Shown here piece after piece: positions 1-64,000 of a stretch of 64,000 bases of DNA. Source of the stretch: Candidatus Kerfeldbacteria bacterium (lineage in GTDB: Bacteria > Patescibacteriota > Patescibacteriia > UBA10025 > JAHIVO01); assembly GCA_016214565.1 (NCBI GenBank), contig JACROE010000002.1, positions 37,820 through 101,819 of the forward strand, in the 5' to 3' direction. The first letter of the stretch is position 1. Each line of letters starts with the position of its first letter. The notes beneath the pieces are model-generated. The model was not told the origin of the DNA. It worked only from the letters and a program-made list of their open reading frames with translations, and did not search any database. Both the position numbers and the translations under genes were made by a program.

Positions 1-180
1 TCTCCCCCCACGGTAGCCCTACCGCTTCACCGGAAGCCTGCAGCGCGACGGTCGGATAATGCTCAATCAAAGCATCAAACGTCGGAGTCGGCGCATTACG
101 TATGGGATTGCCGGGGCCAACCGGCGCAATGCCGAAGCCATCATACACGATTAAAACTACTGGACGATTCGGTATTTGCA
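1..180 (-). CDS. gpmI: Second 2,3-bisphosphoglycerate-independent phosphoglycerate mutase paralog, N-terminal part only; the gene continues past the window start
   Basis: Reverse-strand ATG at 180-178. The translation MQIPNRPVVLIVYDGFGIAPVGPGNPIRNAPTPTFDALIEHYPTVALQASGEAVGLPWGE matches the iPGM N-terminal motif (LIVxDGxGI ... ASG..VGLP.G). It overlaps the end of the downstream complete gpmI by 24 nt. Confidence 0.6.
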
Positions 181-1728
181 TAAAATATGGTCACTCATTT
201 CAGGAGGACGCGGTATGCCTAGCATATGCAGCATCGTTGGAGCGATGTCGCCAAGCACGCCACGGATAACTTTAGTATTTTTAGGAATACTCTTATGTAC
301 AATAATTAGCGGCACGGGAGATTTTGAATGAGAAGTAATAATCTGCTCGGTCTCGACATCAAACTTTTCGTCAGCATTGCCATGATCCGCCGTCACCATC
401 ATGGTTCCATTATGCTTCAAAATCGACTCGGCCAATCTCCCGATCTGGCTATCGACAAACTCAACGGCGCGGATGCAAGCCGGAAAATCACCCGTATGCC
501 CCACCATATCTGGATTGGCGAAATTCATCACCATAAAATCATGCTTTTGGTATTCAATCGAATCGCAAACAATATCAGTGATTTCCTTCGCGCGCATCTC
601 CGGCTTCGTGCGATACGTGTACGCCACGGGTGATTTGATAATTACGCGATCCTCGCCCCCCACCGGGTGGTCGTATCCACCATTGAAGAAATAGGTAACA
701 TGCGCATATTTTTCACTTTCCGCGACGTACAACTGACGATAATCTTTCAAAACAAAAGGTACGGTATTTTTTAAAGGCTGCAACGTTGGATAGGCTTCGA
801 CGATACTGGGCAAATCAGGGCCAAAGCTGGTCATGGAAACGAATCGAAGATTCTTGAGCACCTTTTTCCGCTTAAATCCGACAAATTTCTTTTGAACAAA
901 AGCTTTAGCTAACTGCCGCACTCGATCCGAACGGACATTAAAAAAAATAACCGCGTCATTATTGTTAATCCGTCCTCCCTTATCATGATTATTTTTGATC
1001 ACCGTCGGCTGGATGTATTCATCGTTCTCATTTCGATTATACGCTTGCATCACGGCTTCTTCAGCTGATTTTGCCTGAAAGCCTTCCCCCATCACGAGTG
1101 CATTATACGCTCGTTCAGTCCGCGACCACTGCTTAATCCGATCCATCGCGTAGAACCGGCCACACACTGAAGCGATTTGATTGCGTCGGCTCAGCGCCGG
1201 CTTAAAACGATCAAGTAGTTTTGTGGCTGAGTACTGGTATGAATCGCGTCCGTCAGTAAATAAATGCAAATATACCTTGATGGACGAACTGACGTGCTCC
1301 AATGATAAATTGAATAACGTAATCAATCCCAACAAATGATCAGGGTCAGCGTGGGGCGACTGATCATCGGTTAAAAGACCCATCAAATGGACGTCTGATT
1401 TATATTTCTTCACATGTTCAACGACATCCAAAAGCGCTCGATTTTTGAAAAAACTTCCATCACTAATGCATCGGGAGACGCGCACCGAATCCTGCTCCAC
1501 GATGCGTCCCGCGCCAATGTTCATATGCCCGGCTTCCGAATTACCCGTTTGCGCCGGCGGCAAACCCACGTCACGACCCGAGGCGCCTAACGTCGTGTTA
1601 GGATAATTTTTCATCAGCTGATCCATGACCGGTGTATGCGCCTGGGCGATGGCATTACCCGCTTTTGCTTTGCGGATGCCCCAACCGTCGATGATGACTA
1701 ATAAAAATGGTTTGATCGGATTTTTCAT
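157..1728 (-). CDS. gpmI: 2,3-bisphosphoglycerate-independent phosphoglycerate mutase
   Basis: 523 aa. Carries the LLVIIDGWGI N-terminal motif, GNSEAGHMNIGAGR, and a C-terminal TADHGNADE...GDIAPTMLHMLGI segment typical of iPGM. Confidence 0.9.
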   Translation of the reverse strand: MKNPIKPFLLVIIDGWGIRKAKAGNAIAQAHTPVMDQLMKNYPNTTLGASGRDVGLPPAQTGNSEAGHMNIGAGRIVEQDSVRVSRCISDGSFFKNRALLDVVEHVKKYKSDVHLMGLLTDDQSPHADPDHLLGLITLFNLSLEHVSSSIKVYLHLFTDGRDSYQYSATKLLDRFKPALSRRNQIASVCGRFYAMDRIKQWSRTERAYNALVMGEGFQAKSAEEAVMQAYNRNENDEYIQPTVIKNNHDKGGRINNNDAVIFFNVRSDRVRQLAKAFVQKKFVGFKRKKVLKNLRFVSMTSFGPDLPSIVEAYPTLQPLKNTVPFVLKDYRQLYVAESEKYAHVTYFFNGGYDHPVGGEDRVIIKSPVAYTYRTKPEMRAKEITDIVCDSIEYQKHDFMVMNFANPDMVGHTGDFPACIRAVEFVDSQIGRLAESILKHNGTMMVTADHGNADEKFDVETEQIITSHSKSPVPLIIVHKSIPKNTKVIRGVLGDIAPTMLHMLGIPRPPEMSDHILCKYRIVQ

Positions 1729-2996
1729 GTGCGCTTCAACTCGTCCTCGATTGCCATTAAACGATTATATTTTGCAGTACGTTCGCCGCGAGCTGGACCA
1801 ACTTTGACATACTCGGCATTCACCGCTACCGCCACATCAATCATGCCGGTATCCTCGGTCTCTCCACCGCCACGATGCGATACGACTTGCCAGAAACCCT
1901 GCGACTGACCCAAACGAATGGTGCGGATTGTTTCCGTGAGGCTCCCAATCTGATTGAGCTTAATCAGTACGGCGTTAATCGTTTTCAGCTTAATTGCTTT
2001 CCGCACTCGTTCGATATTCGTCACCGTCAAATCATCACCCACGATCCGAATCCGATCGTGCATCTCCTGATAAAAAGCCTGCCACCCCTCCCAATCATCT
2101 TCAGCCAGCGGATCTTCGATGGAGAGAATTGGGTACTTATCCACCCAGCCCTTGAAAAGGCCCACCATCTGACTCGATAACAAACCCGCGTTCTCGCGCT
2201 TCAAAATATATTTTTTTTGCTTCTCATCATACAATTCTGACACCGCCGGATCCAGCGACACGGATATATCCTTGCCCGGACGATATCCAGCCTTTTTGAT
2301 CGCTTCGACCAGTACCTCGAGCGGTGCTTCATTCGTCTCGATGCCCGCCGGTGCAAATGCACCTTCATTGCCCACATTCGTATTGAAGCCGCGCGCTTTC
2401 AAAATTTTCTTGACCTGAATATACGCCTCTTCTCCCCAGCGGACTGCCTCACGAACGCTCGGTGCGCCATTGACGCTCAGCAGATACTCCTGAAAATCAG
2501 TGGAGTTATCCGCGTGAACACCGCCCTCGATCACCACCATCATCGGTTTGGGTAATGTCCATTTTTTATACGGCAATTTGTAGGTTGAACGAATGTATTG
2601 ATACAACGGCTGTTTCTTCGATGCGGCGGCTGCACGCGCGACTGCCATGGATACTGCTAAAATCGCGTTGCCCCCCAGTTTCTTCTTATTGGCTGTGCCA
2701 TCAAGCTTAATCATTGCCTCGTCAATTTTTTCTTGGCTGGTAGCTGACATACCTTTTAATTTTTTGGCAATCGGACCATTAACGTTTTCACAAGCTTTCA
2801 GCATGCCGTTGCCGTTATACCGTTTCGGGTCGCCATCAAGCATGACATACGCTTCATGAATACCAGCCGACGCGCCAAATGGCACTGAAGCGCTTCCGGT
2901 AATCCCTCCCTCAAGTTCAACAATCGCCTCCAGGCTCGGCACTCCGCCTGAGGCAAGCACTTCACGCGCTATGATCTTTTTGATTTTTGTCGACAT
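1725..2996 (-). CDS. eno: Enolase (phosphopyruvate hydratase)
   Basis: 423 aa with enolase signatures (SGASTGIHEA-like GASAGIHEAYV, LKAC.NVN, SHRSGETED-like SHRGGGETEDT). Overlaps gpmI by 4 nt, so an operon. Confidence 0.95.
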   Translation of the reverse strand: MSTKIKKIIAREVLASGGVPSLEAIVELEGGITGSASVPFGASAGIHEAYVMLDGDPKRYNGNGMLKACENVNGPIAKKLKGMSATSQEKIDEAMIKLDGTANKKKLGGNAILAVSMAVARAAAASKKQPLYQYIRSTYKLPYKKWTLPKPMMVVIEGGVHADNSTDFQEYLLSVNGAPSVREAVRWGEEAYIQVKKILKARGFNTNVGNEGAFAPAGIETNEAPLEVLVEAIKKAGYRPGKDISVSLDPAVSELYDEKQKKYILKRENAGLLSSQMVGLFKGWVDKYPILSIEDPLAEDDWEGWQAFYQEMHDRIRIVGDDLTVTNIERVRKAIKLKTINAVLIKLNQIGSLTETIRTIRLGQSQGFWQVVSHRGGGETEDTGMIDVAVAVNAEYVKVGPARGERTAKYNRLMAIEDELKRT

Positions 2997-3000
2997 GCGT

Positions 3001-4191
3001 TTATGAGATAATTAATGATTCAATTCCGGGCAAAGTTCCTTTTTCCAAAAATTTAAGCATCGCCCCACCGCCCATGGACATAAAAGTCATGCGCTCACCC
3101 AATCCCTGCTGTTGGATAGAGGCGATCGTCTCACCCCCGCCCACCACGGTGCGGGCCGATGATTTCGCGAGTGCCTGAGCAATGTCATTTGTTCCTGTGG
3201 CAAAGGCCGGCAGCTCAAACCACCCCATCGGCCCATTCCAGACAATGGTTTTCGCCTGGCTGATAACTTTTTGAAATAACTTAACCGTGTCCGGGCCGAT
3301 GTCCAATATTTTTTCATCCTTTTTCAAATTCCCGACAGCTCGAATATGCGTGGGCAATCCTTCGGTAATATCAGTCGCGGTAATCACATCAACCGGGATG
3401 TGCAAACGTGTATCAGTTAAATTCATTGATTTCGCTTCTGCAATCATCTCTTCTTCGATTAACGAGGTACCGACTTGCAAGCCTTGAGCACGAAGGATGG
3501 TGTTGGCCAACGCTCCTCCCAGCAGAATATTATCTACTTTGCCCAAAAGCGATTTGATCACGCCCATTTTTGTAGAAATCTTTGCGCCTCCAATAATTGC
3601 CACAAACGGACGAGTAGGGTTTTCTAAAAGATTGGATAGTTCAGTCACTTCCTTTTCTAGTTCTGGTCCAGCATAGCTCGGTATAAATTTCGGGATTCCA
3701 ATAATTGAAGCGACTTTCCGATGACTCTGGCCAAAGGCGTCATTGACAAACATATCCGCGTACTCTGCCAGTTGCTTGGCATACGCTTCGTCATAAACTT
3801 TCTCCCCCGCTTCTCCAGGATGGAATCGGACATTTTCCAGTAGCGCGACGGCGCCGGGCTGCATGTTGGCAACGGCTTGCTTCACCGGTTCACCGATACA
3901 GTCTGGCACAAAAGCCACTGGTTTGCCCAATAACTCAGTTAGTCGAGCAGCCACCGGCGCCAGGCTCATCTCCGGATTTGGTTTTCCTTCTGGCCGCTGC
4001 AGCCATGACATGAGCAGCACTTTTGCTCCCCGACCGGCCAATAACTGTACCGATGGCACAATAGCGCGGACCCGAGTATCATCTTCGATCACTTTTTTGC
4101 CGTTTTCATTATGAAAATGAACATCCAGCGCCACGCGCAGGATGACCACTTTATTATTAACATCGACGTCGTTGAGTGTACGAAGCTGCAT
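3001..4191 (-). CDS. pgk: Phosphoglycerate kinase
   Basis: 396 aa. N-terminal VILRVALDV...DTRVRA and C-terminal GGGAMLKFLEGK-like motifs (GGGAMLKFLEKGTLPGIESL) are typical of PGK. Confidence 0.95.
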   Translation of the reverse strand: MQLRTLNDVDVNNKVVILRVALDVHFHNENGKKVIEDDTRVRAIVPSVQLLAGRGAKVLLMSWLQRPEGKPNPEMSLAPVAARLTELLGKPVAFVPDCIGEPVKQAVANMQPGAVALLENVRFHPGEAGEKVYDEAYAKQLAEYADMFVNDAFGQSHRKVASIIGIPKFIPSYAGPELEKEVTELSNLLENPTRPFVAIIGGAKISTKMGVIKSLLGKVDNILLGGALANTILRAQGLQVGTSLIEEEMIAEAKSMNLTDTRLHIPVDVITATDITEGLPTHIRAVGNLKKDEKILDIGPDTVKLFQKVISQAKTIVWNGPMGWFELPAFATGTNDIAQALAKSSARTVVGGGETIASIQQQGLGERMTFMSMGGGAMLKFLEKGTLPGIESLIIS

Positions 4192-4217
4192 AGGTGATTT
4201 TTGTTTGTATGTTTTAC

Positions 4218-4246
4218 ATTATAACACATTTTTCGACAATAATCAA
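4218..4246 (-). promoter_or_regulatory. Sigma70-type promoter for the pgk-eno-gpmI operon
   Basis: Read on the minus strand: TTGATT, a 17-nt spacer, then TATAAT preceded by TGT (extended -10). It lies 27 nt upstream of the pgk start. Confidence 0.5.
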
Positions 4247-4269
4247 CCCTATATTAATAATCGTTAGGG

Positions 4270-4294
4270 TGTCCTGAATGTAGCGAAGAATCTC
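4270..4294 (+). repeat. Partial solo copy of the dispersed 28-nt repeat family, ending in ...agcgaagaatctc
   Basis: gtcctgaatgtagcgaagaatctcg matches the 3' half of the motif found at 16086-16113, and in reverse complement at 16173-16220 and 11297-11317. Confidence 0.35.
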
Positions 4295-4312
4295 GTTTTT
4301 TACTAATCCGAT

Positions 4313-7213
4313 CTATTCTTGAGCCGGCAAAGATGACGATGCTTCATCATCTGCCAATTTCTTCACCGCCTCCTCCATCCCCTCATGGTAAATCGGTATA
4401 CGCACGTGGAATGTAGAGCCCTTGCCTATTCCTTCTGAATCAACCCAAATTCTACCGCTGTGAGCTTCGGTTAAACGACGTGCCACATACAGCCCAAGGC
4501 CTGAACCGTCGGGGTTCACCTGAGCTATCCCGAATCCACGGACAAATTTAGTAAATAATTTTTTAGCTTCCTCGGGATCAATGCCGCGGCCAGTATCATG
4601 AACCGTTGTCTCAATAAATGCGCCGTCAAGTTTTTGAGCCACCGTAACGCTTCCTTTGTCAGTATACTTTATTGCGTTATCAACCAAGTTCATGATGACG
4701 TCGCCTAATTTATCAGCATCGGCAAATACGGGCGGTAATTTTTCTTTTTGCGACTTGTAAATTAATTTCAAACCTTTGTCAGTCGCCGCTTTCTTGGAAA
4801 TATTTACAACCTTTTCTATCAATCCTTCCATCTGCATCGGTACTTGGTTGAGAGTCATCTTGCCAGACTCAATCTTGGACACGTTAAGGAAAAGATTGAT
4901 CAACCGAATCATGCGCTGTGATTCTTCGAGCAAGCCCTGAAGGATCTTCAGCTGTTCGTTTGGCACTTTACCAAAGTCGCCTTGAGTAATCATGGAAAGA
5001 TATCCCATAATGCCAGTCATCGGCGTACGCAATTGGTGTGAAGCTATCGAAACAAATTCCGACTTTGCCTGATCGAGCTGCTGCAAATGGACGTTTGCTT
5101 CAGCCAGATGGACGTTTGATTCCTCAATTTGTTTATATAACTGAATATTGCGATAGACGATGCCGGTCTGACTAGCCAATGCTTTCATGGCATCGAGATC
5201 GGTCGCTTTCAATTCCCCGTGTTCTTGCTGAAGCATAAAATTAATAACACCCACAATAACATTTTCCGCATACACCGGCACTCCCACGACCGTCTTAATC
5301 CCCGCTAATTTCTGCATGCCAAATGCGACCAAGGGTGGCACCGCGGGTGAAATAAAGTCTGACAGTTTTTCGCTGATTTGGACTTTCCCGGTACTAATCG
5401 CTTTTACCGAATAACTGTCATCTTCGGGGAAATATCCATAATACGAATTCAACGGCTTGGGCAATAGCTTGAGCGCTTTCTCGGTCAATGGAGTCCGGGT
5501 GACGGCTTCAGGAAATAATTTATGCCGGTCTTTACCCAGCAATAATAATACACCGCCCAAGTAGCCCAGCTCTGAGGCAATGCTGTCCACAACTGATTGG
5601 GTGACTTTTGCAAAATCAAGAGTGCGGGAAATAAGCGTCGTCACCTTTTGTAATGCTTGGAGGAACCGATTCCGCTCTTGCAGCTGCATATTCGCATTGC
5701 GCAAATCGCCCGTCGCTACCGCCACCTCTTTTTTCAAACGCTCAGTAAATTGCTGCGCCTCTTCATACAGCCGCGATTTCTCAAGTGCGGAGGCAAGTTG
5801 CGGACCGATCAGGCTCAATACATTCAGGTCTTCACTGCCAAATGGATCTCCGGATAATTTCGGTCCCAGCACCATGACTGCATTAATGGTATTCCCGACG
5901 GTCACTGGTGCGACGACGGCCGCGTCAAGCGTGTCGAGTGAAGCTTTTGATGATTCTAATATTTTTCTCGATTCTTCGTCTTGGGTATCTTCGATCTTTC
6001 GCTCCAGCGCCTCGAGCACAATAATATCTTGCTTTGAACGCAAATATTTAATCAATGGATTGTCATGCCGTATCCGATTGGCAATGTCGGTTTTTTCTTC
6101 TTCAGTCAGTTGTTCAAACACTTGGTCGCTCACCTTATGGCCACCCTTGTCCACTCGGCCAATGCGTTTGTAGAATGCTCCGCCCGTAGAACCAGCTAAA
6201 TAAATGCTCACATTTTTTATCTTCAGGTCTTTCTCTAATCTATGCGTCAAGGAAAAAAGCAAAATGTCCAAATCAATTTCCCGATTAATAATCTCCGACA
6301 GCTCGCTGGAAAGTTTTTGGTAATCCACGCGGGCTTTGAAGAAAAGTTTATCTGTGGCGCTTGCAATCCATCGTTTAAGTGGATCTAGAATTGAAACTAT
6401 AACCCCCGCAATAGTAACGGCGGCAAGTGCTTTTATACTATCATCAACTTTCAAATACTCGGGAATGAAAATTATTACACCCACAACTGTTGCCGATACA
6501 ATTATTACAACAATGGAATAAGTTACAGTTCTTAATACAAATATTCTTATATCTAAAAGCTTATGTTTTAATATTGCGTAAACAATAAATATTAGCCAAA
6601 TAATTGAAAAAGAGGGTCCAATTTGAATTAATTTATAATTACCAATCCAAGGTAAAATTAAATTAAACGTAACCCCAAGAATGCCTGACATTAGGGTGCC
6701 AATGAGTAAATATTTAAATTGTAACTTTAGTATACCCCGAGCTCTTTGATAGTTTCGGAAAAGGTTAAAAAATAGCAACAAAAAGTATATTATAAACCAC
6801 ACCCCAAAAAAATGGTACGCTGGACCTAAAGTAACAATATTTGGTTCCGAAATTGTTACTTTTTCTATGAATATCTTAGTTGGAATGATTAATAAAAAAA
6901 TTACAAATGGAAGAAATGAGATAATTTGCAAGCTTCTTGAAAATTTACTGTGCCGATACGGAAATAAATAAGAAAACTGAAATAAAGTTGTAGCAATTAC
7001 CCCAGCCGAAATATAGTAAATAACTACCCAAATTTTTGCTGTAATAACATCACTCGATATTCTAAACATAGCTATGCCGAAAACCCATCCAATAATTCCG
7101 ACCACATAAAAAAGAAAAACTTTATTCTTTAAAGTCTTACTTTTCCTATAAACAAGAAGTAGTAATAAAACCAATTCTAATATGGCCTCAGAGATGAGAA
7201 TGACATTAAACAT
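4313..7213 (-). CDS. Sensor histidine kinase: N-terminal 7TM receptor module, two GAF domains with a coiled coil, HisKA and HATPase_c
   Basis: 966 aa. About 7 hydrophobic helices in the first 250 aa. H-box SHQLRTPMTGIMGYLSMI. HATPase motifs NLVDNAIKYT, HDTGRGI, GSGLGL. No receiver domain. Confidence 0.85.
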   Translation of the reverse strand: MFNVILISEAILELVLLLLLVYRKSKTLKNKVFLFYVVGIIGWVFGIAMFRISSDVITAKIWVVIYYISAGVIATTLFQFSYLFPYRHSKFSRSLQIISFLPFVIFLLIIPTKIFIEKVTISEPNIVTLGPAYHFFGVWFIIYFLLLFFNLFRNYQRARGILKLQFKYLLIGTLMSGILGVTFNLILPWIGNYKLIQIGPSFSIIWLIFIVYAILKHKLLDIRIFVLRTVTYSIVVIIVSATVVGVIIFIPEYLKVDDSIKALAAVTIAGVIVSILDPLKRWIASATDKLFFKARVDYQKLSSELSEIINREIDLDILLFSLTHRLEKDLKIKNVSIYLAGSTGGAFYKRIGRVDKGGHKVSDQVFEQLTEEEKTDIANRIRHDNPLIKYLRSKQDIIVLEALERKIEDTQDEESRKILESSKASLDTLDAAVVAPVTVGNTINAVMVLGPKLSGDPFGSEDLNVLSLIGPQLASALEKSRLYEEAQQFTERLKKEVAVATGDLRNANMQLQERNRFLQALQKVTTLISRTLDFAKVTQSVVDSIASELGYLGGVLLLLGKDRHKLFPEAVTRTPLTEKALKLLPKPLNSYYGYFPEDDSYSVKAISTGKVQISEKLSDFISPAVPPLVAFGMQKLAGIKTVVGVPVYAENVIVGVINFMLQQEHGELKATDLDAMKALASQTGIVYRNIQLYKQIEESNVHLAEANVHLQQLDQAKSEFVSIASHQLRTPMTGIMGYLSMITQGDFGKVPNEQLKILQGLLEESQRMIRLINLFLNVSKIESGKMTLNQVPMQMEGLIEKVVNISKKAATDKGLKLIYKSQKEKLPPVFADADKLGDVIMNLVDNAIKYTDKGSVTVAQKLDGAFIETTVHDTGRGIDPEEAKKLFTKFVRGFGIAQVNPDGSGLGLYVARRLTEAHSGRIWVDSEGIGKGSTFHVRIPIYHEGMEEAVKKLADDEASSSLPAQE

Positions 7214-7214
7214 T

Positions 7215-8096
7215 TTATTTTTTTATTAACAATGCAATCCCATGAACTAACAATGGTTCATAAATTATTTCCAAACTTTCAAATTTTGTATTACACAAAA
7301 CTTTATAAAAATCCTTTGGATAACGATGAATCATCTGCCATTTAACTGTTTTGGAAATAAATCTTTCCTCAATATTTTTATTAATATTACCAGTAATCAG
7401 AATTGAACCATGATCTAAAACATCGTACAAACTATTTATCACCCTAACCACTCTTTCATCCTTAAAATAATCTAATATACCCACCATCTCAATAATATTT
7501 GGATTAAAACTCTTAATAATTGAGTAGGAATCCTCAATTTTTATATTATGCTGCGAGATCAAATAATCAATTTTAAACTGGTGAGCCAATTCTTTACTGT
7601 AATTTATAGCATTCAAATCTTGGTCAATTAGCTTGGCATGAATATTTTTTTTGTCCTTTTTAATTTCAGCAATTGTCTCTACAACACCTCTTGCAGAGCC
7701 GCACCCCAAGCTCAAAATTCTCGTTTCATCTTGACCATTACGATTTATTGCATCAGTTAAAAGTTTTTTGAAAAGTTTTAATCGATTTCTTAACGCTTTT
7801 GGATTTTTTTGATTTAACCATAGATAATCAAAAAATCGTGTATTGAGAATATTTCTACTTTTCTGGTGAAAAGTATACATTTCCTCTAAAGCACGATACT
7901 GAGTTGAATTTGCTTTAATAATTTCAGCTTTTTTACTCGCAACTAATAACCTATGACTAATACTATACGGAATTATGGTTGAAAATGATATCCAAAAAAA
8001 ATTTAAAACTTTTGATACTGGCGTCATTACTTCATACTCTTCACTAATATCAACTTTATAATAATTTTGTATAACTAATTTGTCTTTATTTTCCAT
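7215..8096 (-). CDS. Class I SAM-dependent methyltransferase-like protein
   Basis: 293 aa. Motif I LSLGCGSARG, an acidic motif-II end KLIDQD, and a later GSILITGN. AT-rich gene, translationally coupled to the kinase gene with a 1-nt gap. Confidence 0.5.
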   Translation of the reverse strand: MENKDKLVIQNYYKVDISEEYEVMTPVSKVLNFFWISFSTIIPYSISHRLLVASKKAEIIKANSTQYRALEEMYTFHQKSRNILNTRFFDYLWLNQKNPKALRNRLKLFKKLLTDAINRNGQDETRILSLGCGSARGVVETIAEIKKDKKNIHAKLIDQDLNAINYSKELAHQFKIDYLISQHNIKIEDSYSIIKSFNPNIIEMVGILDYFKDERVVRVINSLYDVLDHGSILITGNINKNIEERFISKTVKWQMIHRYPKDFYKVLCNTKFESLEIIYEPLLVHGIALLIKK

Positions 8097-8181
8097 TTAT
8101 TTAATTTTATTAAATAGATATTTGACTCTACCATACCACAAAATCGTCTTTTTTTCAATATTGCCCCATTTATTAAAGATT

Positions 8182-8868
8182 TTATGTATGTTTTTTTAGA
8201 TGAATATATGTTGAAAAACCAACCCATAATATTGATACTTCTGGCCCAAAGGCGCTCTCAAATATTTCCCATTCTGAATATCCTAACCAAGGAATAATGA
8301 TATTAGTCACGACGATAATACCTCCAGCAAGAATAACGCTAACCATGAAATACTTAAGTTGCCATCTATAAATTCCGTCAGATTCTCTAAATTTTCGATA
8401 CAAAGATACCACTGCCCACAGTAAGTATCCAAAAATTAAGGTATTGTACAAACCGTATGATGGCCCTTGCTCATTTGAACGCCACGCGGTCATTTGTGTT
8501 TTTTCAACAACTGGTGCATATGGTGATAAAATCAAAAAGGTAAAAACGATTATTGGCAAAATAATGACTACCCAATTCCATAGTTTGATTGGTTGTGATT
8601 TATACGGCCATATCCATACTAGAAAAAGCAATGTAGTAACGATTAAGACACCCCCTATCCATGGAAAGTAGCCGATAATTATAACCGCTTTTTTTGCGGA
8701 TACTAAAATATCCAATCCTAATGACCCAACCCATATTGCGACACTTAAAGCAAACATGGCATACCACCGCCTCACCTGACTTTTAATATCTCCAAGCAGC
8801 GTGTACATTGCTAGCGCAATTTCTACACCAGCAATTATTAATAGAATGATTGCGTGAGTATGAGACAT
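8182..8868 (-). CDS. 7TM receptor-module-only membrane protein, paralogous to the N-terminus of the kinase
   Basis: 228 aa with 6-7 TM helices. Shares the motif RWQLKYF...NIIIPWLG with the kinase (KLQFKYL...NLILPWIG) and with the 465-aa neighbour. Confidence 0.55.
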   Translation of the reverse strand: MSHTHAIILLIIAGVEIALAMYTLLGDIKSQVRRWYAMFALSVAIWVGSLGLDILVSAKKAVIIIGYFPWIGGVLIVTTLLFLVWIWPYKSQPIKLWNWVVIILPIIVFTFLILSPYAPVVEKTQMTAWRSNEQGPSYGLYNTLIFGYLLWAVVSLYRKFRESDGIYRWQLKYFMVSVILAGGIIVVTNIIIPWLGYSEWEIFESAFGPEVSILWVGFSTYIHLKKHT

Positions 8869-8879
8869 ATATTTCCTTT

Positions 8880-10277
8880 TTATTTCCTACCAATCCGCTC
8901 CATAGCCTGTTTATACATGAGGGCATTGGCAATCGCACTGGTCATGTGAGGCTGTAGTTCCTTAATGTATTTGATATTATCCTCGGTAAAAGCCGCCGAT
9001 CGTGCTTTCTGCCCAAAAAGAAATAATCCAAAAAGTTCACCTGGCTCCCCGATGGGTACAACCATACTAATGCCCGCCTGCTGCAATTCCGGTTGAATTT
9101 TCTGCAGCTGCTCTCGTTCATCAGCACCGACCTCCTCCATTCGATAGGGTATTTCTTCAGTTACCAAAATTTCCGGTTTATGAGTTAAATACGCATACCC
9201 CGCACCTTCAATATCCAGCTGTGGATCTAATTTTCTCGCAGCCGTCATTTTTTGGGCAGCCAAATCGCGGTACATAAAATTACTCTGCTTTACACTCAAA
9301 AACGATTCCAGAGCCGATAGTGACTTCTCAATCAACGTCTCAAACTGAACGGTTGAGCCAAATAACAATTGTAAACGATTCACTTTCTCTTGGGCATTCT
9401 TCTCGCGAGAAATAAAAACCGTATGTACTAACTTGGTAGTGATTCTCCGTAGGGGCTCAAAGGTTGTGGCAATAATGAGTACAAGAACAATCGTCGTCGC
9501 TTGTTCAGACCAATTATATTCCTGAGAGACAAAATCTCTAGAGAGTAAAAGCAAATACACATAAAAAGCAAGAAGTGCGGCCAGGGAAATAAAGTGTGTC
9601 AACCCTTCTTTAATTACTAACTGGATGTCGAAAAACCGATACCGAAAAATTGCATACGAAATTGCCAGGGCAAAAACAAGTGTTGACAGCATGTCAAAAC
9701 TTGAAAACTGGGTGTATGAAAAGTACGGGAGGATAAAATCAACCAATATGACAAAAATTGCTGGGACAGTAAAACCAAGAAAAATATACTTTGTCTGCAA
9801 TCGAACAATCCCCGTTGTATTACGTAGGTGCTTCAAAAGCACTCCAATGAGTACCAATAGCTGCGCGGTAACCAAAATTGCAAAAAATAGAAAGAATCTT
9901 CCAATGCCGATTTCAAACCCATAATCTTTAACTACAATATTCTGTAAAATGACTGCATCAGGTATCAACGAAGAAATAAAAACACTTGCCACAATAATAA
10001 AGAAACAGACTTTCTGAATTATGCTCAGATGGATTTTGGCATAGCTCAAAACCCATAAAAAAATCGACGATACAACCAGGCTTCCTGCCGCGTAAGAGAA
10101 ATTAACAAACGGATATTCTGGCTTCATGAAATATTGTAGATTGACCAGATTCCAAATTGTAATGACAAAAACCACGAATGAAAATTGGCGCTGAATATTA
10201 TTTTTTGACTTAACAAAAAGGAATGTTCCTAGAAATAAATTACATAATGCCGCTAAAAAAATTAGTGATTGCGCCAT
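8880..10277 (-). CDS. Membrane sensor: 7TM receptor module plus a C-terminal GAF-like domain, with no output domain
   Basis: 465 aa. 7 TM helices with RLQTKYIF...DFILPYFS. The C-terminal roughly 170 aa have a GAF-like pattern (GYAYL...ISMVVPIGEPGELFGLFLFGQK). Confidence 0.55.
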   Translation of the reverse strand: MAQSLIFLAALCNLFLGTFLFVKSKNNIQRQFSFVVFVITIWNLVNLQYFMKPEYPFVNFSYAAGSLVVSSIFLWVLSYAKIHLSIIQKVCFFIIVASVFISSLIPDAVILQNIVVKDYGFEIGIGRFFLFFAILVTAQLLVLIGVLLKHLRNTTGIVRLQTKYIFLGFTVPAIFVILVDFILPYFSYTQFSSFDMLSTLVFALAISYAIFRYRFFDIQLVIKEGLTHFISLAALLAFYVYLLLLSRDFVSQEYNWSEQATTIVLVLIIATTFEPLRRITTKLVHTVFISREKNAQEKVNRLQLLFGSTVQFETLIEKSLSALESFLSVKQSNFMYRDLAAQKMTAARKLDPQLDIEGAGYAYLTHKPEILVTEEIPYRMEEVGADEREQLQKIQPELQQAGISMVVPIGEPGELFGLFLFGQKARSAAFTEDNIKYIKELQPHMTSAIANALMYKQAMERIGRK

Positions 10278-10279
10278 AC

Positions 10280-10876
10280 TTACTTCCCCTCCCCCTCCAT
10301 TAGTTTATCAATTAAATCGCGTAAGTAGTCAGCCTTCGTCTTCTTGGATCGCTTTGCCTTTTGCTCCAGATATCGTTCCATACGAGGCGTGATGCGAAGC
10401 GTAAATTTAATGGTGGGGCGCTGTTTCAAGCCTTTGCCTGAGGTAACATCATCTATAAAATTCATCAGAACCTGCTCCAACGATTCGCGTGAATACTCCT
10501 CCATACACACGAATTCCGGGGTATTTTTCTTGGTTAAATACCCATGAGAAACTCGATCAGGCGTATTCTTATGAAACAAATAGAGCAACGGCTTTTTCTG
10601 GGAAATCGCGTAGGCCAATAAATACCCAATCTCCTGATCCGGCTGAGATGCCTCAATCACGAAGCAATCCATTTTATCCAGCAAAATTTCCCCCGACTGC
10701 TGCATCGCCTCCAGATCTTCCTTGCGGAAATCGGTATTATTTTCATTTGATGATGAAACGACAAAGACGCCGGCATTGCGGAGAATTTCCGCGATGCGTC
10801 CGTATTGGTCGCTCAGGTTATTATTTGATATGGCTGGCTGGAAAAAGTAAGCTCTCATGTTTTTATAAGTTGTCAC
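10280..10876 (-). CDS. Fusion of a nucleoside 2-deoxyribosyltransferase-like (NDT-fold) domain to a C-terminal ribbon-helix-helix DNA-binding domain
   Basis: 198 aa. The N-terminus shows the NDT pattern RAYFFQP ... DCFVIEASQPDQEIGYLLAYAISQKKPLLYLF (D-x-E-hG-Y-h-h-A-x-x-KP). The C-terminus TIKFTLRITPRMERYLEQKAKRSKKTKADYLRDLIDKLME is CopG/RHH-like. Stop is 2 nt from the next gene start. Confidence 0.5.
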   Translation of the reverse strand: MTTYKNMRAYFFQPAISNNNLSDQYGRIAEILRNAGVFVVSSSNENNTDFRKEDLEAMQQSGEILLDKMDCFVIEASQPDQEIGYLLAYAISQKKPLLYLFHKNTPDRVSHGYLTKKNTPEFVCMEEYSRESLEQVLMNFIDDVTSGKGLKQRPTIKFTLRITPRMERYLEQKAKRSKKTKADYLRDLIDKLMEGEGK

Positions 10877-11317
10877 TCTGAGTTATGTGGCAGGAGATGC
10901 CGAAACAAGTTCGGCATGAGGACTTTTTTATACCCATCATTCGTCCTCCCGCCTCATCCTGAACTCGTTTCAGGATCTCAGACATACCATTCTACTGATA
11001 AATCATTAAAGTGTTGGTTCATAGCTCGTACTAAATTTAACTTCCAGTCACGATGCCAATTCTTCAATTGTTTCTCTCGTGCAAACGCATCGGTTGCCAT
11101 GAAAAATTCTTCATAATATACAAGCTTATTAACATTATATTTCTTTGCGAAGCCTAGAATTTCCTTTGACTTATGCTGTCTTACTCTACCCTCCAGATTC
11201 CTTGTGGTTCCAATATATAAAACTGAGTTGGTCTTATTTGTCATAATATATACGTAATACTGCTTTTCAGTCGGCATAGAGATGCTTCACTCCACTGCGT
11301 TTCGTTCAGAATGACAA
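10871..11317 (-). mobile_element. GIY-YIG gene cassette bounded by imperfect terminal inverted repeats
   Basis: Left end tgtcactctgag at 10871-10882. Right end ttcagaatgaca at 11305-11316, which is the reverse complement tgtcattctgaa, a 10/12 match. The right end extends into the longer family motif cgtttcgttcagaatgacaa. No target-site duplication is evident. Confidence 0.4.
10978..11277 (-). CDS. GIY-YIG nuclease family protein, YhbQ/Slx1-like single domain
   Basis: 99 aa. YYVYIMTN...VLYIGTTRNLEGRVRQH has the GIY-YIG core with Arg and Glu/His. Confidence 0.8.
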   Translation of the reverse strand: MPTEKQYYVYIMTNKTNSVLYIGTTRNLEGRVRQHKSKEILGFAKKYNVNKLVYYEEFFMATDAFAREKQLKNWHRDWKLNLVRAMNQHFNDLSVEWYV

Positions 11318-12310
11318 TTAATATTTCTCCCACATCATTAAGCGGATTTTGCCGAGATCATTCGTCTGGCCAAGCACCCACATGAATTTCACAAACGCAG
11401 TTTCAAAAGTCAAATGATTGACTAAAATATACTCCCGCTTCTTTTTTTTCAGATCCAGGGCAAATGGATTATGCGCCACGACTGGGATACCTTTCTGGTA
11501 CGCCAACGCCAGCACCTTTTCAAACGATTGAGGGAACAAATTCGTATTAAAACTGCGTATCATAATTCCGTGATATTTTTTCTCAACCAGTGATTCCAAT
11601 TGGCTTGCCTGCACCCCGGGGACAAGTTGGAAAAGGCAGACCTGATCATCAACTGCATCAGTCAGCCGCGGTGTTTGGCGTGATCGCGGTCGGACCTGAT
11701 TAAATAATTTAATGCCAAAATCAACTTTACCCAACATGCCGTGCTCTGAACTAGCATCAAAGAAATTAAACGACGCCGAGTCGCTCTTCACTGTCTCGAC
11801 GGCTTTGATAAGGCGGTTGCCAAACATGATCGCCACCTCGGCAATGTTCATGGTAGCCACTTGCGCAGCATTGATGAGATTTGCCTTAACGCCTAAGGTT
11901 TTGTAGCTCGACATCATGCCGGCCAAATCGTGATCCGCGCTTTCCGCATCCTGCGCTAATGGTGAGCCAGTAAAAATGATGGGCTTCGGCAATTGAGCCA
12001 GCATGAATGATTGCATGGCAGCAGTGTAAATGATGGTATCAATGCCATGCGTCACCACGAATCCGTCATACTGGTCAATCCGCTTATATATTTCTCGCGC
12101 CAAACGCTGCCACAGGCCGGGCTCAATCTCTGATGCATCGCCGCCATACACAAAAACCGGATCAATATTTGCAATCAATCCTAATTCCGGCATGGCTGCC
12201 AGCCATTTCTTCATATCGCCCTCCTGCTGCACGGTCAATATACCGTCATCGGTGATGATTGACGATCCTCCGCAGAAAAGCAGGCATATATTGTGATTCT
12301 TTGATGGCAT
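11318..12310 (-). CDS. ansA: L-asparaginase, type I family
   Basis: 330 aa. The N-terminal LLFCGGSSI, a THGIDT motif (the hGTDT counterpart) and an overall asparaginase/glutaminase pattern. Confidence 0.75.
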   Translation of the reverse strand: MPSKNHNICLLFCGGSSIITDDGILTVQQEGDMKKWLAAMPELGLIANIDPVFVYGGDASEIEPGLWQRLAREIYKRIDQYDGFVVTHGIDTIIYTAAMQSFMLAQLPKPIIFTGSPLAQDAESADHDLAGMMSSYKTLGVKANLINAAQVATMNIAEVAIMFGNRLIKAVETVKSDSASFNFFDASSEHGMLGKVDFGIKLFNQVRPRSRQTPRLTDAVDDQVCLFQLVPGVQASQLESLVEKKYHGIMIRSFNTNLFPQSFEKVLALAYQKGIPVVAHNPFALDLKKKKREYILVNHLTFETAFVKFMWVLGQTNDLGKIRLMMWEKY

Positions 12311-12599
12311 ATAATTAATTCTCTTTATGCCATATCTAAGTCTAATTGATTATATGCGCCGTCGCAATTATTAGAGCCGTCGGTATGTATAAACCCTAAT
12401 ACTATCCTCAATTTCCGTAAAGAGTATAGGCTGTGGATAACTCTCTTTGCATTACCCACTAAATCCATATATTATGTGAACTCCCCCTTGAAATCGACCT
12501 TTTGTCCCAATATTCCCACCTATCAGCCCAGTACCGCGGAATTCTTCCTCCCCCTCCGCATCGGAAAAGCTGGTAGGTGGTTTTTCTTTTTTGCAAACT

Positions 12600-12628
12600 A
12601 TTGATATATCAATTGCCAGTGCTATACT
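12600..12628 (+). promoter_or_regulatory. Strong orphan sigma70-type promoter (TTGATA, 16 nt, TATACT) overlapping a 14-bp perfect palindrome ATTGATATATCAAT
   Basis: The -35 is at 12601-12606, the -10 at 12623-12628, and the palindrome at 12600-12613. There is no plus-strand ORF downstream. It points antisense into the 645-aa gene. Confidence 0.45.
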
Positions 12629-12674
12629 AGGGCTGAAACGACCACCGACCCACGTTGGTCGTTTCGCTTATATT

Positions 12675-12717
12675 TACCAAAAAGAAACCCCTGGCAGTAT
12701 AGACTGTCAGGGGCAAA
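12675..12717 (-). terminator. Rho-independent terminator of the 645-aa gene
   Basis: Hairpin cccctgacagtctatactgccagggg on the minus strand, followed by TTTCTTTTT. A second 10-bp stem (gaaacgacca / tggtcgtttc) sits at 12640-12670. Confidence 0.6.
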
Positions 12718-12738
12718 AAAGAATTGAAAGACGAACAG

Positions 12739-14676
12739 TTATTGAGTCCGAATCTTGACTTGATGCATGAACGAGACAACCCGCTCAATGATCGGACGAC
12801 CGATCTCATCAGCCTCTTTGGCGCGCGTATTGAAGCTATACCCTTCTTTGGTTCGGGTTCGCTTGTAGAGCAGGATCACTTGATGGTCAAGTAACCATTC
12901 AAACGCCACCTGAAAGGATTCATCACTGTATGCCTCGATTTTATTGCGAACGTCCCGCCGAATATTTTCCAAATGTGTATAGGCGTGTTTTACATACGGA
13001 ATACCGCCGGTCGGGTTAATAAAGGCAAGGATAATCCAGATCACATGAGAACGATCGACTGAGGATGGCAGGAGACCATTGAAATCAATGAGTGAATCTA
13101 GTTCACCTACTGAATGAATGACTGATGCATCCGCTACGTGATTGACACTTGATACAGCTGGGTGTTCAGTGTTCACAAGCGTGCAATCATCTGACCGAGT
13201 GCTAATACAGGCTTGTGCCTGCATTAGATAATAGCGTCGTTTTGCTGGTCGACCACGAGCCGCTTCTGCATCTCGAAGATAATTCAAAAATGCATAACGT
13301 ACTTCAGGTGCGAGGTCATCTAGATTGATTGCCAAAATATTGCGTTCGAGTTCGATATCACTACGTTCCTGCTCAGCACGCTGCGCAGCTTCATTTACCG
13401 CTTCCTGGTGTAGACGAAATAATCGCTGCGCTTCTCGGAAAAAAGCTTGACGATTAGTCAGCGATAAATCGCCTCGCTCAGCTTGGACCAGTACATCGAT
13501 TATATTCCCAGGAACATCAGCATCAAAAAAGGTATCCAGCTGTTTACGAAACAACAAGACCTCCTGCGCATATTCCTCCTCCATTTGGGCATAGAGCTGT
13601 GCTTCCTGCGCTTGTCGCTTTTTTGAGGCAATCTCCCCATCCAGTATCAGACGATACCAGTTGAAAAAATTATGAACATCACGCTGTCTAAAGAAACGCC
13701 GCAATGCTGTGGCCGGATGAGTTAAATCCAAACCGTACTGTGGAATACCGCACAAATAAATCTGATGCGCCTGAATGTACTCTTGTCTAAAATCGCTCCA
13801 GGCTGCTTGGTGGCGCTTGATCCACCACCAACACAAAAGTGAAAACGTGGCAGTCAGAATACCTATGATGCGATTGCTCCATGGTACTTGTCTATGATCC
13901 AGAACATACTCAGTGACAATATCCATACTTTGATTCGCCCGTGCTTTGAGTGTGTCAGCTGTCGCACGCGATGCATCATCGAGCACGCCACCGGAATACA
14001 AAGTCACGACTGAATCAATGAATGCACCAATGGCAACACGATTACCACGATCGCTGGTTTGAATCACGTATGGGACCGATTGAAACGCCACCGTCGGAAG
14101 ACGACGCAGACAATCAACCTGAAATTGTATCTCTTGGCCTGTATCCACGACCGGGGTCATATCCGGTAACCGACCAATCATACGATAGACTGGATCAGCT
14201 GCGACAAAACAGGAATCGGGAAGGTTGAACAGAACGATACTATTACGATCCACATACCAGATATACTGAATACGGCCAATGTCATCGACATCGGCAAAAT
14301 CTTCAATAGAAGCTGGCTGGACCGCAGTAAGCCCCCGGGCGATACTGTCGAGCGACTGAAAATTGCCGTTGATCTGGTTAAATGACGAATCATCCATCCA
14401 CAGATACCCACTTGGTATTTGTACATACATACTACCCAAGGCGTGTATTCCATGTATAAATGCAAAATGTGGATCATCACCTGGCAATGGCGGGAAGGCT
14501 TCCTGCCATACTCCTGGCAGCACCGTCCCGAAGCTGATGAGACCGACGATCAGCAACCCAAAGACAATCCACCATGACCGGAAACGACAATTCAGACACT
14601 GGCAAGAAGTGTGATTGTGAACTCCTTGTTTTTTTCTCACAATTTCCTCCGTTTCTATGGCTGTGAGGTTTTTCAA
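12739..14676 (-). CDS. Hypothetical two-TM membrane protein with an extracytoplasmic domain and a cytoplasmic coiled-coil plus C-terminal domain
   Basis: 645 aa. TM1 is near aa 34-56 and TM2 near 275-292 (IIGILTATFSLLCWWWI). An E/Q/R-rich coiled-coil segment follows. No recognisable catalytic motif. Confidence 0.45.
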   Translation of the reverse strand: MKNLTAIETEEIVRKKQGVHNHTSCQCLNCRFRSWWIVFGLLIVGLISFGTVLPGVWQEAFPPLPGDDPHFAFIHGIHALGSMYVQIPSGYLWMDDSSFNQINGNFQSLDSIARGLTAVQPASIEDFADVDDIGRIQYIWYVDRNSIVLFNLPDSCFVAADPVYRMIGRLPDMTPVVDTGQEIQFQVDCLRRLPTVAFQSVPYVIQTSDRGNRVAIGAFIDSVVTLYSGGVLDDASRATADTLKARANQSMDIVTEYVLDHRQVPWSNRIIGILTATFSLLCWWWIKRHQAAWSDFRQEYIQAHQIYLCGIPQYGLDLTHPATALRRFFRQRDVHNFFNWYRLILDGEIASKKRQAQEAQLYAQMEEEYAQEVLLFRKQLDTFFDADVPGNIIDVLVQAERGDLSLTNRQAFFREAQRLFRLHQEAVNEAAQRAEQERSDIELERNILAINLDDLAPEVRYAFLNYLRDAEAARGRPAKRRYYLMQAQACISTRSDDCTLVNTEHPAVSSVNHVADASVIHSVGELDSLIDFNGLLPSSVDRSHVIWIILAFINPTGGIPYVKHAYTHLENIRRDVRNKIEAYSDESFQVAFEWLLDHQVILLYKRTRTKEGYSFNTRAKEADEIGRPIIERVVSFMHQVKIRTQ

Positions 14677-14783
14677 AGATCTGCAACTGTTTAACTAGAT
14701 ATATTCTATCAGGGAATGGTGAGGGTACCAAAAATCAGCCACCACCGTCAATGGCGGGAAGGACAACCACGATGCCTCCGTAC

Positions 14784-16073
14784 TTACCTCCACTCAGCGC
14801 TCTGTCTGACCAAGAGCTCCCCTGCCTGAGTCGGCTCGGCCATCAATTCCTTAGTTACCCGCTCCATGCGAGCTCCCTGCGATCCTTTAATAAGGATAAT
14901 GTCTCCGGTTTTAATTTTTTCTTGGACAAATTTACCAGCCGCCTCAGTATCAGAAAAACGAACCACGCGATCAACGGGCATACCAGCAGCTTCAGCGCCA
15001 TCGGCGATCCATTTTGCCCGTTCACCGACGGTAACCAAATAATCAGCGGCACCCATGACATGTTGACCCACATCTTCATGTCCCTCCTGGGTATACTGCC
15101 CCAGCTCAAGCATGTCCCCCATCACCACATATTTCTTCCCTGAAACTTTAACCTCTTTCAAAAGTTGTAACGCCGCATTTGCCGCCAATGGCGAGGAATT
15201 ATAGGTATCGTCAATCAATGACGTATGTTTAATGCCGGGGATGAGACGCATCCGACCCGCGGGAGACTGATACTCGCGCAACGCAGCTGAAATGTCCGCC
15301 AGGTTCATGCCAAAAGCGATGCCGACCGCTGCAGCCGCTAGACCAGCATACACTTGATGCTGACCTAAGACCGAGGGAAGAAAAACGGGGACATTGGCAC
15401 CCTTGTATTGTAATTTAAAACTTAATCCCTTTATCTGGACGTCCACCCAGGGATCATCCGATGGACCTGAGGAAATGCGCACGTCGCTGGCGCGTACCGT
15501 GGCACTGTCAGAAAAACCAAAAGAAATGATTTCCGCCCGGACCTTATCCTGACAACTCATGACTAATGAATCATCCGCGTTCATCACTGCAAAATTATCC
15601 TTCTTCAGATGTGTAACAATAATGGATTTTTCCCGCGCGACCTTTTCCACACTGCTAAATAATTCGAGATGTGCCGGACCAACTGCCGTGATCACGCCGA
15701 CGGTACAGGGCGCCAGCTCAGTCAGCGCCTGAATGTCGCCGGGCCGATCCGCGCCCATTTCTAATACCAGATATTCCGGATATGAGGTATCGCGCACCAG
15801 AATCAACCAAAGTGCCTTGAAAAAAACACCGAGCCAGGCAAACGGATTTGAATTTCCGGAAGCCGCTCCTATGATCGACAACGGCGTACCAAATTCATTA
15901 TTGTAGTTCTTGTAATTTTTTCGGGTGCGGTATTTCGTGCGCAGTACCGTATAAATTGCCTCAACGGTAGACGTCTTACCCACGCTTCCCGTCACGCCAA
16001 TAACGTGTGGCTGATATTTTCTTAATATCATCCGTGCCAGCATTTGTAATTTCCAGATAATGAGTTTCTTCAT
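14784..16073 (-). CDS. murF: Mur ligase family protein, MurF-like UDP-MurNAc-tripeptide--D-Ala-D-Ala ligase lacking the usual N-terminal domain
   Basis: 429 aa. P-loop VIGVTGSVGKTST at aa 24-36, whereas MurF normally has it near aa 105. Central and C-terminal Mur ligase domains are present (DDTYNSSP, GDMLELG). Confidence 0.7.
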   Translation of the reverse strand: MKKLIIWKLQMLARMILRKYQPHVIGVTGSVGKTSTVEAIYTVLRTKYRTRKNYKNYNNEFGTPLSIIGAASGNSNPFAWLGVFFKALWLILVRDTSYPEYLVLEMGADRPGDIQALTELAPCTVGVITAVGPAHLELFSSVEKVAREKSIIVTHLKKDNFAVMNADDSLVMSCQDKVRAEIISFGFSDSATVRASDVRISSGPSDDPWVDVQIKGLSFKLQYKGANVPVFLPSVLGQHQVYAGLAAAAVGIAFGMNLADISAALREYQSPAGRMRLIPGIKHTSLIDDTYNSSPLAANAALQLLKEVKVSGKKYVVMGDMLELGQYTQEGHEDVGQHVMGAADYLVTVGERAKWIADGAEAAGMPVDRVVRFSDTEAAGKFVQEKIKTGDIILIKGSQGARMERVTKELMAEPTQAGELLVRQSAEWR

Positions 16074-16085
16074 ATTGTTTTTGCT

Positions 16086-16220
16086 GTCACTCTGAGCGAA
16101 CGCGAAGAGTCTCTATGACATTAATTAAACGATACATTAACAGTATACCACTCCACATGGTCAATCGTCATTGAGATTCTTCGGTCGTCGAGCTGAGCTC
16201 GACTTCCCTCAGAATGACAA
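16086..16220. mobile_element. ORF-less 135-bp miniature element made of two inverted copies of the 28-nt repeat motif
   Basis: The forward copy gtcactctgagcgaacgcgaagagtctc is at 16086-16113. The reverse copy gagattcttcg[gtcgtcgagctgagctcgacttcc]ctcagaatgacaa is at 16173-16220 and carries a 24-nt internal palindromic insertion. It sits in the murF-ftsI intergenic space. Confidence 0.4.
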
Positions 16221-16229
16221 GTGAGGTGA

Positions 16230-17999
16230 TCACTCAACCGTCTCTTCCGGCGGCACATTATAATAATTCAACATAAATTGAGCGAGATCGCCGAAGAGCG
16301 GCGCAGCGGTGGACTCGGCAAATCGCACGTCGCGCGGCTTGTCCAGCTTGACGCACATAGCAAAGATTGGGTTATCGGCTGGCGCAAACCCACAAAATGT
16401 TCCAATAGTAAAATCTGGATCATAACCTGGGCCATCCGTGCGAGGAATTTGTGCTGTGCCAGTTTTACCTGCGACGAAATACCCCGGCACGCCCGCGCGC
16501 TGGCCGTGGCCATTTTGCACTACCTTTACCAGCATGGCCCCCAGCGTCGTGGCGGTTTGAGGCTTCAATACCTGACGGATTTCTTTTGGCTCTGTTTTAA
16601 TGCTGACCTCATCAGATTTCACTACTTCATCAACAATATATGGCTGCATCAGTTTGCCACCATTGGCGATGGCACTATAGGCGGCCACCATTTGCAGTGG
16701 AGTGACAGATAAGCCCTGCCCAAATGAGGCAGTCGCATTGTAAATCTCCTGATGCTTTTCCACAGATGAAATATCACCCTGGGCTTCTGAATTCAATTCA
16801 AGATTATATTTTTCACCAAATCCAAATTTCTTCACATATTCCTCCATGGTTTCTGGTTGTAGCTGACGTGAAACAAAAATCATTCCGGTATTTAATGACT
16901 GCTCCAATACTTGCGTCATCGTATTCGTACCATGCGCTTCACCGTCAGAATTTTTAATAGTGTACGGCCCGATTTTTTCTGAGCCGGTATCAACATAGGT
17001 GGTGGTTGGCGTCACCGCTCCGGTATCAAGAGCCGCGCCCATGATAATCGGTTTAAACACCGAGCCTGGTTCATAAATATAGAATGTAGCCGGATTAAGA
17101 TATGTGTTAATATCCTCCACCTTATTATATTCATTCGGATCAAAATCCGGCGCGCCGCACATCGCGAGTATGGCGCCCGTATGAGGATTCATGATGGTGA
17201 CGCTACCTCCGTCCGCCCCATGCTTGGCTACCGCTTCATCCAACCGTTTACAAGTCTCGTATTGGATTGTTCGATCAATGGTTAAAATAAGGTCTGAACC
17301 GTCATCAGCCTCCTCAAGCAATTTTGTACCAAACGTTATCCAGCGACCTTGCGCGTCTTTTTCTGCCTGGAGAAACCCCGCCGTACCAGCGAGTTCTTCA
17401 TCCCAGTATCCCTCCAGGCCGTATTGTCCTTTTTTTTGATCAGTGGTAAATCCAAGGAATCCCAGCAGGTGCGAGCCTATATTTTTTTCTGGATAATACC
17501 GGTAATACTCTTCCTGAAACTGAATGCCCGTCAGATTCATTGCCTTAATTGTATTCATAGTCGCCTCGTCAACTTGGCGCTTGATTGGCTCATATAAATC
17601 ATTTTCTCGTTTCAAACGCTCGAGAATTTGAACTTTTTCCTCATCGTCAAATTGAATCACTGAGGCCAGTTTGTCATACGTGCCTTGCGGATCCTCAATG
17701 CGCATTGGCTCAGCATATACCAAAAAGAATGATTTATTGGTCGCCAGGGGGTACTTCGTATCAGGATCATCCTTGTCTCGTACAAAAATTTCTCCGCGGC
17801 GCGGCGACAGCTGTTCATACAAATTATGCTGATCCGCCGCCAAGGCCTCATAAAATGAATGTTGAAATATTTGAATATCAGCCAATCTAACGGTAATAAT
17901 TGCTCCGATGAAAAAAATCGCCCCGGTCAAATAATCGAGTCGTTCATAACGCCGCGTGGTTCTGGTATTCTGTTGTGCGTGCGGTGATCGTCGTCGCAT
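16230..17999 (-). CDS. ftsI: Peptidoglycan D,D-transpeptidase, penicillin-binding protein 2/3 class
   Basis: 589 aa. N-terminal TM segment, SVFKP (SxxK), SNT-like and KTGTA motifs, and a PBP dimerisation domain. Confidence 0.9.
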   Translation of the reverse strand: MRRRSPHAQQNTRTTRRYERLDYLTGAIFFIGAIITVRLADIQIFQHSFYEALAADQHNLYEQLSPRRGEIFVRDKDDPDTKYPLATNKSFFLVYAEPMRIEDPQGTYDKLASVIQFDDEEKVQILERLKRENDLYEPIKRQVDEATMNTIKAMNLTGIQFQEEYYRYYPEKNIGSHLLGFLGFTTDQKKGQYGLEGYWDEELAGTAGFLQAEKDAQGRWITFGTKLLEEADDGSDLILTIDRTIQYETCKRLDEAVAKHGADGGSVTIMNPHTGAILAMCGAPDFDPNEYNKVEDINTYLNPATFYIYEPGSVFKPIIMGAALDTGAVTPTTTYVDTGSEKIGPYTIKNSDGEAHGTNTMTQVLEQSLNTGMIFVSRQLQPETMEEYVKKFGFGEKYNLELNSEAQGDISSVEKHQEIYNATASFGQGLSVTPLQMVAAYSAIANGGKLMQPYIVDEVVKSDEVSIKTEPKEIRQVLKPQTATTLGAMLVKVVQNGHGQRAGVPGYFVAGKTGTAQIPRTDGPGYDPDFTIGTFCGFAPADNPIFAMCVKLDKPRDVRFAESTAAPLFGDLAQFMLNYYNVPPEETVE

Positions 18000-18056
18000 A
18001 AGCTTACTCCCCCTTCTCTATTCTATACTACTACATCAGCTGTATCACGCTCGCTT

Positions 18057-18413
18057 TTAGCGCTGGGCCACCGTAGTCCCCACCGCCGGGAGGTACTCGA
18101 TTGAAGAGGTGGATACCAATTGAAGGTCGGCGCTCGCTGTTTCAATGGTGGACAATGACTGCAATTCAGCCACGCGCAACTCCAGTGAAGAATTTTCTTT
18201 TTGTAAATCGGTAATACGGTTCTCAATTCCTTTAATATCAAATCCGCCCGTAGCCGTCTGGTTCATATAAAATAAATAGGCAAGGCTGGCGAAAACGATG
18301 ACCCCGAGCAAGAGCACCTGCACGGATAGCCGCGGCATGACAGCCACGCGAACCGGCTGGTCAGACCATCGATTAGATTGCTTTTGATATTGCTGGCGTG
18401 AAAATTTTGTCAT
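18057..18413 (-). CDS. ftsL: FtsL-like cell division protein: single TM segment plus coiled coil
   Basis: 118 aa. Sits between rsmH and ftsI. TM segment LSVQVLLLGVIVFASLAYLFY followed by a leucine-rich heptad region (ITDLQKENSSLELRVAELQSL). Confidence 0.5.
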   Translation of the reverse strand: MTKFSRQQYQKQSNRWSDQPVRVAVMPRLSVQVLLLGVIVFASLAYLFYMNQTATGGFDIKGIENRITDLQKENSSLELRVAELQSLSTIETASADLQLVSTSSIEYLPAVGTTVAQR

Positions 18414-18421
18414 TGTCTTTG

Positions 18422-19384
18422 TTATATTTTTTCTACAACTCTGAGCTTAGCGCTGCGACTCCGGGGATTCTTTTCAATTTCTTCCGCGGAAGGAGTTATA
18501 GGTTTTTTAGTTATGAGACGGACACGGGCGCGATGACCGCAGACACAGATTGGTACGTCTGGCCCACAGATACAGTCGCGTGATTCTTGACGAAAATAAT
18601 TTTTAACGATTCGATCTTCAAGTGAATGAAATGAGATGACGGCCAATCGTCCACCAGTACGGAGGAGCGAAATAGCCTCCGGCAATACGGCAGTGACGGC
18701 ATCGAGCTCTTCGTTGACCGCAATTCGTAGTGCTTGAAATACGCGTGTGGCAGGATGAATTCCCCCAATCCAGGGAACTTCGTGTTTTGAATGTAGTTTT
18801 TCTCGGTAAACCGAGAGTATGACAGCAACTAATTGCTTAGTTGTTTGTATTTTTTGTTTTTGTTGGCGCAGGGCGAGCAATGCTCGTATGATTTCGGGCG
18901 CCAAAGGTTCGTTGCCATACTCTCGGAATACTTTTTGTAAACGTTCAGCCGGCCATTCATTGATCATGTCTGCTGCGGTCAGTGACTGCCGAAGGTCAAA
19001 CCGCATGTCGAGCGGAGCGTCTATTTGGAAAGAAAATCCTCGAGACCTATCTTCGAGCTCAATACTGGATATACCAAGATCGAGTAAAATACCGCTAATC
19101 TGATATAGGCCGAAATATTCATGGTACGCTTGTTGAATAGTGATATACGAATCGTGGACAAAACTCACGCGATCCCCAAACGATGCAAGAAACTCCTGGC
19201 TGATACGAAGCGCCTCAGCGTCTCGATCAAGAGCTAAGAGATGCCCGTCTGGCGTGGTGGCTTCTAAAATTTCTTTAGCATGTCCCCCACCCCCGACGGT
19301 TCCGTCGATGAAATGCTGGCCCGGCTTCGGTTGCAAAAGTTCAACTACTTCGCGAATAAGCACCGGAACGTGTGTTCCTGGCAT
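18422..19384 (-). CDS. rsmH: 16S rRNA (cytosine1402-N4)-methyltransferase
   Basis: 320 aa. HVPVL, DGTVGGGGH motifs, and a C-terminal NPRSRSAKLRV. Confidence 0.95.
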   Translation of the reverse strand: MPGTHVPVLIREVVELLQPKPGQHFIDGTVGGGGHAKEILEATTPDGHLLALDRDAEALRISQEFLASFGDRVSFVHDSYITIQQAYHEYFGLYQISGILLDLGISSIELEDRSRGFSFQIDAPLDMRFDLRQSLTAADMINEWPAERLQKVFREYGNEPLAPEIIRALLALRQQKQKIQTTKQLVAVILSVYREKLHSKHEVPWIGGIHPATRVFQALRIAVNEELDAVTAVLPEAISLLRTGGRLAVISFHSLEDRIVKNYFRQESRDCICGPDVPICVCGHRARVRLITKKPITPSAEEIEKNPRSRSAKLRVVEKI

Positions 19385-19389
19385 ACGCG

Positions 19390-19821
19390 CTATACTCCTA
19401 ATTCGCCAAGTGCTTCAGCAATATCACCCGACTGCTTCTCCGTACCAGCTTTATAACGGTTCCAGGCATCCTCGTCCCAGATTTCCAAACGGTTATACAA
19501 TCCGGCAATGACCACTTTCTTACTCACGGTGGCATATTGGCGCAAATAATCAGGAACCACGATACGACCCTGGCTATCAATCTCCACGTCCATGGCACCC
19601 GCAAGCATGAGCCGGGCGAAGGCGCGTGTATTTGCTTTGGAAATAGGTAATTTAGCTAATTTATCAGCTAATTCTTTCCATTCAGTTGCAGTATACAAGA
19701 AAAGACAGTTATCCAGGCCCCGGGTCACCACTGCGCCTTTTTGGAGGTCACGACGAAATTTAACCGGAACGGCTAACCGCCCTTTTTCGTCTATTGAATG
19801 ATGATATTCGCCGATAAACAT
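19390..19821 (-). CDS. mraZ: Transcriptional regulator MraZ
   Basis: 143 aa. MFIGEYHHSIDEKGRLAVP, and two DXXXR-type MraZ repeats. Confidence 0.9.
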   Translation of the reverse strand: MFIGEYHHSIDEKGRLAVPVKFRRDLQKGAVVTRGLDNCLFLYTATEWKELADKLAKLPISKANTRAFARLMLAGAMDVEIDSQGRIVVPDYLRQYATVSKKVVIAGLYNRLEIWDEDAWNRYKAGTEKQSGDIAEALGELGV

Positions 19822-19875
19822 TAGGTTTTTGTTTCTTTATGTAAAAAAAGAATATTTGACCGGTGTCAGGGGGTT

Positions 19876-19996
19876 GTCCACAGTATTTTTGACTTATCCC
19901 CACTTTTATCCACTTTTCACCTCACATACCCATTTTACTCCACTATTATGTTTTGGTCAACCACCGTCTCCCCCACCCAAACTGTGGATAAATAGG
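19876..19996. promoter_or_regulatory. mraZ promoter/operator region with direct GTGRR repeats spaced about 10 bp apart (MraZ-box-like) that also resemble DnaA boxes
   Basis: On the minus strand: GTGAGgtgaaaaGTGGAtaaaaGTGGGgataa. On the plus strand: ttgtccaca, ttatccact, and a perfect TGTGGATAA at 19990-19998. Confidence 0.4.
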
Positions 19997-20020
19997 AAAT
20001 AAACACCTATTTTCGTCAAT

Positions 20021-20049
20021 AAATAAAAGACGCCGTGGTTTGGGAAACC
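20021..20049 (-). terminator. Rho-independent terminator of the FG-GAP protein gene
   Basis: Hairpin gacgccttggtttcccaaaccacggcgtc on the minus strand, followed by TTTTATTTATT. Confidence 0.55.
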
Positions 20050-20083
20050 AAGGCGTCATATTGAGAGGAAAGAAGAGGTAAAA

Positions 20084-21955
20084 TTACTTAAGCAAGAGCA
20101 TTTTGTCGGATCGAGTAACCGATCCTGATATGAGGTGATAAATATATACCCCAGTCGCCTTACCACTAGCATCCCACTCGATCGAATGAGTGCCCGCGGC
20201 AAGGACCTGATGATCGACCAGCACAGCAACTCGCTGGCCGGTTACGTTATAAACCGAAAGTGTTACCTCGGCGGTTTCCGGAAGGCTAAATGAAATGGTG
20301 GTTGTAGGGTTGAACGGATTTGGATAGTTCTGTTTGAGCTGAACTGATTCAGGTTGCTCGGAAACAGCTTGAAGCGTGTCAGACTCATCCATCTCAGCGA
20401 TTTTTGCCGAACTTCCAACGGCTTGGATGCCCCAGTTCCGAAGAACTGCGCCACCGCCTGCCGCACCATTGACTACTCGAAACTCGGTTCCCCAATTAAA
20501 GGCCATCCACCACTCACCGGCAGTGAGATCTGCCTGAACGTAATCGGCATAATTGTCACCAGAAAAATCGGTGCTGAGTACGGAAAAGTTAAGCCCCGCT
20601 TTCCAACCAATGAGCATAGCTCCACCGGCATGCGGACCAAACTTCGGCCTAAACTCATTACCAACCTTCTCAGTGATGAATATGGCTCCGAGGGGCGGAT
20701 GCCAGCAGCTCACTTCTTTCAGCGAGTCACCATTATATTCATCGAGAAAAGACACATACGGTGCCTGCCCCCAGCCGCTTGCGATCCAAGAATAATTAAT
20801 ATACTTGCCTTTTGCGATGACAAACTTTGGTGGTTCAGGAACGGCATAGTTATATAAGCCAGTCCATCGTCCATTACTTGTTTGAAGCGCAAAGACATCG
20901 GGGTATCCATCTCCGGATACATCACCTGAAAATGGAATATACGACCCACGTGACCCAGCGTTCCAATTGGTGATCCATGATTTACCGGTTGAGGTACCAA
21001 ATGCAGGAACAAAATGATTACCCGCATTATAGGCAACAAAGAGACGACCATAGATCGGATGAAAAACGCAAACATCAATTAGGCCATCATGTGAATAATC
21101 ATCAACCATGAGATAGTATGGATATTCTCCCCAACCACTAGGCATCCAGGCATTGTTAGGATACGGACTCCGCGCCACCTCAAAATGTGGCTGTCCTGGA
21201 GCAATCCAATTAAATGCAACATAGAGTGCGCCATTGGATAGGTCAACGAGCAACATATCGCAATACCCATCCCGAGAAAAATCAGCATAATACTCTCGGT
21301 ATGGTCCGACGCCAGGCAACCAACCATTTGCAAACATAGACCCTTGGTATCCAGGTCCATGTACCGGAAAGAATTGATTGTGTCCATTACCAAGCGCGAT
21401 CCATACATCACCAGTAAGTGTATCGCGCAACACGAGATCACCTAAACCGTCACTGTTAAAATCGCCTTTTCCTGCACGGTATATGCCACCGGTAACTGGG
21501 ACGTGCTTTGTCCCCCTCATCACCACGTTCGACAGTCCTGACCAATTATATACCTCATCGGCTGACTTGATGGCCCAATAATATGTTGTCCCCGGCGTTA
21601 AACCAGTAACCAGCATTGATTGGCGCGTGCCTGGATCCGCAGGAATTGGTTCACCGGCAACCGGAGTTGCCAAATCCCAATTCAAGGATGTAATCACATT
21701 AAACGAATAACGTAGATCAAATACCGCGCACGATCCGCTTGCCATGTTACCAGAGTCATCGGCAGGAGCTGTCCAAGACAGGTTGACTGAGTTTGTTGAG
21801 TCTGACTCTGTAGCCGTCATCACAATCCCTGAGGACTGAAGACTTATCTCTGAAGTTGGTACAGTGTTGCTCAAAGCAACATCAGATCCTCCAAATACAA
21901 CTGAGGGTACAGAGACTGCACCTACAATCATACAAACGAACGCAAAAATTCTCAT
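20084..21955 (-). CDS. Secreted FG-GAP / VCBS-repeat protein with a type IX secretion-type C-terminal sorting domain
   Basis: The six-frame ORF runs to 22054. The likely start is at M33, MRIFAFVCMIVGAVSV (signal peptide), with an AGGAAGG ribosome-binding site. FG-GAP-like repeats DFNSDGLGDLV, DVSGDGYPDV, DFSGDNYADYV. The C-terminus NYPNPFNPTTTISFSLPETAEVTLSVYNVTGQRVAVLV...GVYIYHLISG...KMLLLK matches the Por-secretion C-terminal domain pattern. Confidence 0.7.
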   Translation of the reverse strand: MRIFAFVCMIVGAVSVPSVVFGGSDVALSNTVPTSEISLQSSGIVMTATESDSTNSVNLSWTAPADDSGNMASGSCAVFDLRYSFNVITSLNWDLATPVAGEPIPADPGTRQSMLVTGLTPGTTYYWAIKSADEVYNWSGLSNVVMRGTKHVPVTGGIYRAGKGDFNSDGLGDLVLRDTLTGDVWIALGNGHNQFFPVHGPGYQGSMFANGWLPGVGPYREYYADFSRDGYCDMLLVDLSNGALYVAFNWIAPGQPHFEVARSPYPNNAWMPSGWGEYPYYLMVDDYSHDGLIDVCVFHPIYGRLFVAYNAGNHFVPAFGTSTGKSWITNWNAGSRGSYIPFSGDVSGDGYPDVFALQTSNGRWTGLYNYAVPEPPKFVIAKGKYINYSWIASGWGQAPYVSFLDEYNGDSLKEVSCWHPPLGAIFITEKVGNEFRPKFGPHAGGAMLIGWKAGLNFSVLSTDFSGDNYADYVQADLTAGEWWMAFNWGTEFRVVNGAAGGGAVLRNWGIQAVGSSAKIAEMDESDTLQAVSEQPESVQLKQNYPNPFNPTTTISFSLPETAEVTLSVYNVTGQRVAVLVDHQVLAAGTHSIEWDASGKATGVYIYHLISGSVTRSDKMLLLK

Positions 21956-22127
21956 TTTAGAACCGCCTTCCTTTTGATTTTCAAATTGCCCTATCTTTTT
22001 TGTTTTACCGCATAGACTACCGCATTTACTGCATTTTGTCAAGCGTAATGACACTAAATCAGCCGCCCCCTACTTTTCCACAGGGTGGAATTGACTTTCG
22101 GTTTTTATTCGGTTATACTTAATTTAA

Positions 22128-22922
22128 TCAAATACTCCCCTTTTTCATGAACTTTCCCATCATACTCAGCCCTCCCATCACCAACAAGCTGACAAAGCTG
22201 AAGAATATACCGATAGTAAGAAATTGGGCCAAGAAATAAACCGGGCCGCTCAACCATTGTACTACTATCCAAGTAGCCTGCGTCTGTAGCCATCGATCTA
22301 TCAGGATAAGCAAGAAAAAAAGAATGCCCAACCCAGCCACACCAAAGTATGTATGCTTCAGATCCACATTAGACGGTGCCGCATGGGAACTCAACGTAAT
22401 CATCAGGTAGAGAAATAGATAAGTCTGCCATTGTCCAAAATCAATCACTGATAGCAATTCAGTTAACGAATCCCAATACTGAGAAATGAAAGCTCCTGAT
22501 AAACTAAAAAAATGTGAGTAGGTATCAGCGTCCTGCAGCGCGCCCCTGACAACACCGAGCTGATCATGATAAAACGTCGGCATTGCCCACCGCGTTAACA
22601 ACCACATAATAAATGTCACGCCAAAGAGCGGCGCAATGGATATAATAATATTTTTAATCGGATTCCGCGTTTGTACATGCTCAACCATCCCCAGCGTATT
22701 GCCATGCGGATGAAATAATTCCACACGAGTAACGCGAGTAAAGGTTATAATGCACCCAACAAAATGAGAAAGCTCGTGAACCACTACCCCCGGCCAGGTC
22801 AACGCCAGATACCACCCCCGACCCAAATACCGAAGCACTAAACGATCAATCGCCTGAGATACGCCATAGAGTACCAATAATTGCAGTACCAGTGGTAAAA
22901 ATACATTTAAGACTATTTCCAT
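22128..22922 (-). CDS. Polytopic membrane protein with an HExxH motif, a putative zinc metallopeptidase
   Basis: The ORF reaches 22961, but the likely start is MEIVLN at 22922 because of the lexA start at 22955. HELSH within VVVHELSHFVGC, and at least 6 TM helices. Confidence 0.4.
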   Translation of the reverse strand: MEIVLNVFLPLVLQLLVLYGVSQAIDRLVLRYLGRGWYLALTWPGVVVHELSHFVGCIITFTRVTRVELFHPHGNTLGMVEHVQTRNPIKNIIISIAPLFGVTFIMWLLTRWAMPTFYHDQLGVVRGALQDADTYSHFFSLSGAFISQYWDSLTELLSVIDFGQWQTYLFLYLMITLSSHAAPSNVDLKHTYFGVAGLGILFFLLILIDRWLQTQATWIVVQWLSGPVYFLAQFLTIGIFFSFVSLLVMGGLSMMGKFMKKGSI

Positions 22923-22954
22923 ACAATTAGTATAGCAAACTATTAATAAAGAGT

Positions 22955-23569
22955 ATGACAAAAATTCTCCCCAAGAAAAAACAGCAGATACTCAAATTTC
23001 TAAAAGAATACATTAAGCAGTATGGCTATGCCCCGACATTAACGGAGATTGCCGAAGAATTTGACGTTTCATCGCTGGCAACAATTCATGAGCACCTCCA
23101 ATACCTAGAAGAGCACGGCTTTATCGTGCGTGATCCAAATGAATCGCGTGGCATTACTATCCCCGAACTTGAACGTGAGGTGGCTCAGGAAGAATCCATC
23201 CTCCTCCCCTTAGTCGGCACCATTACGGCCGGCCAACCGATTGAAGCGATCGAAGACCGTGAGCTCGATATCCCCGTCCCTCAAACCATGGTCAAAGGAA
23301 AAAACGCCTACATCCTGAAGGTCAAAGGTGACTCCATGATCGAGAGCCTGATCGCTGATGGTGACTATGTCATTATCGAGAAAACCGAATACGCCAAAGA
23401 CGGCGACACGGTGGTGGCGATGCTGGAGGATGGAACCGCTACCCTGAAAAAATTCTTTAAAACTAAAAATCTGATTCGCCTCCAGCCTGCCAATAAAAAA
23501 TACAAACCCCTGTATACGAATAGTGTCATTATCCAGGGAAAAGTATTAGGCATCATCAGGAAATTTTAG
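22955..23569 (+). CDS. lexA: LexA repressor, S24 peptidase
   Basis: 204 aa. N-terminal winged helix LTKKQQQILKFLKEY...GYAPTLTEIAEEF. C-terminal VKGDSMIE and a catalytic-lysine region. Confidence 0.9.
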   Translation: MTKILPKKKQQILKFLKEYIKQYGYAPTLTEIAEEFDVSSLATIHEHLQYLEEHGFIVRDPNESRGITIPELEREVAQEESILLPLVGTITAGQPIEAIEDRELDIPVPQTMVKGKNAYILKVKGDSMIESLIADGDYVIIEKTEYAKDGDTVVAMLEDGTATLKKFFKTKNLIRLQPANKKYKPLYTNSVIIQGKVLGIIRKF

Positions 23570-23575
23570 AAAAAA

Positions 23576-23606
23576 AGAAAGGTCTGACGAGATGCCAAAC
23601 CTTTCG
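23576..23606. terminator. Bidirectional stem-loop terminator between lexA and the convergent hypothetical gene
   Basis: gaaaggtctgacgagatgccaaacctttc flanked by an A-run on the plus side and a T-run on the minus side. Confidence 0.45.
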
Positions 23607-23624
23607 AGTACATATAAACGTTCA

Positions 23625-24218
23625 TTACCAACGTATACCAGGCTGTTTCTGCAATAGCGCGGCAATGGCCGGCGTCATTACAGGAGATTGGTCATCGGCT
23701 GCGGTTGACGCATCCAGTTCGGGATGTGCCAGCGCCATAATCATGTACATCACGCACATAATAGCGTGGTAAGTATTACTCTCGCTACCGACAATCTTCC
23801 TAATGAAATCCTTCAGATCGGCATAGAGCGGTTTACACTCAGCTTGTTCGAAGATCTGGATCCCCCGAGCCAGTTTCTCCATCTTTTCTAAATGAATTGG
23901 GTCGCCCAGACTGCTGGTGAGCGCCTCGCCCATGTCCGCCACATCTTGCGGTGAAATCTTCCGAATCGGCTCGAGCGCGGCAATGAGTAGGGCGATGGAT
24001 TCATAGTAAATTTCTCGCTGATACTCTGGAAAAATATTGCGGTTATCCCCCAGTCGTATGAGTAATTCACGCAATGGCTCATTGTCAATCCGGAGCTCCC
24101 CGATTATTCTGGAGTAAAAGGTTCGCCAACCTTCCTTACCTGCTTGGGTATATGCTTCTTGTAAACGAACGTAATAGGTGTGTTCGATTGCCATGATCGC
24201 CTCCTTTGATGGATGCAT
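23625..24218 (-). CDS. Hypothetical cytoplasmic protein, divergent from dinB
   Basis: 197 aa, no recognisable motif. Shares its 115-bp upstream region with dinB. Confidence 0.4.
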   Translation of the reverse strand: MHPSKEAIMAIEHTYYVRLQEAYTQAGKEGWRTFYSRIIGELRIDNEPLRELLIRLGDNRNIFPEYQREIYYESIALLIAALEPIRKISPQDVADMGEALTSSLGDPIHLEKMEKLARGIQIFEQAECKPLYADLKDFIRKIVGSESNTYHAIMCVMYMIMALAHPELDASTAADDQSPVMTPAIAALLQKQPGIRW

Positions 24219-24333
24219 GGTTCAGTAAATGTTCTGTATCTACCCACTCTATCTGTAAATATGAACACCCGTCAAATTTTTTTACTTTATATCTTCGGTT
24301 TTTATTCGGCTAATTATCTAACCCCATAATCAT

Positions 24334-25506
24334 ATGAAGCCAACAACTTCCCTCCGTACCATCCTTTATATTTCGCTCGATGCTTTCTTTACTTCGGTAG
24401 AGCAGGCGCTCAATCCATCACTGCGCGGCCAGCCTATCATTGTCTGTAGCAATCCCCTGTCACGGAACGTTGTGGCCGGTGTCAGCTATGAGGCGCGGGT
24501 GTTTGGTGTGCGATCCGGCATGACAATCTCGACCGCTCAGCAGTTGGCTCGCCAAGCTCAATTTGTAGAAGGATCGTTCAGCCAATATGAAAAATTTTCT
24601 GAAGAATTTTATCGTATCCTCAGTCGATTTTCTGATATCATCGAACCAGTCAGCCTTGATGAGGCGTACCTAGAACTGAAAAAATTTGAAACCCAATGGA
24701 TCAATGCCGAGGCAGTCGCCGAGGAAATCCGAAAAACAATCCAGCGTGAACTGGAAATCCCAGTTTCCATCGGCATTGCCAGCAATAAAGTGACTGCCCG
24801 CGCCGCCGCAAAAACATTTAAACCTCGCCAGGTCACTTATGTTCCCTGGGGGCAAGAAAATTTATTTCTCAAGCCACTCCCCATAACCAGCTTACCCACT
24901 ATTGGGCCTCGCACCGCTGACGTTTTACGCGAATACGGGGTGCAAACGATTGGTGACTTGGCCATGCAAAGTGATTCATTTTTGGACGAAATATTTGGGC
25001 CGCACAGCCGATGGTTGTGGACATTAGCTCATGGCATCGATCTCCGCCCGGTGCTAGCACCAGGTCGCACCAAATCAATTACCCGATCACGAACATTTTC
25101 ATTTGCGACGCAGGATAGCTCAATTCATGCCAAAATAATTTATGAATTGCTTGATGCTGCATGTTCCACCATCCGTACCACACGCCAAATTGGTCGAGTG
25201 CTGCAGATCACGGGCATCACGCACTGGGGAAAGCACATTTCGCGCCAGCGCCGCCTGGAGGTGCCGACTAATTCGACGCATCAACTTTCCACATGTGCAG
25301 AATTACTACTTGATCAAATTCATCGCGAATGTTCAATTTTGACCGGAGTGCAGGTGCGCATTGATGAACTTGAGCGGCGCGATGCTTCCAGTCCCGCTTT
25401 TACCGTTTCATTTCGCAGGTTGCACAAAATCCGCGCATCACTCGAATTACTCGAACGCCAATTCGGATTTCGTCCAACAGCCAGCCTATCTCGACAGATC
25501 GGCTAA
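24334..25506 (+). CDS. dinB: DNA polymerase IV, Y-family
   Basis: 390 aa. ILYISLDAFFTSVE, SYEAR.FGV..GM and other UmuC/DinB palm and finger motifs. Confidence 0.9.
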   Translation: MKPTTSLRTILYISLDAFFTSVEQALNPSLRGQPIIVCSNPLSRNVVAGVSYEARVFGVRSGMTISTAQQLARQAQFVEGSFSQYEKFSEEFYRILSRFSDIIEPVSLDEAYLELKKFETQWINAEAVAEEIRKTIQRELEIPVSIGIASNKVTARAAAKTFKPRQVTYVPWGQENLFLKPLPITSLPTIGPRTADVLREYGVQTIGDLAMQSDSFLDEIFGPHSRWLWTLAHGIDLRPVLAPGRTKSITRSRTFSFATQDSSIHAKIIYELLDAACSTIRTTRQIGRVLQITGITHWGKHISRQRRLEVPTNSTHQLSTCAELLLDQIHRECSILTGVQVRIDELERRDASSPAFTVSFRRLHKIRASLELLERQFGFRPTASLSRQIG

Positions 25507-25511
25507 TTGGA

Positions 25512-25928
25512 TCACTTTTTGGGATGGGTGATATTCGGTGATCGACCGTATTTCGGCATTACCAGTCTCAGCTTTCCTCGAGTTGTTTTCAGGGACCTGG
25601 CGATTTTCTGTAATCGAGTTTCCAGACGCTCAGTTTCTCGATGCATTATTCCGACAACCGGGATATGCAGCGCATAGGCAAGTGCGTTAGCCGTGCTGAT
25701 GCCGAGTCGAAGTGCGGTAAATCCACCCTCGCCTTGTACTACCCCGATACCAGTAATATCAGTTAATTTCAATTTGCTGGATCGCAAAAGAGCTTCGATT
25801 GCTGGAAGCAGCTGTACTGATTGATCACGATCATGATGTAGCACCCGCTGACGCACCACTAACCCGGCACGATTCGCAGTAGCCAGGGTGCTGGTATCCC
25901 CATGATGCGTATCAATATAAAGAATCAT
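25512..25928 (-). CDS. tsaB: TsaB-like protein (tRNA t6A biosynthesis, inactive Kae1 homolog), short form
   Basis: 138 aa. MILYIDTHHGDTSTLAT...LLP...LTDITGIGVVQGEGGFTALRLGISTANALAY resembles the YeaZ/TsaB N-terminal domain. Confidence 0.55.
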   Translation of the reverse strand: MILYIDTHHGDTSTLATANRAGLVVRQRVLHHDRDQSVQLLPAIEALLRSSKLKLTDITGIGVVQGEGGFTALRLGISTANALAYALHIPVVGIMHRETERLETRLQKIARSLKTTRGKLRLVMPKYGRSPNITHPKK

Positions 25929-26494
25929 GCAGCAGAATTGAAAATGCTGTCGGAAACGACTATCTTTGGGTTTTCTAAAATCTGATAGAGAAATTTATCG
26001 GTCAGCGAATTGCGATAATCAAACTCCTTACGCGTCATAACGGTATAACGGATCTTTTTATCGAAGTCTTTATGAAAACGATCAATTAATCGAGTCAGCT
26101 TTGACCGATTTACTTTTCCGACGATCAACATATCAGTTTGTGCATCAGGCACGCCTGTGAAGACGCCGGTCAATACGAGATATGAAATCTGCCCTACCGC
26201 ACGGATGCTCTGCGCCAAATTCCGCTCCAGAGTCATTTGAGACTTCAAAATTAAATTTTTGAGTTCAGGAAAGAGAACAAAATTAGTATTCGCTCGGTAA
26301 AACTTCTTTTGGCCGTTCTGATAGGCGGTCACGGCACCCAACGATTCGAGATTCTCCAATTCACGACGAACTGAATTGATCCGCTCATTTACTTTCCTGG
26401 TTAATTCCCTGACGAAGTAATCTGTTTCGGGATTAGTCAGAAAAAGTCGGAGCAATTTTACCCGCGTTCGTGAACCAAATAATTGATCAAGCAT
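25925..26494 (-). CDS. Hypothetical protein with an N-terminal winged-helix-like segment
   Basis: 189 aa. SRTRVKLLRLFLTNPETDYFVRELTRKVNERINSVRRELENLESLGAV is HTH-like. Overlaps tsaB by 4 nt. Confidence 0.4.
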   Translation of the reverse strand: MLDQLFGSRTRVKLLRLFLTNPETDYFVRELTRKVNERINSVRRELENLESLGAVTAYQNGQKKFYRANTNFVLFPELKNLILKSQMTLERNLAQSIRAVGQISYLVLTGVFTGVPDAQTDMLIVGKVNRSKLTRLIDRFHKDFDKKIRYTVMTRKEFDYRNSLTDKFLYQILENPKIVVSDSIFNSAA

Positions 26495-26578
26495 AGGGGC
26501 AAGCCATCTTTACGATTGAAAGTGAATATAGTATACTATGGCTACTTTCATTGAGCAAGTCTGGCGTATTGAGCGGAC

Positions 26579-28855
26579 ATGATGGACACAGGATTTTCAT
26601 ACGGTAAATTACTGATACAGCCCCGCGAGCGGCATCGATCCATCGCGACGGTATACGTATCCCAACCTCCCGCTGCAGAAGCGCAGCGCCTGGGGAGGAT
26701 ATTTTTTGTTGGGGAAATCGCGCTGCCCGATGAGCGGCTCGCGCGTATTCTCGATTCCCTCGCTGACGAAGTGACACGCAATTATTACGGAACAGATGAC
26801 CTCAATACCGAAAAAGCATTTGAGCGTTCCCTGGAGTTCCTCAATCACCGTATTGCCGACCTGATTGGCGATGCAGATACAAATTGGCTGGATCATTTCG
26901 GAGGGCTCGTGGCCGCAGTAACCACGCAGACCATATATATGAGCACCGTTGGTCCGATTAATGCATTTTTGATTCGCCACCAGCGCATTACCGACATTAT
27001 TGCCGCAGCCGGTGACACCAATGAGCGCCAAGCGCCAAATCCACTTAAGGCATTTTCAAATATTATTTCCGGAGACGCCGCGCCAGATGACGTACTCATG
27101 TTTACCACTCCCAGCGTACTTGATTATTTCTCGCTCGAAAAATTGCGCCGTACGGTCAGCGATCGCCATCCCAGCCAAGCGGCCAGTCAGTTGCAATCTC
27201 TATTGATGGAGAATGAAAATCGCGCCACATTTGCCGCGGCGTTGGTTCAAATCAGACCGATGCCGGTGCCTAGCCAAGCAATGAGTGCAACGCAGCCTAG
27301 TAATACACCTTCGTACACTCGTCCGCTTCCACAATCCCCCGCCGAATCAATGCAGAGTTTATTGCAAAAGCAGGCTGACACGGGCAATATTCTTACCCCG
27401 TCGCTGACACGGTACCTGCGAGAACGCATCGGCGGCATGGTTGAGCGTGCTTTTGACTTTATGCGCCTCAAATTATTCCGCCAATCTCCTCGTCGCGTCC
27501 GGCTTGAGCGCGACCTCCGCGCCTACCAAGCCGCGCACCGTCCACCCGCACGGGTCACGGACGGAGAACGCCATCAGCCGACTCCGACAGTTATCGACGT
27601 AGCAAAAAAAGTCAGCGCAGCTGGAGCACACGTGGGAAAAGGACTGCGTAATCTGGTGGGACAACGAAAGCAAGTTACCACGACTGTGCAGGAAGCTCCA
27701 CGACGGCTACAGCACTGGCTGACCACTGCTATCAAAGCTTTCCAGCGCCTACCACGAGTGAGCAAAATCTTGCTTGGACTCGCCATCATTATTGCCTTTG
27801 CCCTATCTCAAGGCCTCTATTCGACGGCGATGTCTCGCTTTAAAAACCAAGAAAGCATCGCGCACGACCAGCTATTTAACCAGGCCGAAGACGCAATTAT
27901 TCGAGCGCAGGCGGCCATTAGTTATGACAATATGACTGGCGCCCAGGAACTACTGAATTCTGCGGAAACGTTGTTGGCTGATCTCGAGCCGTCCGGCGAT
28001 CAAGAAGAATCAAAACGAACCTCACTGCAAAACCAGATTGCCACTGAGCGCCAAAAAACATACCGAATTGTCAATTTAGAGAATCCGCGTCTCATGACTG
28101 ATCTAGCGACCACTGGTACAGCGCTCAATCCGATTGGACTCGTGCAGATTGGAGACGTGCTGTACTCAGCCGACTCAAATAGTAAAACCGTTTACCGCAT
28201 TGCCGCTGATGGAAATGTGACTTCATTCCCCAATTCCGCCACTGACCACACCTGGCTTGATATCGTAGTTGATAACAAAAAATTGGTGCTCCTCGGATCA
28301 AATAACTCCGTTGACTTCTTTAATACTGAAACAGAGCGGTTCGCTAATCAAGAATTCAAGCTCCCGGCTGAAGCAAACATTGTCGACACCGCCACCTACC
28401 TGGGCCGATATTACCTTCTCGACATCCGCAATAACCAAATTCTCCGCGCAAACGCGGCGGGCAACGGGTATGCCGCCCCAACCAATTGGATTACCGATGG
28501 CACTGAAGTCAGCCGTGGCACGAGCCTGGCAATTGATGGATCAATTTATGTCGGACAAGGTGATGGAAGCATAATCCGTCTAACCAGCAGCATCCGCCAA
28601 GAGTGGAGCGTTAACCAAATTGAACCAGCACTTTCCTCAATCGACACCGTCTGGACCGGCGCAGAGGCAGACTATCTCTATCTCCTCAATCGATCCAGCA
28701 AACGCATTGTTGTTATCACAAAAAATGGAAGTCTTGTTCGCCAATTCACCGCTGCATCTTTTGATAAGCTGACCGACCTATCGGTAAGTGCTGACGAAAA
28801 GCAAATTACCGTCTTGAACGGTACCGCGGTCGTCCAGTTTGCTAATGAAGAATAG
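26579..28855 (+). CDS. Membrane protein: degenerate cytoplasmic PP2C-fold (pseudophosphatase-like) domain, one TM segment, then an extracytoplasmic region ending in beta-propeller-like repeats
   Basis: 758 aa. PP2C-like blocks GGLVAAVTTQTIYMSTVGP, DDVLMFTTPSVLDYFS and ENENRATFAAALVQI have the canonical metal-binding Asp residues replaced. TM segment ILLGLAIIIAFALSQGLY. C-terminal repeats VYRIAADGNV, IYVGQGDGSIIRL, IVVITKNGSL. Confidence 0.45.
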   Translation: MMDTGFSYGKLLIQPRERHRSIATVYVSQPPAAEAQRLGRIFFVGEIALPDERLARILDSLADEVTRNYYGTDDLNTEKAFERSLEFLNHRIADLIGDADTNWLDHFGGLVAAVTTQTIYMSTVGPINAFLIRHQRITDIIAAAGDTNERQAPNPLKAFSNIISGDAAPDDVLMFTTPSVLDYFSLEKLRRTVSDRHPSQAASQLQSLLMENENRATFAAALVQIRPMPVPSQAMSATQPSNTPSYTRPLPQSPAESMQSLLQKQADTGNILTPSLTRYLRERIGGMVERAFDFMRLKLFRQSPRRVRLERDLRAYQAAHRPPARVTDGERHQPTPTVIDVAKKVSAAGAHVGKGLRNLVGQRKQVTTTVQEAPRRLQHWLTTAIKAFQRLPRVSKILLGLAIIIAFALSQGLYSTAMSRFKNQESIAHDQLFNQAEDAIIRAQAAISYDNMTGAQELLNSAETLLADLEPSGDQEESKRTSLQNQIATERQKTYRIVNLENPRLMTDLATTGTALNPIGLVQIGDVLYSADSNSKTVYRIAADGNVTSFPNSATDHTWLDIVVDNKKLVLLGSNNSVDFFNTETERFANQEFKLPAEANIVDTATYLGRYYLLDIRNNQILRANAAGNGYAAPTNWITDGTEVSRGTSLAIDGSIYVGQGDGSIIRLTSSIRQEWSVNQIEPALSSIDTVWTGAEADYLYLLNRSSKRIVVITKNGSLVRQFTAASFDKLTDLSVSADEKQITVLNGTAVVQFANEE

Positions 28856-28872
28856 TAGAAGGAAAAACAAAA

Positions 28873-28897
28873 CTGCCGAGCTCAGCTCGACAGTTTT
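28873..28897. terminator. Bidirectional rho-independent terminator for the 758-aa gene (plus strand) and rplL (minus strand)
   Basis: A 10-bp stem ctgccgagct / agctcgacag with T-runs on both strands. Confidence 0.6.
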
Positions 28898-28914
28898 TTG
28901 ATTTACATTGGCAA

Positions 28915-29331
28915 CTATTTCAGTGTAACCTTGGCGCCAGCTTCTTCGAGTTTCTTCTTCATAGTCTCGGCAGTCTCTTTGTCTACGCCTTCCTTGATAA
29001 CTTTCGGAGCGGCATCCACGAGGTCCTTGGCATCTTTCAAACCCATTTCAGTAACTTCACGCACGGCTTTAATGACGGAAATCTTATTGCCGCCAGCCTC
29101 AGTCAATTCAACAGTGAAGCTGGTCTTTTCCTCAGCTGCGGCGTCGCCACCGGCGGCTGCACCACCTGCGGCAGCCACTGCTACCGGAGCCTGGGCCGAT
29201 ACGCCAAATTTATCCTCAAGAACTTTAACCAATTCGGCTAAGTCCATTACGGACATTTTCTCAACCTCAGCGACGAGGTTTTTGAATTTCTCTGGAACTT
29301 CGACAGTTCCCTTTTGTGTTTCGTCGGTCAT
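28915..29331 (-). CDS. rplL: 50S ribosomal protein L7/L12
   Basis: 138 aa. An Ala-rich hinge and the C-terminus ...[33 protein letters not shown]. Confidence 0.95.
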
Positions 29332-29361
29332 AGTCGTAATCCTTATTAATGATTTATTATA

Positions 29362-29886
29362 TTAAACTTTTGAATCTTTAATGGCTGTCAGCGCGTACAA
29401 AAATTTGCGCAATGAGCCAGCCAGTACATTGACAAAACCAGTGGTCGGATATTGAATAAGCCAGAGCAATTTGACCAAGAGTTCCTCCTTCGATGGCAAC
29501 GTGGCTAATTGTTTGATGGCTGACGCATCCAAATAAGCGCCATTGACGATACCGCCAACTAACTTCAGAGCCTCTGCCTTTTTCGCAAAGGTAGCTAACG
29601 TTTTTGCCGGGGCGACCTCATCCTCATAACCAAATGCTACGCCAATGCCGCCTTTCATGTCGCTGAGCGGTACATCCTTGAGGTCAGCCTGGGTTAAAGC
29701 GATGGAAACCAGCTTCCGCTTTGCCACCGTATAATCAATGCTGGCGGAACGCAATGCCGCTCGTAATGCATCGGCATTTTTTACGCTCAGTCCATCAAAA
29801 TTAGTAAACACAACCGCTTTAGCCTCGGTAAATTTTTTCTGTAACGATTCGATTGTTTCTTTCTTTTGGGCGCGAGATTTTGGCAT
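29362..29886 (-). CDS. rplJ: 50S ribosomal protein L10
   Basis: 174 aa with the L10 family pattern. Immediately upstream of rplL. Confidence 0.95.
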   Translation of the reverse strand: MPKSRAQKKETIESLQKKFTEAKAVVFTNFDGLSVKNADALRAALRSASIDYTVAKRKLVSIALTQADLKDVPLSDMKGGIGVAFGYEDEVAPAKTLATFAKKAEALKLVGGIVNGAYLDASAIKQLATLPSKEELLVKLLWLIQYPTTGFVNVLAGSLRKFLYALTAIKDSKV

Positions 29887-30036
29887 ATAGGAGAATTAAT
29901 AAAAAATCTGTGGAAACCACAGACCGTTTGAGCGATTCACCGCCAGCCGGAGTGCTGTCGGGATCATTTCGCCTCGGTGGGATTTATATCCATTGTCGCT
30001 TCGGACAACCCACGGTCTATGGCATTCGTAATTTGT
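29887..30036 (-). promoter_or_regulatory. rplJ 5' leader, a candidate L10(L12)4 autoregulatory leader
   Basis: A roughly 150-nt untranslated region between a strong promoter and the rplJ start. Structured GC-rich segments (ccgccagccggagtgctgtcgggatcatttcgcctcggtggg). Confidence 0.4.
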
Positions 30037-30042
30037 GGTAGC

Positions 30043-30070
30043 AGTATAGCAGACGGTACAAAAGCGTCAA
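30043..30070 (-). promoter_or_regulatory. Sigma70-type promoter of rplJ-rplL
   Basis: Minus strand: TTGACG, 16-nt spacer, TATACT. Confidence 0.55.
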
Positions 30071-30099
30071 CCCTTTCAGCTGTAAACAGGGTAAAAAGG

Positions 30100-30786
30100 C
30101 TAGGAAATGGTGGTTCCCTGATATCGCTTTCCTAGTAAAATATTTTTAAGATTAGCCAAATTCCTGCCCTCGCACACAATCACACGCATTTTTTCCCGCT
30201 GAGCTAAAAGCGCCGCTTGCGGGTCAAACGGCACATGAGCACCGGGATGCCAGCGACGACCAGTAATACCAAGCAAAGCCCGCCACGTCATTTGGCGAAT
30301 CGGTTTTGCTGAAGGGACTCGGTGGGGGTCAGCCGTGTAGACATAGGGAATATTACTCATATTAATGACGAGCGCTGCACCATAGGTCCGTGCCAGCAGC
30401 ACCGCATCCTTATCCGATGAACAGCCTGGTTTCCAGCCTGAACCAATAATAATGGGCTGCCGTGAGCGAATCCGTACGGTCGGGTCATCCACGACCACGG
30501 GATATGCAGAAGAACCAAAAATCACCCGGACTAATTCCGCGTTTATCTTCGTGGCCGCAATCCCAACCCAGTCGAGCTGACGGGGTGACATCGGGGTGAC
30601 GGCATGAGCACCCGTTTGATACCGACGTGCGGTATTTCCGCCGCCGCAGACAATGATAAAACGAAAACCACGCGCCGCCTGAGCCAGAATCAACCTACGA
30701 AATCGTTTAAGGAAGGATACGGCGATGGCATCGGGAACGATCAATGAACCACCCAGGGAAAGGACGATTGTGGCGCGTCGTTTCAT
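30100..30786 (-). CDS. pyrH: UMP kinase (uridylate kinase)
   Basis: 228 aa, amino-acid kinase fold. IVLSLGGSLI, FIIVCGGGNTARRY, and a C-terminus that aligns with E. coli PyrH (VYTADP..., ...KEGTLI-like GTTIS). Confidence 0.8.
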   Translation of the reverse strand: MKRRATIVLSLGGSLIVPDAIAVSFLKRFRRLILAQAARGFRFIIVCGGGNTARRYQTGAHAVTPMSPRQLDWVGIAATKINAELVRVIFGSSAYPVVVDDPTVRIRSRQPIIIGSGWKPGCSSDKDAVLLARTYGAALVINMSNIPYVYTADPHRVPSAKPIRQMTWRALLGITGRRWHPGAHVPFDPQAALLAQREKMRVIVCEGRNLANLKNILLGKRYQGTTIS

Positions 30787-31808
30787 TGAAGATACTTAGC
30801 TTTATTCTCTAAATGCTCATCATACGTAACACTGAACACAGTTGAGCCATCTGGTTTCGTCAAAAAATAAAAATATTCAGTTTCGGCTGGATACACTGCC
30901 GCGCGCAGCGCCGACAATGAAGGATTACAAATAGGTCCAGGCGGCAACCCCTGATGCTTATAGGTATTGTATGGGTTATCAGTTTCTAAATCCTCAAGCG
31001 TCGGCTGAAGGGCTTGCTTGCCCGTCACATAATTGACCGTAGCGTCCGATTGAAGAGCAACACCTTGTTCCAGGCGCGCATAAAAAATTCCAGAAGCAAT
31101 CGCCCGGTCGTCATCGCTCCGTACTTCCTTTTCAATAATTGACGCAAGCGTCACGATCTCGTAGATGCTCATCCCCCGCGCCGCAGCTGCGCTCCGCAAT
31201 TCGTCAGAAAGCTTTACATCAAAATTATCTAACATTTTTTTTATTACGTCAGCAGAAGTTGCCCCGTCGTATATGCGATACGTGTCAGGAAACAAAAACC
31301 CCTCGAGCCCCTGGTTGTCAGGTTTATCTGCCAAAAAACCATACGTGACATCCGAAATAATATCACGCGAATCAGTCACCAGTGCTGCTTGCAAAAATTC
31401 ATCCTTGCGCACCACTCCACGTTCTTCCAGATACGCTCCCATATCCTCCGCCGTCCAACCTTCAATCATAGTAATATTTGCCTCAGGTGTCGTCTCACCG
31501 CTGGTAAGAACATCAACCACTTCTCGCGAATTTAATGATGGGGACAATGAATACGTCCCAGCAATAAACTGCGACTCGGAACCGTCAAAGAATACGTAGG
31601 TTTCAAACCAAAAGGTACTTTTGATCAATCCAGCCTCAAATAACCCTTGGGCAATTTCTTTGACCCCCTCACCTTCTCGGACGGCATATAATTTCGTACT
31701 GGTATCATCCGATACGGGCCAGCTAATTTGATTCCAATAATACAGCGTACCCAGCGCGCCACCGACAAATATGAGAACTACTACAATAATAAATAATTTC
31801 TTCATCAT
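30783..31808 (-). CDS. mltG: Endolytic murein transglycosylase, YceG/MltG family
   Basis: 341 aa. N-terminal TM segment, YceG-like domain, C-terminal GLPPGPICNPSLSALRAAVYP. Confidence 0.85.
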   Translation of the reverse strand: MMKKLFIIVVVLIFVGGALGTLYYWNQISWPVSDDTSTKLYAVREGEGVKEIAQGLFEAGLIKSTFWFETYVFFDGSESQFIAGTYSLSPSLNSREVVDVLTSGETTPEANITMIEGWTAEDMGAYLEERGVVRKDEFLQAALVTDSRDIISDVTYGFLADKPDNQGLEGFLFPDTYRIYDGATSADVIKKMLDNFDVKLSDELRSAAAARGMSIYEIVTLASIIEKEVRSDDDRAIASGIFYARLEQGVALQSDATVNYVTGKQALQPTLEDLETDNPYNTYKHQGLPPGPICNPSLSALRAAVYPAETEYFYFLTKPDGSTVFSVTYDEHLENKAKYLQ

Positions 31809-31810
31809 GA

Positions 31811-32887
31811 TTAAAGGTATTTATCTAATTTTTTCTTTTCAATTTCCGCCACGATTTTCTTTACGTCGTGCGCGCGATCCTGAGAGCAAATCAAGAGCGC
31901 ATCCTCCATATCAATAACGATCATGCGTTCGAGCCCAGCCGTACCGATCAAACGACCAGTATAGCTAAATATCAAATTTGATTTCGAATCAATGCCGATA
32001 TGTTGGCCACGGATGATATTATCATGCGGATGCTGCGCCAGGACTTCATGCACTGTCCGCCAATGCCCCACATCAGTCCAGTCAAACGTCGCCGGGAGCA
32101 CCAGCATCTTTTTTGTTTTCTCCATGATGGCATAATCAATGGAAACGGCGCGCATCTGGGCAAATTCTTTCTTGATCACGGCCTGCTCGCGCGACGTACC
32201 AATCGCTCGCTGAATAATCATCAATCGACGATAGTGCTCAGGCAAATACCGCTGGTACATCGCGAGCAGCGTATCCACCCGCCAGCAGAACATATTGGTA
32301 TTCCACAGATAATCCCAACTGTGTGCATACTTCTTAGCCGTAACCAGATCGGGTTTCTCGACAAACCGCTCACCATAAAAAATTTCCGTCTGTCCAACCT
32401 GAGAAAAAAGCTTATTAATTTTCACATAGCCATAGCCTATTTCAGGATACGTCGGCCTGACTCCAATCAGGAGCGAATACTCGGGATTCTTTTTAATAAT
32501 CTGCTCTGCTAATTTTGCCAATCTGATATACGCTCGTTCATCTTTGATGAAGTGATCAGACCCCACTGACATCATGATGCCATGTGGATTTCTCTTGTGA
32601 ATAGACACAGCCGCGAGGCCGATTGCCGGGGCGGTATCACGCTTGGCTGTCTCTAATATATAGTTCCGCCGCGGTACTGACGGCAACTGTTTTTTTATCA
32701 GTGGATACTGAGTAACGTTCGATGAAATAAAAATATCCTTTATCGGAAAACCCTTCCGCTGCCGGGCGTAGGTGACTTGCAGCAATGTTTTAGTTCCGAT
32801 AAATGGCTGCGCTTGTTTAGGATTTTTTTTGCGTGAGACGGGCCACAGTCGCGTACCGCCGCCTCCAGCCAATATGACGATGTTCAT
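31811..32887 (-). CDS. manC: Mannose-1-phosphate guanylyltransferase
   Basis: 358 aa. ILAGGGGTRLWPVS nucleotidyltransferase motif with the GMPP family pattern. Confidence 0.8.
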   Translation of the reverse strand: MNIVILAGGGGTRLWPVSRKKNPKQAQPFIGTKTLLQVTYARQRKGFPIKDIFISSNVTQYPLIKKQLPSVPRRNYILETAKRDTAPAIGLAAVSIHKRNPHGIMMSVGSDHFIKDERAYIRLAKLAEQIIKKNPEYSLLIGVRPTYPEIGYGYVKINKLFSQVGQTEIFYGERFVEKPDLVTAKKYAHSWDYLWNTNMFCWRVDTLLAMYQRYLPEHYRRLMIIQRAIGTSREQAVIKKEFAQMRAVSIDYAIMEKTKKMLVLPATFDWTDVGHWRTVHEVLAQHPHDNIIRGQHIGIDSKSNLIFSYTGRLIGTAGLERMIVIDMEDALLICSQDRAHDVKKIVAEIEKKKLDKYL

Positions 32888-32896
32888 GCGTATATA

Positions 32897-33550
32897 TTAA
32901 TTGTCTTCATGCCACTGCCGAGGAACCAAAGGTACAAATTGAAATCCCGGAATGCGCTCCTCTGTATAATCATGCTCACTAATTTTTTTCTTAAGCACCA
33001 TGTCTTGATCATGCTTACCCACCGGAATAACCAGCTTACCGCCGACGGCTAACTGCTCCAGCAAGATATCGGGTATGCCAATTTCTGCAGCGGCGGCAAC
33101 GATGATCCCCTGATATGGCGCGCCCTGCCGATACCCGCGTGTGCCATCGCCAACGAGCAGCGTCACATTTTTAAAATTGTAGGCAGCTATATTTTTTTCG
33201 GCGGTGCGCTTCAGCGCGGGAATTCGTTCAATGGCGAAAACATGTCCCTCGGGTCCAACGATTTCAGCAAGCAACGCGGTCTGCCAGCCTGACCCTGCGC
33301 CGATATCCAAGATATGATGGCCCGGAAGTGGCTGCAGCAGCTCGAGCATAATCGCAACGGTCAGCGGCTGAGAAATTGTCTGATTATACCCGATCGGCAC
33401 CGGATGATTTGCCGTAGCATAATCCCGATATTCCTCGGGGATAAATCCCGCACGATGAATCTTCCGAAAAGCGTCTATGATCCGTTTCGTCTTTAGATGT
33501 CCATCTTCGATCAATTCACTGATCAATGCCTCCATACAATGTACGCTCAA
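32897..33550 (-). CDS. pcm: Protein-L-isoaspartate O-methyltransferase
   Basis: 217 aa. QTISQP, LDIGAGSGWQTALLA, and the PIMT family pattern. Confidence 0.9.
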   Translation of the reverse strand: MSVHCMEALISELIEDGHLKTKRIIDAFRKIHRAGFIPEEYRDYATANHPVPIGYNQTISQPLTVAIMLELLQPLPGHHILDIGAGSGWQTALLAEIVGPEGHVFAIERIPALKRTAEKNIAAYNFKNVTLLVGDGTRGYRQGAPYQGIIVAAAAEIGIPDILLEQLAVGGKLVIPVGKHDQDMVLKKKISEHDYTEERIPGFQFVPLVPRQWHEDN

Positions 33551-33610
33551 TCTCGATACTCATGCAGTATAGCAAAAAAAGAGCATCCTCCATACTGCTA
33601 GACGCCCCTA

Positions 33611-33639
33611 TTGATTTTTCTCTAAAAAAATGATATAAT
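33611..33639 (+). promoter_or_regulatory. Sigma70-type promoter of the first CAP-domain gene
   Basis: TTGATT, 17-nt spacer, TATAAT, about 40 nt upstream of the start. Confidence 0.55.
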
Positions 33640-33677
33640 ACGAAATGTATTCAAAATAAAAACAAAAATTAAACAAA

Positions 33678-34307
33678 ATGATAAGCCATCAAACATCGGT
33701 ATTTCTAACCGTGGCAATAATTGTTGTCATGCTATTTGGCGTGTCTACCCTGGCTACCGCCACCACTGACACGCCCGTCCAACCGCGACTCATATATAGT
33801 ACGCTGAATGCCATTAATGAAGAACGGACTGCCGCCGGACTCAATTCGCTTGTTTTACATGATATGTTGAATGAAATCGCCTTAGCTCGGGTCAATGATA
33901 TGGTCTCCAAGGTATATTTTGGCCATGATTACGATCAGATGGGTACTGTTGTCGAATTTGCAGAAAAGATAGAGCTGCCATACATATACATTGGCGAAAA
34001 TCTCGCGCTCGGCTACTCAGATCCTATAAGCCTGGTTTCTGCCTGGATGGACAGTCCGGACCATAGAAAAAACCTACTGAATGGCAATTATCGAGGTTTT
34101 GGCCTTGCCGCAACCGAAACGCCAGATGGTATGCTTATTGCCACGATTTTCAGTGATGTTGTTCCCAAATCAACAAATCCAGCTGCGCTAGATCAACCAG
34201 TATCAATAATAAGGGCTGAAAAAAAAGCTAATTGGGATAATTGGCCTATTGTTATTAGCCAATTTCTTCAGCTGCGGTCAGTGCACTCTTTAGACTCAAA
34301 TCAATAA
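33678..34307 (+). CDS. Secreted CAP/SCP/PR1-like domain protein, YkwD-like
   Basis: 209 aa. Signal/TM segment, then CAP signatures GENLA..YS..IS.VSAWMDSPDHRKNLLNGNYRGFG. Confidence 0.75.
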   Translation: MISHQTSVFLTVAIIVVMLFGVSTLATATTDTPVQPRLIYSTLNAINEERTAAGLNSLVLHDMLNEIALARVNDMVSKVYFGHDYDQMGTVVEFAEKIELPYIYIGENLALGYSDPISLVSAWMDSPDHRKNLLNGNYRGFGLAATETPDGMLIATIFSDVVPKSTNPAALDQPVSIIRAEKKANWDNWPIVISQFLQLRSVHSLDSNQ

Positions 34308-34759
34308 CTATTCTTAATAGCACTTATCCACAGATGCAATCGTGCTGTTTTTATTGTGTTTTGACTAGGGTTGACAAAAATCCCAAATAGACTAAGATGG
34401 TGGGACATCAAAAGAAAAAATCTTGACAGATAAAACCAAAACTAGTGTAACGGAAAACAAAACATTCGTTCATTTTCAGGAGAATTTGCACCTTGTACAA
34501 TACGCTAAACCGTAGGAGGAGCGTAAAAAGACCAACAAAAAGTTATAAGATTCTAAAATCAGCACCAAGTAAGGTAGTAATGCCGAAACATCTCAATTTT
34601 GCAGAGTTTCTGGTAATTGCGCTGATGTGAATTAAAAAACAAGTTTTTTATAACTTTCTGTTGGTTTTTTTGATGCTTAATTGCTCATTGGACCAACCAT
34701 GCGGAGGGATAACGCAAACCATAATTTTAATAACTTTTCCAAGAAATAAGCTAAAACCT

Positions 34760-37700
34760 ATGAATACCTATATGAGTCCTAAGGCCCGACGGATAGCCTC
34801 AAAAGCCCTTCACCTTTTCACCGCCCTGGTGATGGTGCTCAACGTGACGACCGCCGGATTCCTCGTGAATCCGCAGGTGGCCAACGCGGCAAGTCCTTCG
34901 GCGAATTTAGACCAATGCGCTAACGATCCCGCTCCCTCACCAAGTACAAATGGCTGCTCAACCAGCGCCACTGAATGGGTCAATGGTAACCTCGGCGCAA
35001 GCAAATCTGTTTACTATGAAGGTGATTCAATCCCCTACCGCATGGTATTTGGGGATCTTTCGCTTGGCTCACATACGGTCACCATTGAATGGGATACCAC
35101 GAAATCCGGAAAGCATGCGATAGACTACCTCACCACCTACAACCGATCCGTGACAACGGCTGACCCGACACTCGGCATTGCTGGTCTCGGCGCTCCTACC
35201 ACGTTCGCCATCCCCGCTGACCCACAGGTCACCGGTGCTGGTGTCACCCCCATTACGGGAAACTTTACCTTATACGGTGGAACGATCACCGCTGCAAGCG
35301 CATATTCCTATTCTAACGGCGCTGGATTTGCCGGCGACAAATCAGCCAGCATCACGCTGACCTTCACCGCATCGGTAGCTAACCCAGTACTCGCCTGGGG
35401 TGGACACATCTCACATCGCGGCGATTGGGGAACTGAAAATTCCGCAGTGGCAATTCCAGGATCGCCGTATCATACTCGATTGATTAATCTTGACGGTTCT
35501 GGCGGTAATCAAGATCGTTCACTGTCTGCAGACGCGGTTATTTATCCAGCTTCCATCACCGTGGTAAAGGACGCTAATCCAAATGGTTCACAAAGCTTTA
35601 ACTACACCACCACTGGTGGCCTCTCACCGGCAAACTTCTCATTGGTTGATGACGGCACCACTGCAAACACCCGCGCCTACACTGGCATTACAAATTTCAC
35701 GACGTACACCGTGACTGAGTCGGCACTGGCTGGCTGGACACTAGCTGGTATCACCTGTGTGGTTACCTCTCCAAACGGCGGAAGCCAAACGGTTAATAAA
35801 CCGTCGGTATCTATTAGCCTTAAAGAAGGTGAAAATGTTACCTGTACCTACACCAATAACGGCTCTGCAAGTTTGAACATCAAGAAATACGTGCGCAAAG
35901 TATCAGCCGACGCGAATGTCGCGAGCAACTGGTACAACTGGGATGTTGCTGGACAAATTTTGACTGTACTGCCAGGTGAAACTGTTGAATATAAAGTGAT
36001 TACCTGGAATAGCGGTACCGCTCCTGGCACTGCCACGGTCGTTGACGCAACCAGCAATTCAACCATATACAATCCGACCTATACGGGCGGCACTCTATTC
36101 TCAAGCGTGTCAATCCCCAATCAGAATGGAGCCGCTATGCCATCGGTGACGACCGCAGCTGGAGATGGCGCCTATTGGAAAATTGTTACCTACCAAAAAC
36201 AAGTAGACGCAACGACAGCAACGAGCGGGACGACTTCTTCGATCAACACGGTTACCCTCAATGGCACTCAGACTTCAAAAGCGAAGATCCAAGTGACATA
36301 CGCTTGCGACCTCCGCATTACCAAATCGGTTGACTCAGTCGACACTCAAACCAACTCAATCATTTACAAACTCGATTACCAAAACATCGGCACGGCTGAC
36401 TGCACCGGCGGCGGTGTCCGCATTGACGACGCTATTCCTACAAACACGTCATACGCCAATTGGCATGCAGAACATTCCGCCGACACTAATGAAGTCAAAT
36501 TTGGATACGAGTACGCAAAATTTGGCACAACGAATACAACCGGCTATAACGGATCACTGTTGAGTTGGAATGCACGCGTGCTCAACCCCCAGGAAACTGG
36601 TTGGGTAAAATTCAAAGTCAATGTCCGCACCCTCCAGGAATGTGAAGAGCTAGATATTCTGAATAAAGGAAAAATTTACTCGAATGAAATTCCTGACGGT
36701 ATCTGGTCAAATGAGGTCAGTACGCACTTTGCTGCGCCCTGCACCACAACCATCAAAGTTATCAAGCACGTCATCAATGACAATGGTGGCACAAAAACCG
36801 CCAGCAATTTCACCCTGCATATCACGGGCACCGCAGGTGACTACACGTTCAACGGTTCAGAAGCTGGACAAACCTTCAATGTTGTCCCAGGAACATTCAC
36901 CGTCTCTGAAGATATCCTCTCCGGCTATGCCATGACCATGAGCGGCGATTGCTCGGGCAGTATTGCACTGGGCCAAGACAAAGTTTGCACCGTCACCAAC
37001 GATGACATTGCTCCAAAACTGAAGCTAGTGAAAACCGTCATTAATAACAACGGAGGAACATTACAAGTAGCTGACTTCCCGCTTTTCGTGAATGGCAATT
37101 CCGTCACCAGCGGTCAGTGGAATACGCTCACTGCGGGTGTCAAATACACCGCAACTGAGACTAATCAGTTTGGCTACCAAGCTTCAGTCTGGGGAACTGA
37201 TTGTGCTGCAAACGGCACTATCACGCTGCAGCCTGGCGAAGAAAAAGTTTGTACCATCACCAACGACGACATTCAGCCGAAATTGATTGTGACCAAGCAC
37301 GTCATCAATAATAACGGAGGTACCGCAGTTGCCGCTGACTTCACACTGAATGTGACGGGCATCAGCGCCACCCCATCGTCATTTACTGGCAATGAAGCAG
37401 GGACTGAGGTTGCGCTCAATGCTGGTGCGTACAACGTCGACGAAAATGCTTTTACGGGCTATGCAAAAACATTGGGCACTGATTGCTCAGGCACAATCAG
37501 CGTCGGTGAAACAAAATATTGCACGGTCACCAACGATGACATTGCTCCGAAACTCAAGCTGGTCAAGACTGTCATTAATAACAACGGCGGTACGAAACAG
37601 GTGTCTGACTTCCCGCTTTTCGTAAATGGCAATTCCGTCACCAGCGGTCAGTGGAATACGCTCACTGCCGGTGTCGAATACATCGCCACAGAAACCTCGG

Positions 37701-40700
37701 ACAAAGGCTACCAGGCATCGATCTGGGGTGGTGACTGCTCAGACAATGGAACCATCACGCTTCAGCCAGGAGACCAAAAAATCTGCACCATCACCAACGA
37801 CGACATTCAGCCAAAATTAACCGTCACCAAAATTGTCACCAATGACAATGGCGGCACGGCTGTCGTGTCTGACTTCCCATTGTACGTCGACCAAACACAA
37901 GTAACCTCAGGCGTACAGAACGGCTTTGACGCGAAATCATACATCGTCTCTGAAACAAGCCTGCCCGGCTATACTGCCACCATCTCGGGTGACTGTGACG
38001 CCCAGGGTAATGTGACCCTGCTCCCGGGAGACGAAAAATCGTGCACCATCACCAATGATGACCAAACGGCTCACCTGACGCTCATCAAATATGTAACCAA
38101 CGACGATGGCGGCTTATCCACTGCCGGCGATTGGCTCTTGAGCTCTTCAGGTCCGACTTCCCTCTCCGACTACGGCACGGCTGACGGTGATGTGAATACG
38201 GGAACTTACGCACTGTCTGAACAGGGCCCGACTGGTTATGATGCCAGCGACTGGATCTGCCGCGGTGGCATTCAGGATGAAGACACGATTACCCTCGCAC
38301 TTGGTGAGTCTGCCACCTGCACCATCACTAATGACGATATCGCCGGAAAAATCTGGGGATACAAATACGACGACAACAATGGCAATGGCCAATACGACCA
38401 GGATGACCAGGCTATCGAAGGCTGGACCATCTTCCTGAAGCAGGCCGGCCAAACCATTGGCACTGTCCAAACCAATAGCAATGGCTACTACGAATTTACC
38501 GACTTATCGGTCGGCAACTACTCAGTCGTGGAAAACATGCTGACCGGCTGGGTACCGGTTTCAGACCAGGGCTATGATTTCTCAGTCGTGCCTGGCTACA
38601 CGCATCAGTTTGACTTCCTCAATTATCAGCTCGGAACAATTTCCGGATACAAATTCGAAGATGTGAATGGCAATGGTAACTGGGATCAGGATGAACCAGC
38701 TATTGCAGATTGGACCATCAATCTGTCTGGATCAGCAACTGACACGCAAAAAACAGACGGTAACGGTTACTACGAATTTACCAATCTCGCGATTGGCAGC
38801 TACACCGTCAGCGAAGAAATGCAGTCCGGCTGGACCAACACTACCCCTGACAGCATTGCCGGTCTCCAAATCCTGAATTCCGGTACCAACCTAACCAGTA
38901 ACACCTTTGGCAACTTCAAGCTCGGTAAAATTGCTGGATACAAATTTGAAGACATGAATGGCAATGGTACTTGGGACCAAGGCGAACCAGCGCTCGATGG
39001 CTGGGAAATCTGCATTGACGAGGAAGAAGAATGCGTCATCACCGGCAGCGGTGAATGGCAAACTGGTTACTACGAATTCACTGGTCTTGAAGCGGGAACC
39101 TATTGTCTCTCAGAAGAAATCCAGGATGGTTGGGTACAAATGGCTGCTCCATCAAAAATCAAGGTTATCTCAGGAACAAATTCAACTGATAACAATTTCG
39201 GTAATACCGAACTCTCAACCATCACTGCCACTAAACTCATTGATGCTGATGGCGATCTCGAATCTGACGAGGATCAAACTGCCAAGGAAGGCTGGACCGT
39301 ACAGCTCTGGAAAGGTGATGCTCAGTTCGGCGATGATCAGACCACTGACGTGAATGGCCAGTACACCTGGAAAAACCTCATGCCCGGCACCTACACGGTC
39401 AAAGAAGTATTTGATACCAATGAATTCACTGCACTCACCAACACCGAATACACGATAGAAATCACCTCAGGTGATGAGGAATCAGTCACCTTCATTAACT
39501 TCGAAAACATCGACGTCACGGTCTGCAAATATGTGGACCTGAATGGCGATGGCGATCTCGAGGGCGATTCACTCTACACCGGTGGATGGGACATGTACTT
39601 GAATGAAGCAAAAGCCACTACTGATGACAAAGGCTGCTACACCTACGCCAATCTCGGTCCTGGATCATACGACTTGAGCGAAGCGTCAGATGAAGGCTGG
39701 ATGCAAACGTATCCGGTTGATCCCGATGAATATGAATTCGACGCCGTCTCAGGCCAGAATGTTCGCTATGACTTCGGCAACTTTGAGCTCGGCAAAATCT
39801 CCGGATATAAATTCGAAGACATTGACCGTAGTGGCACCTGGAACAACGAGGAAGGCGGCTTAGCCGGTTGGACCATCAATCTCTGGGATGAATCAGACGG
39901 TCAGCCCGATGAAATCATTGCCTCAACCATTACTGATGAAAATGGCTACTACGAATTCTCCGACTTGGAAGCAGGCACTTATTTCCTCTCAGAAAATCTG
40001 ACCGACGGCTGGGTACAGACCTATCCTGTCGCGCCCGGCATCCATGGCCCAATTGTCGTGACGTCCGGATATGATAATGGCAATCAAGAAGAATACTTCC
40101 TCTTCGGTAATGCGGAAAAGATTACCTTGCATGTAAATAAGACTACTGACAAACCAGTGGTCGAGGCAACCGAAACCGTGAATTACCGCATCGACTGGTC
40201 AGTTTCTGGCAATTCAATTGCCACCAATGTAACGCTAGTTGATACCATTCCGACCCAACTCAATATCAATCTCGCGAGCATCAGCGATGGTGGTGTCTGG
40301 GACGCAACTGCCCGCACGATCACCTGGAGCTTCGGCGATCAGCAGCCAAATGCCTCCGGCTTCGTTACCTATACGGCAAATATCGTCATCCCGATTGCCA
40401 ATGGCACTCCGATTGTAAACGTGGCTAAACTGTCTGCAGATAATTCAGACCCACTCTTCGATGAAGACGATGCGACGGTAACCGTCACCTCTGCTCCGAA
40501 ATTGACCATTGATAAATCGGTCAATGTCACTACCTTCGTCAATCCAAAAGCAGTCGTGACCTACACCGTAGTAATCGACAACGTCGGCACTGACACAGCC
40601 ATCGCCACTATGCTGGCTGACGCACTACCGGCTGGATTCACCTTCGTCGACACCGGCCTGGGCACCAAGACCTGGAGCCTCGGTGATCTCGCACCTGCAG

Positions 40701-41341
40701 ACGCACCTATTACGATTACCTACCAGGTAAAAGTTGGTGCTGATGTAGAAAAAGGTTTCTACGACAATCTGGCAGTTACCTGGGCGTCCAACCACCCCAG
40801 CATCTCTGACAAGGCAACCGTCGAAGTCCGCGTGCCAACTGTCTTAGCTGAAGAGGCTGACCCGGTCTTGATTATCCAGAAATCAGTCAATAAAGAATTT
40901 ATCAATCCAGGTGACAAGGTCATCTACACGGTGAAAGTCACCAACATCGGTGATGCACAGGCTGAAGCCGTGGCTATCAATGTCCGCATCCAGGATATTC
41001 TTCCATCCGGATTCACCTTCGAGGACGGCAGCCTCACCAAAGTCTTCCAGCTCGGCGACATCATGTACGGCGAATCAAAGACCATCACCTACACCGCCGT
41101 TTCCAGTAAATCAGTTCTTCCGGGTGATTACGAAAACGTCGCCATTGCTTGGGCAGACAATCATGGCAAAATCTCAGACTTTGCAGTCGTAGAAGTGCGC
41201 AAACCGCAAGTACTGGGCGCTGAAGCCCTCCCCACCACTGGTGGCGGCATGCTGGTCTGGCTCTACGGACTGGTCGCGCTTTCCCTTCTGGCTTTTGCTG
41301 GCTGGGTGCTGCGACTGACCTTTGACCGAAATGAGAACTAA
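34760..41341 (+). CDS. Giant sortase-substrate surface adhesin: conserved N-terminal domain, prealbumin-like and roughly 89-aa Ig-like repeats, SdrD-B-like Ca-binding repeats, DUF11-like repeats, and an LPXTG anchor
   Basis: The ORF opens at 34661, but the likely start is MNTYMSPKARR followed by a signal/TM segment (FTALVMVLNV). Repeated GYKFEDxNGNGxWDQDEPA..GWTI modules. C-terminus EALPTTGGG, a hydrophobic helix, then RLTFDRNEN. Confidence 0.8.
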   Translation: MNTYMSPKARRIASKALHLFTALVMVLNVTTAGFLVNPQVANAASPSANLDQCANDPAPSPSTNGCSTSATEWVNGNLGASKSVYYEGDSIPYRMVFGDLSLGSHTVTIEWDTTKSGKHAIDYLTTYNRSVTTADPTLGIAGLGAPTTFAIPADPQVTGAGVTPITGNFTLYGGTITAASAYSYSNGAGFAGDKSASITLTFTASVANPVLAWGGHISHRGDWGTENSAVAIPGSPYHTRLINLDGSGGNQDRSLSADAVIYPASITVVKDANPNGSQSFNYTTTGGLSPANFSLVDDGTTANTRAYTGITNFTTYTVTESALAGWTLAGITCVVTSPNGGSQTVNKPSVSISLKEGENVTCTYTNNGSASLNIKKYVRKVSADANVASNWYNWDVAGQILTVLPGETVEYKVITWNSGTAPGTATVVDATSNSTIYNPTYTGGTLFSSVSIPNQNGAAMPSVTTAAGDGAYWKIVTYQKQVDATTATSGTTSSINTVTLNGTQTSKAKIQVTYACDLRITKSVDSVDTQTNSIIYKLDYQNIGTADCTGGGVRIDDAIPTNTSYANWHAEHSADTNEVKFGYEYAKFGTTNTTGYNGSLLSWNARVLNPQETGWVKFKVNVRTLQECEELDILNKGKIYSNEIPDGIWSNEVSTHFAAPCTTTIKVIKHVINDNGGTKTASNFTLHITGTAGDYTFNGSEAGQTFNVVPGTFTVSEDILSGYAMTMSGDCSGSIALGQDKVCTVTNDDIAPKLKLVKTVINNNGGTLQVADFPLFVNGNSVTSGQWNTLTAGVKYTATETNQFGYQASVWGTDCAANGTITLQPGEEKVCTITNDDIQPKLIVTKHVINNNGGTAVAADFTLNVTGISATPSSFTGNEAGTEVALNAGAYNVDENAFTGYAKTLGTDCSGTISVGETKYCTVTNDDIAPKLKLVKTVINNNGGTKQVSDFPLFVNGNSVTSGQWNTLTAGVEYIATETSDKGYQASIWGGDCSDNGTITLQPGDQKICTITNDDIQPKLTVTKIVTNDNGGTAVVSDFPLYVDQTQVTSGVQNGFDAKSYIVSETSLPGYTATISGDCDAQGNVTLLPGDEKSCTITNDDQTAHLTLIKYVTNDDGGLSTAGDWLLSSSGPTSLSDYGTADGDVNTGTYALSEQGPTGYDASDWICRGGIQDEDTITLALGESATCTITNDDIAGKIWGYKYDDNNGNGQYDQDDQAIEGWTIFLKQAGQTIGTVQTNSNGYYEFTDLSVGNYSVVENMLTGWVPVSDQGYDFSVVPGYTHQFDFLNYQLGTISGYKFEDVNGNGNWDQDEPAIADWTINLSGSATDTQKTDGNGYYEFTNLAIGSYTVSEEMQSGWTNTTPDSIAGLQILNSGTNLTSNTFGNFKLGKIAGYKFEDMNGNGTWDQGEPALDGWEICIDEEEECVITGSGEWQTGYYEFTGLEAGTYCLSEEIQDGWVQMAAPSKIKVISGTNSTDNNFGNTELSTITATKLIDADGDLESDEDQTAKEGWTVQLWKGDAQFGDDQTTDVNGQYTWKNLMPGTYTVKEVFDTNEFTALTNTEYTIEITSGDEESVTFINFENIDVTVCKYVDLNGDGDLEGDSLYTGGWDMYLNEAKATTDDKGCYTYANLGPGSYDLSEASDEGWMQTYPVDPDEYEFDAVSGQNVRYDFGNFELGKISGYKFEDIDRSGTWNNEEGGLAGWTINLWDESDGQPDEIIASTITDENGYYEFSDLEAGTYFLSENLTDGWVQTYPVAPGIHGPIVVTSGYDNGNQEEYFLFGNAEKITLHVNKTTDKPVVEATETVNYRIDWSVSGNSIATNVTLVDTIPTQLNINLASISDGGVWDATARTITWSFGDQQPNASGFVTYTANIVIPIANGTPIVNVAKLSADNSDPLFDEDDATVTVTSAPKLTIDKSVNVTTFVNPKAVVTYTVVIDNVGTDTAIATMLADALPAGFTFVDTGLGTKTWSLGDLAPADAPITITYQVKVGADVEKGFYDNLAVTWASNHPSISDKATVEVRVPTVLAEEADPVLIIQKSVNKEFINPGDKVIYTVKVTNIGDAQAEAVAINVRIQDILPSGFTFEDGSLTKVFQLGDIMYGESKTITYTAVSSKSVLPGDYENVAIAWADNHGKISDFAVVEVRKPQVLGAEALPTTGGGMLVWLYGLVALSLLAFAGWVLRLTFDRNEN
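36744..38340 (+). repeat. Array of six roughly 267-nt (89-aa) intragenic tandem repeats, including two near-identical 534-nt units
   Basis: Units starting at 37003 and 37538 are nearly identical at the DNA level (gacattgctccaaaactgaagct... against gacattgctccgaaactcaagct...). Recurrent protein motif K.V.NDNGGT...DFPLFVNGNSVTSGQWNTLTAG. Confidence 0.7.
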
Positions 41342-41362
41342 CGCCATTTGATAGGCAAACCA

Positions 41363-41398
41363 CGAAACGGATTCCATCATATCAGTAGGAATCCGTTT
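41363..41398 (+). terminator. Perfect 12-bp stem-loop directly after the giant gene 1 stop, a candidate terminator with no U-tract
   Basis: gaaacggattcc, a 12-nt loop, ggaatccgtttc. Confidence 0.35.
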
Positions 41399-41608
41399 CT
41401 GGTGTGTCTGGCAAAAAAGGTGATAAAATATTTGACGAAACAAGGTATTATTGGTACAGTAGACTACCAATAATGATTGCTGATAAGATTGTATTGGTTT
41501 AAATACCAGTTCCGGCGTATAATGACCCATGGCATTAATAACAACCCACAGTACCGGTAGATAGATTAAAAAAAATAAACTAACCTTAGCCAATAATTAA
41601 GTGACTAT

Positions 41609-44600
41609 ATGTTAAAGAAATTATCACGATACGCAGAGCGCGGTCTGCACATTTTTGTGTTACTGACCATGCTCACCTACACCGCAGGTTTTGGCCTGTT
41701 TTTTAATGCGCCGATGGCGCGTGCTGCTCAAGCCGCAGCTAATCTTGACCAATGCCGAAACGGTTCAGCGGCATCCCATCAGAATTGCATTGATTCTACA
41801 TGGGTGAACGGAAATGCGGGTGAAGCAAATTCACATTACGTCGAGGGGGAATCTATTCCTTATCGTGCTGTATTGACAGGTCTTCCAACCGCAACCCCAA
41901 TTACCATCACCTTCGGCTACGATATTAAACACTCTGACAGACATGCGATCGACTACCTAACTCAGTACGACAGAACCGACGTGAGCGTTAACCCAATAAA
42001 TGACATTCCTGCAGCAAGTGGCCTGCCAAACACTTTTGCAATTCCTGCTCCCAGCTCCGTCGGGTCACCAGTTGCAGGACAACCAACAAATAGCTTCAAT
42101 AATCTTCCTGCGGCTGAACGCGTGATGTCAATCTGGAATGGAACGATCTCTTCTATGAACTATGTAACCGAGGGTGTCCTCACTGCATCAAACTCAGAAA
42201 CACGAATAGCCATAACTTTTACCGCCACCAATTCTACAGTCGTGCTTTCCTGGGGCGGCCACATCGGAAGTAGACTAGATTGGGGTTATGATGTATCAAA
42301 TGTTCCGCTTTCAGCGGGAGGTATTTCCGGCTCTCCATACCACATGCGTCTCATTGGCTGGTCACTGAGTAATCTTGGTAACCAAGATCGTTCACTCTCT
42401 GCGGGTGCAGTTGCTCCCCCAGCGAACATCATCATTGAGAAACAAACATTACCAGATGGAAGCACAGAACAATTTGCATTTACTGGAGACATTGCGGGGA
42501 CCATTTCCGATAATGGGCAATTGACCGCGAGCCTCCCGGCAGGAACATACTCAGTAACAGAAAGTGTAAAAACAAACTGGTCCCTCACCAGCTTGGTCTG
42601 CGATGATACTGACAGCGTGGAAAACGTTGGGACTCGTACCGCCACGATTAATGTAAGCTCCGGCGAATCTCTGAAGTGTACCTTTACCAATACTCGGGAT
42701 ACCGGCGACCTCAAAGTGGTCAAGCTGAATCAAAACCAACAGCCGATGGCCGGTGTTGATTTTACTATTGCTGGTGAGCCATACAGTACCGATGCAAATG
42801 GAGAAATTTTAATTACTGACCTCGAAACTGGTGACTATTCTGCGGAAGAAATTGTACCAAATAATTACACCCTTACCTCAGTATCGGGCACCAACTGTAC
42901 CAACGCAAACCCCTCAACAGCAACAGTCGTGAAAGATCAAACTACGACCTGTACCTTTACCAACACGCGCGATACCGGAACAATCAAAGTCAATAAGGAA
43001 GTAGACACCAATGGCGACGGAACATTTGATGGTGGCAATACTGAAGCTGCCTCACTTGGCTTTGTCTGGGGTATCGATGCCGAATCCCCTGCCCGCGCCA
43101 TGGGCAGCTCTGAAACAGTAGTCACCGGGAACTATGACATTAATGAAAACAGTGTTACCAATTATCACTTGAGTGGCTGGTACACCAATGGGTCAGATTA
43201 TTCTTGCGAAAACCCAGAAAGCACCACGCTCCCCGCAAACATTGATATAACAAAAGACAGCACTACGGAAATTACCCTTTGTAACACACGAGACACTGGT
43301 ATCATCACATTCGAAAAAATCGTCAATGGCGATGCCCTCGTAAGCAGGTGGATTTTTACGATTGATGGTGTTCTGGGCAGCTGGATGAGTGGCGATTCAG
43401 TCACTTTACCGACTGGCAGCTATACGGTATTTGAATCAGGCCCCGATGGCTATACAAATACTGATGTCTCCGGCGTTTGCTCACCGTCGACTCCAGGTCA
43501 AGGATTACTCACCGTTGATACCAATGGTGGCACTTGTACCTTCACCAATACCCGCGACACCGGAACAATCACTGGGCTGAAATTCAACGACTTAAACGGG
43601 AACGGCTCACTCGATGCTGGCGAGCCGGGTGTCCCGGGCGTAACAATCAACCTAAGCGACGGCCAGACTACGACTACAGATGCTAATGGCCAATTTTCAT
43701 TCAATGATGTGCCAACCGGCAACTATGACGTTGATGAAATTGTCCCGACTGGTTGGATGAACACTACTCAAACAAGTGTCAACCTAGACGTCACAAAAGA
43801 TGAACAGGCATATGCAGAATTTGGCAATTTCAAAAAAGTGAATATTACGGTCTGCAAAGCGCTCGACGCTGATGGTGACGATCAGACAACTGATGATCAA
43901 ACCTTAAAAGACGGATGGTCAATCTATCTAGCTAAAGACGGTAAAGCTGTAGATCAAGGACAGGTCACTGGCCAAGACGGCTGCTACACCTGGGCAGATA
44001 TGGGGCCAGGAAGCTACGAAGCCGCAGAAGCCACGCCGGATAACTGGATTCCACTCTATGACGACGGTACCCATAATTTCGGTACTGTTACGTCAGGCGA
44101 AACCTACACTCACACCTTCGTCAACACCAGGGAACGAGGCGAGGTTACCATCAACAAAGAAATCAGAAACCCTCAAAATGGATCAGCTGTTCCCTCAGAC
44201 TGGACATTCACGCTCCATCCAACCCAAGGCGGAGATGACATTACCGGAATCAATCATAATACCCCGATAAATATCCCCACTGGCTTTTACACTGTTTCTG
44301 AAAGCGGTCCGTCGCAGTATTCATTCCTCTACGCCTATGGTGACTGTAATGAAGACGGTGACATCTACCTTGAAATAACCAGCGAGGGAGCAACCTGCAC
44401 ATTTGTAAATGAAACCTACGCTGTTCATGGCCAGAAATGGAATGACGCAAATGGAAATGGCATCTGGGATCAAGATGAAACCGCGCTCAACGGGTGGAAT
44501 ATCTCCATCTACCAAAATGATGAGTTGATTGACTCAATACTGACGCAAACTCACAATTATGTGGACGGCTGGTATTGGTTTAACGACTTAGCTGCCGGGT

Positions 44601-45700
44601 CTTATGAAATCTGCGAAACACCCCAAGCTGGCTGGGTTCAGACATACCCTACGGCAAATAACGGATGTCACACGATTTCGGTTCCAATAGAAATTACCTA
44701 CGAGCAACAAATTCCTCAAATTGACAACTCTACCTGCTCACTAAATTTCTCTCGAGAACTTAGAATAACGGCAGTTGAAAACAGTATTGTTTCAGAGGCT
44801 CTCTGCAATTTTGGCAATACGCCTGAAGTAGTCGTCCTCGGCATTGCCAAGATCAATGACCAGGAAGTAGCGCAGGGCGGCAATGGTCTCCTGGAAACCA
44901 CCGAGACCATCACCTACCGCGTTGACTGGAACGTCGATGGCAATTCAAATGCAACCGATGTGGTGCTGACTGACATAATTCCTGCGGAACTGAATCTGAA
45001 TGTAGCTTCCATCTCGGATAGCGGCGTGTGGAACGCAGCCACCCGAACGATCACCTGGAACTTTGGTACTCAGGCTCCTGGAGCCAGTGGATTCGTCACT
45101 TATGAAGCAACGCTGAAAGTACCTGCCTCAGACGGCGATATCATCATCAACGTGGCTCGACTCTCGGCATCTAATACCGATCCGACTTTCGTCGAGGCCG
45201 ACTCTCCTGTCGAAGTGAACGTACCGGTTGTGCTCGGCGAAGAGGCATTACCCGCACTGACAATCGAAAAAACAGTCAATAAAGCCTTTGCCAATCCCGG
45301 CGACACTGTGACCTATACCATTGTCGTGACTAACACCGGTGATGCCGTAGCTGAAGGCGTAACCGTGATCGACACGCTCCCGGATGGCCTGCACTACACA
45401 GACACGATGGCCATGGACCACTCCTGGTTCCTCGGTGATATCCTCGACGGTGAGAGCAAAACCATCACCTATCAGGTAACGGTTAATGCCAATGCCATTG
45501 CTGGCAACTACATCAATACCGCCGTGGCCTGGGCCGCAGGAGTCAACAACGTGACCGACACAGCCACCCTGGAAGTCCGCAAACCTGCGGTACTGGGAGC
45601 TGAAGACCTGCCTGTGACTGGCGCTGGATTCTTAACCCTCGCCTTCTCTGCCCTGGCTGGATTCGGTGCGGTCGTCCTGTCCAAGCGCAAACGGAAGTAA
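41609..45700 (+). CDS. Second giant sortase-substrate surface adhesin, paralog of the upstream gene
   Basis: 1363 aa. The N-terminal domain is paralogous (ANLDQC...WVNGN...GESIPYR...AIDYLTQYDR...GSPYHMRL...GNQDRSLSA). It carries prealbumin-like, SdrD-B-like (NGNG.WDQDE) and DUF11-like repeats, and ends DLPVTGAG, a TM segment, then KRKRK. Confidence 0.8.
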   Translation: MLKKLSRYAERGLHIFVLLTMLTYTAGFGLFFNAPMARAAQAAANLDQCRNGSAASHQNCIDSTWVNGNAGEANSHYVEGESIPYRAVLTGLPTATPITITFGYDIKHSDRHAIDYLTQYDRTDVSVNPINDIPAASGLPNTFAIPAPSSVGSPVAGQPTNSFNNLPAAERVMSIWNGTISSMNYVTEGVLTASNSETRIAITFTATNSTVVLSWGGHIGSRLDWGYDVSNVPLSAGGISGSPYHMRLIGWSLSNLGNQDRSLSAGAVAPPANIIIEKQTLPDGSTEQFAFTGDIAGTISDNGQLTASLPAGTYSVTESVKTNWSLTSLVCDDTDSVENVGTRTATINVSSGESLKCTFTNTRDTGDLKVVKLNQNQQPMAGVDFTIAGEPYSTDANGEILITDLETGDYSAEEIVPNNYTLTSVSGTNCTNANPSTATVVKDQTTTCTFTNTRDTGTIKVNKEVDTNGDGTFDGGNTEAASLGFVWGIDAESPARAMGSSETVVTGNYDINENSVTNYHLSGWYTNGSDYSCENPESTTLPANIDITKDSTTEITLCNTRDTGIITFEKIVNGDALVSRWIFTIDGVLGSWMSGDSVTLPTGSYTVFESGPDGYTNTDVSGVCSPSTPGQGLLTVDTNGGTCTFTNTRDTGTITGLKFNDLNGNGSLDAGEPGVPGVTINLSDGQTTTTDANGQFSFNDVPTGNYDVDEIVPTGWMNTTQTSVNLDVTKDEQAYAEFGNFKKVNITVCKALDADGDDQTTDDQTLKDGWSIYLAKDGKAVDQGQVTGQDGCYTWADMGPGSYEAAEATPDNWIPLYDDGTHNFGTVTSGETYTHTFVNTRERGEVTINKEIRNPQNGSAVPSDWTFTLHPTQGGDDITGINHNTPINIPTGFYTVSESGPSQYSFLYAYGDCNEDGDIYLEITSEGATCTFVNETYAVHGQKWNDANGNGIWDQDETALNGWNISIYQNDELIDSILTQTHNYVDGWYWFNDLAAGSYEICETPQAGWVQTYPTANNGCHTISVPIEITYEQQIPQIDNSTCSLNFSRELRITAVENSIVSEALCNFGNTPEVVVLGIAKINDQEVAQGGNGLLETTETITYRVDWNVDGNSNATDVVLTDIIPAELNLNVASISDSGVWNAATRTITWNFGTQAPGASGFVTYEATLKVPASDGDIIINVARLSASNTDPTFVEADSPVEVNVPVVLGEEALPALTIEKTVNKAFANPGDTVTYTIVVTNTGDAVAEGVTVIDTLPDGLHYTDTMAMDHSWFLGDILDGESKTITYQVTVNANAIAGNYINTAVAWAAGVNNVTDTATLEVRKPAVLGAEDLPVTGAGFLTLAFSALAGFGAVVLSKRKRK

Positions 45701-45722
45701 TCTCGCTTCTCTAGAACTTCAA

Positions 45723-45757
45723 CCCCCACACCGTAGGACGGTGTGGGGGTTTTTGGT
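45723..45757 (+). terminator. Canonical rho-independent terminator of giant gene 2
   Basis: cccccacaccgt agg acggtgtggggg followed by TTTTTGG. Confidence 0.7.
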
Positions 45758-45870
45758 ATATATTTTCCCTTTATTTTTTGAATGTGGGGTCTGGGGGCGA
45801 CTCTAAGCCATTCCTACCCAGTACAACAATTCAAAATGGCGAGCGCATAGGAGCCCCCGGCGCTTCTTTT

Positions 45871-45902
45871 CTGTCACTTTTCTTGGCGTCAAGAAAAGTG
45901 AC
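45871..45902. promoter_or_regulatory. Perfect 14-bp inverted repeat with a 4-nt spacer, a candidate operator upstream of the CAP-PT gene promoter
   Basis: tgtcacttttcttg gcgt caagaaaagtgaca. Confidence 0.35.
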
Positions 45903-46021
45903 AAAGTATCGTAAAGAGATCCTGCCCACCCCACTTCGCGGAGCGAGGCCGGGAAAACGAGTTCAGGATGGCTTCGCCAGATTGTCACGTCGATCCGCTC
46001 CTCGCCATGACGGAGATAAGG

Positions 46022-46050
46022 CTTGACAAACCCTAAGCGACATGCTATTA
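46022..46050 (+). promoter_or_regulatory. Sigma70-type promoter of the CAP-PT gene
   Basis: TTGACA, 17-nt spacer, TATTAT. Confidence 0.5.
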
Positions 46051-46094
46051 TCATCTGTTAAAACATCATTAAATACGCTATAATTTTTATTGCA

Positions 46095-47627
46095 ATGCCG
46101 CAACCAACCGCGCAAAAGAAGAAATTCCACCACCACGTGATTCACCACACGCGGCATTTTTTGATTCCTCACCATGGCAATGACCACAAGCCGCACGCGC
46201 TGCGCCCACCGGCATTGCGCCTGTATGCTATTACGGTTATCGCGGTAAAACTCTTTGTCACCGGTTTTCTCTTTTTGACGAACCCCTCTGCCGGCTACTT
46301 TGCTGAGATTACCTCATCTCAGTTACTTACTTTAGCAAATCAGTCGCGGGCCGAAGCTGGCGTCGGACCATTAGTCATCAGCAACAAACTGAATTATGCC
46401 GCTTCGCTCAAAGCGCAGCACATGATGGAGAATGATTATTTTGCCCATACCGCTCCAGATGGCACCAAGCCCTGGTATTTCATTAAGCAGGCTGGCTACA
46501 GTTATACTGCAGCTGGTGAAAACCTGGCCATGGACTTCACTGAAGCAGAAACCGTCCACCAGGCATTTATGGATAGCGCCAGCCACCGAAAAAATATTCT
46601 CAATGATAAATACACGGAGATGGGAATTGCGGTGATGGAAGGCACCCTGCAAGGTAGTCAAACAACACTGTTGGTTGTTTTCTTTGGCGACCCATATGTG
46701 GCCACTCCAACACCAACCCCTACTCCAGAGCCAACGCCGACACCTACTCCAGAGCCAACGCCGACACCTACTCCAACCCCAACACCTACTCCAGAGCCAG
46801 CTCCAACACCGACTCCTACTCCCCAGCCAGTCCAAATCACAACCCCGCAGCCTAACTGGTACCGCGCTGAACTCTCTGACCAAAGTGCCGAGGAGCTTGG
46901 CATCAAACCGCTGGAAAAAATTACGTTCTGGGTAGAATTTAAGAATACCGGCAGCGCTGCCTGGGTGCGCACCGGCGATTACTTCGTCGCATTGAATGTG
47001 ACAAATCCCGCTGGACGAGAAAGCGAATTCTATGATGAATCATGGAAAGAGTTATATCGACCCGCCGTCCTTTCACAGGATCGAGTAAATCCAGGCGAAG
47101 TTGGAAGATTTGAATTCACTCTGAAGGCACCCGAAGAAGCCGGTACCTACGAGGAGGACTTTGGTCTGGTGGCGGAAAATGTTACCTTCATTGATGGTGG
47201 ATCAATCGAACTGCCAATCGTAGTCGTAGCGCCGCCGGAAAAAACAACTGAACTCGAGGTTGAAGTTGTGCCAACCCCCACCACCCCGGCGACAACCGAG
47301 CCTGACAAGCCAACCCCCACCACCCCAGGCGTCACTGAACAACCCTTAGCGGCTGATCAGCATTCTGACGCAGTGGTCAAAGCTCAAACTGTCGAAGTGC
47401 AAAACCCATCTATCATGCAGAATATACTGCAATACTCGCACCGGCTGTACCAAATATTCCTTGCCTTTATCGTCATCGCTTTACTCCTCAATATCGTCAT
47501 TGAGATTCGAGTGCAGCACCCGCATGTCATCGTTCAAACAATTCTCGTTATTATTATCGTGGTGACGGCAGTCGTGCTCAATACTCATTTCCTGGAGGGA
47601 ATTCCCGGCCAAATCAGAATTATTTAA
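46095..47627 (+). CDS. CAP-domain protein with a Pro/Thr-rich linker, an uncharacterised beta-rich domain and a C-terminal hydrophobic anchor
   Basis: 510 aa. CAP motifs [35 protein letters not shown]. (TPTPEP)n linker encoded by 27-nt tandem repeats at about 46714-46835. C-terminal TM helices. Confidence 0.7.
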
Positions 47628-47658
47628 ACCTTGCTACTGCCTGCATAGGCATCAGAAC

Positions 47659-47687
47659 CCCGCTTTCGGCGGGGTTTTTGTTTTCTG
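47659..47687 (+). terminator. Rho-independent terminator of the CAP-PT gene
   Basis: ccccgc tttcg gcgggg followed by TTTTTGTTTT. Confidence 0.65.
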
Positions 47688-47773
47688 AGATATTAGCTGC
47701 GCCTGGCGCTTGACCGGTACTGAAAAATCTAATAAGATAAGGTAATTATCTAATTACTCATTGAAGACATGTT

Positions 47774-48880
47774 ATGGCATACCGCGCACTGAGGAGGGTG
47801 GTTATGATTGCGCTTTTCGGGGCGTTAATTATAGCTGGATTATCGAGTACCCCGACACAGGCATTAGTCGGCAATAATGCACCTGAGATCACCTCTACCC
47901 CGCCGCTAACCATCCAGGCGGATGAAGCCTATGGCTATACCCTGGCTGCCACTGATACAAATAGTGATACACTCACCTGGCAACTAACGGTCAAACCAAA
48001 CGGTATGACCCTGGCGGGAAACACTATCAGCTGGAATCCGAGCATTGTCGGCACCTACAATGTCGTCGCTGAAGTAACTGATGGCAAGGATGGGTATGAC
48101 ACACAAGTCTGGCAAATCTCCGTCATACCTGGTGTAACTACACGGGTAACGATTGAGCCAAATGCTAACCTCTCCCCGATTATTCTCGGCCTCAGCAAGC
48201 AGTTTACCGTTTCAGCAATCGACGCTGAGGGGAATGCTACCAGCACCGCTGGCGTAGTCTGGAGTGCAGATTCAGCTATCGGCACGATTGGAACCGATGG
48301 ATTGTTCCAAGCTGAGCGTGGCGGCACCGGAATGATCACCGCAACGCTTGATGGTGTCAGTCAATCAGTGTCGCTAACCGTTGTGGATACGCGCGATGAC
48401 CAAGTCAGCCCGGCAACCAATGCGAATACGAATACCGCCGCACCAACAAATACCAATACCACAGTAACCAATACGAATACGGCTGGTGCAACGAATTCTA
48501 GCACCAACGAAAATGCCAACGAAGTTGCATCTAATACCAATACGGAAACTCCAGCCTCCGAAACTCCGGCGACAACCACTGATAAACAGCCCTGCGTCAA
48601 TCTGGTGCATTGGGCCATCATCGTGATTCTACTCGCCTACGGCCTGATCGTCATCCTCTACTACCGGTACGAACGAACGGCGCCGACACCAGCCTGGTGG
48701 ATATTGCCTCTCCTCGTTACTATTATCGCACTGATCATCTACTACCAACAGATTTGCCCAGGCGAATACCTCTGGTGGCCCTGGGCCATCGTCGGCATCG
48801 GCGTGATTGCTACCATCTACTACAAAGGCAAACGCGGTGGCGATGCGGGAGAAGATGTGCAAACCAAATTGCCGATCTAA
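47774..48880 (+). CDS. Surface protein with an Ig-like and a Big_2 domain, an N/T-rich low-complexity region and a C-terminal 2-3 TM anchor
   Basis: 368 aa. Signal peptide. Big_2 pattern FTVSAIDAEGNA...VVWSADSAIGTIGTDGLFQAERGGTGMITATLDGVSQSVSLTV. Low-complexity NTNT repeats. Hydrophobic C-terminus. Confidence 0.6.
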   Translation: MAYRALRRVVMIALFGALIIAGLSSTPTQALVGNNAPEITSTPPLTIQADEAYGYTLAATDTNSDTLTWQLTVKPNGMTLAGNTISWNPSIVGTYNVVAEVTDGKDGYDTQVWQISVIPGVTTRVTIEPNANLSPIILGLSKQFTVSAIDAEGNATSTAGVVWSADSAIGTIGTDGLFQAERGGTGMITATLDGVSQSVSLTVVDTRDDQVSPATNANTNTAAPTNTNTTVTNTNTAGATNSSTNENANEVASNTNTETPASETPATTTDKQPCVNLVHWAIIVILLAYGLIVILYYRYERTAPTPAWWILPLLVTIIALIIYYQQICPGEYLWWPWAIVGIGVIATIYYKGKRGGDAGEDVQTKLPI

Positions 48881-48887
48881 CCATCAA

Positions 48888-48930
48888 TTCAAAAAACCGC
48901 CCCATGGCTGAAAGCGCCCGGGGTGGTTTT
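48888..48930. terminator. Bidirectional rho-independent terminator, Big_2 gene against uppP
   Basis: aaaaaaccgcccc, a loop, then ggggtggtttttt, with T-runs on both strands. Confidence 0.6.
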
Positions 48931-49749
48931 TTATTTCAATAATACGTAGACAACCAGCGTCAAACCAAATGCAATCCGATAATAACCAAACACGTTGAGG
49001 GGGTGCTGCACTAAAAACTTCAGCAAAAACCGAATTGCCCCGTAGCCTACGATTGCGGAAACGACGAATCCGGCTGCCATCAGCAGCCAAGCATTGCCAC
49101 TGACGCCCTCAGAAAAAACTTTCAGCATTTGATTAATGCCCGCGGCAAAGACTATTGGGATTGAAAGCAAAAAAGAAAATCGAGCTGCCGTGGAACGAGA
49201 AAAACCGGCGCCTAAGCCAGCTAATATCGTCGCGCCAGACCGAGACACGCCTGGCACCAGCGCCAATGCCTGTGCCATACCGATCACTAACGTTCCGCGC
49301 CAGCCCAAGGCAGCTAAATCCTTAGTCGGCTTCAGATATCGCTCGAAGAGAATAAACAGGATGCCGCCCAGAATCAGCATGCTCGCCACCACCCAGACCG
49401 CCCGCACCGACGACTCGATCCAGTCCCCGAGGAAAAATCCAACGGCCGCAGCAGGAATCGTGCCCAGAACCAGCAGCCACGCCAATCGCTGATTAGCGTC
49501 AGTTTTTACTTGAAAATTGGCAAGGCTGCGCGCAAATGCTACAATGTACAGGCGAATGTCGCTCCAGAAATAGATGAAAAGCGCTACCAGCGTTCCGAGG
49601 TGGAGTGCTACGTCAAAGCTTAAACTATCAATAAAATCGAATTTCAGCACATCGTGGGCGATGACCAAATGCCCCGAGCTGGAAATCGGCCAAAACTCAG
49701 TTAACCCCTGTATTGCTCCAAAGAGCATTGCATATAAGAAATCTATCAT
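48931..49749 (-). CDS. uppP: Undecaprenyl-diphosphatase
   Basis: 272 aa. GLTEFWPISSSGHL (BacA motif), 8 TM helices. Confidence 0.9.
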   Translation of the reverse strand: MIDFLYAMLFGAIQGLTEFWPISSSGHLVIAHDVLKFDFIDSLSFDVALHLGTLVALFIYFWSDIRLYIVAFARSLANFQVKTDANQRLAWLLVLGTIPAAAVGFFLGDWIESSVRAVWVVASMLILGGILFILFERYLKPTKDLAALGWRGTLVIGMAQALALVPGVSRSGATILAGLGAGFSRSTAARFSFLLSIPIVFAAGINQMLKVFSEGVSGNAWLLMAAGFVVSAIVGYGAIRFLLKFLVQHPLNVFGYYRIAFGLTLVVYVLLK

Positions 49750-49752
49750 ACT

Positions 49753-50190
49753 ATGGCTATCTGGATAGAATTAATTGGTGCTCCCATCCTGACGATGATC
49801 GTCGTCCAGTCGATTAAACTGGCTACGGACGGCATTAAAGGCAATTTTACCATAAAAGGCTTCATGACGACATATGGAGGCATGCCTTCCGGCCATTCCG
49901 CCTATGTCACCGCTTTGACCACTTCAGTGGGCTTTAATTACGGGGTAGAAACCCCGGTCTTTGCCGTGGCAGTCATATTTTCGCTCCTCGTCATCACGGA
50001 TGCCATGTATTTACGGCGGCGCATTGACCTGGTGGCAAAAGCCGCCAATCACATCGTGGCGACGCTTCCGGCTGACCAGCGCAGCGGCTTCACCAAGCTG
50101 GAAACGAAAATCGAGCATACGTTCCCCCAGGTAGCGGTTGGTGCCCTCTGTGGCTTTATCATCGCCTACCTGCTCCATCTCTGGAATTAA
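49753..50190 (+). CDS. Divergent PAP2 / DUF212 family membrane protein
   Basis: 145 aa with a GGMPSGHSA motif. Confidence 0.55.
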   Translation: MAIWIELIGAPILTMIVVQSIKLATDGIKGNFTIKGFMTTYGGMPSGHSAYVTALTTSVGFNYGVETPVFAVAVIFSLLVITDAMYLRRRIDLVAKAANHIVATLPADQRSGFTKLETKIEHTFPQVAVGALCGFIIAYLLHLWN

Positions 50191-51057
50191 TCACCGCTGG
50201 CACTGTGGACAATAGGTGGTCCCCCGACCGCCGATTTTGAGTCCGCGGATGATCGTGCCGCACCGATGACACGACTGTCCCGCTCGACCGTACATCTGCA
50301 GCCGCGGAAAATATTTACCCGGTTCGCCATAGGCATCCACGTACCGGTCAGCTGAAGAGCCTTGGGCAGCCACCGCCCGGCGTAAAATAACTTTGATTGA
50401 CTGATACAATGCCGTCGCTTCGGCCTGGGTGATGGTTTTGACACGGCGCATAGGCTTGATATGAGCACGGAAGAGCGATTCAATTGCATAAATATTTCCA
50501 ATACCTGCAATGGCTGTCTGATCTAGCAATAATTGCTTGATAGTCGTGCCGGGGCGGCGTTTCAAAAGCCCGTCAAAATAATCCAGCGTAAAATCTGACA
50601 ACAATGGTTCGGGTCCCATTGCGATTTTCTTGAAATATTGATCAATTGATGGCGTGGGTAGTAATTCTAAAAATCCAAACTGGCGCAAGTCATTGAAATA
50701 AACGGTGCCGCCATTACTAAACTGAAATACGACATGGGTATAGCGATTTGGTAATCCATCAGTGCCTCGGGGAATTGGATGTCCGCCCACCCGCATCGTT
50801 CGCCCGCGCCGGTAAATCAGTTGGCCGGTCATTTTCAGATGGAGCATGATCGATTGACCTCCCTGCAGCACCCAATACAAATATTTTCCCCGGCGCTTGA
50901 TGGACAGGATGCGTTTCCCTCGCACCAGCCGAGCAAACCGAACCGCACTCCCCCGAATAATCTTCGGCAGGCGAACCGTCACCCGGGAAATCAAAACACC
51001 GACCAACTCATGTTCAAGCTGTCGACGAATAGTCTCTACTTCGGGAAGCTCCGGCAT
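50191..51057 (-). CDS. mutM: Formamidopyrimidine-DNA glycosylase
   Basis: 288 aa. N-terminal MPELPEVE, H2TH, and a C-terminal zinc finger CHRCG...CPQCQ. Confidence 0.9.
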   Translation of the reverse strand: MPELPEVETIRRQLEHELVGVLISRVTVRLPKIIRGSAVRFARLVRGKRILSIKRRGKYLYWVLQGGQSIMLHLKMTGQLIYRRGRTMRVGGHPIPRGTDGLPNRYTHVVFQFSNGGTVYFNDLRQFGFLELLPTPSIDQYFKKIAMGPEPLLSDFTLDYFDGLLKRRPGTTIKQLLLDQTAIAGIGNIYAIESLFRAHIKPMRRVKTITQAEATALYQSIKVILRRAVAAQGSSADRYVDAYGEPGKYFPRLQMYGRAGQSCHRCGTIIRGLKIGGRGTTYCPQCQR

Positions 51058-51059
51058 GA

Positions 51060-51512
51060 CTAAATATTCAACCGATTCTTCAGGATATTGTGATAGATGT
51101 CTTTACGAGTAACAATGCCAAGGATGGTGTTATCCTGGCCAACGACTACAACGCGATGAATACCCCGCACCAGCATGATCGAACCTACCTGCATCAAGGA
51201 TGCGTCAGGATTCACCGTCACCACTTCGCGGGTCATCAGGTCTACGATCGGCTTATCAGCCGCCTCGACAGTCCGTTCTTCGAGCTGATCCAAATCAATC
51301 CACACCCCAGGGCTATCGTAGAATTCAGCATGAGAGGGGTACAACGCTTTAAATATATCCTTTTCTGAAATAATGCCAATCAAGATGCCCTGTGCATTTG
51401 TTATCGGAGCACCTGAGACATTGTGTTCGCTCAAGATCTTAGCAGTTTCCAAGAGCGTAGCCCGCTCCGGAACCGTAATGACCTTCGTTATCATGATGTC
51501 TTTGACCTTCAT
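51060..51512 (-). CDS. CBS-domain pair protein
   Basis: 150 aa with two CBS motifs (VKDIMITKVITV... and LMTREVVTVNPD...). Confidence 0.8.
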   Translation of the reverse strand: MKVKDIMITKVITVPERATLLETAKILSEHNVSGAPITNAQGILIGIISEKDIFKALYPSHAEFYDSPGVWIDLDQLEERTVEAADKPIVDLMTREVVTVNPDASLMQVGSIMLVRGIHRVVVVGQDNTILGIVTRKDIYHNILKNRLNI

Positions 51513-51594
51513 AACCCTAGTATACCCTAAATACCTAATTTAATAAACGCCACGAAAAACTTGCTCTCCCCCGGTCCTTTCTCAATCAATGGCT

Positions 51595-51804
51595 TCAAAA
51601 TGGCTTATCGGGAAACGTATACTTTCGTTGGTACTCTTTATGCTCTTCAATTTTTGTATCCGAGGCATGCTGGCCTTTTTCCGTAGCATGCATAAAATAG
51701 AGAATCATGCCTAATCCCACTCCAATGACAATGGGCAACCCCATCCCTTCCGGATCAGTCGCCCAGTCAAAGACGATTTCAAATAGTGAATGCAGATCAC
51801 TCAT
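51595..51804 (-). CDS. Small hypothetical membrane protein
   Basis: 69 aa with one TM segment (LPIVIGVGLGMILYF). Overlaps the upstream gene by 8 nt. Confidence 0.35.
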   Translation of the reverse strand: MSDLHSLFEIVFDWATDPEGMGLPIVIGVGLGMILYFMHATEKGQHASDTKIEEHKEYQRKYTFPDKPF

Positions 51805-52240
51805 GGGTAGTTAGGACGAGCTCAACGTGCTTCTTCAAACCAATAATGGTGAAGGTAAGCGCAATCGCGTATAAAATCAATCCATAGGCACACGCTGGCA
51901 GCGATGATAATTCGTAGTCTTGCACGAACAATTCGTAGTACGTTAAGAATCCTGAGAAAAGGACGCCTACAATAGTAACCACCAAGAGCGCATTAAGGTA
52001 CGCGCGCATGTTTGATTTCATCATGCCAATGACGGCAAGAATTGAGGTAAGCGAAAACATAAAAAATCCATAGACACAGGTCGGCAGTCCAAAGATAAGA
52101 ATCGGTTCTGGGCCACCGCACTTGAGAAAAGCGTTGGTGCAACCCGGGCCCCATAAGTTATACCATGAAAGGTATCCGGATAGAGCCGCTCCCCCGAGAC
52201 CAGCTAGTAAAATGACTATAAATATCGTCTTGAATTTCAT
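51797..52240 (-). CDS. Polytopic membrane protein with paired loop cysteines, possibly VKOR/DoxX-like
   Basis: 147 aa, 4 TM helices. GPGCTNAFLKCGG loop, then LPTCVYG and LPACAYG. Confidence 0.4.
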   Translation of the reverse strand: MKFKTIFIVILLAGLGGAALSGYLSWYNLWGPGCTNAFLKCGGPEPILIFGLPTCVYGFFMFSLTSILAVIGMMKSNMRAYLNALLVVTIVGVLFSGFLTYYELFVQDYELSSLPACAYGLILYAIALTFTIIGLKKHVELVLTTHE

Positions 52241-52260
52241 AATGATAATATTGTAATTAA

Positions 52261-53451
52261 TTATTTTATTGCGCCGTGTTTCTTTCCCACCTTTTCGAAA
52301 GCAGCTAACGCTTGGTCAAGCTGCGCCGTGGTGTGTGCGGCGCTGATTTGCACGCGAATGCGCGCCTTTCCTTCAGGCACGACTGGATAGCTAAAGCCGA
52401 TCACGTAAATCCCTTCTTCCAGCAGATCTTTAGCCATGGCCGTTGCCACTTTTGCGTCGTACAGCATCACCGGGACGATCGGATGCTCACCCGGGCGTAC
52501 GTCCAGTCCCAACTGAGAAATCCCCTGACGGAAATGCTGAGTATTCTGGCGCAGCGTTTCTCGCAACGTACTGTCTTGCTGTACCAGCTGGATTGCCGCT
52601 ATGGATGTTGCCGCAATGGCTGGCGCGAGGGTATTTGAAAATAGATATGGTCGGGAACGTTGGCGCAAATAATCAACAATCTCCTGTGAAGCGGCAGTAA
52701 AGCCACCCGAGGCTCCCCCCAGGGCTTTTCCTAAAGTACTGGTAATGATATCAACTTTATCCAGTACTCCCCGATATTCAGCTGAACCACGGCCGTGATC
52801 GCCAATAAAGCCGGTGGCATGGGAATCGTCAACCATGACGAGCGCCCCATATTTCTCGGCTAAGGCAACTACCTGGTCAATATGGGCAATATCACCATCC
52901 ATGCTAAAGACGCCGTCCGTGACGATTAACTTCCGTTTGAAACTCTGAGCTTCCTTCAATTTCGCTTCCAGATCTGCCATATCATCATGTTCTGCCAGTA
53001 AGCGGTTTGCTTTGCACAGGCGAATGCCATCAATGATGCTCGCGTGATTAAGCTTATCAGAAATAATGACGTCGTCAGGGCCAAGCAAGGTTTCAAATAA
53101 TCCCGCATTCGCGTCAAAACAAGATGAGTACAAAATTGCATCGTCTTTTTGCAAAAAATCAGCAATCGTACGCTCTAATTCTTTATGAACCGTTTGGGTA
53201 CCACAGATAAATCGGACCGATGACATGCCGTAGCCATACTCATCCAGCCCCTTTTTCGCCGCAGCAATCAACGCCGGATGATTACTGAGGCCCAGATAAT
53301 TATTTGCACAAAAATTCAATACTTTCTTCCCATTGGTAATGATTGCTACCCCCTGAGGCGTTTCAATCACCCGTTCGGCTTTATACAATCCCTTTTCTTT
53401 AATCTCCGCTAGCTCCCCGGCAAGCGCGTCCCGTATTGTCTTGTCAATCAT
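52261..53451 (-). CDS. kbl: Glycine C-acetyltransferase (2-amino-3-ketobutyrate CoA ligase)
   Basis: 396 aa, collinear with E. coli Kbl ([62 protein letters not shown]). Confidence 0.9.
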
Positions 53452-53462
53452 ACATGTAGCTA

Positions 53463-53732
53463 TTACTTATTACTGATGCCTCTCTTTTTTAATTCGTGTT
53501 CTATATCATGGGCTAATCGATTGCCGATACCTTGAATTTTTTCCAATCCGACCAACCACCCGTGCTGGTAGATATCATCCAAACCGCGATCCAATTGGCG
53601 GATTGCGGTGGCCGCTCGAAGGTAGGCAAACGATCGAAACTTATACCGCTCCCCTTTTGCCTGAAGTGCTTGGGCTTTTCCCGAGAACACCTCAGCGATC
53701 TCGGCGTTCAGCTGTGCTTGTGCCGGTGTCAT
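53463..53732 (-). CDS. Small helix-hairpin-helix (PolX N-terminal-like) protein
   Basis: 89 aa. [16 protein letters not shown]...[21 protein letters not shown]. Confidence 0.45.
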
Positions 53733-54049
53733 AGGGTAAAAGCGCTCGGATCAAGCTCATGCCAATCATTATTTTTCCAGACGGACGCCGTAAACGTATG
53801 GACAAATTCTGAATCAGAATATTGATACTGCACCGATGTCTCTCCGCCGATCCGGTGTGAACCCATGCCTCGAGTCCCCATCACTTTTGGAGAAGTAGTG
53901 CGCGCCAACTTCATCTTTCCCAGCGGACCCGTAAAAATAATATACTCCACCGTACCTGGACGATCGTCGATCGGCTTCGTATCATGCTCCTCAACGGGAA
54001 AACTATCTTTTACTTTTTGGATGATCTCCTGCCAGCGATCGTCGTGCAT
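53729..54049 (-). CDS. Hypothetical protein
   Basis: 106 aa, no motif. Overlaps its neighbours (ATGA coupling at 53729-53732). Confidence 0.35.
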   Translation of the reverse strand: MHDDRWQEIIQKVKDSFPVEEHDTKPIDDRPGTVEYIIFTGPLGKMKLARTTSPKVMGTRGMGSHRIGGETSVQYQYSDSEFVHTFTASVWKNNDWHELDPSAFTL

Positions 54050-54485
54050 ATACGCGTTGTTTATTATGATGCAGCATGAGGAATTGATGGGCGCTTTTCA
54101 GTATAACTTTTGACGGTGGATATGACAACCGAGTCTGCGCCGATCTGAATGGTAGCCAAGAGAAGGCTAAATTCTCGTCGTCCAGCTGTACCGAGGTCTT
54201 CTTGGTTTCTGCCAGAAAATATACAACTTCCTTACGCACCCGCTTATGATAGTAATTAGTAAATGTCCAGCTCCGCGTCTGCCGAAAACCAGGGATAAAG
54301 GTCAGCCCCCGTAGCCCTGTTTCTTCGCGAATTTCACGAACCGCTGTATGATGCTCTGTTTCATGGCCTTCGACATGCCCACGTACAAATTCCCACACCC
54401 CATGGCGATACTGAACGAGCAAGTAGCGTACCTGATTCGCCTGGTTATGAAAAATGACTGCTCCGACAGACTTCTCTCGTACCAT
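54003..54485 (-). CDS. NUDIX hydrolase
   Basis: 160 aa. Nudix box GHVEGHETEHHTAVREIREETGL. Confidence 0.75.
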   Translation of the reverse strand: MVREKSVGAVIFHNQANQVRYLLVQYRHGVWEFVRGHVEGHETEHHTAVREIREETGLRGLTFIPGFRQTRSWTFTNYYHKRVRKEVVYFLAETKKTSVQLDDENLAFSWLPFRSAQTRLSYPPSKVILKSAHQFLMLHHNKQRVYARRSLAGDHPKSKR

Positions 54486-54528
54486 AAAACGTACTCCGAT
54501 TGAGTGCTCAATTTACCTCAATTGTAGG

Positions 54529-54675
54529 CTACATCAGCATCCAAACCACGACCCCAATAACAACAATAACCACCAGGACAATCAACCAGGTACCCATGCC
54601 GCTTTTCTTCGGCTGGTCCTGGCCACCCTGTGGCTGGGCCATAGACGGTTGCTGCTGCGGTTGTTGCTCATCCAT
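54529..54675 (-). CDS. Unlisted 48-aa Q/P-rich small membrane protein
   Basis: MDEQQPQQQPSMAQPQGGQDQPKKSGMGTWLIVLVVIVVIGVVVWMLM. Absent from the six-frame track because it is below the 60-aa cutoff. A single C-terminal TM segment. Confidence 0.3.
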   Translation of the reverse strand: MDEQQPQQQPSMAQPQGGQDQPKKSGMGTWLIVLVVIVVIGVVVWMLM

Positions 54676-54749
54676 ATATATGCAGTCAGACCTTATTAGC
54701 TACTTAATACCTACAGTATATGAGAAAACCGCACTTTCGTCTACCATGG

Positions 54750-55301
54750 CTACCCCTGGAAATATAAAAGCAATGAAGCCAGCAAATATGGGTCTTTTAT
54801 CTGCCGGGTCCGAATCATGCGCCGCACCTCCGCCCGGGTATACCAAACCGGTTGCAAATACTCCCCCTGGTCAAGCTGGTTAGTGCCTGGCGTCAATCTA
54901 GTTGCAATATACGTATAAAAGAATGTGTCGGAATTCGCTGGGCTAGCATAAAAAGTGCCCAACAGTCGAACGGAGCGTGCCTGATATCCCGTCTCTTCCA
55001 TCAGCTCGCGTTTTGCTCCCTGCAGCGGTGTTTCACCAGGATCTACCTCCCCGCCCACTGGTCCGATAATAACCTTTTGCAATGGATAACGATACTCGCG
55101 CAGCAGTAATATTCTCCCACGCGCATCAACAGGCAGAATAAAAGCAGATTTCTTTCCGCGATTCGTCAGGTAATATTCCCGGCGGGTTCCATCGGGTAAT
55201 TCAATAATATCTTTCTGAAACCCAACTCGCTGATTTACCAGAATTGGAATTGTCTTAATGCGTTTAATTTTCTTGATACCAAAGGCTCGCCGCATACTCA
55301 C
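54750..55301 (-). CDS. NUDIX hydrolase, ADP-ribose pyrophosphatase-like
   Basis: 183 aa. GGEVDPGETPLQGAKRELMEETG. Confidence 0.75.
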   Translation of the reverse strand: MSMRRAFGIKKIKRIKTIPILVNQRVGFQKDIIELPDGTRREYYLTNRGKKSAFILPVDARGRILLLREYRYPLQKVIIGPVGGEVDPGETPLQGAKRELMEETGYQARSVRLLGTFYASPANSDTFFYTYIATRLTPGTNQLDQGEYLQPVWYTRAEVRRMIRTRQIKDPYLLASLLLYFQG

Positions 55302-56191
55302 TGAGCTAATAAGTAGATACCACTAATAATAAGCGTAATCGCAATAAACTTATTAATCAATCCCGACTTCGTTATTGGCTCCCGCAATACCTGAGGAAAC
55401 CAGCGAGAGAGAATCAGGCCCCAGACAAAAATAAAAAAATACTGGAGCGAAGCTATGGTCTCTACCAGGGCGAGATACCAAACGGATAAAGCAATCGTAT
55501 AGAGCAATTCTGCGCCAAACCCGACGAGGTCGGTAATAATGCTGAGCGCTAAAATATTCCAGGTGACGCGCTGCATTGTTTCTCGAATATGTCGTCGCCA
55601 AATAAGTATGAGTAGTACCCCGGCCGCAGCCTGCAGCAAACCAGCGCTGGCAAATACCGAACCGTAACTAAAATCCGCTAAGAGCGTCTTGATAATGACG
55701 GCGTGAAGCGCAAAGGCGGTTCCACTCAAGAGCATGAACCGAAGCAGCCGGCCACGAAATATGCTGCGCCAATCCCCTGCCGCTGAAATGAGAATAGCGC
55801 CAATCAAAACAGTAGCAATGCCAAGGTATTGGATAAAAGAAAAAACTTCTCTCAAAAATACAGCGCTCATTAATACGATAAGCGCCGAGCCCAATCCAAA
55901 AAGTGGCACTACTCGAGACGCTTCTTCTGTCCGTAGCGCAGACAAATAACCAAACACCGCCACCAAATAACAAGCCGCTGCCGCTCCAGCCAGAAACCAC
56001 CCATCACCCGATACCAGCGGAAACCAAATTAATAAAACTCCGCCGATAAGGCCGGAGGCCAAGCTCAATGACAGCACGAGCAAAGCGGTACTTTGGACCA
56101 AGCGGCTGGCTAATACCTTATGAACGATATTGCCAATTGACCAAATTAGGCCAGCGCTCAGTGCCAGGGAAAAACCGAGTGCGACGTTCAT
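55298..56191 (-). CDS. Ten-TM membrane protein, EamA/DMT-like transporter
   Basis: 297 aa. Two repeated 5-TM halves. Overlaps both flanking genes by 4 nt. Confidence 0.45.
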   Translation of the reverse strand: MNVALGFSLALSAGLIWSIGNIVHKVLASRLVQSTALLVLSLSLASGLIGGVLLIWFPLVSGDGWFLAGAAAACYLVAVFGYLSALRTEEASRVVPLFGLGSALIVLMSAVFLREVFSFIQYLGIATVLIGAILISAAGDWRSIFRGRLLRFMLLSGTAFALHAVIIKTLLADFSYGSVFASAGLLQAAAGVLLILIWRRHIRETMQRVTWNILALSIITDLVGFGAELLYTIALSVWYLALVETIASLQYFFIFVWGLILSRWFPQVLREPITKSGLINKFIAITLIISGIYLLAQ

Positions 56192-56574
56192 TTCTTCTTT
56201 TTCAATTGTTCAACATCTGCAGTCATTTTAGTGACCATCAGTTTAATTTCTTGAATCGCGGATTCGGCTCGCTGGTCAACTTCATAATCCAGCTGTTCAC
56301 GAATTTCATTCCGGCGCGCCTCCCGATTTTGGGCGATCAAAACAAACGTGGACAGAAAAATTGCCTCAAGGGAAACAATAAACGTCATAAAATTAAACGG
56401 GTAGGGATCCCAACTCTTTTCCCCGGCGAGCCAATTGCCAATAACCCACACAAAAAATACTGCCACGTGCAGCCAAACAAATGACATATTGCCAGTGAAG
56501 GAAGCGATACGAATTGCCAGTCGGTCAGACCAGGTTAATTTCTCTTCAAATACCTTTTTTGGATGAAGTACCAT
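56188..56574 (-). CDS. DUF1003-like membrane protein
   Basis: 128 aa. WSDRLAIRIASFTGNMSFVWLHVAVFFVWVIGNW, followed by a charged coiled-coil tail. Confidence 0.45.
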   Translation of the reverse strand: MVLHPKKVFEEKLTWSDRLAIRIASFTGNMSFVWLHVAVFFVWVIGNWLAGEKSWDPYPFNFMTFIVSLEAIFLSTFVLIAQNREARRNEIREQLDYEVDQRAESAIQEIKLMVTKMTADVEQLKKKK

Positions 56575-56589
56575 ATAGCACGTATATTA

Positions 56590-57888
56590 TTATTTATTCT
56601 TTGGTTGATAATATTTTTTTCCTGCGAGCTTTTCCGGCAAATAATCCTGCTTTCCCTCTTCCGGCGTATAATCGTGCGAATACTTATAATCTTTGCCGTA
56701 TTGCAAATCTTTCATCAAATCAGTGACGGCATTGCGCAGATGCAACGGCACCGGCTCATTCATCGTATCTTTGACATCTTTCTTTGCTTCCAGCAAACCT
56801 ACATACGCAGAATTGTCCTTGGGCGCCTTTGCCAGGTAGACCACCCCATGCGCCAGATTAATCTGGCACTCGGGGTAGCCGATTTTTCGCACTGCCTCAA
56901 ATACGTCCAGCGCAATACGCAAGCCCTGCGGATCGGCCATGCCGATATCCTCCGAGGCAAAGACAACCATCCGACGGGCAATGAATTCCGGATCCTCCCC
57001 TGCCTCCACCATACGGTTGAGCCAATACAGCGCCCCATCAGGATCAGAGCCACGCATGGATTTAATAAATGCAGAAATAACATTATAATGCTCCTCGCCT
57101 TTCTTATCATACTGCAGTGCTTTATGTTGGAGCGCATCCTCAATCGTGGGCAAGTCAATGTGCTTAATCCCATCACTACCGGCACGCGTTGCTTTCACGG
57201 CGATCTCCAGGGCGTTTAACGCCGTTCGCGCATCGCCATTTGCCCCGCTGATCAAAACGTCCATAGCTTTCGCGGCAATCTTAATTTTTTGCACGCCAAA
57301 TCCCTGACGTGGGTCAGTCAGAGCGCGCTTGATAATACGGGATAATTCTGGTACCCCGTGCCGCTGCATGACAAACACCCGCGAACGGGAAAGCAACGGC
57401 GCGATCACTTCAAATGATGGATTCTCGGTCGTGGCGCCTATCAAGGTGATGATGCCATTTTCCACATACGGCAAAAAAGCGTCTTGCTGCGCTTTATTCC
57501 ATCGGTGAATTTCGTCCACAAATACAATCGTACGATCATTATGAAACTTCCGCCGCGTCTCTGCTTCGCGCACCACATTACGCAAATCATTAATGCCAGA
57601 AGTAACCGCACTCATGCTTACGAAATATGACTTGGTCATATTTGCAATAATCCGCGCTAATGTCGTCTTGCCTGATCCTGGCGGCCCCCAAAATATGATG
57701 GAGAATACTTCATCGTTCTCTATTGCCCGACGTAAAATCTTTCCCTCACCTATGATATCCTGTTGCCCCACAAAATCCTCCAGCGACTCTGGGCGGATGC
57801 GATCAGCCAACGGCGCACCACGCTGAAGTTCATGCTCCAGCTTACTATCGAATAAATCCTTTTCTTGTTTTTTCTTAGAAATAGGCAT
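56590..57888 (-). CDS. rarA: Replication-associated recombination protein A, AAA+ family (MgsA/WRNIP1)
   Basis: 432 aa. Walker A GPPGSGKTTLA, Walker B VFVDEIHR, and the MgsA C-terminal domain. Confidence 0.9.
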   Translation of the reverse strand: MPISKKKQEKDLFDSKLEHELQRGAPLADRIRPESLEDFVGQQDIIGEGKILRRAIENDEVFSIIFWGPPGSGKTTLARIIANMTKSYFVSMSAVTSGINDLRNVVREAETRRKFHNDRTIVFVDEIHRWNKAQQDAFLPYVENGIITLIGATTENPSFEVIAPLLSRSRVFVMQRHGVPELSRIIKRALTDPRQGFGVQKIKIAAKAMDVLISGANGDARTALNALEIAVKATRAGSDGIKHIDLPTIEDALQHKALQYDKKGEEHYNVISAFIKSMRGSDPDGALYWLNRMVEAGEDPEFIARRMVVFASEDIGMADPQGLRIALDVFEAVRKIGYPECQINLAHGVVYLAKAPKDNSAYVGLLEAKKDVKDTMNEPVPLHLRNAVTDLMKDLQYGKDYKYSHDYTPEEGKQDYLPEKLAGKKYYQPKNK

Positions 57889-58417
57889 AGGTTAGACCTT
57901 TTTTACTCCCCATCATTTCATTATAGTGCTGCTTGGACCAATCCGCACGCGCCACGCCAAGCCGCTCTAATGCCTTAGCTAATTTCAATTGATTGCTTTT
58001 CGTATTTGCCCCTTGGATCTCCACTTCCACAAACCAACCCAATCCTTTTACCTGGTCAATGACAATTTCAACTTTCCCCAACCGATACACACGCCTCTTC
58101 TTCTCCACTGCATACGCCTCTTTCATTCTTAATTCTTTCAACACTGTTCGCAGAATAGCCTCATCCCCTACCGGCACTTCAATCTCCGTGGCAGCATATC
58201 GACCCGAGCTCATATGAAGTTCGAGCCGTGTCTCCTTACTGATATAATCATGCCGCACGCGCAGTATTTTTCCTGATCGCTTGGTAAATGATAGGCCAAA
58301 TGGCTGATAATACCGATCTACTTGATGTTTCCGGCCAACATACCGTGCACCCAACTGCTTGAGCCTGCGTTCTAATTCAGGACGATTGCGAATATGTGCT
58401 TTAATTTCTATTTCCAT
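57875..58417 (-). CDS. CYTH-domain protein (triphosphate tunnel metalloenzyme, CyaB-like)
   Basis: 180 aa. Starts MEIEIKA (the ExExK motif). R/K/E residues pattern on alternating beta strands. Confidence 0.7.
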   Translation of the reverse strand: MEIEIKAHIRNRPELERRLKQLGARYVGRKHQVDRYYQPFGLSFTKRSGKILRVRHDYISKETRLELHMSSGRYAATEIEVPVGDEAILRTVLKELRMKEAYAVEKKRRVYRLGKVEIVIDQVKGLGWFVEVEIQGANTKSNQLKLAKALERLGVARADWSKQHYNEMMGSKKGLTYAYF

Positions 58418-59159
58418 GGCTTTTCCAGGTAATGCGTTTTAATAATGGCCCATACAAATCTTCATCCCAACCAATGGTAAATGCGCTGTACTTTTTTCGC
58501 GGGCGATAGGGTTGGGCGGTAAAGGCTACTTGGGGCACGTCTGAGATGACAACCAATGGAGTTTGCTCAGTCCCCTCACCCATGGCAAACACCGCCGCAC
58601 CCGCCAGTGCATCCACCACATTGGTGGTGGACACTTTAAACTTTCTGCCAAACAAGTCTTTGGTGCCGCGATAATCGTTAATCGGACGAAAACCATAGTG
58701 CCCCAGTCCAATGCCTAATACGCCGCGACGCATGGGCACGGTATGACTGTCAGTAATGACCACGCCAACTTTTTTCACGCGATACGTTTTCCGTAACCAT
58801 TGCCAAATTTCTTTGGCAATTTTTTCCGGCTGCTTGGGCCAGAGCACATAGTACTCGCCGCTATTTGAGGCATCAATGCCAGCAGATGGTATTAAAATAT
58901 TATGTTTGATAGTTAAAACGGCGTAGCCACCTGGAACAAATCGGCGCGGTATATATTTATCCGCTTCTTTGATAATGAGTTCATCTTTACTTTTCACCGA
59001 ATCCTTCCGGACGCACCGTCCCTGATGGATACTGACTACTTTCGAGGCAATAGCAATGATAGAACCCTCGTGCACCTGCCGCAAACCCTTACGCAAAACA
59101 GCGTACAGATCGTCCTGCGGCGGATAAAAAACTTTAGTTTTTATGGCTTTTACGCGCAT
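58401..59159 (-). CDS. CofE-like gamma-glutamyl ligase, coenzyme F420-0:L-glutamate ligase family
   Basis: 252 aa, collinear with archaeal CofE (IIAIASKVVSIHQGR, SAGIDASNSGE, VGVVITDSHTVPMRRGVLGIGLG, KDLFGRKFKVSTTNVVDALAGAAVFAMGEG). Confidence 0.7.
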   Translation of the reverse strand: MRVKAIKTKVFYPPQDDLYAVLRKGLRQVHEGSIIAIASKVVSIHQGRCVRKDSVKSKDELIIKEADKYIPRRFVPGGYAVLTIKHNILIPSAGIDASNSGEYYVLWPKQPEKIAKEIWQWLRKTYRVKKVGVVITDSHTVPMRRGVLGIGLGHYGFRPINDYRGTKDLFGRKFKVSTTNVVDALAGAAVFAMGEGTEQTPLVVISDVPQVAFTAQPYRPRKKYSAFTIGWDEDLYGPLLKRITWKSHGNRN

Positions 59160-59207
59160 AGAATTAACATAATCATAGCATTTTTAACACTTCTCCGATA
59201 TGGGGCT

Positions 59208-59236
59208 TGACACTAAACATGGTTAGTGGTATGGTA
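59208..59236 (+). promoter_or_regulatory. Candidate sigma70-type promoter upstream of the tRNA / GIY-YIG locus
   Basis: TTGACA, 17-nt spacer, TATGGT preceded by TGG. Confidence 0.4.
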
Positions 59237-59328
59237 CTGGGTTGTAAATTGAAAACCTTTCTCGAGATGCGCTTTATGTGTTAAAATGGCGTCTAGACCT
59301 ATGTTACCCACTCAGCCGCTCTGACTGC

Positions 59329-59388
59329 CGGGGATTGGCCTAATTTCCGCCTAAGGCGGATCAGCCTCTGGCTGAGGCGAAACTTCTT
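59329..59388 (+). pseudogene. 5' fragment of a tRNA, truncated by the GIY-YIG gene
   Basis: cggggattggcctaatt (17 nt) and ctaaggcg are identical to the acceptor 5' strand and D-arm of the downstream tRNA-Pro. No T-arm follows; the sequence runs straight into the ATG of the GIY-YIG ORF. Confidence 0.4.
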
Positions 59389-59637
59389 ATGTTTACTGTA
59401 TATGTTTTGAAAAGTAAACGTAACGGAAAACGCTACGTTGGATACACATCAAAGAAGCCAACTCTACGATTGGGGGAACATAACCAAGGTTCTAATACGT
59501 GGTCTCGACATAACGGTCCATTTTCACTGATACATACTGAAAAATTTCCTGATAAAACATCTGCTATCAAACGTGAACGATTTCTGAAGTCAGATGTGGG
59601 AAGAAAATGGCTTGACAGTTTCCTGTCTGATGTCTGA
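59389..59637 (+). CDS. GIY-YIG nuclease family protein, second copy
   Basis: 82 aa. VYVLKSKRNGKRYVGYTSK...RLGEHN GIY-YIG core. Confidence 0.75.
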   Translation: MFTVYVLKSKRNGKRYVGYTSKKPTLRLGEHNQGSNTWSRHNGPFSLIHTEKFPDKTSAIKRERFLKSDVGRKWLDSFLSDV

Positions 59638-59649
59638 CGCGATCTCCGT

Positions 59650-59723
59650 CGGGGATTGGCCTAATTGGCTAAGGCGCACGATTCGGGTTCGTGAGATTCC
59701 GGGTTCAAGTCCCGGATCCCCGA
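59650..59723 (+). tRNA. tRNA-Pro (anticodon CGG)
   Basis: Cloverleaf by hand. Acceptor CGGGGAT / ATCCCCG with C1:G72, as in bacterial tRNA-Pro. U8. D-stem GCCT/AGGC. Anticodon stem CACGA/TCGTG. Loop TTCGGGT with U33, anticodon CGG, G37. T-arm CCGGG-TTCAAGT-CCCGG. Discriminator A73. No encoded CCA. Confidence 0.85.
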
Positions 59724-59778
59724 CGGAGATCGGATCAAAAGCTAATAAAAAAGTCACAACAGCTGTATATTACAATTG

Positions 59779-59836
59779 TGCCTGCACATGAATAATTCAT
59801 TCGCGAATCGTTCATGTGCATTCATAATTACGTGAA
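59779..59836. promoter_or_regulatory. Cluster of palindromes built from ATTCA/TGAAT half-sites, a candidate operator upstream of a small gene
   Basis: ATGAATAATTCAT (a 13-bp perfect palindrome) and GCATTCATAATTACGTGAATGC within 60 bp. Confidence 0.35.
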
Positions 59837-59978
59837 TGCGAAACCTTCACCCTTCCTTTTTAGGAGGACACCTTGATCCTTTCATCTTCTCCTCACAGTC
59901 CGCCGAGACATTGATTCATTATTTGGATCACACAGATGAGTAACCAAAAACTTTTCAATGTCATCGGAGGACTATCTA

Positions 59979-60211
59979 TGAGTAAATCTACGCAAGTTCA
60001 GCTGGCTGAACTGTTCCCCAAGGGTTCCGGCCGTGCACCAGAAGGCACCAGAATTCACTTTCAGCCGGACGGGCTGAATGAAACGGTGACCGGTACGGTC
60101 AAGAAAAGATCGGGCAATATGGCCCGCATCGAATTCCTGGATCCCAATAAGAGTGGGGCGCCAACCAGAGTTGACCTTCCTCTCACACAGGTCGTCACCA
60201 AACTCGGCTAA
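59979..60211 (+). CDS. Small hypothetical protein
   Basis: The ORF opens at 59936, but the likely start is MSKST, with a GGAGG ribosome-binding site 7 nt upstream. 77 aa, no motif. Confidence 0.4.
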
Positions 60212-60343
60212 ATCAGCCACACTTCGCGTATTATCTCATTTCAACGGCTCGCGCATCTTTGCACGGGCCGTTATTTTTTTATGTTATAAAATCGCCGTCG
60301 GTCGAAAAACCAACGGCGATACAAAACAAGACAGATCAAAGGA

Positions 60344-61720
60344 TCAACAATTCGGCTCAAGCGCAGCAGTCAGGTCGAGTCCGTTCCGCTGATACACAAC
60401 CGGCATGTTCTGCTGGAGTGCCTTCTTGAAATCGAAACAAGGATCGAGGCAACCAACAGGAATCATGTCTCGCAACAGTCGAGCGCCTTCGGCATCTGAA
60501 CGCGGGAACAAGGACTGTCGGAGCGCATACCCTAGGTCTCGCTCTTCCTCCATCGCTTTGAAAGCGCATCCCTGGACGAAATAGTAGACGTCATCAGCAG
60601 TAAAGCCATGTTCAGGAGTACAGAGCTGTTCACAGAGCACCGTCTTTACCTGCTCCGATGCCCAGCAGCCAAAAGTGCGCTGAATGCCCTTTGCCATTCG
60701 GTCGCGCTGGACTTCCATGCCCGAAACTATTTTTGTCATCAGTTGCAGCATGTAGCTGATAAGAATGGTAGAATCCGGCAGAATAATCCGCTCGACCGAG
60801 GACTGCGAGATATCACGCTCCAATGGCGTGGCGATGTTCTCCATCGCCGCATGCGCGTAACCGCGTAGCGCGCGCGGCATGCCGCGCTCACGCTCATTCA
60901 TGATCGTGTTCTTCTTGTGCGGCATGGCACTTGACCCCTTCTGTTTCTTCTTCCGAGGCTCAAGCACTTCTCGATACGCAGTCTGACCGAGGATATAATT
61001 ATCCATGGCCATCTTTTCCAGAACGCCGCCCAGGATGGCAATCTCGGACAAAAGCCGGGCCATGCTGTCACGTAAGACAATCTGCGATGCCGCCGGCCGG
61101 ACGCGCAGACCCAACAGTTTGAGAATGTCAGCCTCCAGCTCAGGAGTGAGAGAGCCGTAGGTGCCCATAGCTCCAGAACACTTCGTCATCTCCAACTGAC
61201 TACCAACGAATTGCAGGCTTTCTCGAGACTGCCGCAGCCCATCGAGATATACGAGCAATCGCGCCGCATAGGTAATCACCTGACCATCCTGGCCGTGGGT
61301 GATACCCATACAGTAAGTCCACTGGTGCGCGCTTGCCTGGTGGCAAGTCGCGTCAATCAGCGCATCGAGATCACGTGTAATTTCCTTCAATGCCAATCGC
61401 AACAGCAACGCCATAGCCGGATCTTCGGTATCATACGAAGTAACCAGCTCGTGAAATTTCCCCTGTAATTCTACAGGAAGATACTGACGAACCACGTCGA
61501 CAAACGCCTGGAGATCATGCTCGATCTCCTTTTCTCGCTGTTCGATTTCCCGAGCAGTGAAACGCGCTGCATCTTTGATGCGCTGGTGAGTTCCGACAGG
61601 ATACTCGCCCCGCAGTTCACGTGCTTTAATGACGGCCAATTCAACCTGTAGCCACATCTTAAATTTACGATGCAGCAGCCAGACCTGGCCAATGCGTTTT
61701 GGTGTATATCGTTTAATCAC
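60344..61720 (-). CDS. purB: Adenylosuccinate lyase
   Basis: 458 aa. Fumarate-lyase signature GSSAMPHKKN. Confidence 0.9.
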   Translation of the reverse strand: MIKRYTPKRIGQVWLLHRKFKMWLQVELAVIKARELRGEYPVGTHQRIKDAARFTAREIEQREKEIEHDLQAFVDVVRQYLPVELQGKFHELVTSYDTEDPAMALLLRLALKEITRDLDALIDATCHQASAHQWTYCMGITHGQDGQVITYAARLLVYLDGLRQSRESLQFVGSQLEMTKCSGAMGTYGSLTPELEADILKLLGLRVRPAASQIVLRDSMARLLSEIAILGGVLEKMAMDNYILGQTAYREVLEPRKKKQKGSSAMPHKKNTIMNERERGMPRALRGYAHAAMENIATPLERDISQSSVERIILPDSTILISYMLQLMTKIVSGMEVQRDRMAKGIQRTFGCWASEQVKTVLCEQLCTPEHGFTADDVYYFVQGCAFKAMEEERDLGYALRQSLFPRSDAEGARLLRDMIPVGCLDPCFDFKKALQQNMPVVYQRNGLDLTAALEPNC

Positions 61721-61880
61721 GACACACCTCCTCTTTTAGTTATAGGGTTCTTTGTTTATTTCAGCCTCCAAATTCCCCTACCTTAGCACCGCGACCTACA
61801 ATCGTCAATAATAAAAATCTCGTTCCCACCGAAGTGAAAACGAGATCTCGATCTAACAATAGAACTAATCCTCCATTTGA

Positions 61881-63398
61881 TTATGCAGACTTGTGTCGCG
61901 AACGCTTCGCCACATCCGGACGAATGATAATGGCGTCCCGTTCAGGGCCAGTACCAATGAGCAGAATCGGCACGCCCAGTCGCTTCTCCAGCTTCCAGAT
62001 GTATCGTTTCGCCGCTGCCGGCAATTTGTTCCAATCGGTTATTCCGGTGATATCCTGATCCCATCCCTCCCAGAACTCATAGACCGGGCGGATGCGCGAG
62101 AGTGAATCGGTATCGGGCATCATACCGGGGGACAATTGCTTATCGTCAAGCAGATACCCGATCACCACCGGAATTTTTTTGATTCCAGATAGCATGTCGA
62201 ATCGCGTCAAAGCGAAATACTGCGGACCATTGATGCGGATGACATAGTGAAGCCACATCAGGTCCATAAATCCCACGCTTCGACCACGACCAGTCGTGGC
62301 GCCGAGCTCATAGCCCAACACTTGGAAGTACTGGCTCCAGTCGGCCATGGTAGCGCGGCCATCATTGATCCGCTGAAGTTTGTCACGGAGAAATGCATTG
62401 CGTTCCGCCGTATTTTTGAAGAGGTTGGGATGCATTTTGGCAAACCAACTCGCCTTCTTCCGATCCCAAATCTCCGATGGGAATGGACCCTCACCAACAC
62501 GAGTTGGCAAAGCTTTCATGACCATCAGTACGATAGCTTTGGCGAATGCCTTCAGCGGCAAACCACTCCCCAAGGGAGCGCCACCGGCGACCGAATGTCC
62601 CGATGACACATACGGCCAGGTACCAAGATCAATATCCAGACCTGGTGCTTGGGCCGCCTCGAAAAGTATGCGCAAACCAGCGGTATACGCTCCAGAAAGC
62701 TCGTGGGCAGTATCGGTGACCATTGACTTGATAATCGCCGCATCGCGGAGCAACGCCTTCTCAACGGCGATAGGCAAGGGAATGTCCTGACGCTTGATCA
62801 AACCCGCTTTGACCATCGCGTCAAAATCAGGCTTGAGCGCCCGATACAATCCCTGAAGTCGTAAGCGGAGTGCTTTCGACTGATAGAGATGATGAACCTG
62901 CGGACCACACCGCAAAACTTTTAGTCCTGCGAGTGGACCAATTGCCTTGCCAGTCGTGCCGACTTTCTTGCCGCCAGCTGAATGCTCCAGCCAGCGCTCG
63001 AAGAGTTCGTGCCACGGTGTCCAGAGTGGCGAGTATTTATCCACCCAGATGGGGGGTAACTTCTTGCCGAGGACGCGCCGAGCATCCTCAAATTCAGCGA
63101 TAAACCGCTTGAGGTCAAAGAAGACCCCGCGCGCCAACACGCACCGAATACCCTGTGCAATTCCGCACGGAATCAGATGGCCAACGAACTTTTTACCCTC
63201 GGGGGTCACCAGCGTATGGCCAGCACCAGCGCCGCCACTGTAGCGGACAGCCAGATCATACAAATGGGAAAGAAAATCGACGATCTTGCCCTTACCCTCA
63301 TCCCCCCAGTATGAACCGGTGATGATGAGCATTTGAGCGGAACAAAAGATGCGCCGCGCCTGTGCGTACAAACGCTGCATTTTCTGAGAAACTGACAT
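61881..63398 (-). CDS. purA: Adenylosuccinate synthetase
   Basis: 505 aa. GSYWGDEGKGKIVDFL P-loop, GAGHT. Longer than the typical PurA. Confidence 0.85.
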   Translation of the reverse strand: MSVSQKMQRLYAQARRIFCSAQMLIITGSYWGDEGKGKIVDFLSHLYDLAVRYSGGAGAGHTLVTPEGKKFVGHLIPCGIAQGIRCVLARGVFFDLKRFIAEFEDARRVLGKKLPPIWVDKYSPLWTPWHELFERWLEHSAGGKKVGTTGKAIGPLAGLKVLRCGPQVHHLYQSKALRLRLQGLYRALKPDFDAMVKAGLIKRQDIPLPIAVEKALLRDAAIIKSMVTDTAHELSGAYTAGLRILFEAAQAPGLDIDLGTWPYVSSGHSVAGGAPLGSGLPLKAFAKAIVLMVMKALPTRVGEGPFPSEIWDRKKASWFAKMHPNLFKNTAERNAFLRDKLQRINDGRATMADWSQYFQVLGYELGATTGRGRSVGFMDLMWLHYVIRINGPQYFALTRFDMLSGIKKIPVVIGYLLDDKQLSPGMMPDTDSLSRIRPVYEFWEGWDQDITGITDWNKLPAAAKRYIWKLEKRLGVPILLIGTGPERDAIIIRPDVAKRSRHKSA

Positions 63399-63528
63399 AG
63401 AATACCTCCTGGCGTTGCCTGAAATGTCAAAGCAGGCTATTTTTCATGTTTATTGTTATTTCAAATTATCTCACCTTATCATTCCACTGGCATGCCGTCA
63501 ATTCTATCAAAAATGATTATTTCTAATG

Positions 63529-63558
63529 CCTGGCTTGACGACACGTCAGCCCAAGACG
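63529..63558 (+). promoter_or_regulatory. Sigma70-type promoter of the terminal partial gene
   Basis: TTGACG, 18-nt spacer, TACAAT. Confidence 0.4.
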
Positions 63559-63614
63559 TACAATACGTCAAAACCAACACATAAACCGCCTTCATGGTTT
63601 CATAGGAGGAACCC

Positions 63615-64000
63615 ATGTACCAGCTCATTACCATAGTACTGCTCTACACGTGTATGAGCACGGCAACGGCAACCGCCAACACCACCCAAACCGCTACCGA
63701 CACAACCGTCGACTCTCTTACTGCACAATGCCAGGAACTGCAATTGGATCGTGACTCAGTCGTGGCAGCCTTTCAGACAATGGATGCATTACTCGCCGGG
63801 GAGCTGACATACTTTGAACGGAGCTCTACCGTTGACACGGGCAAAACATACTATTATGCAGCCGTCGATAGTGAAATAACAGCTCAGCACCTCGCTCGAA
63901 AACTATCGTGTACCTTACCACCTAGTTTTATTACGGAACCTGACTACTATTTTGTCGTCGGCTATCGCCTCAGTGAGGACTATGGAGATAAGCCCTGTCG
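63615..64000 (+). CDS. Secreted hypothetical protein, 5' part; the gene continues past the window end
   Basis: GGAGG ribosome-binding site 8 nt upstream of the ATG at 63615. N-terminal hydrophobic signal MYQLITIVLLYTCMSTATATA, then a Thr-rich region. Open to the end of the window. Confidence 0.45.
   Translation, partial: MYQLITIVLLYTCMSTATATANTTQTATDTTVDSLTAQCQELQLDRDSVVAAFQTMDALLAGELTYFERSSTVDTGKTYYYAAVDSEITAQHLARKLSCTLPPSFITEPDYYFVVGYRLSEDYGDKPC

What the first reader, a model, noticed from the sequence alone, without database searches (positions are those of the whole stretch)
59290..59735. GIY-YIG gene wedged between a 5' tRNA fragment and an intact tRNA-Pro(CGG) whose acceptor helix extends to 16 bp
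The 17-nt acceptor and D-arm 5' sequence cggggattggcctaatt plus ctaaggcg occurs twice. The first occurrence, at 59329-59388, decays into the start of the GIY-YIG ORF. The second is the 5' end of a complete tRNA-Pro with anticodon CGG, C1:G72 and A73. This looks like a nuclease cassette that has disrupted or duplicated part of a tRNA gene, as in tRNA-targeted integration. The intact tRNA is also embedded in a perfect 15-nt inverted repeat, gatctccgtcgggga / tccccgacggagatc, which extends the acceptor helix by 9 bp. That is atypical for a bacterial tRNA precursor. It could be a processing signal, an element boundary, or a recombination site.
Basis: seen in the sequence. Interest (0 to 1): 0.55.

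Follow-up and report, generated by a model that had tools for sequence, protein, structure and literature searches.

The report
Nuclease cassette inserted in tRNA-Pro gene
A tiny selfish DNA cassette, consisting of an 82-residue nuclease gene, a 30-base double hairpin and a replacement copy of the tRNA, has inserted into a proline tRNA gene, and it belongs to a large, apparently undescribed family that targets tRNA genes in many uncultured bacteria.

Summary
An intact tRNA-Pro(CGG) lies at 59650-59723. A copy of its first 27 bases lies at 59329-59379 and is interrupted by a GC-rich double hairpin. An 82-aa GIY-YIG ORF lies between them.

A close relative (L209) has the same promoter, leader and an identical tRNA. 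It has no ORF, no fragment, no hairpin and no helix extension. The whole arrangement is therefore an insertion.

The arrangement is a family trait. Of 83 homologous ORFs in 80 metagenome loci, 55 sit directly upstream of an intact tRNA, mostly Asn. At least 16 sit upstream of a tRNA split by a group I intron. Nearly all have an upstream 5' tRNA pseudo-half carrying precise 30-nt hairpin modules. In 13 of the 16 intron loci the pseudo-half ends exactly at the intron site (35/36).

The protein is an Slx1/UPF0213-like minimal nuclease domain with no DNA-binding domain.

Best reading: a free-standing homing-type cassette that restores its target by carrying a replacement tRNA 5' part or whole tRNA. 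Cleavage and mobility are inferred, not shown.

I found no description of this family. A 2026 survey of Patescibacteria tRNA introns does not mention it.

The parts
59207..59235 (+). Promoter-like site (TTGACA-17-TATGGT, TG-extended) upstream of the tRNA locus. It probably drives the pseudo-half, the ORF and the tRNA as one transcript.
   Evidence: Consensus scan. The same sequence is conserved in the empty-site relative L209. Function is inferred.
59329..59345 (+). Pseudo-tRNA-Pro 5' fragment, part A. It matches tRNA bases 1-17 at 17/17 and sits at the native tRNA position behind the native leader.
   Evidence: D1. In the alignment to L209 the leader ...cagccgctctgactgc is shared.
59346..59375 (+). 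30-nt double-hairpin module: TCCGCC-TAA-GGCGGA followed by TCAGCC-TCT-GGCTGA. Its last 6 nt coincide with the resumed tRNA copy.
   Evidence: The same module occurs in homologous cassettes. It is absent from the empty site.
59370..59379 (+). Pseudo-tRNA-Pro fragment, part B. ggctGaggcg matches tRNA bases 18-27 with one mismatch at 59374. Homology to the tRNA ends at 59379.
   Evidence: Read directly by comparison with 59667-59676.
59380..59388 (+). 9-nt spacer (aaacttctt) before the start codon.
59389..59637 (+). 82-aa minimal GIY-YIG nuclease gene of the Slx1/UPF0213-like type. GC is 38.6% against 47.2% for the window.
   Evidence: Pfam E=1e-15. AlphaFold pLDDT 95. Best folds are UPF0213 and Slx1. 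PDB sequence hits 1ywl and 1zg2. GC content.
59635..59649 (+). New tRNA leader and 5' arm of the extended helix. 59640-59649 pairs with 59723-59732, and the stop codon 59635-37 pairs with 59735-37.
   Evidence: (I1). Absent from the empty site.
59650..59723 (+). Intact tRNA-Pro(CGG) with C1:G72 and A73. No CCA is encoded. It is 74/74 identical to the tRNA at the empty site.
59724..59751 (+). New trailer. A 27-nt insertion (59725-59751) relative to the empty site. Its first ~14 nt are the reverse complement of the new leader and form the 3' arm of the helix.
   Evidence: Alignment. Reverse-complement comparison.

Best explanation
The locus holds a small selfish cassette that entered the tRNA-Pro(CGG) gene of this Kerfeldbacteria genome. 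The cassette consists of a 30-nt double hairpin, a 9-nt spacer, an 82-aa Slx1-like GIY-YIG nuclease gene, a short new leader and a tRNA copy. It displaced the first 27 bases of the resident tRNA, which remain upstream as a pseudo-half behind the native promoter. Because the cassette supplies a replacement tRNA 5' part (or a whole tRNA), the cell keeps a working tRNA-Pro and the insertion costs nothing. The ORF and the tRNA are probably read from the native tRNA promoter.

Inferred mechanism: the nuclease breaks a cassette-free tRNA gene, and the break is repaired from a cassette-bearing copy. The pseudo-half serves as the left homology arm and the tRNA body as the right arm. This is homing without an intron.

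The helix extension is most likely a DNA-level by-product. The trailer is an inverted copy of the new leader, including the ORF's stop codon. This is what fold-back priming on the acceptor-stem palindrome at a break at the tRNA 3' end would produce. The extension may additionally aid processing or termination.

Shown: the insertion polymorphism, the family-wide architecture, the protein fold, and the coincidence of cassette boundary and intron site in relatives. Inferred: cleavage, target, homing, co-transcription, and the origin and role of the helix and of the hairpin.
For: (1) Filled and empty alleles exist. L209 has the same promoter and leader and an identical tRNA, but no fragment, hairpin, ORF or helix arms. 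A second pair is L001 (filled) against L231/L232 (empty) at the syntenic UppS site.
(2) The architecture is a family trait. Of 83 homologous ORFs in 80 metagenome loci, 55 are followed within -45 to +200 nt by an intact same-strand tRNA: 41 Asn, plus Val, Ile, Thr, Ala, Tyr and Met. Ser and Pro tRNAs follow the ORF in the other cassette loci. 16 are followed by an Rfam-confirmed tRNA split by a group I intron, and 4 more look intron-split by eye. 3 are followed by the next cassette and 4 end at a contig end.
(3) Nearly every locus has an upstream pseudo-half that matches its own downstream tRNA, up to 49/49 outside the insertions.
(4) In 13 of the 16 intron loci the pseudo-half ends at the 5' splice site..gactgt|. 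This is the 35/36 intron site reported for Patescibacteria tRNA-Asn (PMC13011429). The arrangement matches collaborative homing (PMC3984707).
(5) Tandem or nested units occur in L141, L145, L153, L002 and L004, as expected from repeated insertion into the restored tRNA.
(6) Many ORFs use the tRNA's own TAG in the D-stem as their stop codon (tRNA start at -10 relative to the stop). This is typical of mobile ORFs fused to their target.
(7) Catalytic-type residues are conserved: Y5, Y16, G18, R27 and E51 are invariant, and H31 and E63 nearly so.
(8) The ORF has atypical GC content.
(9) The cassette occurs in MAGs assigned to Planctomycetota and Ignavibacteriaceae as well as to Patescibacteria.
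(10) Leader-trailer helices recur with unrelated sequences in 8 of 53 cassette tRNAs against 2 of 50 other tRNAs. In several, the 5' arm overlaps the ORF end.
Against: No cleavage or mobility assay exists.

An 82-aa catalytic domain has no DNA-binding domain. All characterised GIY-YIG homing enzymes have one, so how a tRNA gene would be recognised is unexplained.

The restored tRNA is identical to the presumed target (74/74), so self-immunity is unexplained at this intron-free locus.

In the window the pseudo-half ends at base 27, at the junction of the D-arm and the anticodon stem. It does not end at the anticodon site seen in the Asn cassettes, so one common cleavage site is not established.

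The 27-nt trailer insertion needs either co-conversion from a related donor or a separate event.

The enrichment of extended helices is only borderline against other tRNAs of the same loci (Fisher p=0.056).

L005 and L229 show a different order (ORF, then intact or upstream tRNA, then a module-disrupted second copy). The simple model does not predict this.
Confidence: 0.62

Rival explanations
1. The 30-nt double hairpin is the true mobile unit, a very small non-autonomous element. The GIY-YIG protein is its structure-specific nuclease or 'transposase', analogous to REP/RAYT or to IS200/IS605 hairpin elements. The copy next to the gene is the master copy. tRNA genes are hit because their DNA forms hairpins, and the tRNA duplications are repair scars.
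For: The module is a discrete, precise 30-nt insertion with no target duplication, placed after a T in 24 of 29 cases. It lies at tRNA positions 8, 12, 17 and 28. New copies nest inside the loops of older ones. It is the only copy in 64 kb and sits exactly at the cassette. Solitary copies are widespread across phyla, and 68 of 129 lie inside long ORFs. The protein's nearest folds are Slx1 enzymes that cut branched and hairpin DNA. In L229 and L005 the module disrupts whichever tRNA copy is redundant.
Against: Only 8 of the 120 module loci carry this GIY-YIG subfamily within the 8 kb fetched; most do not. Genome-level co-occurrence could not be tested. This model does not by itself explain why the pseudo-half ends at the group I intron site. 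No precedent exists for a GIY-YIG enzyme moving hairpin elements.
Confidence: 0.2
2. The ORF is a host gene for a tRNA-linked nuclease or RNA-processing factor that is simply co-transcribed with tRNAs. The upstream fragment is the remnant of an ordinary tandem tRNA duplication.
For: The ORF is always adjacent to, and co-oriented with, a tRNA. Dunin-Horkawicz et al. noted a fusion of a prokaryotic Slx1-like domain to a TrmH tRNA methylase and suggested a link to RNA metabolism (PMC1564403).
Against: Close relatives show presence/absence polymorphism with an identical tRNA. The tRNA partners vary (Asn, Val, Ile, Thr, Ala, Met, Ser, Pro). Tandem and degraded copies occur. The distribution is patchy across phyla. 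GC content is atypical. The pseudo-halves end at an intron insertion site.
Confidence: 0.06
3. The cassette is a decayed group I intron with its endonuclease gene. The ribozyme core has been lost and the 'pseudo-half' is the old 5' exon.
For: About a quarter of family members sit next to tRNAs split by group I introns, and the pseudo-half then ends at the splice site.
Against: No ribozyme is detectable in the window, even at E<=10. The boundary here is base 27, not the anticodon loop. In the intron-bearing relatives the ORF lies outside the intron, upstream of a complete 5' exon.
Confidence: 0.07
4. Remnant of an integrase-mediated island or prophage that integrated at the tRNA gene.
For: tRNA genes are classic integration sites, and a partial tRNA duplicate is present.
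Against: Integrases duplicate the 3' part of the tRNA, whereas here the 5' part is duplicated. The insert is only about 320 nt plus 27 nt. The neighbouring genes are housekeeping genes (F420-ligase-like, CYTH, RarA, adenylosuccinate lyase) in the same order as in relatives. No integrase is present.
Confidence: 0.02

Closest known systems
Free-standing GIY-YIG homing endonucleases of T4-like phages (SegB in the tRNA gene cluster; 'intronless homing')
   Same: A GIY-YIG nuclease gene lies between or next to tRNA genes with no intron of its own. It is thought to spread by cutting the endonuclease-free allele and being copied in during repair (PMC2330249; PMC3984707).
   Different: Seg proteins are about 200+ aa and have a C-terminal DNA-binding domain; this one is an 82-aa catalytic domain only. 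Seg genes rely on homologous phage flanks, whereas this cassette carries its own homology as a duplicated tRNA 5' part. This cassette is chromosomal and spread across bacterial phyla. Only 2 relatives were found in viral contigs.
[quoted passage not shown]
   Same: [quoted passage not shown] The cassette boundary coincides with the intron site (concept in PMC3984707 and PMC2790892).
   Different: The window's tRNA-Pro has no intron. The gene lies upstream of the target, with a duplicated 5' exon. These are bacterial chromosomes, not phages.
Group I introns at position 35/36 of Patescibacteria tRNA-Asn/Asp (Nakagawa et al. 2026, PMC13011429)
   Same: Same host phylum, same tRNA (Asn) and same site (35/36) as the end of the pseudo-halves in the related cassettes.
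   Different: That survey looked for endonuclease genes only inside introns longer than 500 bp. It found HNH genes in four and concluded that mobility is limited. It does not mention GIY-YIG (0 occurrences) or upstream pseudo-halves.
Mobile endonuclease ORF with a duplicated gene segment and GC-rich double-hairpin elements in Allomyces mitochondria (Paquin and Lang; recalled from memory, not checked here); yeast mitochondrial GC clusters (PMC4478555)
   Same: An endonuclease ORF is inserted next to a gene. It brings a replacement copy of the displaced gene part and leaves the old part as a pseudogene. Short GC-rich double hairpins sit at the borders of such insertions and also move on their own.
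   Different: That system is organellar and the target is a protein gene (atp6). The hairpin sequences are unrelated. Here the target is a tRNA gene in bacteria.
Slx1 / UPF0213 minimal GIY-YIG nucleases
   Same: The best structural matches are BH0048 (UPF0213) and the Slx1 nuclease domain (TM 0.62-0.66, rmsd 2.1-2.9 A, 23-31% identity). Sequence-profile hits are 1ywl and 1zg2. Single-domain architecture, as described for prokaryotic Slx1-like proteins (PMC1564403).
   Different: Slx1 works with Slx4 on branched DNA in repair. UPF0213 genes of Firmicutes are, to my knowledge, ordinary chromosomal genes with no tRNA linkage. No NCBIfam model names this subfamily.
Rickettsia palindromic elements and other very small palindromic repeats (cyanobacterial small dispersed repeats recalled from memory)
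   Same: Short palindromic insertions are tolerated in-frame inside protein genes and inside RNA genes (PMC1166351, listed). Solitary copies of the 30-nt module behave this way.
   Different: The module is only 30 nt. It is nearly identical across phyla and is physically linked to a nuclease gene in the cassette.

Membership tests
GIY-YIG nuclease superfamily (PF01541) | Profile match above the curated threshold | tested here: met
   58.2 bits against a cut-off of 22.6, E=1e-15, residues 2-71.
GIY-YIG nuclease superfamily (PF01541) | Conserved Tyr...Tyr-x-Gly, Arg and Glu positions, and the beta-beta-alpha-alpha-beta-alpha fold | tested here: met
   Y5, Y16, G18, R27 and E51 are invariant; H31 and E63 are at least 90% conserved in 28 homologues. 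The AlphaFold model (pLDDT 95) has strands 2-9, 15-20 and 45-53 and helices 24-32, 37-42 and 56-67. It matches the Slx1, UPF0213, I-TevI and UvrC domains.
Slx1/UPF0213-like minimal GIY-YIG | Single catalytic domain with no extra DNA-binding domain; nearest relatives are Slx1 and UPF0213 | tested here: met
   82 aa, all within the domain. Top PDB folds are 1zg2, 6seh, 7cq2 and 4xm5. HMM hits are 1ywl and 1zg2 at about 1e-7.
Slx1/UPF0213-like minimal GIY-YIG | Structure-specific cleavage of branched or hairpin DNA | not testable with these tools
   Requires biochemistry.
Free-standing homing endonuclease cassette (intronless homing) | Presence/absence polymorphism at the same site in close relatives | tested here: met
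   Window against L209. L001 against L231/L232.
Free-standing homing endonuclease cassette (intronless homing) | Site-specific cleavage of the cassette-free allele, followed by gene conversion | not testable with these tools
   No assay was possible. Tandem units (L141, L145) and the cross-phylum spread are only indirect support.
Free-standing homing endonuclease cassette (intronless homing) | Nuclease domain joined to a sequence-reading DNA-binding domain, as in I-TevI and the Seg proteins | tested here: not met
   The protein is the catalytic domain alone. I-TevI matches only through its catalytic domain, and weakly (E=0.29).
[quoted passage not shown] | Group I intron at the site where the endonuclease-linked duplication ends | tested here: not met
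   The window has no RF00028 match even at E<=10, and the tRNA is uninterrupted. The feature is met in 16 relatives, so it belongs to part of the family but not to this locus.
Integrase-type tRNA-targeted island | Tyrosine or serine integrase gene, and duplication of the tRNA 3' end as attL/attR | tested here: not met
   The 5' part is duplicated. The insert is about 350 nt. The flanking genes are syntenic housekeeping genes.
IS200/IS605- or REP/RAYT-type hairpin elements (considered for the 30-nt module) | HUH (Y1) transposase; hairpin ends; insertion without target duplication next to a short motif | tested here: not met
   No HUH protein is present; the linked gene is GIY-YIG. The hairpins and the lack of target duplication are met. 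A short target motif is inconclusive (24 of 29 insertions follow a T).
Rfam RAGATH-30 (RF03055) | Score at or above the gathering threshold | tested here: not met
   22 bits against 59.5, on the minus strand, E=0.12. It was not recovered in 20 other cassette loci at E<=0.5.

The most novel reading that the evidence does not exclude
An Slx1-like, catalytic-domain-only GIY-YIG nuclease and a 30-nt symmetric double hairpin together form a new class of structure-guided mobile element. The nuclease would recognise DNA shape (extruded tRNA-gene arms and the hairpin itself) and not sequence. This would explain several things together: how an 82-aa protein can target many different tRNA genes; why precise 30-nt hairpins with no target duplication accumulate and nest in the disabled tRNA copy; why nearly identical hairpins are scattered in-frame through protein genes of many phyla; why fold-back inverted repeats appear at tRNA 3' ends; and why ORF-less group I introns at 35/36 persist, as shields against the nuclease.
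Probability: 0.25. Interest if true: 0.85.

Novelty: new variant of a known kind. Interest (0 to 1): 0.7.

Why it matters
If the reading is right, tRNA genes of Patescibacteria and several other uncultured phyla are colonised by a very compact selfish cassette. The cassette makes itself harmless by bringing a spare part of its target, not by splicing. This extends intronless and collaborative homing from phages and organelles to bacterial chromosomes.

It would supply a missing driver for the ORF-less tRNA group I introns of Patescibacteria. A 2026 survey judged these introns nearly immobile because they lack internal endonuclease genes.

It raises a sharp mechanistic question: how can an 82-residue nuclease domain without a DNA-binding domain find tRNA genes?

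It also has practical consequences for annotation. Pseudo-halves, hairpin-split tRNA copies and ORFs that end inside tRNAs confuse gene callers. In addition, it points to a 30-nt hairpin insertion that is widespread inside protein-coding genes.

Tried and rejected
RAGATH-30: a weak minus-strand Rfam hit over the hairpin and start codon was not reproduced in 20 related loci. I treat it as chance.

Integrase island: rejected on anatomy.

Exact-protein look-up of the window ORF found nothing.

It was repeated with 13 sequences.

Strand test on the hairpin stems (G:T against A:C mismatches) was uninformative. 584 of 588 pairs are Watson-Crick, and the module reads alike on both strands.

NCBIfam and PADLOC gave no hit. 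PHROGs gave only a weak 'homing endonuclease' hit.

Viral contigs held only 15 modules and 2 relatives, so phages are not the main carriers.

I tried to test whether the intact tRNA's 5' half comes from a donor, by finding an empty-site relative of L001. The relatives have a different tRNA-Pro type altogether. This hints that the cassette can bring a whole tRNA, but it does not settle the question.

The same hairpin stem occurs with other loops at other tRNAs and outside tRNAs.

Literature searches for GIY-YIG together with tRNA, Patescibacteria, hairpin or UPF0213 found no description of this arrangement.
Full report
**1. What is in the window**

ARAGORN finds a single tRNA in the 64 kb, tRNA-Pro(CGG) at 59650-59724. 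Rfam scores it at 62.3 bits. It has C1:G72 and A73, and no CCA is encoded.

The ORF at 59389-59637 encodes 82 aa and is a GIY-YIG domain (PF01541, E=1e-15).

The first 17 bases of the tRNA recur at 59329-59345 (D1). A 30-nt GC-rich double hairpin follows at 59346-59375: TCCGCC-TAA-GGCGGA then TCAGCC-TCT-GGCTGA. Its last six bases run into ggctGaggcg (59370-59379), which is tRNA bases 18-27 with one mismatch. Nine further bases lead to the ATG.

The upstream copy therefore covers tRNA bases 1-27 and is interrupted by the hairpin. Either a full 30-nt module inserted and six bases (GGCTAA, next to GGCTGA) were then lost by slippage, or 24 nt were inserted. The sequence cannot tell these apart.

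The inverted repeat around the tRNA is 17 bp perfect (59640-59656 with 59716-59732). A 2x2 mismatch follows, then 3 bp that pair the ORF's stop codon with TCA at 59735-37.

**2. It is an insertion**

The neighbouring F420-ligase-like protein (58401-59159) has a 94%-identical homologue on a short contig, L209. Read in the same orientation, L209 has the following:
- the same promoter-like region (TTGACA-17-TATGGT);
- the same leader, ...cagccgctctgactgc;
- a tRNA-Pro identical at 74/74 positions;
- a homologous trailer.

L209 has no pseudo-fragment, no hairpin, no ORF and no helix arms.

Relative to L209 the window carries about 321 extra bases before the tRNA and 27 extra bases (59725-59751) directly after A73. 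The upstream fragment therefore marks the original tRNA position, and both arms of the extended helix arrived with the insertion.

L209 is unlikely to be an excision product, because excision between the direct repeats would leave the 27-nt trailer insert behind.

More distant syntenic genomes (L207 and L208, ligase 81% and 73% identical) also have ligase, tRNA-Pro(CGG), a small ORF and adenylosuccinate lyase, with no ORF between and no complementary flanks.

The ORF's GC content (38.6%, GC3 28.9%) is low for this window (47.2%; 7th percentile of 249-nt windows).

**3. The arrangement is a family trait**

The protein's homologues (68 clusters, 43-71% identity) come mostly from Patescibacteria. 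Some come from MAGs assigned to Planctomycetota and Ignavibacteriaceae.

The first five loci fetched all showed an intact tRNA (Pro, Asn or Val) at the ORF's stop. Four also had the matching 5' fragment and hairpin upstream. In the fifth, L005, the hairpin lies downstream of the tRNA.

A metagenome scan gave 80 further loci, with more than 433 relatives present. The 83 ORFs in these loci break down as follows:

| What follows the ORF | Count |
|---|---|
| Intact same-strand tRNA (41 Asn-GTT; also Val, Ile, Thr, Ala, Tyr, Met) | 55 |
| tRNA split by a group I intron, Rfam RF00028 at 50-93 bits | 16 |
| Same, by eye only | 4 |
| Next cassette unit | 3 |
| Contig end | 4 |
| Unclear | 1 |

In many loci the ORF ends on the TAG inside the tRNA's D-stem.

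The 130 nt upstream of almost every ORF contain a copy of the 5' part of that same tRNA. The copy is interrupted by one to four hairpin modules and is up to 49/49 identical outside them.

Tandem units occur in L141 and L145. A second, weaker-scoring GIY-YIG ORF lies directly upstream of the main one in L004 and L153 (different tRNAs in L153), and L002 carries a degraded upstream unit.

**4. Link to group I introns**

In L128 and L142 the tRNA-Asn reads ...gcagttgaCTGT | intron | TAAtca..., and the upstream pseudo-half ends at exactly the same point. Across the 16 intron loci, 13 pseudo-halves end at the 5' splice site. Intron-less Asn cassettes mostly end there too (position 34-35).

This is the 35/36 site that Nakagawa et al. 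(PMC13011429) reported in 2026 as characteristic of Patescibacteria tRNA-Asn/Asp introns. That paper searched for endonuclease genes only inside long introns. It concluded that most introns lack them and that transfer is limited, and it never mentions GIY-YIG.

A free-standing endonuclease next to an ORF-less intron at one and the same site defines collaborative homing (PMC3984707).

The window itself has no intron. Its pseudo-half ends at base 27, and a second tRNA-Pro cassette (L001) ends at base 23. The Pro lineage therefore differs in detail.

**5. The protein**

AlphaFold gives a confident model (pLDDT 95). The best solved-structure matches are:
- the UPF0213 protein BH0048;
- the nuclease domain of Slx1 (TM 0.62-0.66, rmsd 2.1-2.9 A);
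- the I-TevI and UvrC domains, which match more weakly.

Profile search of PDB sequences finds only the two UPF0213 structures.

The GIY-YIG signature residues are conserved. There is no room for a DNA-binding domain.

Prokaryotic stand-alone Slx1-like domains were described as the minimal form of the superfamily, with no link to tRNA genes noted (PMC1564403).

**6. The hairpin module**

Using each intact tRNA as the uninterrupted reference, the module is a precise 30-nt insertion (6-3-6 then 6-3-6) with no target duplication. It lies at tRNA positions 8, 12/13, 17/18 or 28, and 24 of 29 insertions follow a T.

Stems are TCCGCC, TCAGCC, CCAGCC or CCCGCC. The first loop is purine-rich and the second pyrimidine-rich, so the module reads alike on both strands. 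584 of 588 stem pairs are Watson-Crick. New copies sit inside the loops of older ones.

The 80 loci whose source was listed span many phyla. Most copies are not near a tRNA or this ORF, and 68 of 129 lie inside ORFs of at least 150 aa.

In the window it is the only copy, and it sits at the cassette. It is therefore cassette-linked here: either co-transferred with the cassette or made by the nuclease.

**7. The extended helix**

Leader-trailer complementarity of at least 9 of 12 positions occurs in 8 of 53 distinct cassette tRNAs. These are the window, L150, L196, L155, L157, L172, L131 and L103, and each has a different sequence. It occurs in 2 of 50 other tRNAs from the same loci (Fisher p=0.056). 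The chance expectation per tRNA is about 4e-4.

In the window, L157 and L172 the 5' arm overlaps the ORF's stop codon or coding end. The 3' arm must therefore be the derived copy.

I infer fold-back synthesis primed by the acceptor-stem palindrome at a break at the tRNA 3' end. A role in RNA processing or termination is an alternative or an addition. Neither is shown.

**8. Mechanism and rivals**

The best-supported reading is a homing-type cassette that neutralises its own insertion by carrying a replacement tRNA part. The pseudo-half acts as a portable homology arm.

L001 hints that a whole tRNA can travel with the cassette. Its tRNA-Pro differs at more than 20 positions from the tRNA-Pro at the syntenic, empty site of two relatives.

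Three problems remain open:
- target recognition by a domain-only nuclease;
- self-immunity at intron-free loci;
- the reversed orders seen in L005 and L229.

The main rival makes the hairpin the mobile unit and the nuclease its structure-specific mobiliser. The two models are not exclusive.

A host-function model, a decayed-intron model and an integrase-island model fit the data poorly.

**9. Novelty**

The components have precedents: SegB among T4 tRNA genes, collaborative homing, the Allomyces atp6 ORF with double-hairpin elements (recalled from memory), and Slx1-like domains.

I found no description of this family, of its tRNA pseudo-halves, or of the 30-nt module. I rate it a new variant of a known kind, with a real chance of something mechanistically new.

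Noticed in passing
L006-L125 (e.g. L084 ~4924-4953; L096 ~3242-3271): The 30-nt double hairpin also occurs alone in at least 120 genome loci. Those with a listed source include Patescibacteria, Omnitrophota, Planctomycetota, Kiritimatiellae, Ignavibacteria and uncultured Gammaproteobacteria. About half of the copies lie inside long ORFs as in-frame 10-codon insertions. One example sits in the N-terminus of a valyl-tRNA synthetase-like gene (...WEKSGYF[SAEGGSASGG]NPDKRKPYSIIMPP...; protein identity judged by eye).
   Followed up: partly
L207 ~3280-3110 (minus strand): In a syntenic relative without the GIY-YIG gene, the tRNA-Pro is followed by an insert of about 150 nt and then a duplicated tRNA 3' end (gagtcccaccaccccgaaa). 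This is a different small insertion at the same tRNA gene.
   Followed up: no
L227 1812-2320: In a Planctomycetota MAG the tRNA-Asn has this cassette upstream. Downstream it has a second, different 104-aa GIY-YIG ORF, bracketed by direct repeats of about 75 nt and followed by a duplicated tRNA 3' end. Two nuclease cassettes therefore flank one tRNA.
   Followed up: no
L229 1288-1880; L005 3234-3420: Variant gene orders occur. In L229 the order is intact tRNA-Ser(CGA), ORF, then a second tRNA-Ser copy disrupted by the hairpin. In L005 the order is ORF, tRNA-Val, hairpin, then a 5'-truncated tRNA-Val. The hairpin sits in whichever copy is redundant.
   Followed up: partly
L001 3244-3320 vs L231 1929-2004 and L232 491-566: At the syntenic UppS-linked site, the cassette-bearing genome has a tRNA-Pro(CGG) that differs at more than 20 positions from the tRNA-Pro of two cassette-free relatives (UppS 74-81% identical). 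The cassette may have brought a whole foreign tRNA gene.
   Followed up: partly
L155 ~1767-1840: After the cassette's tRNA-Thr there is a second copy of the tRNA 3' end (..gtttcgagtccgagaggcgg). This tRNA also has a 13-bp leader-trailer helix with one mismatch.
   Followed up: no
window 59774-59829: An imperfect 25-nt inverted repeat (80% complementary) lies between the tRNA and the 91-aa ORF at 59936-60211. Parts of it (catgtgcattcataa..acgtgaatg) are conserved in L209, so it may be a regulatory site of the small ORF.
   Followed up: no
L016 tRNA-Gln, L028 tRNA-Gly: Two tRNAs with no adjacent GIY-YIG ORF of this family also have 9-10 of 12 leader-trailer complementary positions. Extended acceptor helices may mark other past events at tRNA genes in these lineages.
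   Followed up: no
L195 149-511: A tmRNA gene lies about 1 kb upstream of a cassette whose tRNA-Asn carries a group I intron.
   Followed up: no
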